DNA of 64,000 nt from Candidatus Bathyarchaeota archaeon (GTDB taxonomy: Archaea; Thermoproteota; Bathyarchaeia; Bathyarchaeales; Bathycorpusculaceae), in contig CAVZIW010000006.1 of assembly GCA_963775465.1 (NCBI GenBank), forward strand, positions 252,755 to 316,754, given 5' to 3'. Positions 1 through 64,000 of this stretch are shown here, one piece after another (position 1 is the first letter of the stretch; the number at the start of each line of letters is the position of its first letter). The notes below the pieces were generated by a model. That model made no database searches. It was not told where the DNA came from and saw nothing but the letters and a program-made list of their open reading frames with translations. Made by a program: the position numbers and the translations under genes.

Positions 1-1
1 C

Positions 2-586
2 CAAGCTAAGCAAAATTTCAGCGAGAAATTTTGGAACCCGCAGAAAAACTGCCTCTACGATGTAATCGATGAAGAGAGCTTAGATGCTTCTATTCGTCCA
101 AACCAAATATTCGCAGTCTCCCTTGACTATACTATGCTTAACATCGAAAAGAGTCAAAGTGTTGTTGAACTCGTAAATCGTGAACTTGTAACACCCTACG
201 GTTTAAGGACACTATCTCTGGGCGACCCCAAGTTCATTGGGAAATGTGCAGGAGACAGCCGAAGCAGAGATAGGGCTTACCACAATGGAACGATTTGGCC
301 ATGGCTACTAGGACCCTACGTTACGGCGTACCTAAAAGTCAATGATTACACTGAAAAGGCACGTCAGCAAATGCTCGAAAACCTTGTGCTGCCTCTTTTC
401 ACTACAGCAATCCATCAAGGTTGTTTAGGAACCATAAATGAAATATACGACTCTGATCCCCCAAACGAACCCCGAGGCTGCATCTCGCAAGCATGGAGCG
501 TTGCAGAACCCTTACGAGCCTATGTTGAAGATATAATGCAAGTTAAGCCCAAGAGATCTTCGGGGTTCTTAGTCCTTAAGCATTGA
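2..586 (+). CDS. Amylo-alpha-1,6-glucosidase / glycogen debranching enzyme, C-terminal part (5' end outside the window)
   Basis: Frame is open from base 2 (QAKQNFSEKFWN...IRPNQIFAVSL). Contains the GDE_C-type motifs TPYGLRTL, AYHNGTIWPWLLG and GCISQAWSVAE. Confidence 0.9.
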   Translation, partial: QAKQNFSEKFWNPQKNCLYDVIDEESLDASIRPNQIFAVSLDYTMLNIEKSQSVVELVNRELVTPYGLRTLSLGDPKFIGKCAGDSRSRDRAYHNGTIWPWLLGPYVTAYLKVNDYTEKARQQMLENLVLPLFTTAIHQGCLGTINEIYDSDPPNEPRGCISQAWSVAEPLRAYVEDIMQVKPKRSSGFLVLKH

Positions 587-1616
587 TCGATTTTTTTAGG
601 CTTTCAGCAGCGCTTTCTGGCGTGACTGTATTGATGTAGACGCCCGTGCTTTTCTCAAAACCTGCCCACGTCACCAGTTTGGGGTATACCTCCAAATGCC
701 AATGATAATAATCTACTGCATTTGGGTCAATTGAGATGTGGAAGCCGAAATTGTAGGGAGGGTCATTGACAACATCTTTTAGGGCTCTGAGGCTTGTTTG
801 AAGGGTTCTTGCAAACGATAAAGCCTCATTCCCAGATAAATTTAGGATGTTCGGGGAGTGTTTTTTAGGAATTATCCAGAATTCCATCGGGTTGATGCTG
901 GCGTAGGGAGCAAAAATCAAAAATTCACCGTTTTCTAATATATTTCTTGAACTTTGTGCTTCCTTCTTGATTATACCGCAGAAAACACATTTTTTATGTT
1001 CCTCAAAAAATGATTTGCTGGCTACTTGCTCTTTTTGTAGTAATGTGGGTATCATTGGGGTTGCTATTATTTGGCTGTGAGCATGGGATAATGATGCTCC
1101 AGCTTCTCTGCCATAGTTGCGGAAAATCGACACATACTTAACATAGGGTTTGTTACGTAGTTCGTTTAGTCGGTCAATATAGGCTTTTATTATAAGTTCA
1201 AGTTGATCCAGCTTCGCATCGGTCGGTTCTTCGTTATGGATTGGTGATTCAACAATGACCTCATGATGTCCGATTGCGTAACCGAAGTCTTTATTTCTAA
1301 ATATCTTTGTTGTTTCTTCTGGAACTTTGGGCGGAGTGAATGCAGGGAATAAGTTTGGTATAACTCTCACAAGCCAATCTTTAGATCGCTCTCCCAGGCT
1401 TGGGTCTTGAAGGCGTTTTATCTCGCCGTTTACCTTCTGGTAGAGCATGATTGCGGGGGGTGTCATATTTTCGTTGCCAACGCACAGAGGACAAACAGAT
1501 GTGTTTATTTGTGCGGGTTTGGGTTTCGCCAAGTCAGTGGGTCGGCGTGCTCGTTCCATGGCAATGACTACCCAGCGGTCGAGTAAGTAATCCTTTCTTA
1601 GTTCATTGTAAGGCAT
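576..1616 (-). CDS. galT: Galactose-1-phosphate uridylyltransferase (HIT-like GalT)
   Basis: ELRKD..WVVIA..RARRP N-terminus, CPLC, IPNLFPA and GASLSHAHSQ (HxHxQ catalytic motif). Start moved from 1649 to the ATG at 1616 (MPYNELR). Confidence 0.9.
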   Translation of the reverse strand: MPYNELRKDYLLDRWVVIAMERARRPTDLAKPKPAQINTSVCPLCVGNENMTPPAIMLYQKVNGEIKRLQDPSLGERSKDWLVRVIPNLFPAFTPPKVPEETTKIFRNKDFGYAIGHHEVIVESPIHNEEPTDAKLDQLELIIKAYIDRLNELRNKPYVKYVSIFRNYGREAGASLSHAHSQIIATPMIPTLLQKEQVASKSFFEEHKKCVFCGIIKKEAQSSRNILENGEFLIFAPYASINPMEFWIIPKKHSPNILNLSGNEALSFARTLQTSLRALKDVVNDPPYNFGFHISIDPNAVDYYHWHLEVYPKLVTWAGFEKSTGVYINTVTPESAAESLKKSINA

Positions 1617-1758
1617 GCTTTCCACAGGCAAATGGGGGCACTGAGTCATTTTAGCATAACAATAGAATCAATATTGGTATTGTTTCCATTGCCAAGCTCA
1701 CTCCCACTGTCTTTTTTCACCCCACAAGTTTTCAACTTTCAAAAGTTCAACGGCATTA

Positions 1759-1968
1759 TTAAGGTTTAGTGGAAAAAAAGTGACCATTCCTTTCATTTAG
1801 AGTCAATCTTTTTACTACTTTCAGATATTTGATTGGAATATCACGGTCAATAATTCTTATGTAAATAAGGTGTTTTCTATCTATAACTAAAGGGTTCTTA
1901 TTTTCATCTCTCTTGAATTTGAAAGGGTAATTCCAATCTAAATAAATTGGACACCCCATCTGCCTCAA
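1759..1968 (-). CDS. Small hypothetical protein; frame stays open upstream to about 2065
   Basis: ORF track only. Same strand as and downstream of the MEPAH gene. No recognisable motif. Confidence 0.3.
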   Translation of the reverse strand: MRQMGCPIYLDWNYPFKFKRDENKNPLVIDRKHLIYIRIIDRDIPIKYLKVVKRLTLNERNGHFFSTKP

Positions 1969-2134
1969 CCGTCTACCTGTAATTTGCAGAATAATTCCGA
2001 CTGTACTTTGGTCATTTTTATTTTTACAACTCTTTGAAAACTACCAACTAAATTTGACTTTTTCAGTTTATTTTGAAATGCTGTGAACCATAGTTAAACT
2101 AAAAATGGGGGTAAAATGAAAAACAAACAAATGT

Positions 2135-2860
2135 TTATGAATATTTTTCTAGCAATTCTTTTACTGCTTTTAGCAACTCTGCGGGGTTATCCTTTAGCTG
2201 TTCGCTTAATCTGAAATGCGCTGGTTCCATCACTTCCGGTCGAACGACGCGTATTTTGTCTCTAATGGTGCTTATCCGAGAAGCAAGGGTCAATTCAGGA
2301 TATATTTCATCAATGACAGCAATAAGAACAGATTCTTCAGGTTGCAGGACCACTTGCGGATCAAACCAGTGAGCGGGCTCCATGACTTCGGGTCTTACGG
2401 CTATCGATGCACCGTGGGATGCAGTAGTTAATACTGGAGCAGTAAGGATTGGTTTTTTGAAGTGGGCGGGTTCCATCCAATCCGTCTTAAGTTTAAGTCT
2501 TAGTGCATCAAACCAAATTGCGTATAGACAGTATTTGCCTACAGAAGCTTTGATAGTGGTTTCTTTAATCTTGGAAAGCGCATTTTTTAGTTCACTTTCA
2601 AAGAGGGTTCCTCTAAGGTTATCGCCACCTATGATGAGGTTCGCGACATTTCCTTTTTCACCGATTTCAACTACAATTGGAATTGTTGTCGTAACAACAA
2701 AACCAATTTTTCTTGAAACGCTATCGAAAGCATTATCGATCGCCTTTTGATATTTTTCCTTAATGACTCGATATATTGCAAGCAGATCTTCGTAATGTTT
2801 TATGATTCCAGGGTGTGCGGGTTCCATCCAATCGCGCAGTCGAAGGTTTTTCTCAGTCAA
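2135..2860 (-). CDS. MEPAH-repeat protein; putative substrate or precursor of the adjacent B12-radical SAM enzyme
   Basis: Four MEPAH copies (DWMEPAHP, DWMEPAHF, EVMEPAHW, EVMEPAHF). TTG start lies 4 nt after the rSAM stop, with a GAGGTGA SD overlapping that stop. Confidence 0.8.
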   Translation of the reverse strand: MTEKNLRLRDWMEPAHPGIIKHYEDLLAIYRVIKEKYQKAIDNAFDSVSRKIGFVVTTTIPIVVEIGEKGNVANLIIGGDNLRGTLFESELKNALSKIKETTIKASVGKYCLYAIWFDALRLKLKTDWMEPAHFKKPILTAPVLTTASHGASIAVRPEVMEPAHWFDPQVVLQPEESVLIAVIDEIYPELTLASRISTIRDKIRVVRPEVMEPAHFRLSEQLKDNPAELLKAVKELLEKYS

Positions 2861-2864
2861 TTTT

Positions 2865-4619
2865 TCACCTCCTTTGTTCTTCTTCTAGTTTCTTTTTGAA
2901 GAAGTTATAGGGAATCACATCTGGAGAAAGACCAATAAAATCAAGTACACTGGCCTGAGGACCAAGTGCCTGATTTTGAAAGCTGTTTTTCATGTGATTG
3001 AATGATTGTTGTCCAGAGTTTTCTAAAATTGCATGAGCATAAATCGAGGGGACAGTTTTTTCCAGGTTATTCTTGTTTTTGTATGCCTCTTCGATCCAAT
3101 CGATTATGGTTTGCCCTTGTAACCGTAGAATGCTACTTCTCATATCAATTTGCGCCCGCGTTTCTTGCGTAAAGTTGGCAATAGTTGCTTCGTCATGTTT
3201 TCCTTTAGATACGAAATCGTAGATTGTGCTTAGCCAGTGGTATGTATCGAGATTGGTTTGTTTTATAAAATTCTTAACTTCGCTGCGTAAGGTTTCAGAA
3301 AGTAAGTCGGGGTAGAAACGTCTTAGAAGTTGGAAGTAGAAATCCACTTGCATGTTGAAGTAATGCAACCCATAGTCGCTGAAATTGCGGTCAAAGAAGG
3401 CGTAGTTTGCTATCTGATGGAATAATTCGCATTTTGGGTCCGTTAAGCGATAGTCGAAGCCGAAATAACTTCCTAAAAGGCGGTTTTCAGCTTTTAGTTT
3501 GGCTTCTAAGCCGGTGCCTGCATAGGCTTCTGCACGGCAAAAGTTAAATGGGTTATCAAGGTGTCTTTCCATGAATCGGATATTTAGCAAAATGTCTTCC
3601 ATTGAGGCGTCGGGTTCAAACATCAAGAAGTTGTAGGCTACATGGATGTCAAAGTCGTTGAGTACCGTAAGGGCATTGAGTGTCTGCTCGATCGTTTGTA
3701 TGCGATTTAAGTTTTTTAGGCCATTTGCTGAGGCATTTTCCACTCCTAAGAAGACTCTGAATAGTCCTAATTCGTCAAGTATTTTGATGGATTCGCGGTT
3801 TATGCTTTCAGGTCTAGCTTTGATGGCAATAGCGATTCCTTCTATTTTCTCTTGCTTTAACTGATCACGCAAAAGTCTGAAACGTTTAACTGTTTGTTGC
3901 TGGTTGGGAAGGAAGAAATTGTCGTCTTGAAAATTAAAAATTCGAATGCCATGCTCAAAATAGAGTTGCTTCATCTCTGCAACTATGTTGTCGACGCTAC
4001 GATAACGGAACTTCTTACCTCCACCTTGTTCATACCAAGCGTTGATGCTGCAAAAGGCGCAGTTTCGCCAGCAACCACGGCTGCTTAGAATGCTGCTGAT
4101 TTTTTTTCCAAAGTATTCGTGGAAATGCTCTCGTTTGGGGAAAGGTAAAGAATCCAAGTCCTCCTTATTGCTGCTGGCTGGATTACAAGTAATTTTGCCG
4201 TCTGTGTTTCGGTAGCATAAAGCTGAGACAAGAGAGAGGTGGTTGAGGTTTTTTGCAAGTGAAACCATTAGGTCTTCGCCTTCACCTAGTGCAACTGAGT
4301 TTATGGATGGATATTCGATGAGTAGCTGTTCGCTGTTGAAAGATGCAAAATGTCCTCCAGCAACTATATGCCCCTTATAACCTGCATCTCGAAGGCCTTG
4401 TGCTATGTTGAGAAACTCCCTGGCACGGCTGGTAAATACCATGGATAAACCTACAATTTGAGGATTAAAGTTGAGGATGTCTTGAATTACTTTTGGCTGG
4501 TCGTAGTTTGAGTTGAAGGGAATTATTTGGGCGTGTTGCTTTTTAGCTTCAAGTGAGGAGGCTATGTAGCGTAGCCCCAGATTTTCTTCTAGTTCGGCTC
4601 CTACAAGTGCTATTTTCAT
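2865..4619 (-). CDS. Cobalamin (B12)-binding radical SAM enzyme
   Basis: N-terminal B12-binding Rossmann domain (LGLRYIASSL, VGLS, AGGHFAS, GEGE), SRGCWRNCAFC (CxxxCxxC), FQDDNF, LGVEN. Likely start is the ATG at 4619 (MKIALVG), preceded by GGAG. Confidence 0.92.
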   Translation of the reverse strand: MKIALVGAELEENLGLRYIASSLEAKKQHAQIIPFNSNYDQPKVIQDILNFNPQIVGLSMVFTSRAREFLNIAQGLRDAGYKGHIVAGGHFASFNSEQLLIEYPSINSVALGEGEDLMVSLAKNLNHLSLVSALCYRNTDGKITCNPASSNKEDLDSLPFPKREHFHEYFGKKISSILSSRGCWRNCAFCSINAWYEQGGGKKFRYRSVDNIVAEMKQLYFEHGIRIFNFQDDNFFLPNQQQTVKRFRLLRDQLKQEKIEGIAIAIKARPESINRESIKILDELGLFRVFLGVENASANGLKNLNRIQTIEQTLNALTVLNDFDIHVAYNFLMFEPDASMEDILLNIRFMERHLDNPFNFCRAEAYAGTGLEAKLKAENRLLGSYFGFDYRLTDPKCELFHQIANYAFFDRNFSDYGLHYFNMQVDFYFQLLRRFYPDLLSETLRSEVKNFIKQTNLDTYHWLSTIYDFVSKGKHDEATIANFTQETRAQIDMRSSILRLQGQTIIDWIEEAYKNKNNLEKTVPSIYAHAILENSGQQSFNHMKNSFQNQALGPQASVLDFIGLSPDVIPYNFFKKKLEEEQRR

Positions 4620-5017
4620 TTTCTTAACTCCCATAAATTCGAAAGCAGGTATCTGCCTTCTACTGACATATTTCTTGCTTCTCAAAGTTTAATGCAAGAT
4701 ATAGGTAACTTCAACTCACGAATCATATTTAATAATATGTGACTGTAAGGAGACTATGACAGAATTATGTTAGCATCACACAACCCCTACTCTCTCCGTT
4801 GAAATCAGCTTTTGATTAATGCTTCATCAAAAAAATGAATAAGTGATAAGGCGTATTTTTTCACTCATTAATTATTTGTTTTGGAAGACCAACTTAAGCA
4901 GACAATCAAAGCAAAAGTCTCAGTTAAGTAAACGAAAAAACTGTAGGTTCAAAAGTAGAAATAGGAATGGAGGATAAACCTCTCACGTTTACATTTTGAG
5001 TGGCTATTAAGTGGCTA

Positions 5018-7015
5018 TTAAGGTGTTAAGGCGAAGGCTATTGTGCGTGAAGCATCGTACTGGCTTTGACGTGAAATTCCGTTGATTGCTCGCGCAGCTA
5101 CGTACAGCTGAACTGCAAACGCAGCGCTTGGGCATATTCCCAGCAGGTTGGCAACGGTTTCTTTGTAGATGAAAGGGGCAAGTGAGACTGACCCTGAAGT
5201 GCTGGAGATGACGTTTGGTCCTTTGATGATTCCGAAGGAGTAGTTAGCCATGAGAGTTGGATGAGAAGCAACATAGAATATATGGACAAAATCGGTTTTA
5301 TTGTTGAATTTAAGCATTCCACATTGGTTCGCGGCTACACCTGCTACTGTTGGCATGTCAATTGAAGCAATACATTTGTTGTTGTCGACTAGAACTTTTA
5401 GAGATTGAGTATGCAAGACAACGCCAGCTGCGTTAGTAAAGTCAATTTTTAATGTGTGCAAGCCATTAGTTAAAGATGAACTATCTAATATCATGCCTAG
5501 GTCAGTGTTCATGAAAAAGTCACCCAGCTGATGGATAGCAAAATACCCCGATTGAGCATTTATAATGTTAGGAACAAAATGAATTGGAATTTCATATTTG
5601 CCATTAATGGTGTTGAGCTTTAGGTCCCACCAAGTATCAAATCGCAAGGCACCATCCACAAACACTCGATAGTAACGCACCCCACTCTGCCAAGATAATA
5701 GTTGATTGATTTGCAGTGACAGAACTCCGCCGAATGGGACATTCTTGGCGAATTGGTATGGGTACAATGGCTGAGTTGTTGTGTCAACTTTCCCTGCGGC
5801 GGTAACCAGATTCCATGGAATCAGCCCTATTCCTTTGAACAGCCCTGAAGTGACGAATCCGCCTAGAATATTGATAAGGTCAATTTCCTGATCAGAGCAC
5901 ACCAATATACGCATAGCATCAATGCAGGCGACGCTTGACGGGCGGACTCCTACGCTGTCGGTCAGATGCCGAACACTACCGGGGTGAGGAACAGTATCCA
6001 CTAAAGTTATGTGGTTTGCAGGATCACGTTCAGGCAAGATAATCGTAGTTTGAGCAGAATCAAGCCATGTGAGGAAAAACGGATTAGTCAATCCTGAAGC
6101 AATTGCCATTGGAACTCCACCTTGTAGTGAATACCTTGTTATGCGTCCGCCACCTGACTGCTCGCTTATGTAAGCATAGGCGAGATCCGAAGATACCAAC
6201 AATCCAACCGCATTGTTCAAACTGTTTATAAGAACGGTTTTTTGTAGAGTATTCAAGTCTACTCTTATGAGTCGACCTGGATTTGCGTATTCAACAACGT
6301 AAGCTTGATGATGATTCTCATCAAGGAATATTTGCTGAGGTGCCAGAAACCCTGAGGTTAGCACGACAGCTGCCGATCGGTTGGCATTTGTAAGGTTCAC
6401 TTTGAGCAAGTTTCCTGTTCGTTCTGTTACGTAGGCGGTCTTCTCGTCGCTGCTAACCGCGATGTCTTCTGGGTTAGTATAACCTGTTCCAATTATGTGA
6501 TAAGGACTTGCAAGTTTGTAGGTAACCCACTCAATTGTCATATCGTATCCATATTGAGCAACCCGGATTTTTGCGACGTTTCCATCTTTTGTCTGAACTG
6601 CAAAAACGTCGTTGTTTACAAGCTGATTTGAAGCGTCATTGTTGCCGATGATTGAAGTATTACCGTATGTTAAGGCTTGAAGTGCAACAGGGGTCAAAGC
6701 GGCAAAATCAATGTTTCCTAAATTCATTATACTAGCTCCGCCTGCCGGAACCATTTGTCTCTTTATACTATCAATCTGTTCCCACCAAATATCTCCAGGA
6801 CCATTCAAGTTCCCGCTTAATGTCCCTGTCTCACAGTCAAACACCCATGTTCCTTTAAGCACGGTTGTTCCTGAAGACAAAACTGAGCTAGAACGAATCA
6901 AATCCAAGAAACTAATAGTACCTTTAGAATATTCCACAAAAACTAGTTGATTCCGTTTAGAAAGAAAACGGCACCCAATAGCGGCACCTACTCCACCTAA
7001 TAATTTAGTTGTCAA
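5018..7015 (-). CDS. Beta-propeller (NHL/YncE-like) protein with an inserted domain and a C-terminal beta-rich domain; no signal peptide
   Basis: Repeated blade motifs GYTNPEDIAV, GFLAPQQIFL, SLNNAVGLLV, GLTNPFFLTW, GVRPSSVAC. Confidence 0.7.
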   Translation of the reverse strand: MTTKLLGGVGAAIGCRFLSKRNQLVFVEYSKGTISFLDLIRSSSVLSSGTTVLKGTWVFDCETGTLSGNLNGPGDIWWEQIDSIKRQMVPAGGASIMNLGNIDFAALTPVALQALTYGNTSIIGNNDASNQLVNNDVFAVQTKDGNVAKIRVAQYGYDMTIEWVTYKLASPYHIIGTGYTNPEDIAVSSDEKTAYVTERTGNLLKVNLTNANRSAAVVLTSGFLAPQQIFLDENHHQAYVVEYANPGRLIRVDLNTLQKTVLINSLNNAVGLLVSSDLAYAYISEQSGGGRITRYSLQGGVPMAIASGLTNPFFLTWLDSAQTTIILPERDPANHITLVDTVPHPGSVRHLTDSVGVRPSSVACIDAMRILVCSDQEIDLINILGGFVTSGLFKGIGLIPWNLVTAAGKVDTTTQPLYPYQFAKNVPFGGVLSLQINQLLSWQSGVRYYRVFVDGALRFDTWWDLKLNTINGKYEIPIHFVPNIINAQSGYFAIHQLGDFFMNTDLGMILDSSSLTNGLHTLKIDFTNAAGVVLHTQSLKVLVDNNKCIASIDMPTVAGVAANQCGMLKFNNKTDFVHIFYVASHPTLMANYSFGIIKGPNVISSTSGSVSLAPFIYKETVANLLGICPSAAFAVQLYVAARAINGISRQSQYDASRTIAFALTP

Positions 7016-7113
7016 AAGTAAAGCCTCTAACTATCACCGTAGGTTACGGTAATAGTTAAGTCTTTTTACCAATACTTCAACAAACGCATAACGCATCCAC
7101 AACAAAGCAAAAG

Positions 7114-7374
7114 TTAAAGTTCGCTTTCATTTAACGGTTCAGATTTGCGTTTAAAATCTAAAGGTAGATCCCGACAAAGTTCTTTTAATACTTCTTTAGC
7201 CAAGGCGTCTTCAAGTTCCTCTCCTGCAAGCAGGATTTGATGTTTCGAAACGTTGCTTTTCTTTATTTGCCTAATGTGAAGATTAACGTGATAGTCAATT
7301 GCTTTCGTCATCGCTTTTAGATCAGGAACTAAGAGAATCCTTTCTTTGCATTTTGGACAAACTATTTCAAGCAT
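7114..7374 (-). CDS. Small putative Zn-binding protein (CxxC...HxxxH)
   Basis: CPKC and HVNLH motifs in an 86-aa ORF. Confidence 0.6.
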   Translation of the reverse strand: MLEIVCPKCKERILLVPDLKAMTKAIDYHVNLHIRQIKKSNVSKHQILLAGEELEDALAKEVLKELCRDLPLDFKRKSEPLNESEL

Positions 7375-7473
7375 AACACGATCACGTTAGAATGAAACTT
7401 GATAATATTACTATATAGATAATGTATAGGTTTGTTGTAGGCTACATACAGTCACAAAAAACAAAAATTCTTA

Positions 7474-7824
7474 ATGACTCTAATTACCTCTAATAATGAA
7501 CAGGGGAAAATTTCTTATACTGTACCGCTTGATTATACCTTCAACCAGTTGAAAAAAATGCAACATTCAAAACTCATCAGCTACATCGATATGCTCAAAG
7601 TTTTGTTTAATACTGGTCCATTGAATAAGAATCAGTTGATTTTTGAGACAAAGCTAAAGGAAGATGAGTTAAGCGAAAAAATTGACTTACTCTTAAAGTT
7701 ACAGTTGATAAAGAACAAGGTTAATAGAAAAAACGAAATACTCTTTTCTATTTCCCAAAAAGGGATTAGCGCTCTAACGTTTTTCAAAGATGTGAATCTG
7801 CTTATTCATTATAATAAAGAATAA
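7474..7824 (+). CDS. Winged helix-turn-helix transcriptional regulator
   Basis: IDMLKVL..GPLNKNQLIFETKL...LLKLQLI....FSISQKG matches the archaeal wHTH pattern. Confidence 0.65.
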   Translation: MTLITSNNEQGKISYTVPLDYTFNQLKKMQHSKLISYIDMLKVLFNTGPLNKNQLIFETKLKEDELSEKIDLLLKLQLIKNKVNRKNEILFSISQKGISALTFFKDVNLLIHYNKE

Positions 7825-8382
7825 GAACTCCATCTAAAAACAATTCACAGCCTAAATTTCTAGTTTGCCGCAGGTATTTCATATAGTTTAATATCAAATT
7901 GTTAGCTTAAAAGTGGACGGAGTTCGTCGTTTAACCAGGCAAAAACAGATTGTATTTGAGGAAAGAACGGCGATCTTTCTAACGTGAGGACTAAACGGCG
8001 AAATCCGCATCACAAAATAAAGTTCAATCAATCCTTTAAACAGTTGTTGGCACTAGCACACAGCAACAAAAAGTGATGGCTTTTCTTGCAAACAAACTTG
8101 ATATTTTCATTGAAGCTATTTTCTAATTGTTGCTTATCCTTGAGGATTTTCAAAGAAAAAATATGATAACAGGCAAACCAATCGAAAACTGCATTTGTCA
8201 TAACTGAAATTGCTTTAAGAACCTTTGGGAAAACTTTTAATAATTTGAGGGTTTTGGAAGTCATGGTGGTTTCTTTTCCGCTTTCTAACTTTAGCAACAA
8301 GCAACTTAAGAAAAATCATGGTTCTCTTTTGAATGCAAAGGCGACAATTGAGCATAAACATCGAGAAAGGTCTGATCAATTA

Positions 8383-9729
8383 ATGTTTTCTCCGTTCGTT
8401 TACATATTTAACATAAATGACGATACGAAGTGTCTTTTCCATTCTTTGACGTTAAAGAAAGCATACCTAAAAAATGATGAATATATCACTGTATTAACTG
8501 ATATGGCTACGGATAACCTTACCGAATCTGTAAAGAGCTTACTTAATCTCGAATTTATTGTACCCCAAAGCTTTGATCAAGAGAGAGTTTTTTGCACATT
8601 GGCAGATAAAATGCTTAGAAAGACGCCATCTCCATTTCTATCCTACGTTTTAGTAACGGATTACTGCAACTTTAGATGCGGCTATTGCTTCATAGAGCAC
8701 TCTCTTAAAGGACCGAGCGTAAAAATGTCTAAGGAGGTAGCCGACAAAGTCATAAATGCTCTTATTACAACAGCAAAAGAAGTTAAAGAATACAAAGTTA
8801 CATTTTACGGAGGTGAACCTCTTAGTAATAGCGAAATCATCTTTTATATAATCGAAAAGCTTGAGAGGGAAGTCAAGAATAAGTTTACCTTTTCATGCGT
8901 AACGAATGGAAGCTTTGTAACAAAGGAATTAGCGAAAAAACTTAAAGAAAACAATGTTAGCGTTGGTTTATCTCTTGATGGTTGGCATGGAATTAATAGG
9001 AATCGTGTTTTTACTGAAGGAATCGAAACCTTCAATTCTACACTCCGAGCGCTAACTCTCTTGAATGAAGCTAGCGTAAATGTGGGAATATCCTGCACGA
9101 TTACCAAGCAGAACTACGAATATGCGGAGGAAATAGTCGATTTCTTTCACAAATTGGGAATTAAGAGTTTAGGTTTTAACTTGCTCACCAGAATCAAGGA
9201 CTCTACTCAATTCGAAGTGCCAGATCCAAAACAACTTGCTCATCATCTCTTTAAGGCGTACTTAAAAGCAAAAGAATTGCATATGTTTGAAGATCGGATA
9301 GACAAGCGAAGGGCGAGATATTTCTTTAGAGAAATTTTCCACGTATATGATTGCCCGGCATTTGGTCAGCAAATATTCTTTTCTCCATCCGGAACAGTTG
9401 GACCTTGCCAAGCCTTCTACCCGTCGGGAAAATATCAAATTCCAATTAAAGATGATTTAAAAGTTCAAGAAGAACCTCTTTTTTATAAATGGTTTGAATT
9501 GGGGACTCTAAAGAACAAAGAATGTATGAATTGCCCTGCGCTTGGAATATGCGGTGGTGCATGCACATATGATGTCTATATTAAAACTGGTCAATTAGGC
9601 ATAAAAGAAGACTATTTCTGTGCGTTTCAAAATGAAATTTTGAAATTGTTATTGGCGTATGATTTTCTAACAAAATCACAAAATAGTTCCAAAAGAAAGA
9701 ATCGGAAGCGAATACAACGCAAACTCTAA
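8383..9729 (+). CDS. Radical SAM / SPASM-domain peptide or protein maturase
   Basis: CNFRCGYC, FYGGEPL, VTNGS, SLDG. C-terminal SPASM cysteines CPAFG...GPC and CMNCPALGICGGAC...YFC. Likely start is the ATG at 8383 (ORF track starts at 8245). Confidence 0.92.
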   Translation: MFSPFVYIFNINDDTKCLFHSLTLKKAYLKNDEYITVLTDMATDNLTESVKSLLNLEFIVPQSFDQERVFCTLADKMLRKTPSPFLSYVLVTDYCNFRCGYCFIEHSLKGPSVKMSKEVADKVINALITTAKEVKEYKVTFYGGEPLSNSEIIFYIIEKLEREVKNKFTFSCVTNGSFVTKELAKKLKENNVSVGLSLDGWHGINRNRVFTEGIETFNSTLRALTLLNEASVNVGISCTITKQNYEYAEEIVDFFHKLGIKSLGFNLLTRIKDSTQFEVPDPKQLAHHLFKAYLKAKELHMFEDRIDKRRARYFFREIFHVYDCPAFGQQIFFSPSGTVGPCQAFYPSGKYQIPIKDDLKVQEEPLFYKWFELGTLKNKECMNCPALGICGGACTYDVYIKTGQLGIKEDYFCAFQNEILKLLLAYDFLTKSQNSSKRKNRKRIQRKL

Positions 9730-9918
9730 CAATGCCTTCTCTAATATTTTGCTTCTGTAATTTGTTTTGAGTGATTTCGATAAAGAGCGCTTACGTTAGC
9801 ATCAGTAAAGTTATTCATAGAAGCCAATTGCAGGGTCGGCAGCCTTATTTCTGGAGCGGGTTGTTTTAACAATAAATATAAATAACTGACATTTCATAGG
9901 TCATATTAGTGATTATTT

Positions 9919-10500
9919 TTGGCAAAAGTTAAAAAAGCTCCTAAAGCAAAATTAAAAAGACCAGCTGTTTCTCGTTCAACAAAAAAATCGGTCTCAAAAG
10001 TTTCTGCTAAAAAACTCACTGAAGCGCAAAGTAAACGTTTTCGGGTGCTTCTTTCGAGGAGTCCGTCAATTGAAAAGATTGATCCTCAAATGTATGCAAA
10101 ACTGCAATCAGCCATACATGAAGCCGTTGAAAAAACGATGCCAGAATATGTGGAATGGTTAAATCAAGCTTTCGGCGAGACTATTGTAGCAGAAGATTGC
10201 CCTCAACCAGCATGTTGGTCGTGTGGTACAGGTCCTGAACCGGCGTGTTGGTCGTGTGGTACAGGTCCCACTCCAGTTTGTGATAAGTGTGATAATGGTG
10301 ACTTTACTTCGTCAATTGATAAGATCGCAAACAAGGTTTCTAAAGCGGTTATCAATGCTGCCATGAGTGCCGCGATAGGTCTTACTTTAGCTGATGCTGT
10401 TGCAAAAGAGAGTGGAATAATAGTTAGCGAGGTCCAAATGCGCAATATAGTTAAGAAACAACTCAAAGAAGTAGCCAATGAAATAGGAAAAGGCGCATAG
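9919..10500 (+). CDS. Cys-rich repeat protein; putative SPASM-rSAM substrate
   Basis: Lys-rich N-terminal tail and central DCPQ-PACWSCGTGPE-PACWSCGTGPT-PVCDKCDNG. Directly downstream of the SPASM gene on the same strand. Confidence 0.75.
   Translation: MAKVKKAPKAKLKRPAVSRSTKKSVSKVSAKKLTEAQSKRFRVLLSRSPSIEKIDPQMYAKLQSAIHEAVEKTMPEYVEWLNQAFGETIVAEDCPQPACWSCGTGPEPACWSCGTGPTPVCDKCDNGDFTSSIDKIANKVSKAVINAAMSAAIGLTLADAVAKESGIIVSEVQMRNIVKKQLKEVANEIGKGA
10207..10299 (+). repeat. 33-nt-period coding tandem repeat (two near-identical units plus one diverged unit)
   Basis: tgttggtcgtgtggtacaggtcc occurs identically at 10213 and 10246. The third unit, ccagtttgtgataagtgtgataatggt, keeps PxCxxCxxG. Confidence 0.9.
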
Positions 10501-10678
10501 TGCTGCTTAGAGTCAGGCAAGGCCTTTTCCCTTACCCAAATTCCGAGAATTTTATCTTTGCCCTCTTCAAAACAATAACTACGGTTACTGCTATGGTTAT
10601 GGCTACGGTTCATGCTGGGCAAGATAAACACCCAGTTCTTTCTTTCTAAATACTTTTTAGCGCGCGCTTAGAAGTCAA

Positions 10679-10939
10679 ATGCTCTTAGACTTCGCAAAAC
10701 TTCAAGGCTTTGAAACTGAGCAGCTAAAGAAGCTGGAAGAAGTCCTTGCTCGGAGCAAAGATATTGAAGAAGGTATATCAGAATTTCGTAAGCTGGGAGA
10801 CCAGGCTCAGTCTAAAGAAACTCCAAGGCAATCGAAGCACATCATAGTAAAAGGCGATAATGAACTTCTTAAGAAACTGGAAAGTGGCTACAGTCTAGTC
10901 CAAACTTTAGATGAGGAAAAATTCTTAATGAAATTCTAA
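10679..10939 (+). pseudogene. Probable C-terminal remnant of a site-specific integrase
   Basis: HIIVKGDNELLKKLESGYSLVQTLDEEKFLMK resembles the C-terminal tail I recall from archaeal tyrosine integrases. No catalytic domain present. A tRNA-like fragment follows. Confidence 0.4.
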
Positions 10940-11022
10940 AGGTCTGTCTAAATAAACAGAAAGTGGCATAATCACCGCTCAACTTTTTCCTTTTTTCTTT
11001 TTAGAATAAATAAAAAGAGTCA

Positions 11023-11039
11023 GCCGAGGTAGCTCAGCC
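11023..11039 (+). other. tRNA 5'-end-like fragment (possible att scar)
   Basis: GCCGAGGTAGCTCAGCC matches an acceptor 5' strand plus TA-GCTC-AG D-arm start. No anticodon or T arm follows. Confidence 0.5.
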
Positions 11040-11227
11040 ACATTTGAAGTGGATACTTCTCCCATACAAATTAATTTCTTTTCTTTTTTTCTCTGAAAGA
11101 ACAGTATTTCAAAATCCAATAAATTTTACCTTATTTTAGTTGTTGATTGCACATAGGGTAGACCCTAAGTTCTTTGAACCCTCCCAAAGTGAAGATTCAT
11201 AACTAATGAAATTCTTGTTCGCCTCAA

Positions 11228-12388
11228 TCATTCAGTCGCTGCTGATCCGCCTTGCCATTGAGATATACGAAATATAACAAACTCAGCCGGCTTCACCGGA
11301 GCAACACCGATCAACATTATTAATCTTCCATTATCTATATCATCTTGCGTCATTGTGTTGCGATCGCATTTCACGAAGAAAGCTTGTTCCGGAGTTGTTC
11401 CCATCAGAGCGCCGCCTTTCCATACAGTTGTCAAAAATTGTGATGCAGCCTGCTTTACCCTTGCCCAAAGTCTCTCATTATTAGGTTCAAAAACAACCCA
11501 TTGGGTTCCCTCTTCAATCGATTCCTCAAGGTACAAAAACAAACGCCGAAGGTTGATGTATTTCCAAACGGGGTCATTTGAAGTTGTTCGAGCGCCCCAC
11601 ACACGGAAACCTCGACCACTAAATTCTCGCAAACAGTTTACCCCAAGAGGATTTAGCATTTCTTGTTGCGCTCGGGAGATTTGCTGTTCTGGACCGAGAA
11701 CCCCTTCTATGACTTCATTGACTGGCGCTTTGTGAACCCCGCGTTGCAAGTCGGCTCGTGCATAGATCCCGCATATGTGTCCGCTGGGCGGGATACACAA
11801 AATTTCTTCTGTATCAGGATGTCGGATTTTTATCCAGGGATAATATAGTGCAGCATACGATGAGTTGTACAAAGACCGCTGCTTCCGAATCACGTCCAGA
11901 TTCGCACATTTTTTTGAGTCAAGCACGGCAAAGCGATTCTTCAGGTTTTCACAATGCTCAATCATAGCATTATGAATTTTCTGGGTTGTTCCATTGGGAA
12001 TTGCTAAGATTTTGATTTCGTCGATTCCATTAAACGCCCAAAGCCCAGTTCTCTGACTTGGTTCTCTGGAGTCTTTGCCTATAATAGTTTCATCGATAAC
12101 CACGCCTTCTGTAGCTGAAACACGATTTATGTAGACTCTGTGACCACCGTTCTGAAAAAAGCCTTCGACAGCATGAGGCAGATAACGGTAATCACCATAA
12201 CTTGTGTCCAAATAACCACCGAATAACCTTTGAAATTCGGAGAAGCTCGTAACAAGTGTGGGTTGGTTGAGCGGCCCTTTCTGAGTTAAACCCACCATGC
12301 CTGTTGTACTGGTGCTCACGCCTTCGATAGGTTTTGCACCTATTTCTACTTCTTCAATGTAAACTTTGGGTGATAAATATTCTGGAAT
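11228..12388 (-). CDS. Contractile tail sheath protein (eCIS Afp2/3/4-like)
   Basis: (I/M)PEYLSPKVYIEE N-terminus, AALYYPW, PPSGH..G..AR.D..RGVHKAP, VWGART, WVVFEPN, GVAPVKPAEFVIFRI. The conserved N-terminus starts at an ATT at 12388. Confidence 0.92.
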   Translation of the reverse strand: MPEYLSPKVYIEEVEIGAKPIEGVSTSTTGMVGLTQKGPLNQPTLVTSFSEFQRLFGGYLDTSYGDYRYLPHAVEGFFQNGGHRVYINRVSATEGVVIDETIIGKDSREPSQRTGLWAFNGIDEIKILAIPNGTTQKIHNAMIEHCENLKNRFAVLDSKKCANLDVIRKQRSLYNSSYAALYYPWIKIRHPDTEEILCIPPSGHICGIYARADLQRGVHKAPVNEVIEGVLGPEQQISRAQQEMLNPLGVNCLREFSGRGFRVWGARTTSNDPVWKYINLRRLFLYLEESIEEGTQWVVFEPNNERLWARVKQAASQFLTTVWKGGALMGTTPEQAFFVKCDRNTMTQDDIDNGRLIMLIGVAPVKPAEFVIFRISQWQGGSAATE

Positions 12389-12542
12389 TGGCTATTCCTC
12401 TGGTTATTGCTATGTGAGTTTTTTCTTATAAAATGTGGCTTAAATTTAAGTGGGCGCTTTAGATTCTGTCCCGATTTCTTAGACTGTATTAATCGATAAT
12501 GATAAATGTTAAACTAATCATTAAAGACTGGGAGCTGATTTA

Positions 12543-13055
12543 ATGCCGGAGTTTAGTGTTAATGCAACTCGTTTTGATCCATACAAGAATTTTAAATTCA
12601 GAATTAAGTGGGATGGCAAATATGTCGCTGGTTTGAGCAAAATGTCAGCTTTAAAACGAACCACTGAGGTAGTTAAACATCGATCAGGTGGAGATCCAAG
12701 TTCAAGCAGAAAGTCTCCAGGTCGAACTGAATATGAGGCAATCAGGTTAGAACGTGGAGTCACTCATGATTTGGAGTTTGAAAACTGGGCTAACAAGGTA
12801 TGGAACTTTGGTGCTGTATTGGGCGGTGAAGTTTCCCTTAAGGATTTTCGCAAGGACATAATAATTGAAATCTATAATGAAGCAGGACAAATGGCAATAG
12901 CTTACAAAATTTATCGTTGTTGGGTTTCAGAATACCAAGCACTGCCAGAGTTAGATGCTAACTCAAACGCTATTGCTATTCAGAGTATAAAGTTGGAAAA
13001 TGAGGGTTGGGAAAGAGACACCGATGTCACTGAGCCAACTGAGCCTTCAATTTAG
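12543..13055 (+). CDS. Phage tail tube protein (T4 gp19-like, eCIS Afp1/5-like)
   Basis: RFDPYKNFKFRIKWDG, SPGRTEYEAIRLERGVT, RKDIIIEIYNEAG, CWVSEY..LPELDA. Confidence 0.92.
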   Translation: MPEFSVNATRFDPYKNFKFRIKWDGKYVAGLSKMSALKRTTEVVKHRSGGDPSSSRKSPGRTEYEAIRLERGVTHDLEFENWANKVWNFGAVLGGEVSLKDFRKDIIIEIYNEAGQMAIAYKIYRCWVSEYQALPELDANSNAIAIQSIKLENEGWERDTDVTEPTEPSI

Positions 13056-13091
13056 CCTTCAATTTTCCTGTTAATTCTGGAGAATACCCTC

Positions 13092-14246
13092 TTGGCTCCA
13101 CTAATTTCAAGCCGATCCAAAACTGTTAAAGGAGCGTTAGTTTTAGTCAGATCTGCTTCAAAGTCTTCTGTTAGCGATCTTGATCCTCTTAGCTTTATTT
13201 TTCAATACAATCCTGAGATGCTTACTCACACGTTTTCCTCTTCAGACTGCGAAGAAGTAGAAAGGCAGGAAAAAGGGCAGAGTGCTGCAAGCAAAATCGT
13301 TGAATTAATAAACTTGAACTTAGAACTCGATGCAACCGATCCGCTTATACAACCAAATCTGCACCAAGAAATTGTTGAATACGGCCTTCATCCAAGCCTT
13401 GCCATTCTGGAATCAATCCTGCTCTCTCAAAACTCCACATCATCTATCGTTCTCTTTACGTGGGGTCCCAATCGGTCAATTCCTGTTTCAGTAGAAAACA
13501 TGAGAATTTTAGAGGAGGTTTTTGATACCAAGTTAAACCCAATTCGGGTAAAGATTGAACTTGCTATGAGAGTACTTGATATCTCGAAATTTAGAAAAGG
13601 TTCAAAGGGTTACACTCTTTGTCTACTTCACTCAGATCGAAGAAATTTCTTCATAAAAAAACGTGTCGACAGAAGTCCACTCAATGTGTCATTTGCGACA
13701 AAAATTGTTCCTCAACATAGCTGGAAAGATTTAGTTATGCCTATTGATAAGAAAGAACAAATACGCAAAATATGCAATTACGCAAAGAATAACCCTAAAA
13801 CTTTTGAAACTTGGGGCTTTGATAAACATTCTCGACGAAAGGGGTTCAACATTCTGTTTTTAAATCCATCTGAGTCTGGAAAAACTATGGTTGCTGAAGT
13901 CATCGCCAGTGAAATTAAACTTGATTTGTTCAAGATTGATCTTTCGAGGGTTGTCAGTAAGTATATTGGGGAGACAGAGAAGAATCTGAATAGAATTTTT
14001 AAAGATGCAGAAGATTCTGATGCGGTTCTGTTTTTCGACGAAGCAGATGCTTTATTTGGGAAAAGAAGTGAAGTAAAAGATGCCCATGACAGGTACTCCA
14101 ATATTGAAGTCAACTATTTGCTACAGAAAATAGAAGAACACCCAGGAATCGTTATTCTCGCCACTAATACCAGCGGGAAAGTTGAGGAAGCATTCGTGAG
14201 ACGGATGAATTTCATTGTAGAGTTTCCATCTCCAAATGGAAATTAA
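13092..14246 (+). CDS. Fusion of an eCIS tube-initiator-like (Afp7-like) domain and a truncated Afp15-like AAA+ ATPase; possibly degenerate
   Basis: N-half FQYNPE...ELDATD...LFTWG...EEVFD..LNPIR. C-half IDLSRVVSKYIGETEKNL, LFFDEADALFGKRSEVKDAHDRY. Walker A reads NPSESGKT and the ORF stops before the lid subdomain. Confidence 0.75.
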   Translation: MAPLISSRSKTVKGALVLVRSASKSSVSDLDPLSFIFQYNPEMLTHTFSSSDCEEVERQEKGQSAASKIVELINLNLELDATDPLIQPNLHQEIVEYGLHPSLAILESILLSQNSTSSIVLFTWGPNRSIPVSVENMRILEEVFDTKLNPIRVKIELAMRVLDISKFRKGSKGYTLCLLHSDRRNFFIKKRVDRSPLNVSFATKIVPQHSWKDLVMPIDKKEQIRKICNYAKNNPKTFETWGFDKHSRRKGFNILFLNPSESGKTMVAEVIASEIKLDLFKIDLSRVVSKYIGETEKNLNRIFKDAEDSDAVLFFDEADALFGKRSEVKDAHDRYSNIEVNYLLQKIEEHPGIVILATNTSGKVEEAFVRRMNFIVEFPSPNGN

Positions 14247-14785
14247 ACCTGGAGATAATTTTTCCTTAGCTAAGAGAAGGCATCATCGGTAAATCCTACG
14301 TTTTATCTATTTCTCTCTTATCTACTATAGAATGAGGTAGTTCTCTATTTGATGGTGACTTTTTTGCTTACATAGATACATGGACAGGTTACTGAATAAA
14401 ATGACAAAATAGGCAACCCACGATTTGAAGGATGCGCGCGCTTCTTTTCCCACACAAACTAATCCCTCATCTTTTTTGTTTGATTTAACTAAAGTAAAAT
14501 ATTATAAATCTACTCAGCATAGAAAGAACCTATATTGAATTTCCTCTATAATCAACTTACATTTAAAGTGAGAGTTTGTCTCAAAAAATGAACAGATTTG
14601 CGCGCGCTTTTTTGGATTAAATTAAATTTTACACGCATAAAATACGTGTTTATGAATTTAGTTTAAACACTTTAGCATTTCTGGCAACTAAATTCGGCCT
14701 TTCTAGAATAAAGCATGCTAATTGAAAGGTTTTATATCTATGCCTCTCATAATTTGAACAGCTGATCTTGTAGCGCTGAAAAATT

Positions 14786-16402
14786 ATGATTGCCTCGTCA
14801 GATGAAAGCTGGAATATATCAAAGTTCAAATTTTACTTCACTAAATGGCGAACAATCTTCGTCGTTTTTGCCCTAATCTACTTTGCTGTTCTACTTTTGA
14901 ATCTGGTAAATCAACCTTTTAATTGGGATGAAGTTACACATCTAAACCGCGCGTTAGAGCTAAGAAACGGTCTCTTCCATGACTTTGTCCGGGACTCATT
15001 TTATCCGCCACTTTTCTCCCTTTTCACCACTGTTACTTTTGATTTATTTGGTGCAAGTTTGTTCTCTGCCCGATTGGTATCAGCACTATTTAGCGTCCTA
15101 ACCCTTTGGATTGTATATGAATTGACAAGCAGCATGTATGACGAAAAAACTGCTCTACTTTCTGTCGTGCTTTTAGCGGTTATGCCTGGCTATTTTTGGC
15201 TTGCTCGTCTTGCTTTAATTGAAGTAACCCTTGTTTTCTTCTTCACATTGTCACTGTTTTTCTTTTATCGCTGGTTAATTACCCAAAAAAACTATATGGC
15301 GGTTTTAAGCGGCTTAGCTTTAGGCTTTGGGCTTTTAGCGAAGTACCAGATTATTGCTGCTGTGGTTTGCATGGCAGTAAGCATGCTATTCTTGGGAAGA
15401 GGTCGATATAAATGGATGTTCTCACGATTTTCGATATTAATTGTAACAGCATTATCAGTTATTATTCCATGGCTTGTAATTGCCTACAATGTCCTATCTT
15501 CCTACGTTTTTAGTCAATGGATATATGCTTTGCAGATGGGCAACCCTGGAAGGTCACTCTATAGCATTCGTTTCCCCACTCCAATATTCTATCTCGTAGA
15601 GATGGTTTGGCCATACCTTGATGTCCATCCGATATCTCTGCTACTTTACATTGTTGGTTTAGCTGGACTAGGATTGTTTGTTTGGCGAAGGAGACGTGAA
15701 GATAAATTTGTTTTTGTTTGGTTCATCACTGTATTTGTGTTTTTTACATTGATATCAAATAGGGAGTGGCGTTATGTATTAACGCTGTTTCCAGCCTTAG
15801 CAATCTCTGCTTCGGCTTTGATGATATTTACTTATGAAAAATTCTGTGGTTATTTTGTAAACAGAGTGAGATTAAGTAAAAAGACAGGCGCAAGAATTGC
15901 GGCTGGATTATTAATTGGGTTTCTTTGTTTTTCGGTGGCGTACAGTGTAAACGACGTTTACCTAAATGTCAAACAAAATAGCTTTAATATTGAAATCAAA
16001 CAAGCAACCGACTACGTTATTGCTAATGATCCTGGAAACCAATCCATCATTGTACTTTGTCCCTTTAACTATTTTAGTCAAGACATGGTGAAATTTTACC
16101 TCTGGGAAGCAGGCTACCCTCAAATCCAAACTTACCAATATCCTGCTTTACCAGTGGATACATACACACCTACTTTCAACATAACTGAATTGATCGCATT
16201 GTGTAAACAATACAACGTAAAATTTGTTTACACCTATGAAAATGGAGGCACAACACCCTACTTCAACACTACACTGAGTTTAGTGGATATTTACATACAA
16301 ATATATAATTCAGAAGCATTCAGTGAAATTTCCCCACAAACAACATTTGGAGTAAACCCCAGACGAGTAATAGTTCTAACCTTTCTCGGAGATGTCAGTT
16401 AA
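14786..16402 (+). CDS. Membrane glycosyltransferase, GT-C fold (GT39/ArnT-PMT-like)
   Basis: NWDEVTH loop, YPPLF, ARLVSALF, LAKY and many transmembrane segments. Confidence 0.8.
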   Translation: MIASSDESWNISKFKFYFTKWRTIFVVFALIYFAVLLLNLVNQPFNWDEVTHLNRALELRNGLFHDFVRDSFYPPLFSLFTTVTFDLFGASLFSARLVSALFSVLTLWIVYELTSSMYDEKTALLSVVLLAVMPGYFWLARLALIEVTLVFFFTLSLFFFYRWLITQKNYMAVLSGLALGFGLLAKYQIIAAVVCMAVSMLFLGRGRYKWMFSRFSILIVTALSVIIPWLVIAYNVLSSYVFSQWIYALQMGNPGRSLYSIRFPTPIFYLVEMVWPYLDVHPISLLLYIVGLAGLGLFVWRRRREDKFVFVWFITVFVFFTLISNREWRYVLTLFPALAISASALMIFTYEKFCGYFVNRVRLSKKTGARIAAGLLIGFLCFSVAYSVNDVYLNVKQNSFNIEIKQATDYVIANDPGNQSIIVLCPFNYFSQDMVKFYLWEAGYPQIQTYQYPALPVDTYTPTFNITELIALCKQYNVKFVYTYENGGTTPYFNTTLSLVDIYIQIYNSEAFSEISPQTTFGVNPRRVIVLTFLGDVS

Positions 16403-16721
16403 TATTCATTGATTAGCTAAAAAATAATCTGGAGTTTTACTTCCTGATAAGGGAACTTTAATTTTTCGGCAAAATATTGTCACTGTTGATTGCGCATTAA
16501 ATTAAGCTTATTAAGTACCCGAGTTCCCAAGATTTTGATGACTTTGTTCTGCACCGATTTCTATAATGTGGTGGCTGCGTATAATATACCATAAGAGATT
16601 ATTTTAATTATTTAAAATTATTTTCTTCATTTAAGTAGAAATCTTTTCTGTCAAGGGTAAAGGATATATCTGTTAACTATTCCTTGTTTTTTTACATCCT
16701 CAAACAAAACTAGGCGAAATT

Positions 16722-17633
16722 ATGGCTTTAGCGGATAAAATTCTAAAACTCAAAAAAGAAAAGAAAGCCATCATATTGGCTCATAATTATCAGCGTCCAG
16801 AAGTTCAAGAGGTAGCTGACTATGTTGGTGATAGCATTGAGCTTAGCCGTAAAGCAATTGTAGAAAAAGACGCTGAAATGATAGTGTTTTGTGCAGTCGA
16901 TTTCATGGCTGAATCTGCCGCTATCTTAAATCCTAAAAAAAAGGTTCTTTTGCCTTGTTTGGGCGCGCGTTGTCCTATGGCACAGATGATTACGGTTGAT
17001 GAAATACGTCGTGCCAAAATTAAATATCCGGGTGCACCCGTTGTTTTGTACGTTAACACTTTAGCTTCATGCAAGGCAGAATGTGATATTTGTTGCACAA
17101 GTGCAAATGCAGTTGAAGTTATAAGATCTCTCAAAGAGGAAACCATTCTCTTTGGACCGGATAAAAACTTGGCTGAGTATGTTAGCGAGGAAACAGGTAA
17201 AAAACTTATTCCAATTCCCGAAAACGGTTTCTGCCCTACGCATCTTCTCTTTCAACCTGAAGATGTGATAGTCTTGAAGATGCAGCATCCAAACGCCACT
17301 GTTATGGTTCATCCTGAATGCAGTCGTGAAATGCGTGAAGTTGCCAACTTTATCGGCAGTACTTCAAAGATGTGTCGCTATGCCAAAGAATCAAATGCAC
17401 AAGATTTCATAGTGGGCACTGAAGAAGGCATTTTGGATCGATTGAGAAAGGAAAACACTGGTAAAAATTTTTATCTTGCATACGAAGGAGCTATTTGCCC
17501 TAACATGAAACTAACTACACTTGATAGGCTTTATGCTTCCTTGAAAGAAGAAAAAAACGTTGTTAAAGTTCCTGAACATATTGCCAAAAAAGCCCGTTCT
17601 TCACTCGAACGAATGTTTGAAGTTAAAAATTAA
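16722..17633 (+). CDS. nadA: Quinolinate synthase
   Basis: ILAHNYQ, GDS, FMAESA, CPMA, YVNT, CTSANA, HPEC, GSTS, CPNMK. Confidence 0.95.
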   Translation: MALADKILKLKKEKKAIILAHNYQRPEVQEVADYVGDSIELSRKAIVEKDAEMIVFCAVDFMAESAAILNPKKKVLLPCLGARCPMAQMITVDEIRRAKIKYPGAPVVLYVNTLASCKAECDICCTSANAVEVIRSLKEETILFGPDKNLAEYVSEETGKKLIPIPENGFCPTHLLFQPEDVIVLKMQHPNATVMVHPECSREMREVANFIGSTSKMCRYAKESNAQDFIVGTEEGILDRLRKENTGKNFYLAYEGAICPNMKLTTLDRLYASLKEEKNVVKVPEHIAKKARSSLERMFEVKN

Positions 17634-18037
17634 ACGGAAACAATCATTGATTTGATGATTTTTACGCCTCTTCTTGTTGCCAATTCGTCGCTTAGGTGAC
17701 GTATTTCTGAGCCTTTGCCTTTCACAGCGATTACTTCAAGGCAGTCATGTTCTCCGAGGTGTATATGCATTGTTGAGGAAATTAGGTCGGTGTGGTGGTG
17801 TTGGGCTTCGGTCAGATCGCTTTCAAGTCCTCGAGTATCATGATTGTAGACCATTAAGATGACGCCTGTTTGCATAATGTTTTCTTCTTTAACCCATTTA
17901 CGTTCAGAAACGTAGAGGCGCACAGCATCTTGGATGGCTTTACTTCTGCTTTTGTGACCCATTTTTTCTATTATGTCGTCGAAGTCCTTTAGGAGTTCGG
18001 GTGGAAAGGATACTCCGATTCGTGTCACTTTTGGCAT
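17630..18037 (-). CDS. nikR: Nickel-responsive regulator
   Basis: RHH N-terminus (RIGVSFP...SRSKAI.DAVR) and the Ni-site motif QH...HIHL...CLEV. Confidence 0.9.
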   Translation of the reverse strand: MPKVTRIGVSFPPELLKDFDDIIEKMGHKSRSKAIQDAVRLYVSERKWVKEENIMQTGVILMVYNHDTRGLESDLTEAQHHHTDLISSTMHIHLGEHDCLEVIAVKGKGSEIRHLSDELATRRGVKIIKSMIVSV

Positions 18038-18089
18038 TTTAATCCAGTGTAGAATTTGGTTGTTGTGCCTAAAAGCTTTTATTTTTTGA

Positions 18090-18117
18090 GTAACACGTTT
18101 TTTTAAAAAGGTGTTAT
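18090..18117. promoter_or_regulatory. Candidate NikR operator upstream of nikR
   Basis: Inverted repeat GTAACA-N16-TGTTAT (TAACAC/GTGTTA perfect) about 53 bp upstream of the nikR start. Has the 6-16-6 geometry of NikR boxes. Confidence 0.5.
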
Positions 18118-18407
18118 TGGAACGGTTTGAATGTTTAAAATAGCTGTAATCAGAGATTAAGCATTTAACTCATAAAAAACTTACAAGACAGAACAGCAAA
18201 TAACTGATTATCTCGAGCATTTCCATCGCATACTAGAATAATTTTTTGAGTTTAAAGAAGCGAATAATAAACTCTGAAGTGTGCGCATTCTCAATAGAGT
18301 AGCCTGTAATTTTATTATCACCTAGCTGATTAATATTTAGAACAACCACTAGGTACCGCACCAAGATATTCCAAAGTTGAAAGCTTTTTATCCGCAATCT
18401 CCTAATC

Positions 18408-19307
18408 ATGGGGTTGATGTCGGGCAAAGATTTCTTCATTGATCGATACCAACAGTTGGGTTGGACCTACCGCGAAACAAAGTTAAGGCAGACTATCCGA
18501 ATCAATGAGACAAACGCTAAAGGGAAAAATCTCGTTGATCGACTTGAACATTTGGGTGTTAGCCTTGAAAAGATCCCTTTCCTTAAATCTGGTTATTGGG
18601 TGCAATCCTCTAAAGTTTCGTCAGGTGCAACTGCCGAATACCTTTTAGGCTTCTATTCAATTCAAGAGGCAGCTGCGCAAATCCCTGTTTCTCTTTTCAC
18701 TAGATTGAAAGGAAAATTTGTACTCGATGCGTCAGCAGCTCCTGGAGGTAAAACTGTGCAATTAGCAGACTTAATGGAGAACACAGGAATAATTGTCGCT
18801 TTGGATGTGGAAAAGCGCCGCTTATCTGCCCTCTCAAACCATCTGGAACGGTGCCATGTAAGAAACACTTTGGTTTATTTGCTGGATGCAAGACTAACAT
18901 CAAACCTAAAATTCAAATTTCATAGAATCCTGATAGATGCACCGTGTTCTGGAAACTTTGCTTCCGATCCTATCTGGTTTAAAAATCGTACTATAAAAGA
19001 TGTAGAACGTAACTCGGCTTTGCAGCGGCAAATTTTAACTAAGGCAGTCGAATGTTTAGCTGATGATGGTGAACTTATTTATTCGACATGTTCACTGGAG
19101 CCCGAAGAAGATGAGCTTAATATAGATTGGGCGATAAAGAATCTCAAGTTAAGCATCGAAGAAATCAGCTGTCATGGTGAAAAAGGCTTAACGGAAATTT
19201 TCGGCAGAAAATTGGACCCTTTAGTCGAACGTTGCAGGAGGCTTTGGCCCGGAGAAACGCAGGGGTTTTTTGTATGCAAATTAAAAAAACGGAGCGTTGT
19301 GCTATGA
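18408..19307 (+). CDS. NOL1/NOP2/Sun (RsmB/F-type) RNA m5C methyltransferase
   Basis: SIQEAAA, LDASAAPGGKT, IDAPCSG, YSTCSL.PEE.E. Confidence 0.9.
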   Translation: MGLMSGKDFFIDRYQQLGWTYRETKLRQTIRINETNAKGKNLVDRLEHLGVSLEKIPFLKSGYWVQSSKVSSGATAEYLLGFYSIQEAAAQIPVSLFTRLKGKFVLDASAAPGGKTVQLADLMENTGIIVALDVEKRRLSALSNHLERCHVRNTLVYLLDARLTSNLKFKFHRILIDAPCSGNFASDPIWFKNRTIKDVERNSALQRQILTKAVECLADDGELIYSTCSLEPEEDELNIDWAIKNLKLSIEEISCHGEKGLTEIFGRKLDPLVERCRRLWPGETQGFFVCKLKKRSVVL

Positions 19308-19780
19308 AAGCAGCTTCTCTATTCAACTTTATTTCTCAATTTAATGTTCAAATGGCTTTAAATCCTGAATTAATTTTCGAGAAGAATGGGCGTTTCTTTT
19401 TGCTCAACGATTTGATAAAGCCACTAGTTAATCGAGACTTTTTTTACGCTGGTGTATATTTGGGGAAAGCTAAAGCAGGCAAGTTTTTTCCTAGCTTCAT
19501 TTTGTTATCTTTACTTGCTAAGGAAGGGCAAGCTAACCGTATTGTAGTTGACAGAAAGTCTGCCTGGCTTTTCATTTGTGGAAGAGATGTTTTGAGAAAA
19601 AGTATTGTGCGGATACACGGTCAAGCAAAAAAGGGTACGAATACCTTGGTTTTAAATGAGTTTGGCGAATGTTTAGGTTTCGGAAGAATTCTTGGAAAGG
19701 TGACTGGTTTGAGTTTTGGCAATGAAATTGCAATCCGAAATGTATCGGATATTGGGGATTTCCTTCGACGTGAACGTTGA
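19304..19780 (+). CDS. NIP7-like PUA-domain ribosome biogenesis protein
   Basis: ATGA overlap with the NOP2 gene. Motifs YAGVYLG, WLFICGRDV, ECLGFG, DIGDFLRRE. Confidence 0.75.
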   Translation: MKAASLFNFISQFNVQMALNPELIFEKNGRFFLLNDLIKPLVNRDFFYAGVYLGKAKAGKFFPSFILLSLLAKEGQANRIVVDRKSAWLFICGRDVLRKSIVRIHGQAKKGTNTLVLNEFGECLGFGRILGKVTGLSFGNEIAIRNVSDIGDFLRRER

Positions 19781-19994
19781 AGAAGTTTTTTTTGGTCATT
19801 TGTCTAGAAATGAACTTATTTTTAGTGTTTTTTATCGCGCTAATTTTGGTGGAGTCTCATTACATTTTTTCAAGTTTTTATCTTATTACTGAACATTTAT
19901 CAATTATATTAAAGCGATAGACTTATATATGTTTACGTTTAATCTGATTTCCATAACATATGGAGAGCATTGCCAAGCCCAGGAGAAATTAAAA

Positions 19995-21359
19995 ATGAAA
20001 AATTTTAAAAATCCAGCATGGAAAGAAGCTGTAAATAAAGTCATCCAACAAATTCAAGAAAACGACATTAAATTTGTTAGACTGCAATTTACAGACATAA
20101 ACGGCCTGCTGAAGAATTTAGCTGTAAGCGCGAAAAACATAGAAAGCATCTTTGAAAACGGTCAATCCTTCGACGGATCATCGATCACCGGTTATAGACC
20201 GATCGAAGAATCCGACATGGTCTTGTATCCAGACCCAACAACTTTTGCAATTCTACCTTGGAGACCGAAAGAAAAATCAAGTTGCAGACTAATTTGCGAT
20301 GTTTATACACCGCAAAACAAACGTTTTGAAGGTGACCCGCGATATATTCTGGAACGAGCTATTGAGAAAGCAAACAAAGCTGGCTATACCTTCATTTGCG
20401 CGCCCGAACTCGAATTCTTTATGGTTAGAGAAAGTGAAACAGGTGGTCTACCCACTCCCATAGACCTAGCGGGCTACTTTGACTTCCATCCAGGCGACTT
20501 AACAGATGACTTGCGCCGAGAAATCGCAGACACAGCCGAAGCCTTTGGCATTGAAATCGAAATCAGTCACCACGAAGTAGCCTTGGGTCAAAATGAAATT
20601 GACTTTAAATATGGTGAAGCTTTGGAGACTGCTGATCGTGCTATAACCATGAAGATGTGTGGCAAAGTTGTTGCAGCCCGCGCTGGTTACGTCGCAACCT
20701 ATATGCCCAAACCTTTCCAAGGAATCAATGGCAGTGGCATGCACACCCATCAAAGTCTCTGGAGCAAAGACATCACACAAAACATGTTTTATAGCGACGA
20801 TAGCAAAAATGGCTACCTTTCCGACATCGCTCGCAACTTTATCGGAGGACAACTTGCTCACGGCCGTAAAATGGCAGCAATCCTAAACTCATGGCCAAAC
20901 AGCTACAAACGACTCGTCCCAGGATACGAAGCACCAGTTTACCTTGCATGGGCACACAAAAATCGCAGCCCACTTATCCGAGTCCCCAACTTTGGTGGCA
21001 GAAAGACCGCGGCAAGATGTGAAATTCGCTGTCCAGATGGTGCAGGCAACCCGTACCTACAATTCGCAGTACTTTTGGCAACTGGCTTAGATGGAATAAA
21101 GAACAAGATTGACCCAGGCGATCCTGTAGAACTAAACGTTTACCACATGAGTCACGAAGAACGCAAAGAACGAGGAATAATTTCATTGCCAGAAAACCTT
21201 AAAGAAGCACTTGATGAACTTGAAACCAGCGAATTGATGCATGAAACACTCGGTCCAGTTACCTTTGAGAACTTCCTCAAAGAGAAACGCTACGAATGGG
21301 ATCTATACAGAACCCAAGTTACCGAGTGGGAAGTCAACCGATATATCAAACGACTCTAA
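19995..21359 (+). CDS. glnA: Glutamine synthetase type I
   Basis: LQFTDING, FDGSSI, ELEFF, HHEVA.GQ.EI, MPKP...NGSGMH.H, YKRLVPGYEAP. AGGAG SD before the ATG at 19995. Confidence 0.95.
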   Translation: MKNFKNPAWKEAVNKVIQQIQENDIKFVRLQFTDINGLLKNLAVSAKNIESIFENGQSFDGSSITGYRPIEESDMVLYPDPTTFAILPWRPKEKSSCRLICDVYTPQNKRFEGDPRYILERAIEKANKAGYTFICAPELEFFMVRESETGGLPTPIDLAGYFDFHPGDLTDDLRREIADTAEAFGIEIEISHHEVALGQNEIDFKYGEALETADRAITMKMCGKVVAARAGYVATYMPKPFQGINGSGMHTHQSLWSKDITQNMFYSDDSKNGYLSDIARNFIGGQLAHGRKMAAILNSWPNSYKRLVPGYEAPVYLAWAHKNRSPLIRVPNFGGRKTAARCEIRCPDGAGNPYLQFAVLLATGLDGIKNKIDPGDPVELNVYHMSHEERKERGIISLPENLKEALDELETSELMHETLGPVTFENFLKEKRYEWDLYRTQVTEWEVNRYIKRL

Positions 21360-21373
21360 ACTCAGAGAAAACG

Positions 21374-21405
21374 AGCCCTTTTTGGGCTAACCTTTTTCCT
21401 TTTTA
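21374..21405. terminator. Hairpin and T-tracts between convergent glnA and hisS
   Basis: AGCCC-TTTTT-GGGCT followed by T-rich runs. Confidence 0.4.
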
Positions 21406-22677
21406 TTATTTGAATTTTTCGACCAATTTCTCGAGCGGCACAGTACTTTGCTGCCTATTAGTCAAGTCTTTCAAAACCACAGCGCCTTCTTTGAGTTCAC
21501 GTTCTCCAACAATAATTGCAAAATCGACTTTTCGTTTATCCGCATCTTCCAATGCTTTGACCATTTTTCGACCCATTACCTCAAATTCAACAGGTATACC
21601 GGCATTTCTCAAATTTTGGGCGATTTTGAGAGCTTCAAGTTTTAAGTTTTCAACTATAGGTATTACAGCAACTTTTTTCTCTACTTTGCTAAATAAGTTT
21701 GCCTTTTGGGTTTGTAATGCAATTGCAACACGGTCAATTCCATGTGCGCATCCAACTGCTGGAGTGGGCTCTCCACCGAAAATTTCAATTAATCTGTCAT
21801 ATCGTCCTCCCCCGCCTAGCGCAATCTCTAACTGGGGGGTGTAGATTTCAAAAATAATGCCTGTATAGTATTCCAAGCCTCGAGCAAATCCAGCTTCTAA
21901 TTTGATAGGGACATTGGTGTTTTCGGCAACTAGTTCTAGAACTTCAGATAATTTTTCAACAGCATCTCTGGCTTCTTCGTAACTCGCTGTATAATCTTGC
22001 AGTTGTTTAGCAACATCCAGCCAATCATTGCCCCGAATTTCAATTAATCCCGTAAGCATTTTGCGGCATTTCTCTGATGCAATGAGTTGGAATGCTGCAT
22101 CGTATTCTTTTTTGTCCATTAGCTGCAAAACAGCATTTTGGGTTTTTTCGTTAATACCCTCTTGGCTAAGAATGCTACGGATAATGCCTATGTGTCCGAT
22201 TTTGAAAGCATAATCTTTCAACCCTAGCAATTTCATTAGGTTGTTAGATAGCAGAATGATTTCTGCATCGGCTTCAGGTTTGGAAGAACCAATTAGTTCA
22301 AAGTTTGATTGCCAAAATTCTCGGTACCTCCCACGCTGGGGCTCATCATAACGATAGACGGTTCCAACAGAAAAAAGCCGCAAGGGTTTGGGATCTTTTT
22401 TCAGTGTCGTTGTTGCTAATCGTGCGATTGAGGCAGTGAATTCTGGACGAAGCGCTACTTGGCGCTCGCCGAGGTCTTTGAAGACGAACATACGTTGACG
22501 GATTTCGTCTCCGGTCTTGGCGCTCAACAGATCAAGCTGCTCGACATGTGGCGTAATAACTTCTTTAAAGCCGTAAAGCGATGCGGTTTCTCGTGCTTTA
22601 TCTGTAATATATGTGAATGTTTGTGCTTCTTCCCCTATTAGATCTCTCATTCCGCGGACAGGTTGGAAATCAGGCAT
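21406..22677 (-). CDS. hisS: Histidyl-tRNA synthetase
   Basis: RGMRD, LRPEFTASIAR, RYDEPQRGRYREFWQ, ARGLEYYTG, GGGRYD and a C-terminal anticodon-binding domain. Confidence 0.96.
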   Translation of the reverse strand: MPDFQPVRGMRDLIGEEAQTFTYITDKARETASLYGFKEVITPHVEQLDLLSAKTGDEIRQRMFVFKDLGERQVALRPEFTASIARLATTTLKKDPKPLRLFSVGTVYRYDEPQRGRYREFWQSNFELIGSSKPEADAEIILLSNNLMKLLGLKDYAFKIGHIGIIRSILSQEGINEKTQNAVLQLMDKKEYDAAFQLIASEKCRKMLTGLIEIRGNDWLDVAKQLQDYTASYEEARDAVEKLSEVLELVAENTNVPIKLEAGFARGLEYYTGIIFEIYTPQLEIALGGGGRYDRLIEIFGGEPTPAVGCAHGIDRVAIALQTQKANLFSKVEKKVAVIPIVENLKLEALKIAQNLRNAGIPVEFEVMGRKMVKALEDADKRKVDFAIIVGERELKEGAVVLKDLTNRQQSTVPLEKLVEKFK

Positions 22678-22719
22678 TTATTTGTGCTCCTAATCAAGCT
22701 AAATGGCACCATTATTCTA

Positions 22720-23538
22720 TTAAACTCTCGCTAAAGGTTTGCATGCTTCTACTTCAAGGCGCATCATACGCAAATGGACGGTGCCTTCAGCGTCTGTTGG
22801 GTGGTTATCGAGATAGCGGCGAGCTATTTCTTTAACAAACAAATCTCTTTTTTCGATGGGTAATCGTTCGGTGTAGGGCAGCCATGTGGTCCTTATCCAC
22901 CCAATAAACCCTTTTTGACCAGAATGCTTCATGTCCCTTGGAAAAAGCTCAACACGTGTAGGCTTAAGACCTGCTTCATCCAAAAAGACTCGGTACTCTT
23001 CTGAACTAAAAAAGCCGTAAGGAAATTTAAAGTCGTCGAAATATTTTTTCCAATGGCTTTCAATTAACATATCGGTCAAAATGCTAATTATATCTTGGGC
23101 ATTGCCTTTTCCAGCCATCTGAACAACAAGCCTTCCATTTGGTTTTAAAATCCTTTGCACACCCTGCATAACTGATTTCTGATCGACAATCCAGTGTAAC
23201 GCTGCGTTAGAAAACACTACCTCGAATTCTTGGTTAAATATAAGTTTTCGAGCATCCATTACCTGAAAATCGAGGTTTGGGTAATCTTTTCTGGGAAAGG
23301 TGGTTTGGGCGAGTTTAATCATTTGGGGTGAAGAATCGATTCCAACCGCTTTGCCTTTTGGAAGGCATCTTGCGAGTTTCGCGGTGATTTTTCCGTCGCC
23401 GCAGCCGATGTCTATCAAAGCTTCGGTTCCTTGGAGCTTAAGTTTTGGAATTAGTTCTTTTGCCCATTGGAGCTGGTTCGTAGAGTTCCTAGCGTAGTCT
23501 TTTGCATCCCAAGAGTAACCTGAGTTATTCATCTTCAT
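22720..23538 (-). CDS. Class I SAM-dependent methyltransferase (trans-aconitate methyltransferase-like)
   Basis: IDIGCGDG, GIDSS..MI, VFSNAALHW. Confidence 0.85.
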   Translation of the reverse strand: MKMNNSGYSWDAKDYARNSTNQLQWAKELIPKLKLQGTEALIDIGCGDGKITAKLARCLPKGKAVGIDSSPQMIKLAQTTFPRKDYPNLDFQVMDARKLIFNQEFEVVFSNAALHWIVDQKSVMQGVQRILKPNGRLVVQMAGKGNAQDIISILTDMLIESHWKKYFDDFKFPYGFFSSEEYRVFLDEAGLKPTRVELFPRDMKHSGQKGFIGWIRTTWLPYTERLPIEKRDLFVKEIARRYLDNHPTDAEGTVHLRMMRLEVEACKPLARV

Positions 23539-24106
23539 TTTGGTTCTGGTCGATTTTATTAAAGCTCAGTGGGGAAACAGAGTAATGAACAACTTCGCCA
23601 CGTCGGTTTGTGACTGCTAAAATTAGCTCTTTTTTTTGGTTGTTGCATTTGGTCAATGCATCTGATAGGTCGTTTACAGGTAGTGGTTTCCCCTCTTGCG
23701 TTACCATAATTAGATAGGGAGCGGTGTCTTTGCCGTAGGTGCCTCGCTCATAGATACGGAAGTCAATGCCACTCCCGAATCCATCGCGTACGACGTAGCC
23801 GCGGCTACGAAGGTCACGGTAAACAAGGTAGTTGACCCATGCGTTGTTGTTTTGAGCTGAATAGACGTACAAAAGGCTTTGGAAATCAATGGCTTTGCAT
23901 TTTGCATCTTTGACTTCAAGCATGCCCTTATCTAGGAGATATAGTGCCTCGTAAAAAGTCAGTGTTAAAACCTTTTTCTCCAAAGTGCCGTATCCCCGAG
24001 AAGAGAGAGCATCTATGTTGCTCTGCTCAAAGATTACGATGCCTTTCTCTGCAAGGACCCCTGTAGTCCGAAATTCTACAGGTGTCGTCTTCTGGGATTC
24101 GCTCAT
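23525..24106 (-). CDS. endA: tRNA-splicing endonuclease subunit, probably the non-catalytic (structural) subunit
   Basis: LTFYEALYL, YLVYRDLRSRGYVVR.G..G.DFRIY. Catalytic Tyr and His positions are substituted (GFGSG, TAPYL). Confidence 0.8.
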   Translation of the reverse strand: MSESQKTTPVEFRTTGVLAEKGIVIFEQSNIDALSSRGYGTLEKKVLTLTFYEALYLLDKGMLEVKDAKCKAIDFQSLLYVYSAQNNNAWVNYLVYRDLRSRGYVVRDGFGSGIDFRIYERGTYGKDTAPYLIMVTQEGKPLPVNDLSDALTKCNNQKKELILAVTNRRGEVVHYSVSPLSFNKIDQNQNEDE

Positions 24107-24123
24107 TTTTAGCAACTCTTCTT

Positions 24124-25152
24124 TTAAGCTAAAATTTTTCCTTTTTTGAAATCGCCAAAGTCCTTATTGTAGATAATGCGGTTCTCCGTTATGATGGCAG
24201 TGATATATTTGAGGGGTGTAGCGTCAAAGGCGGGGTTCATAACTTCAATGCCCTTTGGAGCGATTTGCATCCTTTCTATCTGGGTGACTTCTTCGGGTTT
24301 GCGTTCCTCTACCTCAATGTTGGCGGCTTTGCGGGTTAAGTCGAAGGTTGATTTGGGCGCGGCAACGTAGAATGGAATTTTGTGTTCATGTGCCAGAACA
24401 GCGACGCTATACGTCCCAATTTTGTTGAATACTGCGTCTTGCACGATACGGTCAGCACCTACAATGACCAAATTGACTAGACCCTTACTCATGACATACC
24501 CTGCCATGTTGTCGGTGATAAGAGTGACTGGGATACCGTCGCGTTTGAGTTCGTAAGCTGTGAGTCTTGAGCCCTGCAATAGTGGTCTTGTTTCGTCGGC
24601 GATTACTTTGATTTTTTTGCCCTCTTCCCAGGCCTTACGGATAACGCCTAGAGCGGTTCCGTATTCAACGGTTGCTAATTCGCCCGCATTGCAATGAGTC
24701 AGAATAGTGTCACCGTCTTTGATTAGAATTGATCCGTGTTTGCCTATTTTTCGGTTTTGGGAGGCATCTTCGTCTGCGACTTGTTGTGCTTCCAAAATTA
24801 CTGCTTTCTTGACTTCGGCGGCGTTTCCTTTGACAGCTTTCGCCTTATATAAAACTCGGTCAACTCCCCAAAACAGGTTCACTGCTGTGGGTCTTTGACG
24901 CTTAATGAATGCGCCTGCGTTTTCGAGTTCAACCAACAATTTTTCTCGGCTTGTTGCTGTAGAATGATAAGCTGCCAATGCAATACCAAAGCTGGCTGCT
25001 ACCCCTAAAAGTGGGGCGCCTCTAACGCGGAGAACCTTTATCGCTTCAGCCATTTGGTCAACGCTATTAATTTCAAGGGTGACTTCTTGGAGAGGGAGTT
25101 TTGTTTGGTCGAGTGTGATGACGGTTCCATTTTGCCACTTAATCATTCGCAT
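24124..25152 (-). CDS. mtnA: S-methyl-5-thioribose-1-phosphate isomerase (eIF2B-like family)
   Basis: LDQTKLP, VRGAP, RPTAVNL, THCNAG.LAT, ETRPLLQG.RLTA.EL, GADRI, NKIGTY, NPAFD.TP. Confidence 0.92.
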   Translation of the reverse strand: MRMIKWQNGTVITLDQTKLPLQEVTLEINSVDQMAEAIKVLRVRGAPLLGVAASFGIALAAYHSTATSREKLLVELENAGAFIKRQRPTAVNLFWGVDRVLYKAKAVKGNAAEVKKAVILEAQQVADEDASQNRKIGKHGSILIKDGDTILTHCNAGELATVEYGTALGVIRKAWEEGKKIKVIADETRPLLQGSRLTAYELKRDGIPVTLITDNMAGYVMSKGLVNLVIVGADRIVQDAVFNKIGTYSVAVLAHEHKIPFYVAAPKSTFDLTRKAANIEVEERKPEEVTQIERMQIAPKGIEVMNPAFDATPLKYITAIITENRIIYNKDFGDFKKGKILA

Positions 25153-25342
25153 GCTCTTATCCTCGTTTTAGTTGAGAATAGTTTAGTTGGCGGCGGCAAT
25201 GTTAAAGATTTTCTGTCAACTAACGATTACGCATTTGAATAAATGGTGCAGAAATTGGGTCAAAAATGTAACCTGAATTTTAGTTTTCATTTTAGGAGCA
25301 TTTTTCATTTTTGATGAATAAAGAAAGAGGCTTTGAGTGAAC

Positions 25343-26095
25343 TTAAGTGGAATTATCAAAGGGCGATTTAAGTTGGGTAACGACTTCGACTGGAGAATCT
25401 GCTCCTGACTTTAGACGTTTTTTCCACTCTTCGCCCACTGCGATTAGCGAAAAGATACCTGAAACCTCAGCTTTGCTCTTCTTAACAAGATTAACGAGTG
25501 ACTCTTGGGTTTCACCGCTTTTAATCATGTCATCGACGATTAGGACGCTGTCACGTTTTTTAATGGATTCTTTGGGGATGTATAGAGTTATGGTTACGCC
25601 AGAGTCGCGCCCTAAAATAAAAGTTTCTTCTAAGAAAGATTTGACTCCGACTTCTTTGTTGCGTTTAGCAACGATGAGGTTGACGCCCAATGCATTGGCA
25701 ACCATAGTAGCTAATGGAACACCGTCAACTGCGGCGGTTAATATTTTTGTTACGCGTTTTCCGGCGAAATTTGCTAATGCATGATTCGCAGCTTGTTGGA
25801 GTATGTTGTAGTCGCCCACGATTTCAGTGTTGTCAAAGTAACCTGTATCGTCGAATTTGATGCGGCTTCGAAGTTCTGCTTCTAAACCGACAAGCTTAGT
25901 TAAGACACGCCAGAGCTGTTTGGCGCGTGTTGTGTTTGGTAAGACATGACCTTTTGCGTATCGACTTAAAACTGTGACGGGTAAGCCTGTTTTGGAGGCG
26001 AGCTCCCGGTAAGTTATATTTCGTTTGTACTTCGCTGTCCGAAGTAATTCAATTGTCATTAACCGAAGTTTTAAATCTTCTGCGTGAGTGCTCAA
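25343..26095 (-). CDS. HTH plus phosphoribosyltransferase-domain protein (PurR/Apt-like)
   Basis: N-terminal TYRELA..TGLPVTVLSRY HTH and PRPP-binding motif VLIVDDMIKSGET. Confidence 0.8.
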   Translation of the reverse strand: MSTHAEDLKLRLMTIELLRTAKYKRNITYRELASKTGLPVTVLSRYAKGHVLPNTTRAKQLWRVLTKLVGLEAELRSRIKFDDTGYFDNTEIVGDYNILQQAANHALANFAGKRVTKILTAAVDGVPLATMVANALGVNLIVAKRNKEVGVKSFLEETFILGRDSGVTITLYIPKESIKKRDSVLIVDDMIKSGETQESLVNLVKKSKAEVSGIFSLIAVGEEWKKRLKSGADSPVEVVTQLKSPFDNST

Positions 26096-26224
26096 TTTTT
26101 ACCTTATCCCCGATTTACATTTATGCGTCAAATATTAAACATTTACTAAATATTATAACTTGAAGATTTATAACTTTCCGTCAAAAATTGAAGTAAACCG
26201 CGTGGAAGACTTTTTAACAACAAC

Positions 26225-26596
26225 TTATGTGGAGAATTTTGTTATATAGACAGTCTTTCCCTCTTTGAAGGCACGCAGTAACTCACAATGGCGTAAAACT
26301 GCAAATTGGCGTTCCATCTCTTCTGGAGTCAAACTCAACTCAGCTATTAATTCTTCCCTCTTGATTGTTCTTTTTTCGGCTACTATATTGTAGATCTGCT
26401 TTTGTAAGTCAGTTAACCCTTCGGTACCGTTTTGTCCCAGTTCTTTTCGGATAGTAAGAGTCGAATGCACTGCCAAAGGGTCACATGTTTTGGGTGGGTT
26501 CATAAGTTCAAAACAACAATCTTCACAAACGTCTTTTCCTTCAAAATGATTCACTTGATTTGTTTCAAGATTACACCCACAGCGTGCACATTGCAT
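26225..26596 (-). CDS. Hypothetical Zn-finger plus wHTH-like protein
   Basis: CARC...CEDC...CDPLAV followed by a helical HTH-like C-terminus (FAVLRHCEL). Confidence 0.65.
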   Translation of the reverse strand: MQCARCGCNLETNQVNHFEGKDVCEDCCFELMNPPKTCDPLAVHSTLTIRKELGQNGTEGLTDLQKQIYNIVAEKRTIKREELIAELSLTPEEMERQFAVLRHCELLRAFKEGKTVYITKFST

Positions 26597-26691
26597 AAGA
26601 TAATCCCCTTACATTTATTACTCAGCTAACCTAAAAATTAATGTTTTTAAAATGGAGACCTGATTCTATAGTTCAAAGAGGGGCGCACACA

Positions 26692-27219
26692 TTGCAGAAA
26701 CTACAGCGGTTGTTCATAATTGCACTTTTCGGTTCAATAATTTTCGTTACCAATGTCTTTCTTCCATCCCCACTAAACTACCTCATAATAGTGGTTCAAG
26801 CTGTCCTTCTTGCTTTAAGTGGGGTATTCATCCCTAAAATCGGTGCTATGTCGGCCGGCGCAGTAGGGGGTCTTCTGACAGCATTAATCAGCGGAACTGC
26901 ATTGGGTCCCTTCACATTCTTTTTTGCATTTCTCTTTGGCTTATTTGTCGACGTGTTTCTATTAATTTTCAAAGTAAAAGGTTCTACTCAAAGCATACGC
27001 AGAAATAGGATGATGGGTGCAATGGCTGTGAGTACGCTCTTAATTGCAGTTTCTAGCTATTTGGCATTTACAACAGGGTTTTTGTCATTTAGTCTATTTA
27101 TTGAACGTAGTCTCATGTTAGATGCTCTAGTATTGTTTATGGGTCCAGTGACAGGTGCAGTTGCGGGTTACGCTACTTCTTACCTCTGGAATAAATATCT
27201 TCGTCATATCAACATCTAA
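26692..27219 (+). CDS. Integral membrane protein (ECF S-component-like)
   Basis: About 5-6 hydrophobic segments. TTG start preceded by GAGGGG. Confidence 0.55.
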   Translation: MQKLQRLFIIALFGSIIFVTNVFLPSPLNYLIIVVQAVLLALSGVFIPKIGAMSAGAVGGLLTALISGTALGPFTFFFAFLFGLFVDVFLLIFKVKGSTQSIRRNRMMGAMAVSTLLIAVSSYLAFTTGFLSFSLFIERSLMLDALVLFMGPVTGAVAGYATSYLWNKYLRHINI

Positions 27220-27485
27220 AGATTTAGATCCTTTATTTGTTGGTCAACGAGTTTGGCAATCATCAAATTAGAAATAAATACGCACCTAACTCCTAAAAGC
27301 TCAGCAAGTTCTGCGGGTTTCTGATCTTGTGTCACTAACAAAAGCCCCTTTTTGCCAGCGTACTCCACGATATCCCTGTCCTTGGCGCTCTTTAGTCCAG
27401 CTTCCTGAGCAGTTGTAACTTGATAACCTAAAGCCTCAAAGTATTCTTTTAGACCAGTATACATTTCGTCAAGGAGAAGTTTCAT
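27216..27485 (-). CDS. PIN-like protein (DUF5615 / Mut7-C N-terminal type)
   Basis: MKLLLDEM...L..LGY.V.......D..I...A......LVTQD. Confidence 0.75.
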   Translation of the reverse strand: MKLLLDEMYTGLKEYFEALGYQVTTAQEAGLKSAKDRDIVEYAGKKGLLLVTQDQKPAELAELLGVRCVFISNLMIAKLVDQQIKDLNL

Positions 27486-27524
27486 GTTTCCTTTTTTATG
27501 CTGCAAGATTATTAGCTTTTGCTT

Positions 27525-28169
27525 TTAGTCTATTAAGAGGATTGCAAAGGACTCAGGATTTTTTGCGAAGGGAAAAGTAACGGTTATGCCTGCATTGGCC
27601 GCGGTCTTTTTAACGTTGACTCCAACTGCATCTTCTGACCAACGTGCCAATTCAGGGTGTCTGCAAATGCGAGTCTCGGTGTTGCATTTTTCGCAGAGTT
27701 GGCAATGTCCAGAAATGAATGACAAGGCTAAACTATAGCCCTTGTTCATGGCAGCTTTTTCCAAATCTACCACGCTTTGTAGTATGTTTTGTTTGTCTTC
27801 TTTCCAGTCCTTCCAAAACTTTGCCGCCTTTTCCTTGATTTCCTTTGAGACTGTGGGGTCTGTTTCGGCAACCATAAGTTTCTTTAAAACTTCAGTGTCG
27901 GCTTGTGCGTTTGAGACGAACTTCATAAACATAGCATAGCTATATTCGCTGACAATTTTGCGAAATTCCTCAGCGGAAGGTGTGTATGGTGGACAGGCCA
28001 AAGTTTTGCCATATTGTTTGCAGCCGACTTTACATTTAAGGACCACGCGGTCTTCTACAACGACTTTAGTCGTGGGAATTATTTTTGCATCTGCTGCGCC
28101 TTTTTCAAGTGCTAATTTTGCTAGAAACTGATATTTTTCAGTTCCATTTTTATTTGGCATCTTTTTCAC
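27525..28169 (-). CDS. DUF2284-type Cys-rich metal-binding protein
   Basis: RVVLKC..GC..YG..LACPPYTP, GHCQLCEKC, CRHP..AR.S.DAVGVNV. Confidence 0.75.
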   Translation of the reverse strand: MKKMPNKNGTEKYQFLAKLALEKGAADAKIIPTTKVVVEDRVVLKCKVGCKQYGKTLACPPYTPSAEEFRKIVSEYSYAMFMKFVSNAQADTEVLKKLMVAETDPTVSKEIKEKAAKFWKDWKEDKQNILQSVVDLEKAAMNKGYSLALSFISGHCQLCEKCNTETRICRHPELARWSEDAVGVNVKKTAANAGITVTFPFAKNPESFAILLID

Positions 28170-28648
28170 TTAAGCTGGTTTGACAGAGTCTTTTGATATA
28201 AACATTTTAGTTAAATCTGCATAAGATGAACCATTGCCTTAGTCATATACAAATGATTTAGCAAAACCACTCCGCCGGTGCATTTTCTTTTCTAAAGTCA
28301 GAGGATAAGCTTCAACTGTTTCCTTACTCATCATTGTCCCCTTTAAACATTCGGTTGATTCATTTTCTTACTTCTCCACACGTTAAAGAGCAATAAAAAA
28401 CATTTTTTGAAAACTTTTAAAGAGTCACTTTACAAAACCTTTCGATAGAATAGAGAGGGCTCTTAAAGTAGTCTACAGTATTATTCTCAGCTTTGCTCTG
28501 AGTCAATTTCTTTCTGAAAAATCAAGCTTTGGCAAGTTAGTGCTTATATGTATTTGTTGTTGTGCAACGACTGTAACACATTTTAATTAACAACCCTTGA
28601 GAGATAATAATTTAAAATCTGTTGAAGCGAGTTTGAGGTTGTTTTTGA

Positions 28649-28843
28649 ATGGAAACAATGATGAAACAAATATCAAAAAGAGAAAACCGCCAAGAAACTT
28701 TTTGCAAACGCGAATACATGCCAAGAGTGCATGAAGTTAGAGCGCCATGTCAATGGCTAAACCATTGTAACGACGGAAAATGTCCTGCTTTTGTAAGGCT
28801 GAACGGTAACTTTTATTGTGCTAAAACTCGTTCAATTACCTAA
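28649..28843 (+). CDS. Small Cys-rich hypothetical protein
   Basis: 64 aa with five Cys and AT-rich promoter-like sequence upstream. Confidence 0.4.
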   Translation: METMMKQISKRENRQETFCKREYMPRVHEVRAPCQWLNHCNDGKCPAFVRLNGNFYCAKTRSIT

Positions 28844-28853
28844 TTTCTTTTCT

Positions 28854-29765
28854 TTAATCCTTCAAAAATGATCTAGCTTCTTTTAGAATATTCACCGACT
28901 TTGAAAACTTTGCTTTTGTTTTCTCCGAGAGTTCGAGTTCGATAATTTTTTCAACCCCTTCTTTTCCCAAAACTACGGGTACTCCGATAGACAAACCTGA
29001 ATGGCCATATTCGCCATCTAGAGAGGTGGATACACTCATGACACGATTTCTTCCCGTTAAAATCGCATCTGCCATTATAGCAATCACCATACCCGGAGCA
29101 TAAACAGTGCTACCTTTGAGTTGAATAACATCTGCACCTGACGTTACAGTGGCATGAACAATTTTGTCAAGTTGTTCGGATGTGAGTAAGCTGGTTACGG
29201 GTATGCCTGAGACAGACGCGTATTCAACAAGAGGAACCATACTATCACCATGTTCACCAATCACTAATCCTCGTGTGTCTTCCCGCGAAACACTCAACTC
29301 GTTAGCTAAGTATGTTCTAAACCGCATTGAATCTAAAATGTTGCCCATTCCAAATATGCAACATCTAGGTAATCCGCTCACCTTAGCTGCCATATAGGTC
29401 ATTATGTCAACAGGATTTGTTACTATCATAAGCTTGCAGTCAGGCGCGTTTTTAATCACTTCTCTCGCTATACCGCTAACGATTTGGGCGTTGGTGTTCA
29501 TTAGGTCAAACCGAGTCATATCAGGACGTCGGCCAAGACCTGCTGTGATAATTACAAGTTCTGAACCTGCCATTTCTTTGTAATCGCTAGTTCCGCGGAT
29601 TTTGCCGTCAAACCCGATGGCTGGCGCTGCTTGCATCATATCCATAGCTTCACCTTTAGCTGCTTTTTCGTTAGAATCAATCAAAACAACATCGCTTATT
29701 TTGTAACGTAGAATATCAAAAGCTGCGGCGCTTCCAACTTTGCCTGCGCCAATAACAGTTATCAT
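28854..29765 (-). CDS. mdh: Malate dehydrogenase (LDH-like)
   Basis: ITVIGAGKVG, TAG..RRPDMTR.DL...N, VTNPVD, LDSMR, GEHGDSMVP. Start at the ATG at 29765. Confidence 0.9.
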   Translation of the reverse strand: MITVIGAGKVGSAAAFDILRYKISDVVLIDSNEKAAKGEAMDMMQAAPAIGFDGKIRGTSDYKEMAGSELVIITAGLGRRPDMTRFDLMNTNAQIVSGIAREVIKNAPDCKLMIVTNPVDIMTYMAAKVSGLPRCCIFGMGNILDSMRFRTYLANELSVSREDTRGLVIGEHGDSMVPLVEYASVSGIPVTSLLTSEQLDKIVHATVTSGADVIQLKGSTVYAPGMVIAIMADAILTGRNRVMSVSTSLDGEYGHSGLSIGVPVVLGKEGVEKIIELELSEKTKAKFSKSVNILKEARSFLKD

Positions 29766-30206
29766 TGTATAAAACCTATAGAATAAGATTAACAAGTTGA
29801 ATATAACTAACGCGCTTAAAAGCCAATTTTGGTGATTATCTGATGGAATATTATTTCGCAACATTTCCAATTCTTGGTGTGGTTGTCAATAAAATCACGG
29901 GGAAAAAATGACTGATTGATCTTGACAAATTAATTCCATCAAGAATGTGGTTCAGAAACCTTCAAAATCGTCTACCGCGACGCAGGCATTTTTCACTATA
30001 TAGAGATCAAATTTCAGAGGCATTTTAGAATTTTTAGAGGTATTATTTGCATTTAGAATTTTTTCACGTAAATTTAAATTATCCTGTAGAAAAATAATTC
30101 TTCTTCTAAATCTTGAGTAACGACAATCGCACTGTGGGTGTTTTAAGCGCTTACAATATAAGGGTAGAGTGTTATTTTATTAACTAACAAAGCTCTTGGG
30201 GGAAAT

Positions 30207-31826
30207 TTGATAAATAAGCCTCGCACAATTTTGGCTATCGTGCTTATCGTATTTACCCTTTCAGTAAACTTCGACTTTGTTCCGATTAAGGCTGCTGATT
30301 CACAGGCTTCCTGGAGTTTGTTATCTCCCATGCCTACTCCCCGAGGAGGACTCGGGTTGGCTGTTGCAGGTGGCAAAATCTATGCCATTGGTGGGGTAAC
30401 AGAAGATAATAAGCCAGTTAGTATAACTGAAGAGTACAATCCCGCTACAAATCAGTGGACAAACAAAATGTCGATGCCTACTGCCAGAAGTGCCTTTGCT
30501 ATATCAGTCTATCAAGGAAAGATTTACGTAATTGGTGGTACAGTTGGCAATAATGGGTATGTTGGAAACAACGAAGTATATGATCCGGCGACTAACACTT
30601 GGCAAACAAAAGCCTCCATGCCAACTCCAAGAAGTGACCTGTCTGCAAACATAGTTGACAATAAAATCTATTTAATAGGCGGAAAAAGATATTCGAGTGC
30701 TAGCCCCTTTTATGGTGAAACCAATATTAACGAAGTCTATGACCCTACAAGCGACACATGGACCACAAAAAGTCCGATTCCAATTGCAGTTGAAGGATAT
30801 GGTTCTGCAGCTATAGATAGTAAAATCTACATTTTAGGGGGCTCAAGATATCTGAGCAGCTCAGGAAGTTCCACCAGCATTTCAAACAATCAAGTTTATG
30901 ACGCTCAAAATGACAACTGGACTTCGGCTAAGGTTTTACCTGAAGGTGCAAGTTACGGGGCAACAGCAACCACTGAAGGATTTATGGCGCCGATTTTGAC
31001 CTATTTTATTGGTGGACTAATAGACGGCCAAAATAGTGGCGAAACCCAAATTTTTAACTCTACAGACAATTCTTGGGTCTCTGGCGACCCGATGCTAACT
31101 CCTAGAGCTTACTTTGGTTTGGCAGTTCTTAATGATGTTCTTTATGCAATCGGTGGATTTGATGGGCAAGAATGGTTAGATATCAATGAGCGTTACCAAC
31201 CAGTGGGTTATGGTACTATTCCTCCAAAAGTGCTGGTTACTTCACCTGAAAATAATACCTATGCTGAAGCCAAATTATCTTTTACAGTTAATCGTGGTGT
31301 TGATTGGATTGGATATAGTTTGGATAATCAAGCCAATGTGACAATCAAATCTGAAATTGCCCTCACAAATCTTACTGATGGAAGTCACAAAATAACTTTG
31401 TTTGCTAATGATAGTTTTGGTAATATGGGTAATTCAAATACTGTTTTCTTTTCTATAGATACTCAACCGCCGGTTATCAATGTGCTGCTGCCACAAAATC
31501 GAACCTACGATTCAACTGACATTCAATTGACATTTGTATTGAACGAGCAAGCTGCAAACATTTCTTACAGTTTAGATGAACAAGAAAAAATATCAATTAT
31601 CGGAAACGTTACTCTTCCAGCATTATCGGATGGTTCACATCATGTAACACTTTACGCATCAGACGAAACTGGAAATTCAGGTGACGTAACAGTTTACTTC
31701 AATATTTCCTCTTTTCCAACCCTCGAGGTAGCCGCGGGGGTTGCGCTCGTAATAATCGCGTTAGCGTCAGGGTATATATTCTTAAAACGAAAAAACCCCA
31801 CTCCCTCAAAAGGGAAGGTAACTTAA
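30207..31826 (+). CDS. Secreted Kelch-repeat surface protein with Ig-like domains and a C-terminal membrane anchor
   Basis: Signal peptide, repeated MPTPR...KIY.IGG...EVYDP..NTW, two YSLD...L.DGSH modules, TM helix plus KRK. Confidence 0.88.
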   Translation: MINKPRTILAIVLIVFTLSVNFDFVPIKAADSQASWSLLSPMPTPRGGLGLAVAGGKIYAIGGVTEDNKPVSITEEYNPATNQWTNKMSMPTARSAFAISVYQGKIYVIGGTVGNNGYVGNNEVYDPATNTWQTKASMPTPRSDLSANIVDNKIYLIGGKRYSSASPFYGETNINEVYDPTSDTWTTKSPIPIAVEGYGSAAIDSKIYILGGSRYLSSSGSSTSISNNQVYDAQNDNWTSAKVLPEGASYGATATTEGFMAPILTYFIGGLIDGQNSGETQIFNSTDNSWVSGDPMLTPRAYFGLAVLNDVLYAIGGFDGQEWLDINERYQPVGYGTIPPKVLVTSPENNTYAEAKLSFTVNRGVDWIGYSLDNQANVTIKSEIALTNLTDGSHKITLFANDSFGNMGNSNTVFFSIDTQPPVINVLLPQNRTYDSTDIQLTFVLNEQAANISYSLDEQEKISIIGNVTLPALSDGSHHVTLYASDETGNSGDVTVYFNISSFPTLEVAAGVALVIIALASGYIFLKRKNPTPSKGKVT

Positions 31827-31937
31827 GCAACTTAAGACCCTACTTGACTAAATATGTTAAAAAAGATCTCTGTTACTGTCCTTTGAACCAGAAAATCTTA
31901 ATTAATAAAAAACAATGCATCCAGAGCAGGAAATCAA

Positions 31938-32189
31938 ATGGGCTACAAAATCGATTATCTTTGTGCTGAAAGAGTTTATTGTTCATCCAAGATTGTTATT
32001 GCGGACAGGATTTTTTATGCTAAACACTTTTCTGGTGGTACCTCACATTTTTTTTCAGGAGATCAACAAGGTGTTATTCAAAAAGAAATTTCAGAAGCTG
32101 AATTCAATTTATGGATAAATGTTTTAGCTGATAATGAAAAAGATGTGGCTGAAATTCAAAAGAAAATGTCGTTGGGAAAAAAATACTAA
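31938..32189 (+). CDS. Hypothetical protein
   Basis: 83-aa ORF with a CAGGA upstream and protein-like composition. Confidence 0.55.
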   Translation: MGYKIDYLCAERVYCSSKIVIADRIFYAKHFSGGTSHFFSGDQQGVIQKEISEAEFNLWINVLADNEKDVAEIQKKMSLGKKY

Positions 32190-32614
32190 TATTCTCAGTT
32201 GTCTATGATGAGTTTTCTTGACAGCTATTAACATAACTTGATGAAATATCATTTAAGACTATTCAGTTAACAACTAGAATAATAAAATAATAATCGTTAT
32301 ATTCCGGTGCTAATGCGGATTGCTTTGTTTTAACTAAAAATTGCTAGATGAAAGATAGGTTATATAATTGAATTGTTTAGGGGCTAACGAAACGCTTCGT
32401 ATTTCTTGATTAATATTTGAGTAGTTCTGTTTTGGTCATTTTTTATATACTGGCTCTTTGAGAAGTTTTATCAAGTGCGTTATAGCGGTCTCTTCGTAAG
32501 CCTTTGTTAATTCTTTGCATTTTCAAGGCACCCATAAATATCTTATCTGAAAACAGAAAGAAGTTTAAGTTTATAGGCTCTGTTATGTGTAATTAGAAGA
32601 GGCTAAGATAAGCT

Positions 32615-33640
32615 ATGCCTGTTGATTTAGTGCCTTGGGATACGAACCACAATATGCTTGATGAAGCTAGCAGTCTATATGATGAAGCTGGAACCTTTGA
32701 CTGCATAGAAAAAGGAGACTTAGTCGCAGTAAAACTCCACGTTGGCGAATTAGGTAACCCATATTATGTTCAGCCTTTCTTTGTTCACGATATTATTCGC
32801 CGGGTTTTAGAGGCTGGTGGCAAACCCTTCCTTACCGACTCAAGCACTGCCTACCAAGCTCAAAGGCACAACGCTGTGGATCATATAAAAACTGCTTTCA
32901 TGAATGGTTTTAACATGGCCCCTTTCATAGTTGCAGACGGATTGAAAGGCGAAAACTTCCAAAAAGTAAAAACCAAAGGAATCCTTCACGAAATTGAAGT
33001 GTCAGGAGCGATCGTGAAAGCTGATGCTATGATAGTAGTTTCGCACTGCAAAGGTCATGAACTCAGCGGGTTTGGAGGAGCCATCAAGAACATAGGTATG
33101 GGTTGCACATCTGAAGCTGGCAAAATTAGGCAACACAGAGTTGTAGGTTTAGACATTGACATTTCGAAATGTGTTGGTTGTGGTAAATGCAAAGAAGCAT
33201 GCATGTTACACCTCCCAAACATAATCGAAGGAAAAGCCCACAACAATTCGCCGCTTTGTATGCGTTGTCCAGTTTGCATAGAAGCTTGCCCGATGGATGC
33301 AATAAGCTTCATGGGCAAAGAAAATCTCAGCAAAGCATTGGCATCTGCAGTTGTGGGCGTTTTGTCAACATTTAATCCTAGAAAAGTCGCTTACGTAAGT
33401 TTTGCCAAGGATATTGCTGCTGGATGTGATTGTTTACCTAATCCCGGAGAAATAGTGCTCAAAGATGTGGGTGTTTTTGCATCTGATTCAGCCATCTCGA
33501 TCGACTCGGCTTTTTTGCGTTCAGTTAATTATGAAGTATTGAACGCTTTGTCAGAAGTGGATTGTTGGACACAAGTTAAAGAAGCTAAAGCCCTTGGTGT
33601 TGAAGGAGAACTTAACCCTTTAATCAATATCTTAGGCTGA
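32615..33640 (+). CDS. DUF362 family protein with a 2x[4Fe-4S] ferredoxin domain
   Basis: VAVKLHVGE.GN, SHCKGH...GFGGAIKN.GMG, CVGCGKC..AC and CMRCPVC..ACP. Confidence 0.85.
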   Translation: MPVDLVPWDTNHNMLDEASSLYDEAGTFDCIEKGDLVAVKLHVGELGNPYYVQPFFVHDIIRRVLEAGGKPFLTDSSTAYQAQRHNAVDHIKTAFMNGFNMAPFIVADGLKGENFQKVKTKGILHEIEVSGAIVKADAMIVVSHCKGHELSGFGGAIKNIGMGCTSEAGKIRQHRVVGLDIDISKCVGCGKCKEACMLHLPNIIEGKAHNNSPLCMRCPVCIEACPMDAISFMGKENLSKALASAVVGVLSTFNPRKVAYVSFAKDIAAGCDCLPNPGEIVLKDVGVFASDSAISIDSAFLRSVNYEVLNALSEVDCWTQVKEAKALGVEGELNPLINILG

Positions 33641-34378
33641 CTATTTTGTAAGACGTTTTCTTCGTTTTCTTTTTAGGACAAGGAATAATCCTAGTATTAT
33701 AATGAAAGCAAAAGTTCCGATAATTATGTAATGTGATACATTGGCGACTTCTCTCCAGTTCGATCCTAAATAGTACCCTACATAAATGAGCAGTGTATTC
33801 CAAATTGCACAACCTGCTAATGTGTAGGCAACAAACTTTGATAGTGGCATTTTTACTGCCCCAGCTGGGAAAGAAATCAGTGTGCGAAAGCCAGGAATTA
33901 AACGTCCAAGAAACACCATGGCTGGACCGTATTTAGTAAACCATGATGCAACAATTTTTAGCTGGTTTTCTGAGAAGATAGGACGACCAAGCACTCGGTA
34001 TTTGGTTATAGCTTGAGTTCCTTTGAGTCCAATAAAATAATCTATAAGAGAACCGATAACGGCTGAAATAGTTGAAACAAAAATCATTATGACGATGTTT
34101 AGATTGTACTGTCCAGTCGAAATCAGGTAACCTGCAAACGGCAAGATAACTTCACTTGGAATCGGCAGGGAACTGGCTTCAAGTAGCATTAAGCCGAAAA
34201 CACCAAAATAACCCATTGAACGAATAGTTGTCTTTACATCTTTGGTGAACGAGAATACAGCACTAATATCGGTTAATATTATAAAAATTATGTAGCTTAT
34301 CAACACTGCAACTATAGCCAAGATTATGAATTGTGGCGCTTTCCGTTTTAGTATCTCAACTTTTGAGTGCAAGACCAA
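33641..34378 (-). CDS. DedA family membrane protein
   Basis: LEASSLPIPSEVILPFAG, F.KYG...VFLGRLIPGFRTLISFPAG. Confidence 0.9.
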   Translation of the reverse strand: MVLHSKVEILKRKAPQFIILAIVAVLISYIIFIILTDISAVFSFTKDVKTTIRSMGYFGVFGLMLLEASSLPIPSEVILPFAGYLISTGQYNLNIVIMIFVSTISAVIGSLIDYFIGLKGTQAITKYRVLGRPIFSENQLKIVASWFTKYGPAMVFLGRLIPGFRTLISFPAGAVKMPLSKFVAYTLAGCAIWNTLLIYVGYYLGSNWREVANVSHYIIIGTFAFIIILGLFLVLKRKRRKRLTK

Positions 34379-34614
34379 AGATAACCGTTCTACCTATTTA
34401 AACAAACAAGAATTTTAACTTGTACTATATTTCTTGATAAAATCAGGAAACTACACCAGAATAGGGTATTAATTGGCCGAGCTGTTTTTTGGCTCTGTTT
34501 TTTTTTAGATCACATATCTTCGATAAAGCCTTTTATTAATGAAAGATTAGTGCCAGTTAGCATAGAGATATTAGGTGGGCTTCGTATTTTTACTTCTCTT
34601 TAAGTGCTGATTGT

Positions 34615-35031
34615 ATGGAGTGTAAATTACAAGTTTTTAAGCGGCTACAAACGGAAAGTTTAGCAAAAACTTATCGTTTTGCCGTACTGGATTTTAGTAA
34701 GTCTAAAGATTATCCTGCGAACTTCGTTTGTATGTTACCTATAAAAGTTGACCAGCGAAAGGGAAAAACTCCAAATGTATTCGGTGAGCTTTTTGGTGAA
34801 AAAAGCCTTAAATTTGCAATAGAACTGCTGAACGATGCTCTTGAAAGCGAGAGTGATGTCGAAGTCAAAGCAGAGTTAGAAAGAAGACTCAAGCTCATTG
34901 ATCCCAATCAAATTACTCTCATCAAGTGTAGTCAGTGTAAAAAGCCCTTTCAACCGCGAAAAATAAGAAAATACAAGAAAAACTTTTGCGATGATTGTAT
35001 CAAGTCAAGATATAGCCAAAGACAATACTGA
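34615..35031 (+). CDS. Hypothetical protein with a C-terminal Zn finger
   Basis: CSQC...FCDDC. Confidence 0.6.
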   Translation: MECKLQVFKRLQTESLAKTYRFAVLDFSKSKDYPANFVCMLPIKVDQRKGKTPNVFGELFGEKSLKFAIELLNDALESESDVEVKAELERRLKLIDPNQITLIKCSQCKKPFQPRKIRKYKKNFCDDCIKSRYSQRQY

Positions 35032-35368
35032 TTAATAGCCGCTTTCCTCTGAACGAGAATGGCAATTAAAAATTGTAAAAAAGTCTTTCAATAATTAAAT
35101 GGATATTGGTTCCTGAAGCAAGAGTTATATTTTTACAAAGTTTGTAGATTTTGCTCAAAAAAAGCGTTTTTGATATAATGTTATCTGAAAAAACCAGAAT
35201 TCAGTTTTGTTCTTATTGTCGAGGCAAAATGGAATTTATTTTCCATACCCTAATATACTCGCAATAACATTTTAGAGTATTGGAATTCTTTAGAGGAAAA
35301 GGCACGAAAGTATAGTTTACTTTTTCTCCAATTATTCTAATTAAGATCTTTAGAATAAGGTTTGAAGT

Positions 35369-35674
35369 ATGGGTAAAAGAAGAATAACAAACGAAGGCAG
35401 TCTTGATAATATGATTTTGCCTTCATCAAATGACGTTTTAGGCATTGCAATAAAGATGTTGGGTGCCGATCGAATCTTGGTAAAATGTCAGGATGGAAAA
35501 GAACGGTTATGTAGAATCAGGGGTAAACTGAAAAGACGCGTGTGGATAAGAGACGGAGACATAGTTTTGGTTTCCCCTTGGGATTTCCAGAGCGATTCTA
35601 GAGGCGACATTTTCTGGCGCTATAGAAAAAACCAGTCCGATTGGCTTAGAAATCACAATTATCTTACTATGTAG
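35369..35674 (+). CDS. eif1a: Translation initiation factor aIF-1A
   Basis: KMLGADR..VKCQDGKERLCRIRGKLKRRVWIR.GDIVLV.PWDFQ..RGDI.WRY. Confidence 0.93.
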   Translation: MGKRRITNEGSLDNMILPSSNDVLGIAIKMLGADRILVKCQDGKERLCRIRGKLKRRVWIRDGDIVLVSPWDFQSDSRGDIFWRYRKNQSDWLRNHNYLTM

Positions 35675-35688
35675 GAGCGTTATCAAAA

Positions 35689-35859
35689 ATTATCGTTAAA
35701 TGTACTGAATGTGGAAACACATTCATCAAAGAAGGTCCAATTCATAACGAAGTGGTCAACTGCCCTATCTGTGAAGCCCAATATAAAGCAGTTATAACTA
35801 ATGGAAAATTACGTCTAGAAGATTTTGTCTTTGACGAAAATGACCCTGGCGAGCTCTAA
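35689..35859 (+). CDS. LysW-like Zn-ribbon carrier protein (56 aa, absent from the ORF track)
   Basis: Manual translation (I/M)IVKCTECGNTFIKEGPIHNEVVNCPICEAQYKAVITNGKLRLEDFVFDENDPGEL*. Two CxxC motifs and an acidic tail. No ATG/GTG/TTG between the in-frame TAG at 35647 and the first Cys. Confidence 0.7.
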   Translation: MIVKCTECGNTFIKEGPIHNEVVNCPICEAQYKAVITNGKLRLEDFVFDENDPGEL

Positions 35860-35880
35860 ATTCTCAATTAAAGTGATAGT

Positions 35881-36408
35881 ATGAGTGAAAACAAAACTAA
35901 TTTCATAATTGCTGTTCGTGGTTATAAAAATGTAACAAGACAGAAAAATGGAAACTTTACTGATGTTACAGCATTAGATAATCTGAACAACAAAGTCCTT
36001 TTGCGCATGATAAAGCCTTTGACTAGCGAGTACATTAGTCTAAATGATGTTAAAAATATGGCAGAGCTAATTAAACAACATGATTATAATTCTGCAATCT
36101 TGATAAGTAGAAAATTCACTGATAGTGCATTAGAGGAAATGAGAAAACAAAAAATTCAGCATGTTTCAGAAGACTACATGCCTCCATTTGATATACAGGA
36201 ATTATATTCTGCGATAATGGATCGCGCAAATAACCAATGCCAAAAGAAATGTGGAAAAGTTTTAACAGCAATCTCAGATTGTAAAGAAAGTATGACTGAT
36301 ATCTGTAAAATAAAACTGCTTGCCGTAAACGCGAAAAATCACTTTGAAGATAATATGATTGGTTTACTAAAAAATGATCTTAAGATGGCTTTGGCATTAA
36401 ACCGATAA
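35881..36408 (+). CDS. Hypothetical protein, restriction-endonuclease-like (Mrr-type) fold with a Cys-containing C-terminus
   Basis: RGY....DVTA.......I..NDVKNM......SAILISRKFTDSA pattern. Confidence 0.5.
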   Translation: MSENKTNFIIAVRGYKNVTRQKNGNFTDVTALDNLNNKVLLRMIKPLTSEYISLNDVKNMAELIKQHDYNSAILISRKFTDSALEEMRKQKIQHVSEDYMPPFDIQELYSAIMDRANNQCQKKCGKVLTAISDCKESMTDICKIKLLAVNAKNHFEDNMIGLLKNDLKMALALNR

Positions 36409-36445
36409 GCTTTTCTAATATCATTTGAATTTTGGAAGGAAGAAT

Positions 36446-37234
36446 ATGTCTGAACAAAAAACTGAGTGGCCAGAACCTGGTGACCTAGTCATCGCAACAA
36501 TAAAAACGGTGATGGATTACGGAGTATATGCTAATCTTGATGAATACAACAAGCGCGGTTTTCTTCATATCTCCGAAATTTCTAGCGCTCGTATAAGAAA
36601 CATCCGAGACTTTGTTCGTGAAAACCAAAAAATGGTTCTCAAAGTTCTTCGAGTTGACACCGAAAAAGGGCACATAGACTTGTCATTACGGCGCGTTACC
36701 AAACGTGAGCGAATTGAAAAGATTAAATCTTGGAAGAAAGATCGAAAAGGAGAAGCTTTGTTATATGTGGTTGCTGAACGTGCTGGTTTATCTAAGGATG
36801 AAGTCTATGAGAAAGTTGGTGCTATACTTGAAGAAAAATATGGTCTCTATGAAGGCTTTGAAAAGGTTCTAAAAGAAGGCGTTGAAATTCTTAAAGAGTC
36901 AAAGATTCCTGATGATTTGGCTTCAATTATATTTCAAGTTGCAGAAGCAAGAATTAGAGTCAAAACTGTAAAAGTCCGTGGTATCCTTGAAGTGCGTTGT
37001 TCCCGACCAAACGGTGTTAAATGCATTCAAGAAGCCTTTAAAGGTGCAAAGAAATCGCAAGAAAGCAAAGACTCTAAAATCGAGTTTTCTGTTATCGCTG
37101 CTCCAAAGTATCGGCTTGAAGTTTCAGCTGATAATTGGAAGCGTGCTGAAGAACTTCTTGATAAAGTTGGCGAAAGTGTGATTGCGAACATAGTCAGTTC
37201 AGGTGGACGGGGCGAATTTAAGCGGGAAAAATAG
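36446..37234 (+). CDS. eif2a: Translation initiation factor aIF-2 alpha subunit
   Basis: WPEPGDLVIAT, S1 domain GFLHISEIS...IRNIRDFV, KGHIDLSLRRV, APKYRL.V. Confidence 0.93.
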   Translation: MSEQKTEWPEPGDLVIATIKTVMDYGVYANLDEYNKRGFLHISEISSARIRNIRDFVRENQKMVLKVLRVDTEKGHIDLSLRRVTKRERIEKIKSWKKDRKGEALLYVVAERAGLSKDEVYEKVGAILEEKYGLYEGFEKVLKEGVEILKESKIPDDLASIIFQVAEARIRVKTVKVRGILEVRCSRPNGVKCIQEAFKGAKKSQESKDSKIEFSVIAAPKYRLEVSADNWKRAEELLDKVGESVIANIVSSGGRGEFKREK

Positions 37235-37482
37235 TAACGATTAGCTGAGACTAAACGCGTGAAGCATATAAGCTTTGATTTTTTAGCGCACTCAATTCAA
37301 AATTTTTACTTTTGTTTAGTGCAAACTACATGATTGAAAAACGGTTTCTTATTAAAGAACAGAGCTTTTAGATGAACAGTTGTCCTATTTCATATGCAAA
37401 TGTTTAAGTCACTGTGGATATCTATCTGATCAAGTTAATTCATTCGCTATTTTCGTAGCTTAAATTAACAGGATAACAAATA

Positions 37483-37701
37483 ATGTCCCAACAAACTAGA
37501 ACTGAAATTAAATGTAGTGATTGTGGCAAAACTGCTACTGTTCCCTTTAAGCCCACAGCAGGTAAACCAGTCTATTGCCGAGACTGTTTAAGTAAACATA
37601 GAACCCCGAGAACAGAAACTGGAACTCGGTTTGCAACTCGACACCAAGAACCAGAAAATGAAAAACAAGCTTGGTCTAGGCGACGAGAAAACTGGAAATA
37701 G
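37483..37701 (+). CDS. CxxC-x17-CxxC domain protein
   Basis: CSDCGKTATVPFKPTAGKPVYCRDC. Confidence 0.85.
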   Translation: MSQQTRTEIKCSDCGKTATVPFKPTAGKPVYCRDCLSKHRTPRTETGTRFATRHQEPENEKQAWSRRRENWK

Positions 37702-37924
37702 AGTGTTTCATCTTTAATTGAAATCTTTATTATCGTTTGAAAATCGTACTGTCCATTTTCCTCAATACGTGTGGTCATTTGTCGCAGAGTGGTAGTAAAT
37801 TCACCAAGATACCTAAAAGTTATTATCTCTTTTTTTAGTCTGTTAAGCGTTTTCTCAAATAGGATTGGGTTAAATACAATAAATGTATATAGCTTGTATG
37901 TTGTTTTAATCAGAGTGTGATTTT

Positions 37925-38053
37925 ATGCCTAGTGTATCAAGACGTAAAGAAAAAAATACGCAAATAGCCCATAAGAAAAAGGCTGAACGCGAAAAAGAAG
38001 CGAAGAAAAAACAGATGAGACAGCAACTTCCTCCCAAAGGTAAGAAACGTTAG
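37925..38053 (+). CDS. 42-aa highly basic small protein (absent from the ORF track)
   Basis: MPSVSRRKEKNTQIAHKKKAEREKEAKKKQMRQQLPPKGKKR*. GTGTGA just upstream and a TATA-like GTATATA at about 37885. Confidence 0.55.
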   Translation: MPSVSRRKEKNTQIAHKKKAEREKEAKKKQMRQQLPPKGKKR

Positions 38054-38167
38054 CTTAGACTTTAAGTGTCTTTATTTGATCTCAAAAATACATAAGCTAT
38101 TCAAGGTAGGAGAAGATAATGTTAAAGATAATTTCAAACTTTAAATTGACAATAGTGAGATTAATAT

Positions 38168-38416
38168 ATGAAACTAGCTGAAATTGCTATTCTGTTAAGG
38201 GAAATTGTTGACAGATGCCCAAATATGGAGGGGAGCACATTCACATTGATACCGCAGAAAGCTATGTACCCTTTGTACAATGGTTATCACATTAACATTA
38301 AGTTAAATATTACAAAAGAGAGCATAAGTTGCTTGAGGAAAATAGTCGAAGGGCACGACTTGGCAATGAAAATTAAAACTGACTCGATAATTGTCTTTGA
38401 AACTAGGGAAAGATAG
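38168..38416 (+). CDS. Hypothetical protein
   Basis: 82-aa ORF with a GTGAG upstream. Confidence 0.5.
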   Translation: MKLAEIAILLREIVDRCPNMEGSTFTLIPQKAMYPLYNGYHINIKLNITKESISCLRKIVEGHDLAMKIKTDSIIVFETRER

Positions 38417-38702
38417 AATAAATTTATTGCATCTAATTGAAAATAAAAACATAAATCACATGAATAATCCATTCTTGATTTTTAACAAACAAATTTATTA
38501 TCATTGTATGCCAGAAGGTTTAATGATTTTAACGAGTTAACCTCAGCAAAAAATGCGTGCCCACAGAAACGCATTTTTTATGGCAATATAAAATTATAAA
38601 TCAAGCTTACTAAAATTTATTTAAGTTTAGAAGATTTCTAAAAATCAAATAAAATGTTCATCGATTTGTTGGTTGCTGACTGTTTGATTTGGAATGTTAG
38701 TT

Positions 38703-38878
38703 TGGTGGGGCCGGCCGGATTTGAACCGACGACCTTTACCCAAGAGCCGCGCTAAGCGGCTCTTTACGGGTTTCTTCATGACCGCTCCGGAGATTCGTCA
38801 TTCTCCTTGCGGAGTCAGCAAACCCGTGTGTGTTTGCTCTCTGGAGCCCGTCGTCATACCTGTCTAGACTACGACCCC
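38703..38878 (-). tRNA. tRNA-Trp(CCA) with two introns (37/38, 69 nt; 43/44, 30 nt), CCA end encoded
   Basis: Acceptor GGGGTCG/CGGCCCC-A-CCA, anticodon arm ACGGG-CT-CCA-G|A-CCCGT, T arm GTCGG-TTCAAAT-CCGGC. Removing 38772-38840 and 38736-38765 gives a 77-nt cloverleaf with variable loop AGGTC. Confidence 0.9.
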
Positions 38879-39037
38879 ACCCTGTCTAGCACAAACCAGA
38901 ATAGTTAACCCACACCCATAAAAATATTTCATTATAATTAAAATTCTTTGGCTGCTTGTTTTTAGAAATGCTTACCTAAGTATTTAGCTAGTCGAATATT
39001 ATCGGGTTTATTTAGGCAGTTGTCTTGGCTAATGAGG

Positions 39038-39733
39038 CTATTCGAGTATCATTCTGGCATCCACTGTTTTTGCACCTATTTTGTATGCCATGACGGGGTT
39101 AAGGTCTAACTCTTTAATTTCTGGGTGCGCCATAACTAAACGGGATACGTTGCATAGAATTTTCGTAAGCGCATTAATATCTGCTGGAGGTGTATTGCGA
39201 TATCCATTGAGAAGTGGAAACGCTTTCAGTTGCGTAATCATTTCTTTCGCATCTTGGTTTGTTAATGGGGCAACACGGAAGTTTACATCTTTTAGAAGCT
39301 CCACGAATATGCCCCCAAGTCCGAACATTATGGTTTGTCCAAACTGTTGGTCTTTGATTGCTCCTATAATGACTTCGGTAGCTTGAGGAGCCATCTCTTG
39401 AACTAGAACGCCAACGATTTTTGCATTATCTTTGTATTTCGTTACTTTTTTGATGATTTCTTTGTATGCTGCAGTAACTTCTTGAGTGTTTTTTAGGTTA
39501 ACCATAACTCCTCCTGCATCGGATTTGTGGATTATGTCGGGTGAGACGATTTTAAGGACGATAGGGTATCCAATTAGGTCAGCTTGTACGGCGGCTTCTT
39601 TTTCGTCTTTTGCCAGGTTAAATTTGGTGACTGGAATGGAATATTGGTTGCATATTGTTTTCGCTTCGGTTTCTAGAAGTGTTTTTCGGCCTTCGCTATA
39701 GACTTGGTTAATAATTTTTGCGGTTTGGTTCAT
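39038..39733 (-). CDS. ADP-forming acetate/acyl-CoA synthetase beta subunit (ATP-grasp)
   Basis: L.E.EAK, GYPIVLKIVSPDIIHKSDAGGV, VLVQEM, FG..IMFGLGGIFVE, ELDLNPV...DARM. Confidence 0.9.
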   Translation of the reverse strand: MNQTAKIINQVYSEGRKTLLETEAKTICNQYSIPVTKFNLAKDEKEAAVQADLIGYPIVLKIVSPDIIHKSDAGGVMVNLKNTQEVTAAYKEIIKKVTKYKDNAKIVGVLVQEMAPQATEVIIGAIKDQQFGQTIMFGLGGIFVELLKDVNFRVAPLTNQDAKEMITQLKAFPLLNGYRNTPPADINALTKILCNVSRLVMAHPEIKELDLNPVMAYKIGAKTVDARMILE

Positions 39734-39910
39734 GTTGGCTTCTTCCGTCAGGTTTTTTATATATTGTTATTTTATTGGTTTTAATTAATTGTTTGTTCTT
39801 TGTTTGGTTAGAATGGTGTTGTAGTTGTGTTGTACTGATTGCTAATATGTTGTAGTGAGACATAATACTTAATAGGATTGAACTTACCAAAACTGTAATA
39901 CAGATCAACA

Positions 39911-41650
39911 ATGCAACAATCAAGCATCAAGAAAAAAATGAAAGAAACAAACGACAAACTTAAGCTGAAAGCAGCCAACCTCAAACAAAGCCTAAAAAAA
40001 TCAAAAGCAAAAAACAAACAGAATGAAGCCAAACCATCAGTTGCCCATAAGGAACACCGCCTCCCAACTATCAAATTTTCCAGATCTAAACGAAAAACTA
40101 ATGTTTCTGAGCCAGAACCTCAAATAGCACCTAAATCTTTACCCAAAGGAATTAAAATCGTTGAAAAATATCCGTTATACGAGCCATTTGCTCAAGTTGC
40201 AATAGTACAAGACCCTAAAACAGGAGAACACAAATACATCCTAGATGAACTTCAACTTGACTCGATGGAACGTGGAATTTACAGTCGCATCTTAGAAATG
40301 CTCTTGGCAGAAATTGAATCACCTAAAGAAGAAATAACTGATCCTCGTAAGTTCTTTGCTAATGAAGCCAAAAAAGTGGTTGACAAATATCGAATTAGCC
40401 TCGGCTGGCTTCCCGATGTTTCTTGGTACAAAATCCTATATCACGCAGAACGCGACCTTGTTGGTTTTGGTAAAATCGATCCTTTGATGCGGGATCCAAA
40501 TATAGAAGACATTTCGTGCGACGGAGTAAACAAACCTGTTTATGTTTGGCACCGAACTTTTGAAAGTATAGAAACAAACCTCCAGTTCGAAGGCGACGAA
40601 GACTTAGATAATCTAGTCGTAAAACTTGTCCATATGGCAGGTAAACACGTAAGCAGCGCTTTTCCAATTGTTGATGCTTCGCTTCCAGGTAAGCATAGAC
40701 TTGCTGTAGCCTATAGACGAGAAATCACACCATTCGGAACTGCATTTACAATTCGAAAGTTCCGCGAAGACCCATATTCAATAATTGACCTAATCAATAT
40801 TGGAACCTTCACAGAAGAAATGGCAGCTTATTTGTGGGTTTGCCTTGAAAACCGCGCCTCAGTCATGGTTCTCGGAGGAACTGCAGCGGGAAAAACTACT
40901 GCCTTAAACGCATTAGGATGTTTAGTCAGACCTGGTAGCAAAATAATGACCATAGAAGAAACTGCGGAACTAAATTTGTCGCATGAGAACTGGGTTTCTC
41001 TAATTGCACGGCAAAGTTATGGTTTAGGTGGTAGCGGCGTTGGCGAAGTTGCGCTCTTTGATTTGGTTAAGACCTGCATGAGACACCGTCCGGATCTAAT
41101 GATAGTAGGCGAAGTCAGAGGGCAAGAAGCCTATGTTCTATTTCAGGCTCTGGCTACAGGCCACGGTGGCATGTGTACTATGCACGCGGAAAACGTTCAA
41201 TCAGCTGTGCAGCGTCTCACTCAAAAACCAATGGATATCTCACCGGCTTACATTCCGTTAATGAACATTGTTATGTCTGTACAACGTGTTCACTTAGTCA
41301 AAAATGGTGAAAAGAGAGCTTATCGTCGCATACTTTCTTTGAACGAAGTAATGGATCATGAAACTTTCAAAAATCCCTTCAAATGGGATCCAATCAAAGA
41401 TGAACAAATCGTAGATTTAGATTCTAGCTTTCTCTTAACAAATTTTGCTGGAAGATTAGGCAAAACTCGAAATGAATTAATCGAAGAGCTAACTAATCGA
41501 ACCAACGTTTTACGATGGATGCGACAGCAAAACATCCGCAGCTACAAAGAAGTCGCTTCAATAATCGCAGAATACTACGCTAGACCCAAAGAAATGTACA
41601 ATAAGATCATCGAGTCCGCGGAGGTTAATCGAGTTGCCGCTTCTAGGTAA
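39911..41650 (+). CDS. Type IV pilus/archaellum-family assembly ATPase (VirB11/FlaI-like)
   Basis: DPNIEDISCDG, FTIRKF, Walker A GGTAAGKTT, IEET.EL, RHRPD..IVGEVRG.EA, TGHG...TMHA. Confidence 0.92.
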   Translation: MQQSSIKKKMKETNDKLKLKAANLKQSLKKSKAKNKQNEAKPSVAHKEHRLPTIKFSRSKRKTNVSEPEPQIAPKSLPKGIKIVEKYPLYEPFAQVAIVQDPKTGEHKYILDELQLDSMERGIYSRILEMLLAEIESPKEEITDPRKFFANEAKKVVDKYRISLGWLPDVSWYKILYHAERDLVGFGKIDPLMRDPNIEDISCDGVNKPVYVWHRTFESIETNLQFEGDEDLDNLVVKLVHMAGKHVSSAFPIVDASLPGKHRLAVAYRREITPFGTAFTIRKFREDPYSIIDLINIGTFTEEMAAYLWVCLENRASVMVLGGTAAGKTTALNALGCLVRPGSKIMTIEETAELNLSHENWVSLIARQSYGLGGSGVGEVALFDLVKTCMRHRPDLMIVGEVRGQEAYVLFQALATGHGGMCTMHAENVQSAVQRLTQKPMDISPAYIPLMNIVMSVQRVHLVKNGEKRAYRRILSLNEVMDHETFKNPFKWDPIKDEQIVDLDSSFLLTNFAGRLGKTRNELIEELTNRTNVLRWMRQQNIRSYKEVASIIAEYYARPKEMYNKIIESAEVNRVAASR

Positions 41651-43355
41651 ATTAGAAGCTCTATCTTTTCGCCTTTTTGGGCGTTTTGCTCCTTACTTAA
41701 TTCGAAAATTCTTTCCCAAAACTAAGAGTTCACTTGAAAAAGGACGGGTTAAGATTTATCATGAAACATATATTTCCCTAATGCTTTTCGTTGCCTTGTT
41801 AACCGTACCTGTTTCCGTTGTTGCAGGAATTATATCAATATACTTTGGGATTCTTCCACTTTTAACCTTGGTTTTTCTCCCCGTCTTTGTCGTTGCTGGT
41901 TTTCTAGTTGTGCCATTGAATAATGCGAGCGACCGATCAGGAGGATTAGAGCGAGAAATTCCGTTCGCAGCCGCATACGTAAGTGTTATGTCAGCAGGAG
42001 GCATAGCGCCTTACACCAGTTTCAAACGTTTAACCGAAGTCGATTTAATGCCTGCAATGAGTAAGGAAGCAAAAGACATCGTTAAAGAGGTAGAGGTCTT
42101 TGGCGTTGACCCATTGACGGCGCTTGAAGTTGCAGCTAAGAAAACACCGCTGGATCTTTTCAAAGATTTCCTAGGTGGTTATGCCTCAACAGTTATCATT
42201 GGAGGCGACATAGGACACTACCTTGAACGTAAAGCTGAAGATATCTTTAAAAACAGAGCCCTTAGAGTTAAAGCTGCTGCTGAACGCTTAGGAATGCTTC
42301 TTGAAACGTTTATTATCGTTATGGTTATGATGTCGCTTTGTTTCTATATCCTGTTTGCTGTAAACAACATTCAAACTCCCAACGCGAACGCTGATATATC
42401 CTCATATTCAGGCATTTTGTTATACACTTTCATCTTTACGCCTATGTTGTCAATGCTTTTCATCTATCTTGCTCATAGCATGCAACCAAAAACTCCACTG
42501 GTAGATATGCGTCCTTACAAAGTATTCGCAGTATCTGGTGTTATGGCAATAGTTGTCTTTCTATTGCTCACTAACTTCATGGGTACAATGCAACTACCAA
42601 TCTTCACTACTCTCCAAAACTTGGGTGTTGACATAACGATAGCTCTGTCTATTTCACTTATGATTTCAGTAGGACCAGCTGCTATAGTGCATATGAGAGC
42701 TACAAAAATAAAAAACAGTATGGAGCTTGGCGTAGCAAACTTTCTCAGAGACCTTACTGAGGTGAGGAAAACTGGGCTGTCACCAGAAAAATGCATTGAG
42801 AGTCTGTCTAAGAGAGACTATGGTTCATTTACCAGAGAACTGCGTAAAATTAGCTCCGAGATATCATGGGGCGTGCCAGTAAAGAAAGTTATGATGGATT
42901 TTCTTCATCGCACAAAGAGTTGGATGACGCAAATAGTCATGTTTCTACTAGTTGAGACTATAGACGTAGGCGGCGGTACAATACCCATGATTGAATCTCT
43001 GGCGCGTTTTAATAACATGACTCAGGAAGTAGAGAAAGAAAAGAAAATGTCCGTAAGGCCTTACGTATTGATGCCTTATCTTGCGTCAGTGTTGCTTGTT
43101 GCAACGACTGTAATGATGATGGGGTTAACTACAGGGATCGCTGTGCCAGGTGTTGAAACAGCAGCTGCACCAGATAACGGTTTAATGCAAACTGTATTCA
43201 TGACTGCAGTCATTTTCAATAGTTATCTTATAGGCATAGTCGCAGGGAAAATCAGTGAAGAATCAATTGGAGCTGGCTTCAAACATGCTACAATACTCGT
43301 GCTGATCTCAATAATAGCTGCTAAGTTGATTCCACAATTCGTAAAACTAGGATAG
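41634..43355 (+). CDS. Type IV pilus membrane platform protein (TadC/FlaJ-like, two T2SSF domains)
   Basis: Overlaps the ATPase gene. Two GspF-type repeats (EREIPFA...G.DPLTALE; FLRDLTE..KTG.SPE) with TM helices. Confidence 0.88.
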   Translation: MPLLGKLEALSFRLFGRFAPYLIRKFFPKTKSSLEKGRVKIYHETYISLMLFVALLTVPVSVVAGIISIYFGILPLLTLVFLPVFVVAGFLVVPLNNASDRSGGLEREIPFAAAYVSVMSAGGIAPYTSFKRLTEVDLMPAMSKEAKDIVKEVEVFGVDPLTALEVAAKKTPLDLFKDFLGGYASTVIIGGDIGHYLERKAEDIFKNRALRVKAAAERLGMLLETFIIVMVMMSLCFYILFAVNNIQTPNANADISSYSGILLYTFIFTPMLSMLFIYLAHSMQPKTPLVDMRPYKVFAVSGVMAIVVFLLLTNFMGTMQLPIFTTLQNLGVDITIALSISLMISVGPAAIVHMRATKIKNSMELGVANFLRDLTEVRKTGLSPEKCIESLSKRDYGSFTRELRKISSEISWGVPVKKVMMDFLHRTKSWMTQIVMFLLVETIDVGGGTIPMIESLARFNNMTQEVEKEKKMSVRPYVLMPYLASVLLVATTVMMMGLTTGIAVPGVETAAAPDNGLMQTVFMTAVIFNSYLIGIVAGKISEESIGAGFKHATILVLISIIAAKLIPQFVKLG

Positions 43356-43368
43356 GAGGAAAAGCAAA

Positions 43369-44235
43369 ATTCAGAACAGCCATCGTCTAAGATTATGCAG
43401 AGACAAGAAAGCTGCGAGTCCAGCTATTTCAACGGTTATTTTGACTGCAGCTGTCATCGTTTTGATAATGGTAGCGATGACTTACGCACAGAACATCTTG
43501 ACACTTAAAGTGGCTGAAAACGAATTCACTTCGAACAAACAGTTCCTTCAAACAACTGGGGATCAAATTGACGACGTAGCTTGGTCAATAGGACGAACGC
43601 AGACAATCAGTTATTCGAGCAGGTACGGAAATGTTCAGTTTAAAGACGTTGCCCTAAACTACACATTCAGTATAAGCTCCAATGACGGCAATGACTGGGA
43701 AGATCTATCCTTTGATGGTACAACTGGAATTATCATGTTTAATATGCCTGTTCGTTCATATTCGATAGGTAATGGCTATTTTGAACGAATACCCTCGACC
43801 GCCAATAGTTCCTTCTTGTTGTCTGATTCTTCTTCACCCATAAGTCAGGTGATATGTGAAGAAAAACTTCCCATGAACGATGGCAGTTTCAGTCGGATAG
43901 TGTTAGTTCCAACAATGCGGATGCTTACATCGTCAATAGTTAATTCTCAGAGTCAAACTACAAATTACTTTAAGTTTTATCTGCCATCTCTCGATAATGG
44001 TACAAATCGTTACTTGTCTCAGTCGATAACTTTGACCGGAGACGGAATTTCTAAAATCACTAGAAGTGGCGTGGACCAAATTAGAATAAACGTAACTTTC
44101 CCACAGTCTGATTCTCTTGGTTTGGATTCTTCTTTCTTCCAATTTCAGAGTGACTCTGTAAGTCTTACTCTTCCGCAAGATTCGGTTGTTGAATTCTATA
44201 CTGGTAAAGTCGTTGTTGCGATCGGACAGGTGTAA
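43369..44235 (+). CDS. Pilin-like protein with class III signal peptide
   Basis: Upstream extension from an ATT at 43369 (GGAGG at 43355-59; in-frame TAG at 43348) gives ...RDKKA/ASPAISTVILTAAVIVLIMVA. Confidence 0.75.
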   Translation: MQNSHRLRLCRDKKAASPAISTVILTAAVIVLIMVAMTYAQNILTLKVAENEFTSNKQFLQTTGDQIDDVAWSIGRTQTISYSSRYGNVQFKDVALNYTFSISSNDGNDWEDLSFDGTTGIIMFNMPVRSYSIGNGYFERIPSTANSSFLLSDSSSPISQVICEEKLPMNDGSFSRIVLVPTMRMLTSSIVNSQSQTTNYFKFYLPSLDNGTNRYLSQSITLTGDGISKITRSGVDQIRINVTFPQSDSLGLDSSFFQFQSDSVSLTLPQDSVVEFYTGKVVVAIGQV

Positions 44236-44252
44236 CAGATGGAGGTAGAAAA

Positions 44253-44732
44253 ATGGCTCATATAACAATTGAATATATGATCTTCATACCTGTTCTTATC
44301 GCGCAAATTTTCCTATTTCCATTAACAGCTACTATTATAATGAATAGCTGGGAGGATTCTAGACAGGTTCTCGAGCTTCAGCAAACCGCTGGGAATTTGG
44401 GTAGTTCCATACAGCAACTTTACTACACTATGAATCGCGATACTGTTTCTGAGGGTACTATGAGAATCATTCTAAGTGTTCCATCATTTATAGACGGTCG
44501 GGTTTATACCACTATACTTAGTCATGTGACTGCTTCAGAAACATCCTATGAAATTATGAATGTCACACTCAGACTTGTGGGCACAACAAGTCAAGCTTCA
44601 ACTTTAGTTACTCTAGGCCCAAATGTTGATTGGCAAGAAAACATGTCTTTTAACAGTACAGCTCATTCAATTAGTGTTGTTGCAAACAAAACAGCTAACT
44701 CCATCTGGTTGTCTTTTGGAGGTGTTAGCTAA
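44253..44732 (+). CDS. Minor pilin-like protein
   Basis: MAHITIEYMIFIPVLIAQIFLF: a hydrophobic helix with Glu near +5. GGAGG SD. Confidence 0.7.
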   Translation: MAHITIEYMIFIPVLIAQIFLFPLTATIIMNSWEDSRQVLELQQTAGNLGSSIQQLYYTMNRDTVSEGTMRIILSVPSFIDGRVYTTILSHVTASETSYEIMNVTLRLVGTTSQASTLVTLGPNVDWQENMSFNSTAHSISVVANKTANSIWLSFGGVS

Positions 44733-44734
44733 GT

Positions 44735-45973
44735 ATGGCTAGTGCAACTGTTGATCACATGATTTCATTGACGGTTTTAATTGCTGCTTTGTTAATTTTT
44801 ATTGGGCTCTTTAGTCAAACAATGCAGACAGGGCTCGCTTATGAACGTCACTCTGCATTGTCCACTAAAACAAGCGACATTTTAGACACTATTCTGCTCA
44901 ATCCAGGCTTACCAACAACTTGGGGACAAAGTGATAATGCCCCCTTGGGATTTGGGTTGCAAGATCCAGCTTACCGCCAATATTTAGTTAGTCCGTTTTC
45001 ACCCATGCGGCTTTCTTCCTCTTCAGATTCAGTAGTTTACTATCCACGTTTAGATTCATATTATAGTAATAATACCGCTGGGTTCGGCGGTTATTTGTAC
45101 GTACCGAAAGCCCAGACTGTAAACGAATCCACAGTGTCAAGACTCTTGGGGATAAATGGCACTTATGGTTTTCAAATTGTCTTGATGCCTACTTTAACGA
45201 TTTCTATCCAAAAAATCTCTTTGGGATCGCCCCTACAATTTGCAGTTAGTGTTGATGGAATTGGCTCTCCTCTTGCTAATTCACCAGTAACCTATAGTCT
45301 TATAACTGTAAATCAGGAGGGCAACGAGTATCCTTCTTACACTTTAGCTAAAGGCACAACTCTTACAGATTCTGCAGGTAAAGCGCAACTTCCTTCTTTT
45401 TCAGGAATAAATGGAGAGACCCAATCTTACGCACTGATCGTTTACAGCAATCTTAACGGCTTTAAGGGTATGGGGTACTATGTGCACGTTCCTACTTCTT
45501 CTACTAAAAGTGTTATTCCTTTGATTGATAGTTTTGAAAACCAAGAGATACTGTTGGTGCATAGTGATTCTCTTGGAAATCACCAAGTCAACCCGGATTC
45601 CTCTCAAATATCCTATAATGCATCTTTTGTGATTCTAGCTGAAGATTACAATTTGCGACAGATTCAATTAAATCAGCCTGCTGAGGTTGGAGAATTAACT
45701 TATGGCTCTGGACCCGGACAAGATTATGCTTACCTAACTGTTCCTAACACTGACGGCATCTTGCTTGTAACCTATAAGGATACTTCTTCGGGAGAATATG
45801 GGGTTGGTTTGATGCCTTGGGGTTTAGGCTCTCTTGCTTTTCCCTTAGTTTTTGGAGGAGACGACACAGGTCACGATTGGGTTACCACTGACCTTCGCCA
45901 AGTTACGGTTGGTGGGATCACGTATCAGGCTAAACTTGAATTATGGGAACTATCGTTCCAGGGGATAAGCTAA
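44735..45973 (+). CDS. Large pilin-like / adhesin protein
   Basis: MASATVDHMISLTVLIAALLIF N-terminal helix and LLNPGLP..WG motif. Operonic. Confidence 0.65.
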   Translation: MASATVDHMISLTVLIAALLIFIGLFSQTMQTGLAYERHSALSTKTSDILDTILLNPGLPTTWGQSDNAPLGFGLQDPAYRQYLVSPFSPMRLSSSSDSVVYYPRLDSYYSNNTAGFGGYLYVPKAQTVNESTVSRLLGINGTYGFQIVLMPTLTISIQKISLGSPLQFAVSVDGIGSPLANSPVTYSLITVNQEGNEYPSYTLAKGTTLTDSAGKAQLPSFSGINGETQSYALIVYSNLNGFKGMGYYVHVPTSSTKSVIPLIDSFENQEILLVHSDSLGNHQVNPDSSQISYNASFVILAEDYNLRQIQLNQPAEVGELTYGSGPGQDYAYLTVPNTDGILLVTYKDTSSGEYGVGLMPWGLGSLAFPLVFGGDDTGHDWVTTDLRQVTVGGITYQAKLELWELSFQGIS

Positions 45974-47323
45974 ATGATTCGAACAATAGAAGTTCTTTTT
46001 ACAATTATAATAATCGCGGGTGCATTCATCGCAGTTTCATATTTCACAGTCTTGCCCCCGCCAAGTCAAGTCTCTCCAATGAACCTTAGGCGGTTATCTT
46101 TTACCACTTTGCAGACACTGAATTCAAACTACGACTTAAGTAATGCTGCTTTCCAGCCAGACAATGCTTCACTTTGGGGCGGAATGCAAGTTGCACTTTC
46201 AGCTTCTCTGCCGTCTAATGTTGTGTACAACTTGACTGTGTATGATGTGAATGGTGATGATGGGCAAATCTACAATTCTGTAACATCTGTTGCGAATACC
46301 CAAAACTTAGGAGCGACCTCAGATATGTCAACATATACCGTAGCTTCTCTAAACGTTACTTTCAGTTTTTCTCCCCAGAAAATCGGTGAAGGAACCAACG
46401 GAGGCACATTGTACATTTTGAATTGTAGTGATGCAAACGGTTGGTGGATTACTGGCTACACGGCACAGGGTCTAGCGCAAGATCTCTACAATCTATTATC
46501 GCCATATTTTGTTAACACTATAATGGTTCAAAATACAGCTCAGCTCAGACAATTAATCGATAATCAGACGATTTCCAGCTCACCCAGCGAGCGAGTTCAA
46601 AACGCTGTCGTTATCAATACTTTTGGCGAAAGCGTTCCAATGCCTCAGGAGTACTATCAAGGGAATTCAAGAGCAAGTCTGGGTTATGATTCGAGTGCTC
46701 CAAGCGGTTACAACTATGTTAAATACTGTTATACTCTGGGAAGTACTGTTCGCACTTACAATTGGACTTGGGCTAGCATTGTCGGTTATCCCTTTTATTA
46801 TGTTAGCAACAATGCTGTTTTTTCCAGTAGTCAGAATGGTTGGGGGATTTATGGGATGAAAATGACAAGCACAGGCGGTTCAAGAGCTTTTCTCCAAGGC
46901 TTAGCTAATCAACCTTACAGTTATGATAGCAGGGGTGTTGCTAGCGACGTTGGAGGCGTTACGCTTACGAACCAAGCAATTGACTTCACCAACTATTATG
47001 GAATTTACCCTTCCTCATATCAAACATCTACTAGAGCTCTATCTAATTCGATATTGGCAGGTTATGATTTAACCATCGGATTTAATGTTTTTAATCCCGT
47101 GGGAACCAATAATCCCGGTGCAATATACAATCACAAAGCGTCAGGATCATCGGATATTACAGGGTCACTTCTAGCGTTAGGTTTAACCCGAACACCTGAT
47201 GTCCGGGTCACAGGTTTGGGTCTTTTGTCTTATTATCAACCCAGACTCTATTCTTCTCAATATACAGCCAATGGAACTTCACGACTAGTAGTTTTACAGT
47301 TAGGTTTAGTAGGGAGTGCTTAG
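45974..47323 (+). CDS. Large pilin-like / adhesin protein
   Basis: MIRTIEVLFTIIIIAGAFIA N-terminal helix and S/T/N-rich extracellular body. Operonic. Confidence 0.65.
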   Translation: MIRTIEVLFTIIIIAGAFIAVSYFTVLPPPSQVSPMNLRRLSFTTLQTLNSNYDLSNAAFQPDNASLWGGMQVALSASLPSNVVYNLTVYDVNGDDGQIYNSVTSVANTQNLGATSDMSTYTVASLNVTFSFSPQKIGEGTNGGTLYILNCSDANGWWITGYTAQGLAQDLYNLLSPYFVNTIMVQNTAQLRQLIDNQTISSSPSERVQNAVVINTFGESVPMPQEYYQGNSRASLGYDSSAPSGYNYVKYCYTLGSTVRTYNWTWASIVGYPFYYVSNNAVFSSSQNGWGIYGMKMTSTGGSRAFLQGLANQPYSYDSRGVASDVGGVTLTNQAIDFTNYYGIYPSSYQTSTRALSNSILAGYDLTIGFNVFNPVGTNNPGAIYNHKASGSSDITGSLLALGLTRTPDVRVTGLGLLSYYQPRLYSSQYTANGTSRLVVLQLGLVGSA

Positions 47324-50134
47324 ATGAACAATAAAGGTCAATTTTCAATAATCGCTGCTTTGCTTGTGGCAGTTGTTTTGGTTGCATCTGTAGTTACAAC
47401 ATACTCTGCTGTACGCTATAGTCAACTTCAAGATCAGCCACAAATTTTAAGTGCTGTTGACGAAACTAACCTTGGGCTTAAACAAATTCTTGGATTTACA
47501 GTGGGCTATTATGGTTCAGTTCTAAAAGTTACGGGTAATATGACTTATGCGCAAACATTAGCTCAAAATTACTTTAAGAGTGGACTAGATAAAATTGGTC
47601 AAATTCGACCTGAATGGGGCTTATCTATGAGCATGACCAATCTAGATTTAACCACTAACTGGTATTCTGATTCCAGCTTTAGCCAGGGAACAGTTAATGT
47701 TAATTATAATCTAACGGGGCTTGGAATTTCCGGAGTCGGTTATTCCACTTCAATACGCCTTGATGTTCAAGTAACCAATGCAACTTCAGCAGACAAAGCA
47801 CAATTTAAAGTTTTGACAGATGGAAATGAACCTCTAATTAATCTTGGAAAAACGAACCTGAAATTCTTTAACTATGATAATGAAACTTCGGCTTGGAATC
47901 TAGCTATACCAACAAACGTTGTATCATATGCTGATGGAACATATGAAATTGACCTCCCCCCAGGTGTGCTTGACAATGCATATGTTGTTCAAGTTGAAGA
48001 TACACGTGGCCTAATGGTTCTAGCTTCCTCTTTTACACAGTTTACTACTAGCTTAATATGGAATTCCACTTCCTATGGCACTGATTTCGACTTTGTTGAC
48101 GATGCAAATCTTGATGTTTTGGGGGCTCACAGTAACTTTGCTGCACAGCAGTATGGACCAGACGAAGTTTATGACACTTTGACGGAAGAGCCTTTAGGAA
48201 CGACGTACGTGTCAAACTATCCTACAAGTTATAAGCTCATCGGATCAACAACACTGACAGGTGGTTCACTCTCCAATATTCAAAACAACGACGGTGTTTA
48301 CATCACCTTCAGATCTTATACTTCGGGAGCAGAGAAACGTGCCCAAGTTGAATTCACTGGGACTTCAACCGCACCTTTCGACCTTATTTGGACAATAGAC
48401 TCTATCGTTTCAACATCTAGTGTCAATGTGACCTTCCAACTTTATAACTTTGCAACAGGTCAGTATCCCGTTTCTGGTGATGGATATGTGAATACTATAC
48501 TAGGCTCGTCTGGTCCAATAATAAATCAGAGTATAATCACTAACCCTGAAAATTTTCTGAACAGCAGCGGAAACTGGAAGATGATGATCACAGCGTTTAA
48601 GGTAACTACTTATTCGTTTTCCCTTAGCATAGACCAAGTTCAATTTACTTCAGATGTCACAAACTATGCTCTTAGCCTTCAAGAACAATGGTTAAACGTT
48701 AGTGCTTCTAATCTTCGTCAAGATTTATGCGTCAAAACTGGCACTATGGGTTCTGAGCCCTTGGTAGTTCAAATTTTGCATGATGGTTCGTGGCAAAATC
48801 TTTTGACTCTCGCTCCTAATTATTTTAATAATGCTTCTCTTGCCCCTTTCATTGATTCTTCAACTTTAACCATCCGTTTTGTAGGAAGCAATGACTTTGC
48901 AGATCCAACTCAAAGTAGCTGGAACATCGATGCAGTATTTCTGAAAGATCAACCAGACATTAGTTTTCTACTGACTCAGCAACAATCATCAACAATGACT
49001 TTGGAAGTATTGCAGAATGGAACAATACGCTGGCTTGGTCAAAATCTGCAAGTTACCACTCAAACCTTGCCAATTCCACCTGTACCCGTTAGAGCAATCC
49101 ATGTCAACCAAACCATAAACGGAGTAAACCAAGAAGTGCCTTTCCAAATTGAAGATTGGGCGTCCAATTATCAAATTCCACTCGGTTTAGCCAGTAATAC
49201 CACCTTATTTAGCGGCCGCCAAATGATTGTTTTCTTAATAGATAGCAAAGTTACTGACTTCACAATTTGGTGGAATGGAAGCGATGCTGCTACTCAAACT
49301 TCTTTGGCATTCACAAACCAATACTTTACCAATGATGACCCAGGGGCTTCAACACTTTCTAACGGTGATGTGACGTTATTAATTGGAGATTTTAATGTTA
49401 GAGCAACTGTTGGTTCTACTTCCAGTACTGCGAATTTCATGCGTATAAACCAGCAGAACAGCGTTTACGGTGCTGGAGAGGCATACGTTATTCATCACGG
49501 TATAGTGCGAGATATTGTACAGCAAGAATCAGAATGGAATAACGGTCCTGCTGGAAGTCCAAACCTATACGCAAACATAGTTTTGACTCTACCAGCAAAA
49601 GCAACCTACTATACGTATCAACTTAGAATTATGTTTATTAGTTCATCACAAGCTCGTTCAATTACAGATTTGTCGCCAATTCGATTGTCGACTTCACTTA
49701 GTTCACCTACATTACAAACAGAGAATAGCACTCTAGCAGGTTTCCCAATTCTCCAAAACGGTACTGCAACTTACTCCAACTTTGCAAGTAGTGGTTGGAC
49801 AGCACATCACTTCACCCAATTCATCACTGACACTGGAAAAGGCGCAGGAATAATGTTCACGGACACCGCTAACCAAAAACTCTACGCGTTTAACTCATTT
49901 CCAGCAAGCACCTCTAACGGCGCATTAAAAGCCAGTAATGGATTGCTTGAGTTATTACCTGTAAGTCAATCCCAAGTACAGTTTACTTCCGCCTATGACA
50001 TTACGTGGAATGGCGCTGTGGTAACATTCGATAATACCACACCCCTCTGCGGATTGTACAGTGGAACAACACCTATTGGCTTTTGGATACTTGCTGAATA
50101 TCCTCCAACTTTAACAGTGGTCCCCCGAAGTTAA
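47324..50134 (+). CDS. 936-aa pilin-like adhesin with class III signal peptide
   Basis: MNNKG/QFSIIAALLVAVVLV cleavage motif, beta-rich body and many N-x-S/T sequons. Confidence 0.75.
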   Translation: MNNKGQFSIIAALLVAVVLVASVVTTYSAVRYSQLQDQPQILSAVDETNLGLKQILGFTVGYYGSVLKVTGNMTYAQTLAQNYFKSGLDKIGQIRPEWGLSMSMTNLDLTTNWYSDSSFSQGTVNVNYNLTGLGISGVGYSTSIRLDVQVTNATSADKAQFKVLTDGNEPLINLGKTNLKFFNYDNETSAWNLAIPTNVVSYADGTYEIDLPPGVLDNAYVVQVEDTRGLMVLASSFTQFTTSLIWNSTSYGTDFDFVDDANLDVLGAHSNFAAQQYGPDEVYDTLTEEPLGTTYVSNYPTSYKLIGSTTLTGGSLSNIQNNDGVYITFRSYTSGAEKRAQVEFTGTSTAPFDLIWTIDSIVSTSSVNVTFQLYNFATGQYPVSGDGYVNTILGSSGPIINQSIITNPENFLNSSGNWKMMITAFKVTTYSFSLSIDQVQFTSDVTNYALSLQEQWLNVSASNLRQDLCVKTGTMGSEPLVVQILHDGSWQNLLTLAPNYFNNASLAPFIDSSTLTIRFVGSNDFADPTQSSWNIDAVFLKDQPDISFLLTQQQSSTMTLEVLQNGTIRWLGQNLQVTTQTLPIPPVPVRAIHVNQTINGVNQEVPFQIEDWASNYQIPLGLASNTTLFSGRQMIVFLIDSKVTDFTIWWNGSDAATQTSLAFTNQYFTNDDPGASTLSNGDVTLLIGDFNVRATVGSTSSTANFMRINQQNSVYGAGEAYVIHHGIVRDIVQQESEWNNGPAGSPNLYANIVLTLPAKATYYTYQLRIMFISSSQARSITDLSPIRLSTSLSSPTLQTENSTLAGFPILQNGTATYSNFASSGWTAHHFTQFITDTGKGAGIMFTDTANQKLYAFNSFPASTSNGALKASNGLLELLPVSQSQVQFTSAYDITWNGAVVTFDNTTPLCGLYSGTTPIGFWILAEYPPTLTVVPRS

Positions 50135-50230
50135 CTTCTAAAAGCTGAACATTTGTGTGACTTAATATCTACCGACAAAATCTTATAAGCTTCAAGAACT
50201 ACCGCATAAACATCCAAGAGGGCATTAACT

Positions 50231-51043
50231 ATTCAAGCAGTCGAATCAGTACTATTAGGCGTAAACATCGCAGTATCAATATTTGTCCTTACTTATTCAT
50301 CTTGGAGCGATTACAAAACAAGAGAAGTAAGTAATCGTGTCTGGGCCATTTATGCACCTGTTGCACTTGCGCTATCTTTAGTGCAAATAAGTCTTTATGA
50401 GCCATCACAATTGCCTTTCTATGCTTTAAGTTTCGGAGTAACTGCGGGTTTAGCTTTGTTACTTTTTTACGCAGGAGGCTTTGGAGGTGCCGACTCAAAA
50501 GCCCTTATGTGCATTGCGCTTTCACTTCCTTTTGCCCCTCTTCTACTGTTCAATCCTCTATTGGCAGTTTCACCGATATCGGAGCTTATTTTTCCAATAA
50601 CTATTTTTGGAAATGGCGTTCTGTTTGCAGCAGCTAGCGGTATTTACATGATATTACGAAATGTATTTTGGCACAAGAAAAGAGGTGACAAAATGTTCCC
50701 TGGGAATTTGGCATCAGAATCTATTGGCAAAAAGTTGCTAGTTTTGATAACTGGCTACAAAATGAATATTTCCAAAGTTAAAGACAAATGGCACATTTTC
50801 CCTATGGAAGATCTAGACGATAGTCAAATCGGTCTGAAAAGAAACTTGGTTATAGTTCCTCGTGAAGAAGGGCGAGAACAAATTGTTGAACGTTTATCCA
50901 ATGCGGTTAATGCTGGAAGAATTGATTGTTTCGTTTGGGCAACCCCCGGTCTACCTATGTTAATTTTTGTAACTTTAGGACTAATTACAGCCCTATTCTT
51001 TGGTGACGTAGTCTGGTGGTTGGTTCAAACTGTATTGGGATAA
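50231..51043 (+). CDS. Prepilin peptidase (A24; PibD/FlaK-like)
   Basis: Extension from an ATT at 50231 supplies the first catalytic Asp motif (SWSDYKTREVSN..W). Second motif FGGADSKA and C-terminal VWATPGLPML. Confidence 0.88.
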   Translation: MQAVESVLLGVNIAVSIFVLTYSSWSDYKTREVSNRVWAIYAPVALALSLVQISLYEPSQLPFYALSFGVTAGLALLLFYAGGFGGADSKALMCIALSLPFAPLLLFNPLLAVSPISELIFPITIFGNGVLFAAASGIYMILRNVFWHKKRGDKMFPGNLASESIGKKLLVLITGYKMNISKVKDKWHIFPMEDLDDSQIGLKRNLVIVPREEGREQIVERLSNAVNAGRIDCFVWATPGLPMLIFVTLGLITALFFGDVVWWLVQTVLG

Positions 51044-51047
51044 AAAA

Positions 51048-51272
51048 TTATTTTAACATATTTTTGCTTCGTTTAGAATAAGAAACTGAGGCTGTTAACA
51101 TTGAGACTGAACCGAAACCGACGAAAGCTATTGCTACTCCTCGGTATGGGTATGTTAAGTTTAGGCTTAGCGATGCGTTTTCACCCGCATTTTGGTATGA
51201 ATAGAAGAACATGGCGACCGCAAAAAGAGTAATTGCAATAAGCAGTAAACTGACTTCTGTTTTGAACTTCAA
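51048..51272 (-). CDS. Small two-TM membrane protein
   Basis: Two hydrophobic helices, YPYR loop, GGGAG SD. Confidence 0.6.
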   Translation of the reverse strand: MKFKTEVSLLLIAITLFAVAMFFYSYQNAGENASLSLNLTYPYRGVAIAFVGFGSVSMLTASVSYSKRSKNMLK

Positions 51273-51369
51273 TATATCTTGCTCCCTTTCAATTTCCTTT
51301 TAAGACCATGTTCTTAATCAAAAGGTTATTTTAGTTTTTTGGAAAAATACCTTTATTGAGGTCATCTAA

Positions 51370-52446
51370 TTGAGCGCGCCAGGGTGTAAAAGCGAGTTGG
51401 GAAGTTTCCAACGAGAAAATAGAACATGTAATGCTGTTGTTATGCCCGACTTCTTCTTTGACCGACTAATAAATTTAAACTGCACAATTGAAACTTTTTC
51501 GAATTTGATGTTGGACATCGTTAATCGGAAAGGTGGAAGCTTGGACGGGATATCACAAACTGAGCTTCGGGGTGGAAACGCAATTAACGTTGCCTCAGCT
51601 TTAACGAGTTTGGGCGTTAACGTAACGCCAATTGTGTGCACAAGCGAATACGGTTTGGAACAAATAAAACGAGCTTTCAAAAATAAATCAGTGGACACAT
51701 CACATGTAAAAACCTGTAAGAAGCCTTCAATTACTACAGCACTAGAGTTTGCAAGTCAAAGTGGAAAAACTAACGTCATGCTCCGTGACTTGGGTGATCT
51801 TGCTGATTTTGGTCCCAAAGACCTTGGCGAAAATGATTATGAAGTAATCAAAAACGCGGATTATACATGTCTTTTTAATTGGGCTGGAACAGCAAGATTT
51901 GGGACCCGTCTTGCCAAAGCGATTTTTGAAGAAGCAAAAAAAGGGGAAAGCAAGACTTACTTTGATACAGCAGATCCGCTACCTAACGCTAAGGGGATTC
52001 CTGATCTGATTAGGCAAATCATGGAAACTGATTTAGTGGATATTCTGAGTGTTAATGAGAATGAAGCTATCACATATGCCAGTTTCTTTGATGCGGGTAT
52101 AAAATCGAGGCGAGAAGGTTTTAAACAAGATGAATTAGCTATTGATGCAGCTCGTGTTTTAGCTAGGCATTTACATGCAAGAATCGATTTACACACATCT
52201 CTTTTTTCAGCATCGCTAAAAGGTAGTCGTGAAGTCGTCGTTCCAACATTCAGAATTCGTATTCTGCGGGCGACAGGCGCAGGAGATGCTTGGGATGCAG
52301 GAAACATAATTGGTGACCATTATGAGCTTTCTGATAATTGCCGTCTAACATTAGCAAACGCCGTTTCTGCATGTTACCTCCAAGATCTTCAGGGAATGCA
52401 TCCAACTAAAGAGATAATTTCCCACTTCATCAATACAATTGTTTAA
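51370..52446 (+). CDS. PfkB/ribokinase-family carbohydrate kinase
   Basis: GGNAINVASAL..LG, SVNENEA, ATGAGDAWDAG. Confidence 0.85.
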   Translation: MSAPGCKSELGSFQRENRTCNAVVMPDFFFDRLINLNCTIETFSNLMLDIVNRKGGSLDGISQTELRGGNAINVASALTSLGVNVTPIVCTSEYGLEQIKRAFKNKSVDTSHVKTCKKPSITTALEFASQSGKTNVMLRDLGDLADFGPKDLGENDYEVIKNADYTCLFNWAGTARFGTRLAKAIFEEAKKGESKTYFDTADPLPNAKGIPDLIRQIMETDLVDILSVNENEAITYASFFDAGIKSRREGFKQDELAIDAARVLARHLHARIDLHTSLFSASLKGSREVVVPTFRIRILRATGAGDAWDAGNIIGDHYELSDNCRLTLANAVSACYLQDLQGMHPTKEIISHFINTIV

Positions 52447-52505
52447 TGCCAAATTCTTTTAAGCTAACCCACTATTTACCCTCAAAGTATAACGGTGCAT
52501 TTGGA

Positions 52506-53858
52506 ATGGTAAAACTTTTTGGAAGTTCAGGTGTTCGCGGATTAGTTAACATTGATTTAACTCCAACTCTAGCATGCGAGGTGGCTAGTGCTGCAGCAAC
52601 TCATGCAAATGCCAAAAAAGTTGTTATAGCCAAGGACACTCGTGTTTCAGGGAACATGCTCGAGGATGCTTTGATTTCTGGAGTAATCTCATGTGGTGCT
52701 GATGTCTTCCTTTCTGAGATGATACCTACTCCAGTCTTAGCTTATACCTCTCGGGCTTTACGAGCTGACGTAGGCTTCATGTTAACAGCTTCCCATAACC
52801 CTGCCCCGTATAACGGCATAAAAGTTTTCAAAGGAGATTTATCCTACACCGATAATGACCAGGAAGCGGTCGAAAAAATTATAGAAAATTGTAGTTACAA
52901 GCGGGCAGATTGGAGAAATCTTGGAAAAATCTTTCATGTTGATACTGCGAAGATCTATTTAGACATGATTATGCGAGTTGTTAAGCTAAAACCGTGGAAC
53001 GTTGTTATTGACTCTGGATGTGGTGCTGCTTTTGATATAGCGCCAAGGATGTTTAAAAACTTAGGCTGCAAAGTAACTTCTCTAAATAGCCAACCAGACG
53101 GTCACTTCCCTGCCAGAAAATCTGAACCAACTGCTGAATCTCTTCGAGATCTTGCCAAAGCTGTTAAAATCCTGGGGGCAGATATTGGAATAGGGTTTGA
53201 TGGAGATGCTGACCGAGTTGCCTTCGTGGACGAAAATGGGGTTTTTATGAACTTTGACCGCTCATTGGCTGCTTTTGGCGCATTTGCGCTCAAGCGAAAT
53301 GGTGGTGGAACAATCATTACCACAATTGAAGCTTCGATGTGTGTGGAGACGATGGCGGAAAAATATGGAGGGAGAGTTGTTCGTACTAAAGTCGGAGACG
53401 TTTACATCTCTGAAGCTATAAAACGTGAGCGCGCAGTTTTTGGCGGAGAACCCTGTGGAGCTTGGGTTCATCCTGAACAACATTTATGTCCTGATGGTCT
53501 TCTTTCTGCTGCTTTTTTTATAGTAGCGGTTCAAAATGAAGGCAAAACCGTTTCAGAAATCATTAAAAATGTACCAGAATACCCAAATCAAAGAGTCAAC
53601 TTCACTTGCAAAAACGAGTTGAAGTATCCTTTGATTGAAAAGCTGAGCGAACTTCTAAAAGCAGCATTTCCTGGTTTCAAGGATTACTCTTCACTCGATG
53701 GTGTACGAATAGCTCTTGAAAATGGGTGGTTTCTTGTCCGCGCCTCTGGCACAGAGCCTCTGATACGTCTAACAGTTGAAGGAAAAACAATGAAAGCGGC
53801 AAAAGATATAACCCAAAAAGCAACAGCAATAATACAAAAACAAGTAGAGGCAAACTGA
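52506..53858 (+). CDS. glmM: Phosphoglucosamine mutase / phosphohexomutase
   Basis: KLFGSSGVRG, TASHNP..YNG.K, FDGDADR, GGEP.G, RASGTEP..R. Confidence 0.88.
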   Translation: MVKLFGSSGVRGLVNIDLTPTLACEVASAAATHANAKKVVIAKDTRVSGNMLEDALISGVISCGADVFLSEMIPTPVLAYTSRALRADVGFMLTASHNPAPYNGIKVFKGDLSYTDNDQEAVEKIIENCSYKRADWRNLGKIFHVDTAKIYLDMIMRVVKLKPWNVVIDSGCGAAFDIAPRMFKNLGCKVTSLNSQPDGHFPARKSEPTAESLRDLAKAVKILGADIGIGFDGDADRVAFVDENGVFMNFDRSLAAFGAFALKRNGGGTIITTIEASMCVETMAEKYGGRVVRTKVGDVYISEAIKRERAVFGGEPCGAWVHPEQHLCPDGLLSAAFFIVAVQNEGKTVSEIIKNVPEYPNQRVNFTCKNELKYPLIEKLSELLKAAFPGFKDYSSLDGVRIALENGWFLVRASGTEPLIRLTVEGKTMKAAKDITQKATAIIQKQVEAN

Positions 53859-53859
53859 G

Positions 53860-55137
53860 ATGAAAGCAGTCTTATTAGCTGCCGGTGCAGGCGAAAGACT
53901 TATGCCTATAACAGCGACCCGACCCAAACACCTCATAAAAATCGCTGGGAAACCGATTCTGGAATTTTGTTTAGAAGCGGTAAAAAGAGCCGGCGTCAAC
54001 GAGGTCATTGTAGTTACTCACTATATGGGAGAAACAATCCGAAACTATTTTGGTGACGGTGCAAAACTCGGTTTAAAGGTTGCTTATGTAGAGCAAGGCA
54101 AAATGTTGGGTACCGGTAACGCAACAGAAGTCGTTGAACCATACCTTGACGGCGATTTCATCCTAATCTACGGTGATTTGTTATTTGGTCAAAACACAGT
54201 TAAGACCGTTATAGAGAAATTCAAAGAGAGTGAGGCCGCAGTAGCTATGGCGGTTGTTCCAGTTGAAAAAACAGAAAACTATGGAATCGTCGAACAAAAC
54301 GTTCAAAGAGAAGTCAAACGTATCGTTGAGAAACCACCTGCAGGAAAAGCACCTTCAAATCTGGCTAATGCAGGAATTTACGCATTCTCAAAAGAAATCT
54401 TTGATGAAATTAAACGAACTAAAACTTCGATCAGAGGAGAATGGGAGCTCACTGATGCTATATCAATGCTTGTTAAATGTGGCAAAACAGTTAATGCCGT
54501 TGAACTTAGTAAAGGTGAATGGTTTGACATAGGTAGACCTTGGGATTTGTTGGATGCTAACATTTGGGCTCTTAAGCGTATGGAACATAGAGTTCTGGGT
54601 GTTGTTGAGCAGGGTGCACATTTGGTTGGGCCTGTTACAATTGCAGAATCTGCTCGAGTGCGTTCAGGTGCATACATCGAAGGTCCTGCATTTTTTGACG
54701 AAGAAGCTGATGTTGGTCCGAATTGCTATATCCGTTCAGGTACCAGCCTTGGCAAAAGAGTTCGAGTTGGCAATGCAGTGGAAATTAAGAATAGTTTAAT
54801 CATGGATGGAACGCATATTGGTCATTTATCATATGTGGGTGACAGCGTCGTTGGTGAAAAATGCAATTTGGGTGCAGGGACTATAATAGCTAACTTGCGT
54901 TTTGACGATGGGAGTGTTGAAATGATGATTAAGGGCAAGGTTGTTGATACTGGCAGACGTAAACTCGGTGTGGTAATGGGTGATAATGTAAAAACTGGAA
55001 TTAAGTCCATGTTTATGCCTGGTGTAAAAGTTGGCGGCAATTCATGGGTTGGGGCTAACTTAGTTGTTGAGAAGGATTTACCTGCCGATAGTGTTGCTTT
55101 GCTTAGACAAGATATTGAAATTCGATCCAAAAAATAA
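53860..55137 (+). CDS. glmU: Bifunctional sugar-1-phosphate nucleotidylyltransferase/acetyltransferase (archaeal GlmU-like)
   Basis: LAAGAGERLMP.T..RPK, EKP, RGEWELTD, hexapeptide repeats, HLSYVGDS, GRRKLG. Confidence 0.85.
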   Translation: MKAVLLAAGAGERLMPITATRPKHLIKIAGKPILEFCLEAVKRAGVNEVIVVTHYMGETIRNYFGDGAKLGLKVAYVEQGKMLGTGNATEVVEPYLDGDFILIYGDLLFGQNTVKTVIEKFKESEAAVAMAVVPVEKTENYGIVEQNVQREVKRIVEKPPAGKAPSNLANAGIYAFSKEIFDEIKRTKTSIRGEWELTDAISMLVKCGKTVNAVELSKGEWFDIGRPWDLLDANIWALKRMEHRVLGVVEQGAHLVGPVTIAESARVRSGAYIEGPAFFDEEADVGPNCYIRSGTSLGKRVRVGNAVEIKNSLIMDGTHIGHLSYVGDSVVGEKCNLGAGTIIANLRFDDGSVEMMIKGKVVDTGRRKLGVVMGDNVKTGIKSMFMPGVKVGGNSWVGANLVVEKDLPADSVALLRQDIEIRSKK

Positions 55138-55254
55138 TTAGTGCTTTGCTGTCATGAATGGTTGAGTTGTAGTTTTGTTGTACACATACACTTATTATAT
55201 TGTGTATCAATAAACAATAAAAGCATCTGCCATAATAACCTCAATCGACAACCT

Positions 55255-56544
55255 TTGACAAACAATAAACAAAAAAGTTATTTTCTTATTTCAATACTGA
55301 TAATTACACTTTTCGTAACTAGTCAACTAATCATATCAAATAGTGAACTTTCAGTATCTGGATTATTAAATCCCGGCACAACTGTTGGTGGTGAGTTAAC
55401 TGGAAACACTACCTGGACAACATCCAATAGTCCCTACATAATAGAAAATACGATGCTAATCCCCGAACAAGTAACCCTGACAATCGAATCGGGTGTAACA
55501 ATAGTTACGCAGCTAACGAGTGACACACTGTTCGTGATAAATGGAATCGTAGATGCCAAAGGCACAGCAAATAGCCCTATAACTATTGATGGGAACGGTG
55601 CCCCATTTATTTTTAAAACAAACAATCTTTTGCCAGGAGGCTTTATGAGTCTAACTTACTGTACCATAAGAAATGCGGAAAGAGCCTTCTGGTTTGACAA
55701 TACTGCATCCATCAACATAACACATTCGGATTTAAGCGACCTATCCCAGCCTTCACACCTATGGTTTCCTTCACTAGACTCCTATATTGAATATAATACA
55801 TTCGTTAATTCCTCAGGTATCGAGATCGCAACAGACGACTATTATTCTAACGCTTATGGCATTGTAAACGTAAGATACAATCTATTTACTCTCAACCAAG
55901 GGTTCTTTATCAGCAATCTCGCAAGCTATGGATTAAATAAGATCAATGTTAACAATAACACGTTCATCAATACAAACGGCATCGTTTTGGCAGTTGAAAA
56001 GGGTTATACCACCGTAGACATGAATGCATCTCAAAATTATTGGGGGACATCGGATATATCAATTATTGACTCAATAATTTTCGATAAGAACGATGATGCT
56101 TCATGCAACAGTTACATCAATTACATCCCAATCATCGAAACTCCTGACCCTGAAACCCCGATTGCCCCAGCGCCAACTCCGACACCTGAACCCACACCAC
56201 CAACTTCTCCAAATCCCAGTCCATCTTTTTCGCCAACATTGGAGCCTTCCCCGACCGTTTCTCCTCCATCATCAAATGATCCAACCCCTTCTCCAACTCC
56301 ATCAAGCTCACCCGCACCTTCTTCAACACCAATCCCGACTATATTGTCAGATAATTCTCCATCCCCTCAGCCAACGTTGAATTCAAATAACCTTTCAAAT
56401 ACAAATCCTTCTCCAACTCCCATAGCTCCCGAGCTTACAGCCCCAATTGCAATTGTATTTCTTTTTTCCATATTAATCGGGGCGACGCTTATTAAAATAA
56501 AGAAAAATAAAACACGTGTCTCTTCAAATAAGGCTAATATTTGA
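55255..56544 (+). CDS. Secreted beta-helix-like surface protein with a Pro/Ser/Thr linker and PEF-like C-terminal anchor
   Basis: N-terminal hydrophobic signal, NTTWT..NSPY, NASQNYWG, long PTPTPEP/PSP tract, IAPEL + TM + KIKKNK. Confidence 0.75.
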   Translation: MTNNKQKSYFLISILIITLFVTSQLIISNSELSVSGLLNPGTTVGGELTGNTTWTTSNSPYIIENTMLIPEQVTLTIESGVTIVTQLTSDTLFVINGIVDAKGTANSPITIDGNGAPFIFKTNNLLPGGFMSLTYCTIRNAERAFWFDNTASINITHSDLSDLSQPSHLWFPSLDSYIEYNTFVNSSGIEIATDDYYSNAYGIVNVRYNLFTLNQGFFISNLASYGLNKINVNNNTFINTNGIVLAVEKGYTTVDMNASQNYWGTSDISIIDSIIFDKNDDASCNSYINYIPIIETPDPETPIAPAPTPTPEPTPPTSPNPSPSFSPTLEPSPTVSPPSSNDPTPSPTPSSSPAPSSTPIPTILSDNSPSPQPTLNSNNLSNTNPSPTPIAPELTAPIAIVFLFSILIGATLIKIKKNKTRVSSNKANI

Positions 56545-56659
56545 AGAACCTAATGTCAATACGCACACTCTTCTGTGGAATAAGAAAGAGTTGCTAATTG
56601 CAACTTTATTCGTTGTTTTTCATAACTTGCTCTAAAAATTTTTTTATACTAGATGCTTA

Positions 56660-57950
56660 TTAGCCAGTGCTAGTGCTTAGGAGTTGGACATCCGCGATTT
56701 GGCTTGTGTCGGCGTATATACCAACTGTCACTACGTTTCTGCCTCCAGCGTAAATCTGGTTCAGTGCAAGTTCTACATACCAGTAAGGAACTAAAGCGAC
56801 AGAATTACCACGCGTATGAGGAACAAGCTGAACTGATAAGGGCTCATCCGCAACAGTGAAGCCAGAGACCTGCTGGCCTTCAATATTGTATGTTAAGGTT
56901 TTTACGTGGTTTTTGGCGATTTCTATTGCTTGCTCTCTTGAGACGGATAAGTTTGTGTTTCCCACAGTGTATAGAAAGTAACCGTCTGTTAGTGTTGTTA
57001 ATATGTTGTTTTGAAATATCATTTGTAAACCTTTAGTTTGATAATCAATGCCGTTATCAGTGTACATCCAAGCGAACAAAACAGTTCCCGCTGAACTGAA
57101 AATTTGCAGTTTCAAGTTTCCATCTACTACCTCTTGGTTATTTTCTATTCTTGTGACCGTATCTAGGCAAGCTGATCATTTGGGATAAGTAGTCATCTCC
57201 TGAGTAGACTTTGTAGCGTGCGAGCGTAAACTTAGCGTTTTGCAGTACATCGCCTGGTTGAGACTGCGCAAAAATAGGGGTGCTTTCAATCATGTGAAGA
57301 TCATATCTTGAGAAGTGGTTGTTTCTGAATCGAATGTCAATGTTTAGGTTGTTAAAGTTACTCTTAAGCGAATACTTTAGGTTTTCTTCAGATAGTCCAC
57401 CGATGTCCGTTCGCCAAACTACTTCGTTGTCATCCAAAGAAACGGTATAGATCATCGTATCAAGCTTTGTTACATTCTTAAAGAAGCTCAAAACTTTATC
57501 GGATCCGGCCCCATAGGTTTGAAGGCGCTGTATTTGTGATGAAAGTGACTGTTGGGCGCTGGTTAACTCGATTATTGAATTATATTGGAGGGCAGAAAAG
57601 CTGGCCAATAGCAAAACCGCAACAATGAGTGCGGCTGAAAAAACTTGCCATTTGAACTCTCCTGATCTACGTTTCGGTTCTGTTTTGACTTCTTCAATTC
57701 CCTTCATTGCGTCTACAGTGGCTACTCCAAAAGAGGATAGCTTGTATTGATCGTTGTCCATTTTAGAGATAAGTTCACCTAAACTCTCAAGGTGATAAGT
57801 CAGATTAGGGCTTGAAACTCCAAGCTCCTCAACCATTTCCATGAATGTCATGGGTTTGTTTCCGAGCATCCGAAGAATTTTACGTCTCACTGGATGCTTC
57901 AGCGAAGTAAACATTGTTGAGTAAATTTCGTCTTCGTGCGAGTTCGCCAT
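56660..57950 (-). pseudogene. ArsR-type wHTH + TM + extracellular domain protein split by a +1 frameshift near 57166
   Basis: LKHPVRRKIL...LTYHL wHTH. Removing one base of GG at 57166-67 gives ...QMISLLDTVTRIENNQEVVDGNLKLQIF, joining the two ORFs. Confidence 0.75.
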
Positions 57951-58764
57951 GTAAACCCCTAACGTTCTGAGGTTCTAATTGATCGGGTAAGTTAAAAAAA
58001 TTATCTGAGACTTTGCTAGATTTTCTAAGGGTAATTTGTTAAATGACTGCAAAAATTGATTCTTCATAAGAATTTCAGCTTGGCTATAGGTTGCTAACAA
58101 AGAAATATAGACTCTTTTTATTCAAATATATTTTCCGTTCTTTCCGATGGTAATAAATAACTTTCAGTATGCACCTAGTTTGGTTGTGTCGACTTTGACT
58201 ACCAAGACTTTGGTTTGTGGATGTGTTTATGAAGAAAAAGATTGGATGCTTGTGCGAATTAAAGAGTGCGAGAGACATCATAAGGAGCGAACTCGGAAAA
58301 AAGAGTACCGTCCAAAGGCAGAATGCAACAGGAACGATACACGTGGCGAATAAAAATGGGGTATCGCGTGGTTTCGATAACCTTGTCAATCTAGAAGAGG
58401 TAACAATGCTGCAGGGATGTAACCCAACGTGAACTTTCTATATTAAAGATAATTGTTCGTTCCCCCGATTAAACTATTTTAGCGATTTCATGACTACCAC
58501 TACTCAACTCAATGTCAGTGTTTACTCAAGAACCCTTCGATTGAAAGCTATTGCCAAAAATATTAAGCTCAGGTTAGAATGATTTTGAACTAAGATTTGT
58601 GCTTTGGATCTGATTTCTAACTAGCTGCGCTCCTCCTCATATCCCGTCAATATTCCCCACAATCGCCAAAACAGCACGACAAAACAATTTCTCTTTAAGA
58701 GGTATTGATTTTTTCGGTATTAATGCGGTCGAGCGCGCGCGCACTTTCAGCTCAAAAGGCATAG

Positions 58765-59001
58765 TTGCACACAGAAACTCCTGTCTTCGGAAAACACCAT
58801 TTCTCGGTTGAAAGTCAAATAATCAAGTCCTTGCATGAAAGTGTCAAAAATGGGGTTTACAAAGAGAAGGATGCTTCAGTGGTTGCCATTCAATTAATCG
58901 GTGTCTTCATTAAAGAACACAAAAAAGAAATATCGAGAGCCAAAAAAGACTTAAGAAAACGATTTACTCGATTTCAGCCAAAAAACTTTGCTAAACTATA
59001 A
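58765..59001 (+). CDS. Hypothetical protein
   Basis: 78-aa ORF directly upstream of the CheB-CheR kinase gene. No motif. Confidence 0.3.
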   Translation: MHTETPVFGKHHFSVESQIIKSLHESVKNGVYKEKDASVVAIQLIGVFIKEHKKEISRAKKDLRKRFTRFQPKNFAKL

Positions 59002-59043
59002 AAGGACAAAACACGTTTTAAATATAATTTCAGGTTAATTGTT

Positions 59044-62000
59044 ATGACGCTCAAGACGGAAGAGGCTACGAATGAAACTTCTGATCAAAGGGACGATGCA
59101 TTTCCAATCGTTGGTATTGGCGCTTCCGCAGGTGGATTGGAGCCAATTAGGGAGTTGCTTCGGCACCTTCCAAGTACGTTAGGCTTATCATTTGTAATTA
59201 TTCAGCATCTAGCGGCGGGGCAAGAAAGCCTACTGCCTGAGATTCTTGCAAGGTCAACCAAAATGCAAGTTGTCCAGGTCACAGATAACTTGGAAGTTAT
59301 AGAGAATCATGTCTATGTTATCCCTCCTGGGACAACGATGACTTTGGAAGGCAGTTATCTAAAGCTTGTGCCAAAAGTCGCCACGCAAAGACCGATAAAC
59401 GCATTCTTTTCTTCTTTAGCTCTGGAACGGAAATCACAGGCAATCGGGATAGTGCTTTCTGGTCTAGGTAACGATGGAACTGAAGGATTAAAAGCAATCA
59501 AAGCCGAAGGCGGAATCACCTTTGCACAAGAACCAAAAAATGCTCAATACGCCGATATGCCCCGAAACGCTATTGACTCACAGGCAATAGATTTTGTTCT
59601 CGAACCAGAAAGAATCGCCAAAGAACTAACGATTTTAGCCAGGCAACCTAACCTAATTCATGCCAAAGCAAAGGAACTTGAGATTCAACTATCCAAGGAA
59701 GAAACGGATCTAAGAAAAATACTCATGCTTATCAAAACTGCTTTTGGTGTAGATCTTACCCACTACAAGCAAACTACCATTAACCGTCGAATAACCCGAC
59801 GTTTGGTTATCAACAAATCAAAGAACCTTCGCCAGTATGTAGATGTTTTGCGATCTGATAAAAAAGAGTTGCAGGCATTATTTAATGACTTGCTGATAGG
59901 TGTTACCAGTTTCTTTAGGGAACCAAAAACTTTTGAAATCTTAAAACAAAAAGTGTTTCCACAGATAATAAAGGAAAGATCACCAACTACTGAAAAGCTC
60001 CGTTTTTGGGTTCCAGCCTGCTCAACTGGTGAAGAAGCATATTCTCTTGCAATTGCTTTTCAAGAATTTCTCCAAGATAATGACATAGTCAATGTTAACG
60101 TTCAGATATTTGGAACGGACGCGAACGAAAAAAGTATTGAGAAGGCACGTCAAGCAACTTATCCTAAAGCAATAGAAGAGGCCGTTTCTGACATCAGATT
60201 AAAGCAGTTTTTCAGCAAGTTGGATGGAAGATATCAGATTTCAAAACCAATACGTGATATGTGTGTCTTTGCCAAGCATGATATAACCTCTGATCCGCCC
60301 TTTTCTAATTTGGATCTCATTATTTGCCGCAATTTACTAATTTATTTTGATGTTTACCTGCAAGAAAGGGTTTTGCCCGTTCTCCATTATGGGCTAAAAC
60401 CTGATGGTTTTCTAGTTTTAGGCGAATCTGAGAGCGTTGGAAAATTTCAATACCTCTTTGAACCGCTCACCACAAAAAGCGCCATTTTCAAGAAGAAACG
60501 AGCCCAGCCACAAGCGACAATAGAAACCGGAACTTTTGTACCATATGCCACTAAGAAAACCTACAATCCACCCCAAAAAATAGATGCAATGACTTCATTA
60601 AAGCAAGAAGTCGATAGTGAGTTAATCGAGCAGTATGCTCCTGCAACATTGCTAACTAACAGCAATTTAGATATTCTTCTTTTTCGTGGTCAAGTTAACC
60701 CATACCTAACACATGAATCTGGTACTGCAAGCTTCAACGTTAATAAAATTGTTAAAAAAGAGTTAAAGCCACAGGTTCAATTGGCTATTCTGAGAGCAAA
60801 AAAAGAAAACAAGGCGGCTATTGAGAGGGTTTCACTCGAAGAAAAAGACGTCAACAGAACAGTAGAGGTCATGGTTAAACCGTTTAATGCATCGCAGTTT
60901 GATGAAACATTCCTTCTCATAAGCTTCAAAGAAATATTATGCCCTTCTGTGCCTAAAGCATCCATCGCTGAGGAAGGGCTGAAGTTTGGCGGTGAGGATT
61001 TACAGGAAAGACAAATTCGTGAGTTAACTGAAGATTTGATCTCTTCTAAGCAGACCTTACAATCTATTATTGAGTCGCATGAAGCAACAACAGAAGAGTT
61101 ACGCTCAACAATAGAAGAAGCGCAATCAAGTAACGAAGCTCTACAGAGCACCAATGAGGAATTGGAAACAGCCAAAGAGGAACTACAATCAAGCAATGAA
61201 GAATTACAAACTCTCAATGAGGAACTAAAAAACCGTAATGAATTACTAACGACAATAAATGATGACTTGGCTAATTTGATAAAAAACGTTGACACCACTG
61301 TTGTTATCGTGGACAATAATTTTGTAATAAGGCGGGCAACCGCGTCGGCTTGGGGCGTACTTAACATTCAGCCATCAGATATTGGACACGCGATTTTTGC
61401 TACAAATATTGCAAATTTCATTAAGGACTTAGAAACCAAGCTGAATAACGTGACTACAAACTTCACGCAAGTAGTGCAAGAAGTACCCGGACAAAATGGT
61501 TTGTACTACGAGCTTAGAATTCGACCATATTTAACTTCTAGTAAGAAAATTGCTGGAGCCGTCTTGACCTTCGTAAACATCACCGAAAGAAAACTTCTCG
61601 AATTACAGCAAAAAGGACACACTGAGAAGCTTGAGGCGGATGTTAGAACTCAAGAAGCCAAATTGATTGCTTCTGAACGCATGGCGGCTATTGGGAAAAC
61701 CGCAGGTATGGTTGGACATGACCTTCGTAATCCTTTGCAGACGGTTGTCGGCGAGTTATACTTGGCAGGAAAGACTTTAGAGGAATTACCGGATAGTGAG
61801 CAAAAAGGAAGCCTGCATGAAAGCATAGCAACCATTACCGAACAGACGCAATACATGGATAAGATAGTTAGCGATTTACAAACTTTCGTCAAGCCAGTTG
61901 AGGCACATAAAGAAAAAGTCTATTTAAAAAAAGTAATTGATCATATTTTAGCTAAAATAATTACGCCAAATATTAAAATTGATGTTTCAGTGAGCAAAGA

Positions 62001-62340
62001 TTTGGTGATCAATACCGACCTTCAATTACTCAAAAGAGTGCTCATAAATCTTGTAACCAATGCGATTCAAGCTATGCCAAATGGAGGACAAATAACCATC
62101 AAAGCAAGGCGTGTCAATGAGGGGCAAGTGGAGATAAGCGTTGAGGATACAGGGTTGGGTATTCCTGATGAGATTAAACCAAGGGTATTCACGCCTCTGT
62201 TTACTACTAAGGCTCAAGGCCAAGGCTTCGGTTTAGCCGTATGTAAAAGGGTAATTGAAGCTCAAGGTGGAACGATAGAATTTGAGAGCCCAGTGGGCAA
62301 AGGAGCAAAATTCACAATAAAGCTGCCAATCACTAAATGA
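59044..62340 (+). CDS. CheB methylesterase - CheR methyltransferase - PAS - histidine kinase fusion
   Basis: GASAGG, QHL and GNDG (CheB triad); VTSFFRE, ACSTGEEAYS and CRNLLIY (CheR); EELQS.NEEL coiled coil; GHDLRNPL; NLVTNA, DTGLGI and GFGL (HATPase). Confidence 0.92.
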   Translation: MTLKTEEATNETSDQRDDAFPIVGIGASAGGLEPIRELLRHLPSTLGLSFVIIQHLAAGQESLLPEILARSTKMQVVQVTDNLEVIENHVYVIPPGTTMTLEGSYLKLVPKVATQRPINAFFSSLALERKSQAIGIVLSGLGNDGTEGLKAIKAEGGITFAQEPKNAQYADMPRNAIDSQAIDFVLEPERIAKELTILARQPNLIHAKAKELEIQLSKEETDLRKILMLIKTAFGVDLTHYKQTTINRRITRRLVINKSKNLRQYVDVLRSDKKELQALFNDLLIGVTSFFREPKTFEILKQKVFPQIIKERSPTTEKLRFWVPACSTGEEAYSLAIAFQEFLQDNDIVNVNVQIFGTDANEKSIEKARQATYPKAIEEAVSDIRLKQFFSKLDGRYQISKPIRDMCVFAKHDITSDPPFSNLDLIICRNLLIYFDVYLQERVLPVLHYGLKPDGFLVLGESESVGKFQYLFEPLTTKSAIFKKKRAQPQATIETGTFVPYATKKTYNPPQKIDAMTSLKQEVDSELIEQYAPATLLTNSNLDILLFRGQVNPYLTHESGTASFNVNKIVKKELKPQVQLAILRAKKENKAAIERVSLEEKDVNRTVEVMVKPFNASQFDETFLLISFKEILCPSVPKASIAEEGLKFGGEDLQERQIRELTEDLISSKQTLQSIIESHEATTEELRSTIEEAQSSNEALQSTNEELETAKEELQSSNEELQTLNEELKNRNELLTTINDDLANLIKNVDTTVVIVDNNFVIRRATASAWGVLNIQPSDIGHAIFATNIANFIKDLETKLNNVTTNFTQVVQEVPGQNGLYYELRIRPYLTSSKKIAGAVLTFVNITERKLLELQQKGHTEKLEADVRTQEAKLIASERMAAIGKTAGMVGHDLRNPLQTVVGELYLAGKTLEELPDSEQKGSLHESIATITEQTQYMDKIVSDLQTFVKPVEAHKEKVYLKKVIDHILAKIITPNIKIDVSVSKDLVINTDLQLLKRVLINLVTNAIQAMPNGGQITIKARRVNEGQVEISVEDTGLGIPDEIKPRVFTPLFTTKAQGQGFGLAVCKRVIEAQGGTIEFESPVGKGAKFTIKLPITK

Positions 62341-62692
62341 CTGACGCCTCATACCGCAGTTTGCTAAATGCCTTATAATTATCGCAGGATTTAACAACAT
62401 AATTCTTAAATTAACAATTCTGGGGTTAGGTATATCTTTTTTATTATTGCATACTGCGATAGGGCATAATTGATTTTTCATTGAAATGACTCCACTCAAC
62501 TTTATGACTGCATTGCCTCAACAACTCTTCGATTATTTGAATTACCTGTGCAAGATTGCTAAAAAACGTCAAAATGTTTTTGCAGATTTAATTAGAATTA
62601 ATTCGTGGATTTAATTTTATTTCTATCTATACCATCCTTAACCAATTAGTAACCATATGTTTTTTCTTGGTTCCATTCTGTAACCGTTAAAA

Positions 62693-62735
62693 GGTTGGTT
62701 GGATTAAAATTTAATCTTTTTCTCTCTCTTCAGAC
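62693..62735 (+). repeat. Dispersed intergenic repeat, copy 1
   Basis: ggttggttggattaaaatttaatctttttctctctcttcagac. Confidence 0.6.
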
Positions 62736-63163
62736 ACAGACATACACAGACAGGCAAAATGCATTCGTCGTTTAAATTCAGAAAAGCTTTCAACCTTTCA
62801 GGGTATTATTGCTTAAAGTGATAATCTTTGGTGTTGTAAGGTTTTTATTTCCCTAGGACATTGATGACCATTATTTACATTTTAACTTTTAATTTATTTT
62901 TTTAATTTTTCCTATTTGACCAATTTTTTTTAATAAAGCCACGACATCTCTTCACAGACCTCTTATTTCTTTTCTCCCATCCTCCTCCCCTTAAACCGTT
63001 TCATATCTTACTATACTACTAATCCTTACACACACCCACAACAATACAAAATTACGCAAAAGCAAAAATGATCGTCTTCAATAGTGAGTGTAGCTATATT
63101 TGATTTTTTCAAACCTTATGCTCTTCTACTTTTCAGAGTAAACCTCCGAAGTGAAAATTGGTT

Positions 63164-63663
63164 TTAGAGAATGCCTAGTGTAATGAGAACATGGAAAATT
63201 ATCACCAAGAAAAACACCATAACCAAACTTGCGTGAATAAACTTGTTAGTCTTATGGTCAATTTGATTAATTAACGGGAATCTCTCAGCAAAACCTGATA
63301 TCACCTCTAGAGTTAAGGCAATGTAAATAGCTAAACCTGTGCCCAAAGAGGGATAGAATAAGGCGGATCTTCCAGTTGACCTGCAAAATGGATCGAGACT
63401 AGCGAAAAGAATAGAAGATTTACGTATATGTGAAACTTGAGAAGACCCTTGTACTTTTGAGGATACTGGCGCTTTAATAGCACGAATGCTGGGGTAGCGA
63501 TGGCTATGTAGCTTGTTCCAATTATAGCAAGCCAATGACTAAAACGAAGAGGACCAACAAAGAAACTTGTGTCTATCCAATGCACGAAGGCAGCGACCAT
63601 AAACAATGCTGTTGCTATGACAATCAATAATGCCACTAAGAATTCAGGGTCTTTGAATTTCAC
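63164..63663 (-). pseudogene. Multi-TM membrane protein with His residues, split by a -1 frameshift near 63372
   Basis: Adding one G in caactggaaga joins MKFKDPEFLV...SIHFAGQL to GRSALFYPSLGTGLAIY...FIHASLV...IFHVL. Confidence 0.7.
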
Positions 63664-63822
63664 TAAAAATCCTCTACTTCACCTAGCGGATAACTGAATA
63701 TAAGAGTTCCTCAAGGGTAGGTGTAGTCAAAATTAAAAATGCGATTAATCGAGTGCGCTGTTTGGATTTGGTTTTGGTGTTTGGGTATTCAAAATTTTTC
63801 TAGTTTTTGCTGCTAATCCATG

Positions 63823-63862
63823 GGTTGGTTGGATTAAATTTTATTCTTTCTCTCTCTCAAAC
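63823..63862 (+). repeat. Dispersed intergenic repeat, copy 2
   Basis: ggttggttggattaaattttattctttctctctctcaaac. Confidence 0.6.
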
Positions 63863-64000
63863 TCATACTACGTACTCCCAATCACCCACGCCTGCTCGTG
63901 CGTGAATAATGTCTTTCACTCTGTTAGTGTCTGTTACTCGCAGAAAAAGTAAAAAGAAATAAAACATACAGATAGCAATAACATCAGAACGTTGTTTTTT

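Follow-up and report, generated by a model that had tools for sequence, protein, structure and literature searches.

An archaeal genome assigned to Candidatus Bathyarchaeota encodes, within a 64,000-nt stretch of DNA (hereafter, the window), a B12-binding radical SAM (rSAM) enzyme followed immediately by a 241-aa protein in which the pentapeptide MEPAH occurs four times. This arrangement raises the question of whether the repeated motif is what the enzyme acts upon and, if so, what kind of product would result. A preliminary description of the sequence had proposed a new post-translational modification system, with MEPAH as a recognition or core motif in either a multi-core RiPP precursor or an intact protein. 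With only a little more confidence than doubt, we favour the reading that the rSAM enzyme chemically alters the EPAH motifs in the product of the gene directly downstream, a protein that would stay inside the cell.

The two genes form a conserved, self-contained cassette

The whole pair occupies 2.5 kb (Table 1), with a GC content of 0.39-0.41, the same as that of its surroundings; a scan of the region for promoters and terminators performed no better than on shuffles. The EPAH-repeat gene begins 4 nt past the rSAM stop, as the preliminary description had it, the spacer being AAAA and AGGAGG adjoining the stop codon. We favour the TTG start over the internal ATG used in the 230-aa database call (P0001) because the homologues keep the N-terminus M-x-E-x-x-x-R-x-R-D-W. 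The rSAM reading frame extends open to a TTG at 4685, giving a 606-aa ORF; the homologues begin instead at the ATG at 4619.

Table 1. Features of the rSAM/EPAH-repeat locus (window coordinates; all on the minus strand)
Feature	Position	Strand	Details
B12-binding radical SAM (rSAM) enzyme	2865..4619	-	584 aa from ATG at 4619; TGA stop 2867-2865
N-terminal B12-binding (Rossmann-like) domain	4257..4586	-	Pfam PF02310, residues 34-143 of the 606-aa ORF
Radical SAM core	3591..4085	-	Pfam PF04055; CxxxCxxC motif CWRNCAFC at 4073-4050
All-helical C-terminal domain of rSAM enzyme	3078..3437	-	residues 395-514 of 584; helices in AlphaFold model
C-terminal tail of rSAM enzyme (P-Y..F-K helix)	2868..2912	-	follows variable linker, residues 527-578
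Gene junction	2861..2873	-	AGGAGG 2873-2868, rSAM TGA 2867-2865, 4-nt spacer, TTG of EPAH-repeat protein
EPAH-repeat protein	2135..2860	-	241 aa, TTG start at 2860
Motif 1, MEPAH, DW context	2813..2827	-	residues 12-16; E13, P14, A15, H16 invariant (68 sequences)
Folded N-terminal domain	2480..2812	-	residues 17-127; long helix, then beta-beta-alpha-alpha-beta-alpha unit
Motif 2, MEPAH, DW context	2462..2476	-	residues 129-133; W128, E130, P131, H133 invariant (68 sequences)
Motif 3, MEPAH, VRPEV context	2369..2383	-	residues 160-164; E161, P162, H164, W165, F166 invariant (68 sequences)
Helical domain	2246..2377	-	residues 162-205; helices 162-166, 174-186, 192-205 (model)
Motif 4, MEPAH, VRPEV context	2216..2230	-	residues 211-215; E212 invariant; P213, H215 at least 90% conserved (68 sequences)
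C-terminal amphipathic helix	2141..2185	-	residues 226-240; AlphaFold model

We examined the linkage of the two genes from both sides. Genome loci selected through the EPAH-repeat protein numbered 51, and 47 of them carry an rSAM orthologue (53-84% identity). It adjoins the repeat gene on the upstream side, in the same orientation, at 46 and on the downstream side at one (L033). Starting from the enzyme, the EPAH-repeat gene was found directly downstream in 74 of 80 metagenome loci and was absent from none that had room for it, the remaining six ending less than 300 nt past the enzyme, before the partner could appear. These 80 loci were the best of 328 confirmed stretches, all carrying orthologues with 57-85% identity, and the set is redundant in part, L068/L069 and L081/L082 being examples of apparent duplicates. 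The expected co-occurrence of rSAM orthologues with an EPAH-repeat neighbour is thus the rule. At the four genome loci that depart from it, the EPAH-repeat gene is interrupted by a TGA stop in place of the invariant Trp after motif 3, in a genome where no rSAM was found (L021), or is N-terminally truncated, again with no rSAM found (L047), or has its rSAM counterpart on a different contig, at the end of it (L052), or the locus is at a contig edge (L028). These exceptions, two of them with broken EPAH-repeat genes, fit a dependence of the repeat protein on the enzyme.

Outside the pair, no ORF cluster was common to more than 6 of 52 regions (the 51 loci and the window's own region). Among the nearest upstream and downstream ORFs of 42 loci (84 scanned out of 167 selected neighbour ORFs), no Pfam family occurred more than three times and no functional theme emerged. 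Neither the clustered regions nor these flanking ORFs contained a conserved protease, exporter or second tailoring enzyme. The cassette is a self-contained unit of two genes.

A highly conserved motif of variable copy number in predicted flexible linkers

The four MEPAH copies lie exactly where the preliminary description placed them, two in a DWMEPAH and two in a VRPEVMEPAH context, and the synonymous differences it reported among their codon strings are present as well. Only 1 of 100,000 residue shuffles of the EPAH-repeat protein contained four occurrences of any single pentapeptide. Across the whole 2.4-Mb genome, EP[AV]H appears in only 5 of 5174 open frames of at least 80 aa; the other four frames carry one copy each, none in a [WV]-x context.

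In 68 sequences, otherwise 44-90% identical to the protein in the window, E, P and H never vary at motifs 1-3, and conservation at motif 4 is 90% or higher, so that the motif is kept across the family. With the gene linkage described above, neither of the two computational outcomes that the preliminary description named as counting against its idea has appeared. Copy number, by comparison, varies widely: among 130 family members we counted 3 copies (5 proteins), 4 (85), 5 (21), 6 (8), 7 (1), 8 (2), 10 (3), 11 (3), 12 (1) and 13 (1). The unit multiplied at the C-terminus of longer homologues is motif 4, and the C-terminal amphipathic helix is duplicated along with it; the long forms carry tandem arrays of 8-13 EP[AV]H copies, rich in His, Trp and Pro. 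The motif is absent from all 120 rSAM orthologues checked. A search for longer forms recovered 10 homologues of 425-533 aa, and the seven that were fetched were all motif expansions, none of them a fusion to the rSAM enzyme or any other domain. Two single clusters combine unrelated N-termini with parts of the protein, namely a membrane-protein N-terminus with its C-terminal half (P0337) and a receiver-like N-terminus with its last ~65 residues (P0392); either may be a chimeric call.

The AlphaFold model of the EPAH-repeat protein, built from a 68-row alignment, has a pLDDT of 75, falling below 50 at residues 1-13, 128-160 and 209-219. Three of the motifs fall within these low-confidence segments and motif 3 sits at the edge of the 128-160 linker. 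The parts between the motifs are strongly conserved and the most confidently folded: ten-residue blocks of the N-terminal domain have mean pLDDT values of 84-97 across residues 21-120, and I180, D184, Y187 and L192 of the helical domain are invariant. We saw no signal peptide on reading the N-terminus by eye and found no conserved cleavage site flanking all motif types.

The family is compact, with 181 clusters among 1.84 billion representatives. No Pfam or NCBIfam family scored above its cut-off, PADLOC returned nothing for this protein, and a search of PDB sequences with the family profile gave only two chance-level matches (E 0.43 and 0.67). DUF1128/UPF0435 (YfkK), a name that some sources give to homologues, reached 20 bits against a gathering score of 27, over 28 residues only. 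The preliminary description had also loosely likened one segment to a TonB-C unit. The top Foldseek matches were indeed TolA/TonB C-terminal domains (for residues ~53-127 of the EPAH-repeat protein), at E 0.13-0.5 with none at E ≤ 0.001 and with TM-scores of 0.34-0.48 normalised by target length; a "TonB C-terminal" cluster in the protein Atlas stood at 0.90 with few shared features (81/256), and Pfam TonB_C did not match, so the likeness is slight. A full-text literature search, with supplements, subscription journals and curated radical SAM resources outside its scope, found no paper joining EPAH to radical SAM, its matches to the motif string being unrelated. Within this literature and the copies of Pfam, NCBIfam and PADLOC used, both the family and the pair are undescribed, in agreement with the earlier statement that no known family carries the motif.

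The enzyme has the domains and predicted fold of class B radical SAM proteins

The rSAM enzyme matches the B12-binding domain PF02310 at 57.4 bits (cut-off 32.1) and the radical SAM core PF04055 at 68.3 bits (cut-off 29.5), and the three Cys of CWRNCAFC are invariant across 24 orthologues. Its AlphaFold model (pLDDT 77.7) matched the solved folds of OxsB (Foldseek E 4.9e-19), TsrM (1.8e-17), MgmA (1.2e-16), CysS (1.6e-14) and TokK (1.8e-13). Domains and predicted fold together assign the enzyme to class B, the cobalamin-dependent rSAM enzymes, and by family membership it probably uses cobalamin and may transfer methyl groups. The all-helical domain contains many invariant alignment columns and could be the substrate-binding domain. 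The linker after it is predicted with pLDDT below 50, and in the tail beyond, P570 and F574 are invariant and Y571 is at least 90% conserved.

The enzyme fell below the cut-off of every curated NCBIfam model. The proteusin-type RiPP C-methyltransferase model TIGR03975 scored 83.9 bits against 281.85 and the MCR glutamine C-methyltransferase model TIGR04014 scored 54.9 against 360, while the hopanoid and tetrapyrrole models HpnR, BchE and HpnJ scored 93.1 against 650, 90.6 against 481.35 and 83.8 against 577.6, respectively. The best partial matches, HpnR and BchE, are thus about level with the RiPP C-methyltransferase model. Because no curated cut-off is reached, the partial matches are mixed, and the nearest solved relative is OxsB, which we take not to be a methylase, the enzyme by itself gives no reading of its substrate class. 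PADLOC returned one generic radical SAM match (PDC-M51A, E 7e-12), which we do not take as a defence role.

Distribution, divergence and presence in RNA libraries

Across bacteria and archaea, the cassette is present in ten or more phyla, yet within the genus of the window just one of 36 further genomes has it. Carriers are many unrelated anaerobes and include Acidobacteriota, Geobacter, Brocadia and Methanoperedens; one is in culture (Geobacter hydrogenophilus DSM 13691, locus L040). Such scattered occurrence in two domains is suggestive of an accessory function on which selection can act in anoxic soils and sediments. The two proteins diverge jointly (Mantel r 0.82 for pairwise identities at 46 loci, reached by 0 of 999 permutations), a correlation that would also be expected of any two genes inherited together. 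Viral contigs gave 14 pattern matches and no confirmed relative, and 72,556 plasmid records contained none, so a phage or plasmid vehicle is unsupported.

Metatranscriptome contigs from four runs, at least 99% alike, cover the EPAH-repeat gene; one spans 2127-2890, and others cover parts of the rSAM gene. The contig over the junction reaches 26 nt into the rSAM gene, short of the 31 letters that our rule requires, and by that rule no contig bridges the two genes. Cover in the four runs was nil at 1900-2100, 2910-3110 and 4728-4900, a result that the method's rule treats as uninformative. The locus is thus present in RNA libraries, which can contain DNA.

A model of motif modification and its alternatives

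We propose that this class B enzyme introduces a post-translational modification at the [W/V]-x-E-P-[A/V]-H repeats carried by the product of the downstream gene. The motifs would be presented in flexible linkers between conserved folded domains; docking, either by these folded domains of the partner or by the helical C-terminal domain and tail of the enzyme, would allow each exposed motif to be threaded in turn into the rSAM active site. Judged by what most class B enzymes characterised so far do, the reaction would most likely be methylation of an unactivated carbon in or beside the motif, the alternatives being a cross-link or another radical rearrangement. The analysis itself establishes that the genes are linked, that the motif is conserved, varies in copy number and lies in or at linkers, that the enzyme has a class B fold and that the locus is present in RNA libraries; the motif as substrate, the target residue, the chemistry and the role of the modified protein are inferred. 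The product would most likely remain an intact intracellular protein rather than a cleaved, exported peptide.

The non-motif domains of the partner are strongly conserved, which is as much to be expected of a protein active in its own right, or of a stable subunit, as of a substrate. The EPAH-repeat protein might then be a subunit, scaffold or activating partner, its motifs serving as docking or regulatory elements, while the enzyme would really act on a small molecule, a lipid or a tetrapyrrole. HpnR, BchE, HpnJ and OxsB, the best partial profile matches (93, 91 and 84 bits) and the best solved relative, all act on small molecules. A predicted complex of the two proteins would serve this arrangement and the proposed modification alike, and it lends slight support: the score is 0.38, against 0.00 for the best of three controls, and passes the mark. 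In calibration, 58 solved complexes out of 80 passed, as did 2 mismatched pairs out of 110; scores of 0.60 or below account for only 7 of the passing complexes but for both passing mismatches, so that a pass in this range is mistaken more often than not unless the pairing was probable to begin with. The runs share at least 27% of contacts, with a pLDDT of at least 61 for the EPAH-repeat protein. Nevertheless, one would not look in a fixed subunit for a short linear motif that ranges from 3 to 13 copies and that the model places in disordered linkers, no conserved biosynthetic gene beside the pair indicates a small-molecule pathway, and the enzyme approaches no small-molecule family cut-off; we therefore regard a subunit role as unlikely.

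A multi-core RiPP precursor from which housekeeping proteases release the motif peptides, as a metallophore, signal or cofactor precursor, would account for a core-like motif that is repeated in variable copy number. It would also account for gene order, a precursor gene adjoining its modifying enzyme being a generic property of RiPP clusters that the pair displays (74/80 and 47/51 loci), and prolyl oligopeptidase-family proteins make up 3 of the 84 nearest-neighbour ORFs. The segments between the motifs are nevertheless unlike disposable spacers, being the most conserved and most confidently folded parts, and neither a signal peptide nor a shared cleavage site was seen. Neither a protease nor an exporter recurs near the pair, and conservation of the non-motif domains is high; on these grounds we rate a precursor below an intact modified protein and give it little credence. 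We are similarly sceptical of a third possibility, in which the repeats are unmodified metal or corrinoid sites, formed by Glu and His with the neighbouring Trp, of a protein that stores metal or cobalamin or delivers it to the enzyme, which would explain the gene linkage. Each motif keeps its Glu and His (the His of motif 4 in at least 90% of sequences), the long His/Trp/Pro-rich arrays could bind metal without any modification, and the enzyme, judging by its family, needs cobalamin and an Fe-S cluster. Against this, we know of no other class B rSAM enzyme that needs such a dedicated repeat protein, the strict Pro and the aromatic or aliphatic residue at -2 seem to exceed what metal-binding repeats usually conserve, and the family profile has no relative among PDB sequences.

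Modification of the motifs by the enzyme accordingly remains our preferred reading. It may be taken further, although we consider the extended version rather improbable as a whole: every E-P-A-H site might become a C-methylated or cross-linked centre derived from Glu, Pro or His in a non-exported, uncleaved protein, yielding an adjustable series of 3 to 13 metal-binding or redox sites, with the two genes passing together among anaerobes of both domains. If true, this would be a protein-derived cofactor system that has no described counterpart, beyond one more RiPP methylation.

Relationship to known modification systems

Cobalamin-dependent rSAM enzymes catalyse reactions that rank among the most difficult in biology; to our knowledge, few of their protein or peptide substrates have been identified. 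Here, comparative genomics alone yields an enzyme, a probable substrate and a precise candidate site of four residues. The pair has the look of a protein-modification system not described before and may introduce a new post-translational modification, with the variable EPAH copy number as a natural dose series.

The best solved relative of the enzyme is OxsB (PDB 5ul2-5ul4), which acts on a nucleoside in oxetanocin biosynthesis. It shares the architecture of B12 domain, rSAM barrel and helical C-terminus (sequence E 4.9e-14; TM-score 0.58 normalised by query length) at only 16-18% identity, and has no EPAH-type partner. PoyB and PoyC are proteusin-type RiPP C-methyltransferases (the type modelled by TIGR03975). 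Like the clavusporin enzymes, they are B12 rSAM proteins that place several modifications on one ribosomal product encoded nearby; the clavusporin study describes multiple C-methylations at unactivated carbons (PMC10849626). The EPAH-repeat protein differs from proteusin precursors in having neither an NHLP nor a Nif11 leader, and from both systems in being a 240-aa protein with folded domains between its motifs and no conserved protease, exporter or tailoring gene beside it.

HvfA/HvfBC ("oxazolin") and the bufferins share this genetic plan: the gene of an enzyme devoted to one protein adjoins the gene of that protein, in which a short motif recurs, every repeat is modified and the product binds metal. 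Three repeats of an 11-residue Cys motif in HvfA are reported to be modified, with a product that binds Cu(I) (PMC11252979), and MNIO enzymes modify repeated Cys motifs in bufferins (PMC12452194). Those enzymes are multinuclear non-haem iron oxidases, unlike the radical SAM/B12 enzyme described here, and the Cys-based motif and signal peptide reported for HvfA contrast with a motif that lacks Cys in a protein with no signal peptide seen by eye.

Mmp10 is a B12 rSAM methyltransferase that acts on MCR. MgmA/QCMT (PDB 9ccb), among the nearest solved folds of our enzyme and also a sequence relative (E 4.3e-7), is reported to be a glutamine C-methyltransferase acting on MCR (PMC13469106). Both are cobalamin-dependent, as our enzyme appears to be, and their target is a residue within a full-size protein, not a peptide with a leader. 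The cassette, however, is carried also by non-methanogens (Acidobacteriota, Geobacter, Brocadia and others), and its enzyme misses the TIGR04014 cut-off. Moreover, MgmA and Mmp10 address a single site in an enzyme encoded elsewhere, whereas the presumed substrate here is the product of a dedicated neighbouring gene and carries the motif repeatedly.

A conserved two-gene cassette

The cassette consists of a gene for a B12-binding radical SAM (rSAM) enzyme followed by one for an EPAH-repeat protein, its partner. The enzyme is 584 aa long, as the ATG at 4619 is where its homologues begin. At the junction, AGGAGG (2873-2868), TGA (2867-2865), AAAA and TTG (2860) follow one another, and comparison with partner homologues supports TTG as the probable partner start. 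The database gene call for the partner, P0001 (230 aa), starts at an internal ATG in the first MEPAH and omits the conserved N-terminus (2828-2860, minus strand), including the Trp preceding motif 1. Just upstream of the cassette lies a 665-aa ORF with no family above cut-off, showing only weak strictosidine-synthase and HmuY-like stretches, which is not kept beside the cassette at other loci.

Features of the cassette, its enzyme and the neighboring genes in the window
Feature	Position	Strand	Basis or remark
Enzyme open frame, 606 codons	4685-2865	minus	ORF reading
Partner open frame, 241 codons	2860-2135	minus	4 nt after enzyme frame
Enzyme, conserved helical domain	residues 395-514		after barrel; alignment and model
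Enzyme, variable, low-confidence linker	residues 527-578		alignment and model
Enzyme, short conserved C-terminal helix	after linker 527-578		alignment and model
665-aa ORF	5018-7015	minus	
Radical SAM/SPASM peptide maturase	8245-9729	plus	
193-aa ORF	9919-10500	plus	190 nt after maturase
Tail sheath	11228-12319	minus	
T4 gp19-type tail tube	12543-13055	plus	
AAA ATPase	13092-14246	plus	

Linkage and spread of the two genes

We examined linkage from both sides. Among 51 loci from GTDB species genomes chosen by the partner, 47 carried an rSAM orthologue (53-84% identity), located directly upstream on the same strand in 46 cases and directly downstream in one. The latter, an ANME-2 record (L033:166-3042), has the order reversed, with the enzyme 3' of the partner on the same strand, and its partner carries 7 motifs. 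Starting from the enzyme in metagenome contigs, and considering the best 80 of 328 confirmed loci (57-85% identity), we found the partner directly downstream at 74, whereas the remaining 6 had less than 300 nt of room and none had room without a partner, bearing out the expectation that rSAM orthologues have an EPAH neighbor. Pairwise identities of the two proteins correlate across 46 loci (Mantel r 0.82, reached by 0 of 999 permutations), as would be expected of any two co-inherited genes.

In the incomplete genomes of the four partner-chosen loci with no adjacent enzyme, absence means that the gene was not found and is not proof of loss. No rSAM orthologue was found in the genome of L021, where the invariant Trp that follows motif 3 of the partner (1802-2530) is replaced by TGA, or in that of L047, where the partner (6004-6570) lacks its first ~46 codons; a large ORF (3433-4995) adjoins this truncated partner on the same strand. 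L052 is located at one contig's end, with the enzyme at the end of another contig in the same genome (L133). The partner gene at L028 is intact, with the contig ending 248 nt away.

Beyond the pair, little is shared. Clustering of 2229 ORFs from 52 regions (the 51 loci and the window's own region) showed that only the two cassette genes, and alternative-frame ORFs overlapping them, were common to more than 6 regions. Among the 84 nearest upstream and downstream ORFs at 42 loci, no Pfam family occurred more than three times, a count reached by Peptidase_S9, PD40, Radical_SAM and DPPIV_N.

Record titles place the cassette in Bathyarchaeota, Acidobacteriota, Geobacter and other Desulfobacterota, Brocadia, Phycisphaerales, Methanoperedens, ANME-2 and other Methanosarcinales, Anaerolinea, Verrucomicrobiia, Chlorobium, Pedobacter, Nitrospinae and Actinomycetota. 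The distribution is patchy: among 60 relatives of the window's genome, it was found in 1 of the 36 that share the genus and in none of the 24 that represent other genera of the same order. The window copy is closer to that of Sulfotelmatobacter (partner 57%, enzyme 65%) than to those of Methanoperedens (41-51% and 59-61%), and this, together with the patchy occurrence, fits a two-gene unit that may spread horizontally. Searches of viral contigs and of plasmid records yielded no copies.

A repeated motif in an otherwise unfamiliar protein

The partner carries MEPAH at residues 12, 129, 160 and 211 (motifs 1-4), twice as DWMEPAH and twice as VRPEVMEPAH; the preliminary description gave their DNA coordinates and the four differing codon strings correctly. 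Any pentapeptide was found four times in only 1 of 100,000 shuffles of the protein. The whole 2.4-Mb genome has 5174 open frames that reach 80 aa, and EP[AV]H occurs in 5 of them, with 4 copies in the partner and 1 in each of four other frames, none of which has the [W/V]-x context.

Conservation was assessed in 68 sequences 44-90% identical to the window's partner. At motifs 1-3, E, P and H are invariant, in line with the expectation that homologues conserve the motif; motif 4 has an invariant E, and its P and H reach at least 90% conservation. W128, W165 and F166 are likewise invariant, and W11 is at least 90% conserved. The consensus from 130 family proteins is [W 51% / V 44%]-x-E-P-[A 88% / V 10%]-H-[F/P/W], and their copy numbers are 3 (5 proteins), 4 (85), 5 (21), 6 (8), 7 (1), 8 (2), 10 (3), 11 (3), 12 (1) and 13 (1). 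Extra copies arise by two routes, namely tandem arrays after motif 2, rich in His, Trp and Pro, and C-terminal repetition of a module that pairs a motif with an amphipathic helix. In Geobacter hydrogenophilus DSM 13691 (L040) the partner is 265 aa long and bears 5 motifs. A search for longer homologues yielded 10 proteins, and no fusion to the enzyme was present in the 7 examined. Long forms (database proteins P0241-P0250 and L051:5980-7371) span 425-533 aa with 8-13 motifs, many of them E-P-V-H, and combine His-, Trp- and Pro-rich tandem arrays with repeated modules made of a motif, a proline-rich segment and a helix; in L051, a Methanosarcinales record, the enzyme is still directly upstream.

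No family was assigned to the partner by Pfam, NCBIfam or PADLOC (Pfam DUF1128 fell below cut-off, 20 bits vs 27), and profile search found no PDB relative. Of 1125 scored candidates, 438 were relatives at E<=0.01; when 1.84 billion cluster representatives were searched with a profile, 181 passed E<=0.001, many being fragmentary, and no family further removed emerged. The AlphaFold model (68-row alignment; pLDDT 75, pTM 0.64) is confidently folded at residues 17-127, 162-205 and 226-240, with pLDDT <50 at residues 1-13, 128-160 and 209-219; motif 3 sits at the border of one of these low-confidence segments, and motifs 1, 2 and 4 lie inside them. The suggested TonB-like segment survives only as a lead: TolA/TonB C-terminal domains were the top weak Foldseek matches, and the protein Atlas lead was similarly weak, but Foldseek returned nothing at E<=0.001.

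The enzyme and its predicted complex

The enzyme's B12-binding domain scores 57.4 bits (cut-off 32.1), and its radical SAM core, which contains CWRNCAFC, scores 68.3 bits (cut-off 29.5). It belongs to the class B rSAM group, whose defining features it carries. By NCBIfam cut-offs it falls in no curated class B family, and no model came near its own threshold, the best being HpnR (93 vs 650), BchE (91 vs 481) and TIGR03975, a RiPP (ribosomally made, post-translationally modified peptide) C-methyltransferase model (84 vs 282). The solved folds nearest to its AlphaFold model (pLDDT 77.7) are all cobalamin-dependent rSAMs: OxsB, TsrM, MgmA, CysS and TokK (E 5e-19 to 2e-13).

Modeling of the enzyme-partner complex had been proposed in the preliminary description. 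The prediction scored 0.38 against 0.00 for the best of three controls and was graded 'weak support' (contact agreement at least 27%, partner pLDDT at least 61); its output named no interface. In calibration, 58 of the 80 solved complexes reached the mark, compared with 2 of the 110 mismatches, but at 0.60 or below only 7 of the 80 solved complexes passed, as did both mismatches. Contigs at least 99% alike from four salt-marsh metatranscriptome runs lie on the cassette locus; one (2127-2890) spans the partner gene in full and reaches 26 nt into the 3' end of the enzyme gene, and others cover parts of the enzyme gene, with the qualification that RNA libraries may hold DNA and assembled contigs give neither level nor strand.

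What the partner may be

We lean slightly toward the EPAH motif being the enzyme's substrate, because the genes are linked both ways, orphan copies decay, the four-residue motif is invariant with a constrained -2 residue, the motifs sit in flexible linkers, their number varies, and the motif has no counterpart elsewhere in the genome. The genomic predictions of the modification idea, two-way linkage and a conserved motif, hold, and the idea is partly supported. A partner acting as a non-substrate subunit or scaffold appears rather unlikely, and less likely still is a repeat protein that binds metal or corrinoid without being modified.

A multi-core RiPP precursor that is cleaved is similarly improbable, as no protease or exporter is conserved near the pair and the partner's folded segments are strongly conserved; both points favor a modified intact intracellular protein. 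For the putative modification of the EPAH motif, we infer the chemistry only from the enzyme family, C-methylation being the commonest class B reaction. Candidate targets are Glu, Pro, Ala/Val, His and the variable residue that precedes Glu.

Other features of the window

A second, unrelated rSAM system comprises the radical SAM/SPASM peptide maturase (best model FibroRumin-type, 179 bits vs cut-off 400; PapB, 142 vs 340) and the 193-aa ORF, which has no family and contains a tandem Cys repeat (two C-W-S-C-G-T-G-P units followed by one more Cys pair); the two form a candidate RiPP pair. Phage-tail-like genes at 11228-14246, with no obvious prophage around, might belong to a contractile injection system.

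Comparison with known systems

No description of an EPAH system was found in openly accessible full text. The cassette is similar in logic to protein-modifying enzymes such as Mmp10 and MgmA/QCMT (PMC13469106) and to the multi-site C-methyltransferases of proteusins and clavusporins (PMC10849626). The HvfA system of multinuclear non-haem iron oxidases (MNIOs) reportedly modifies every copy of a repeated motif (PMC11252979), and bufferin MNIO systems likewise modify repeated motifs (PMC12452194); both are alike in logic but differ in enzyme class. The cassette is unlike these known systems in its EPAH motif, its 240-aa partner, where folded domains separate the scattered motifs, and its minimal two-gene architecture.
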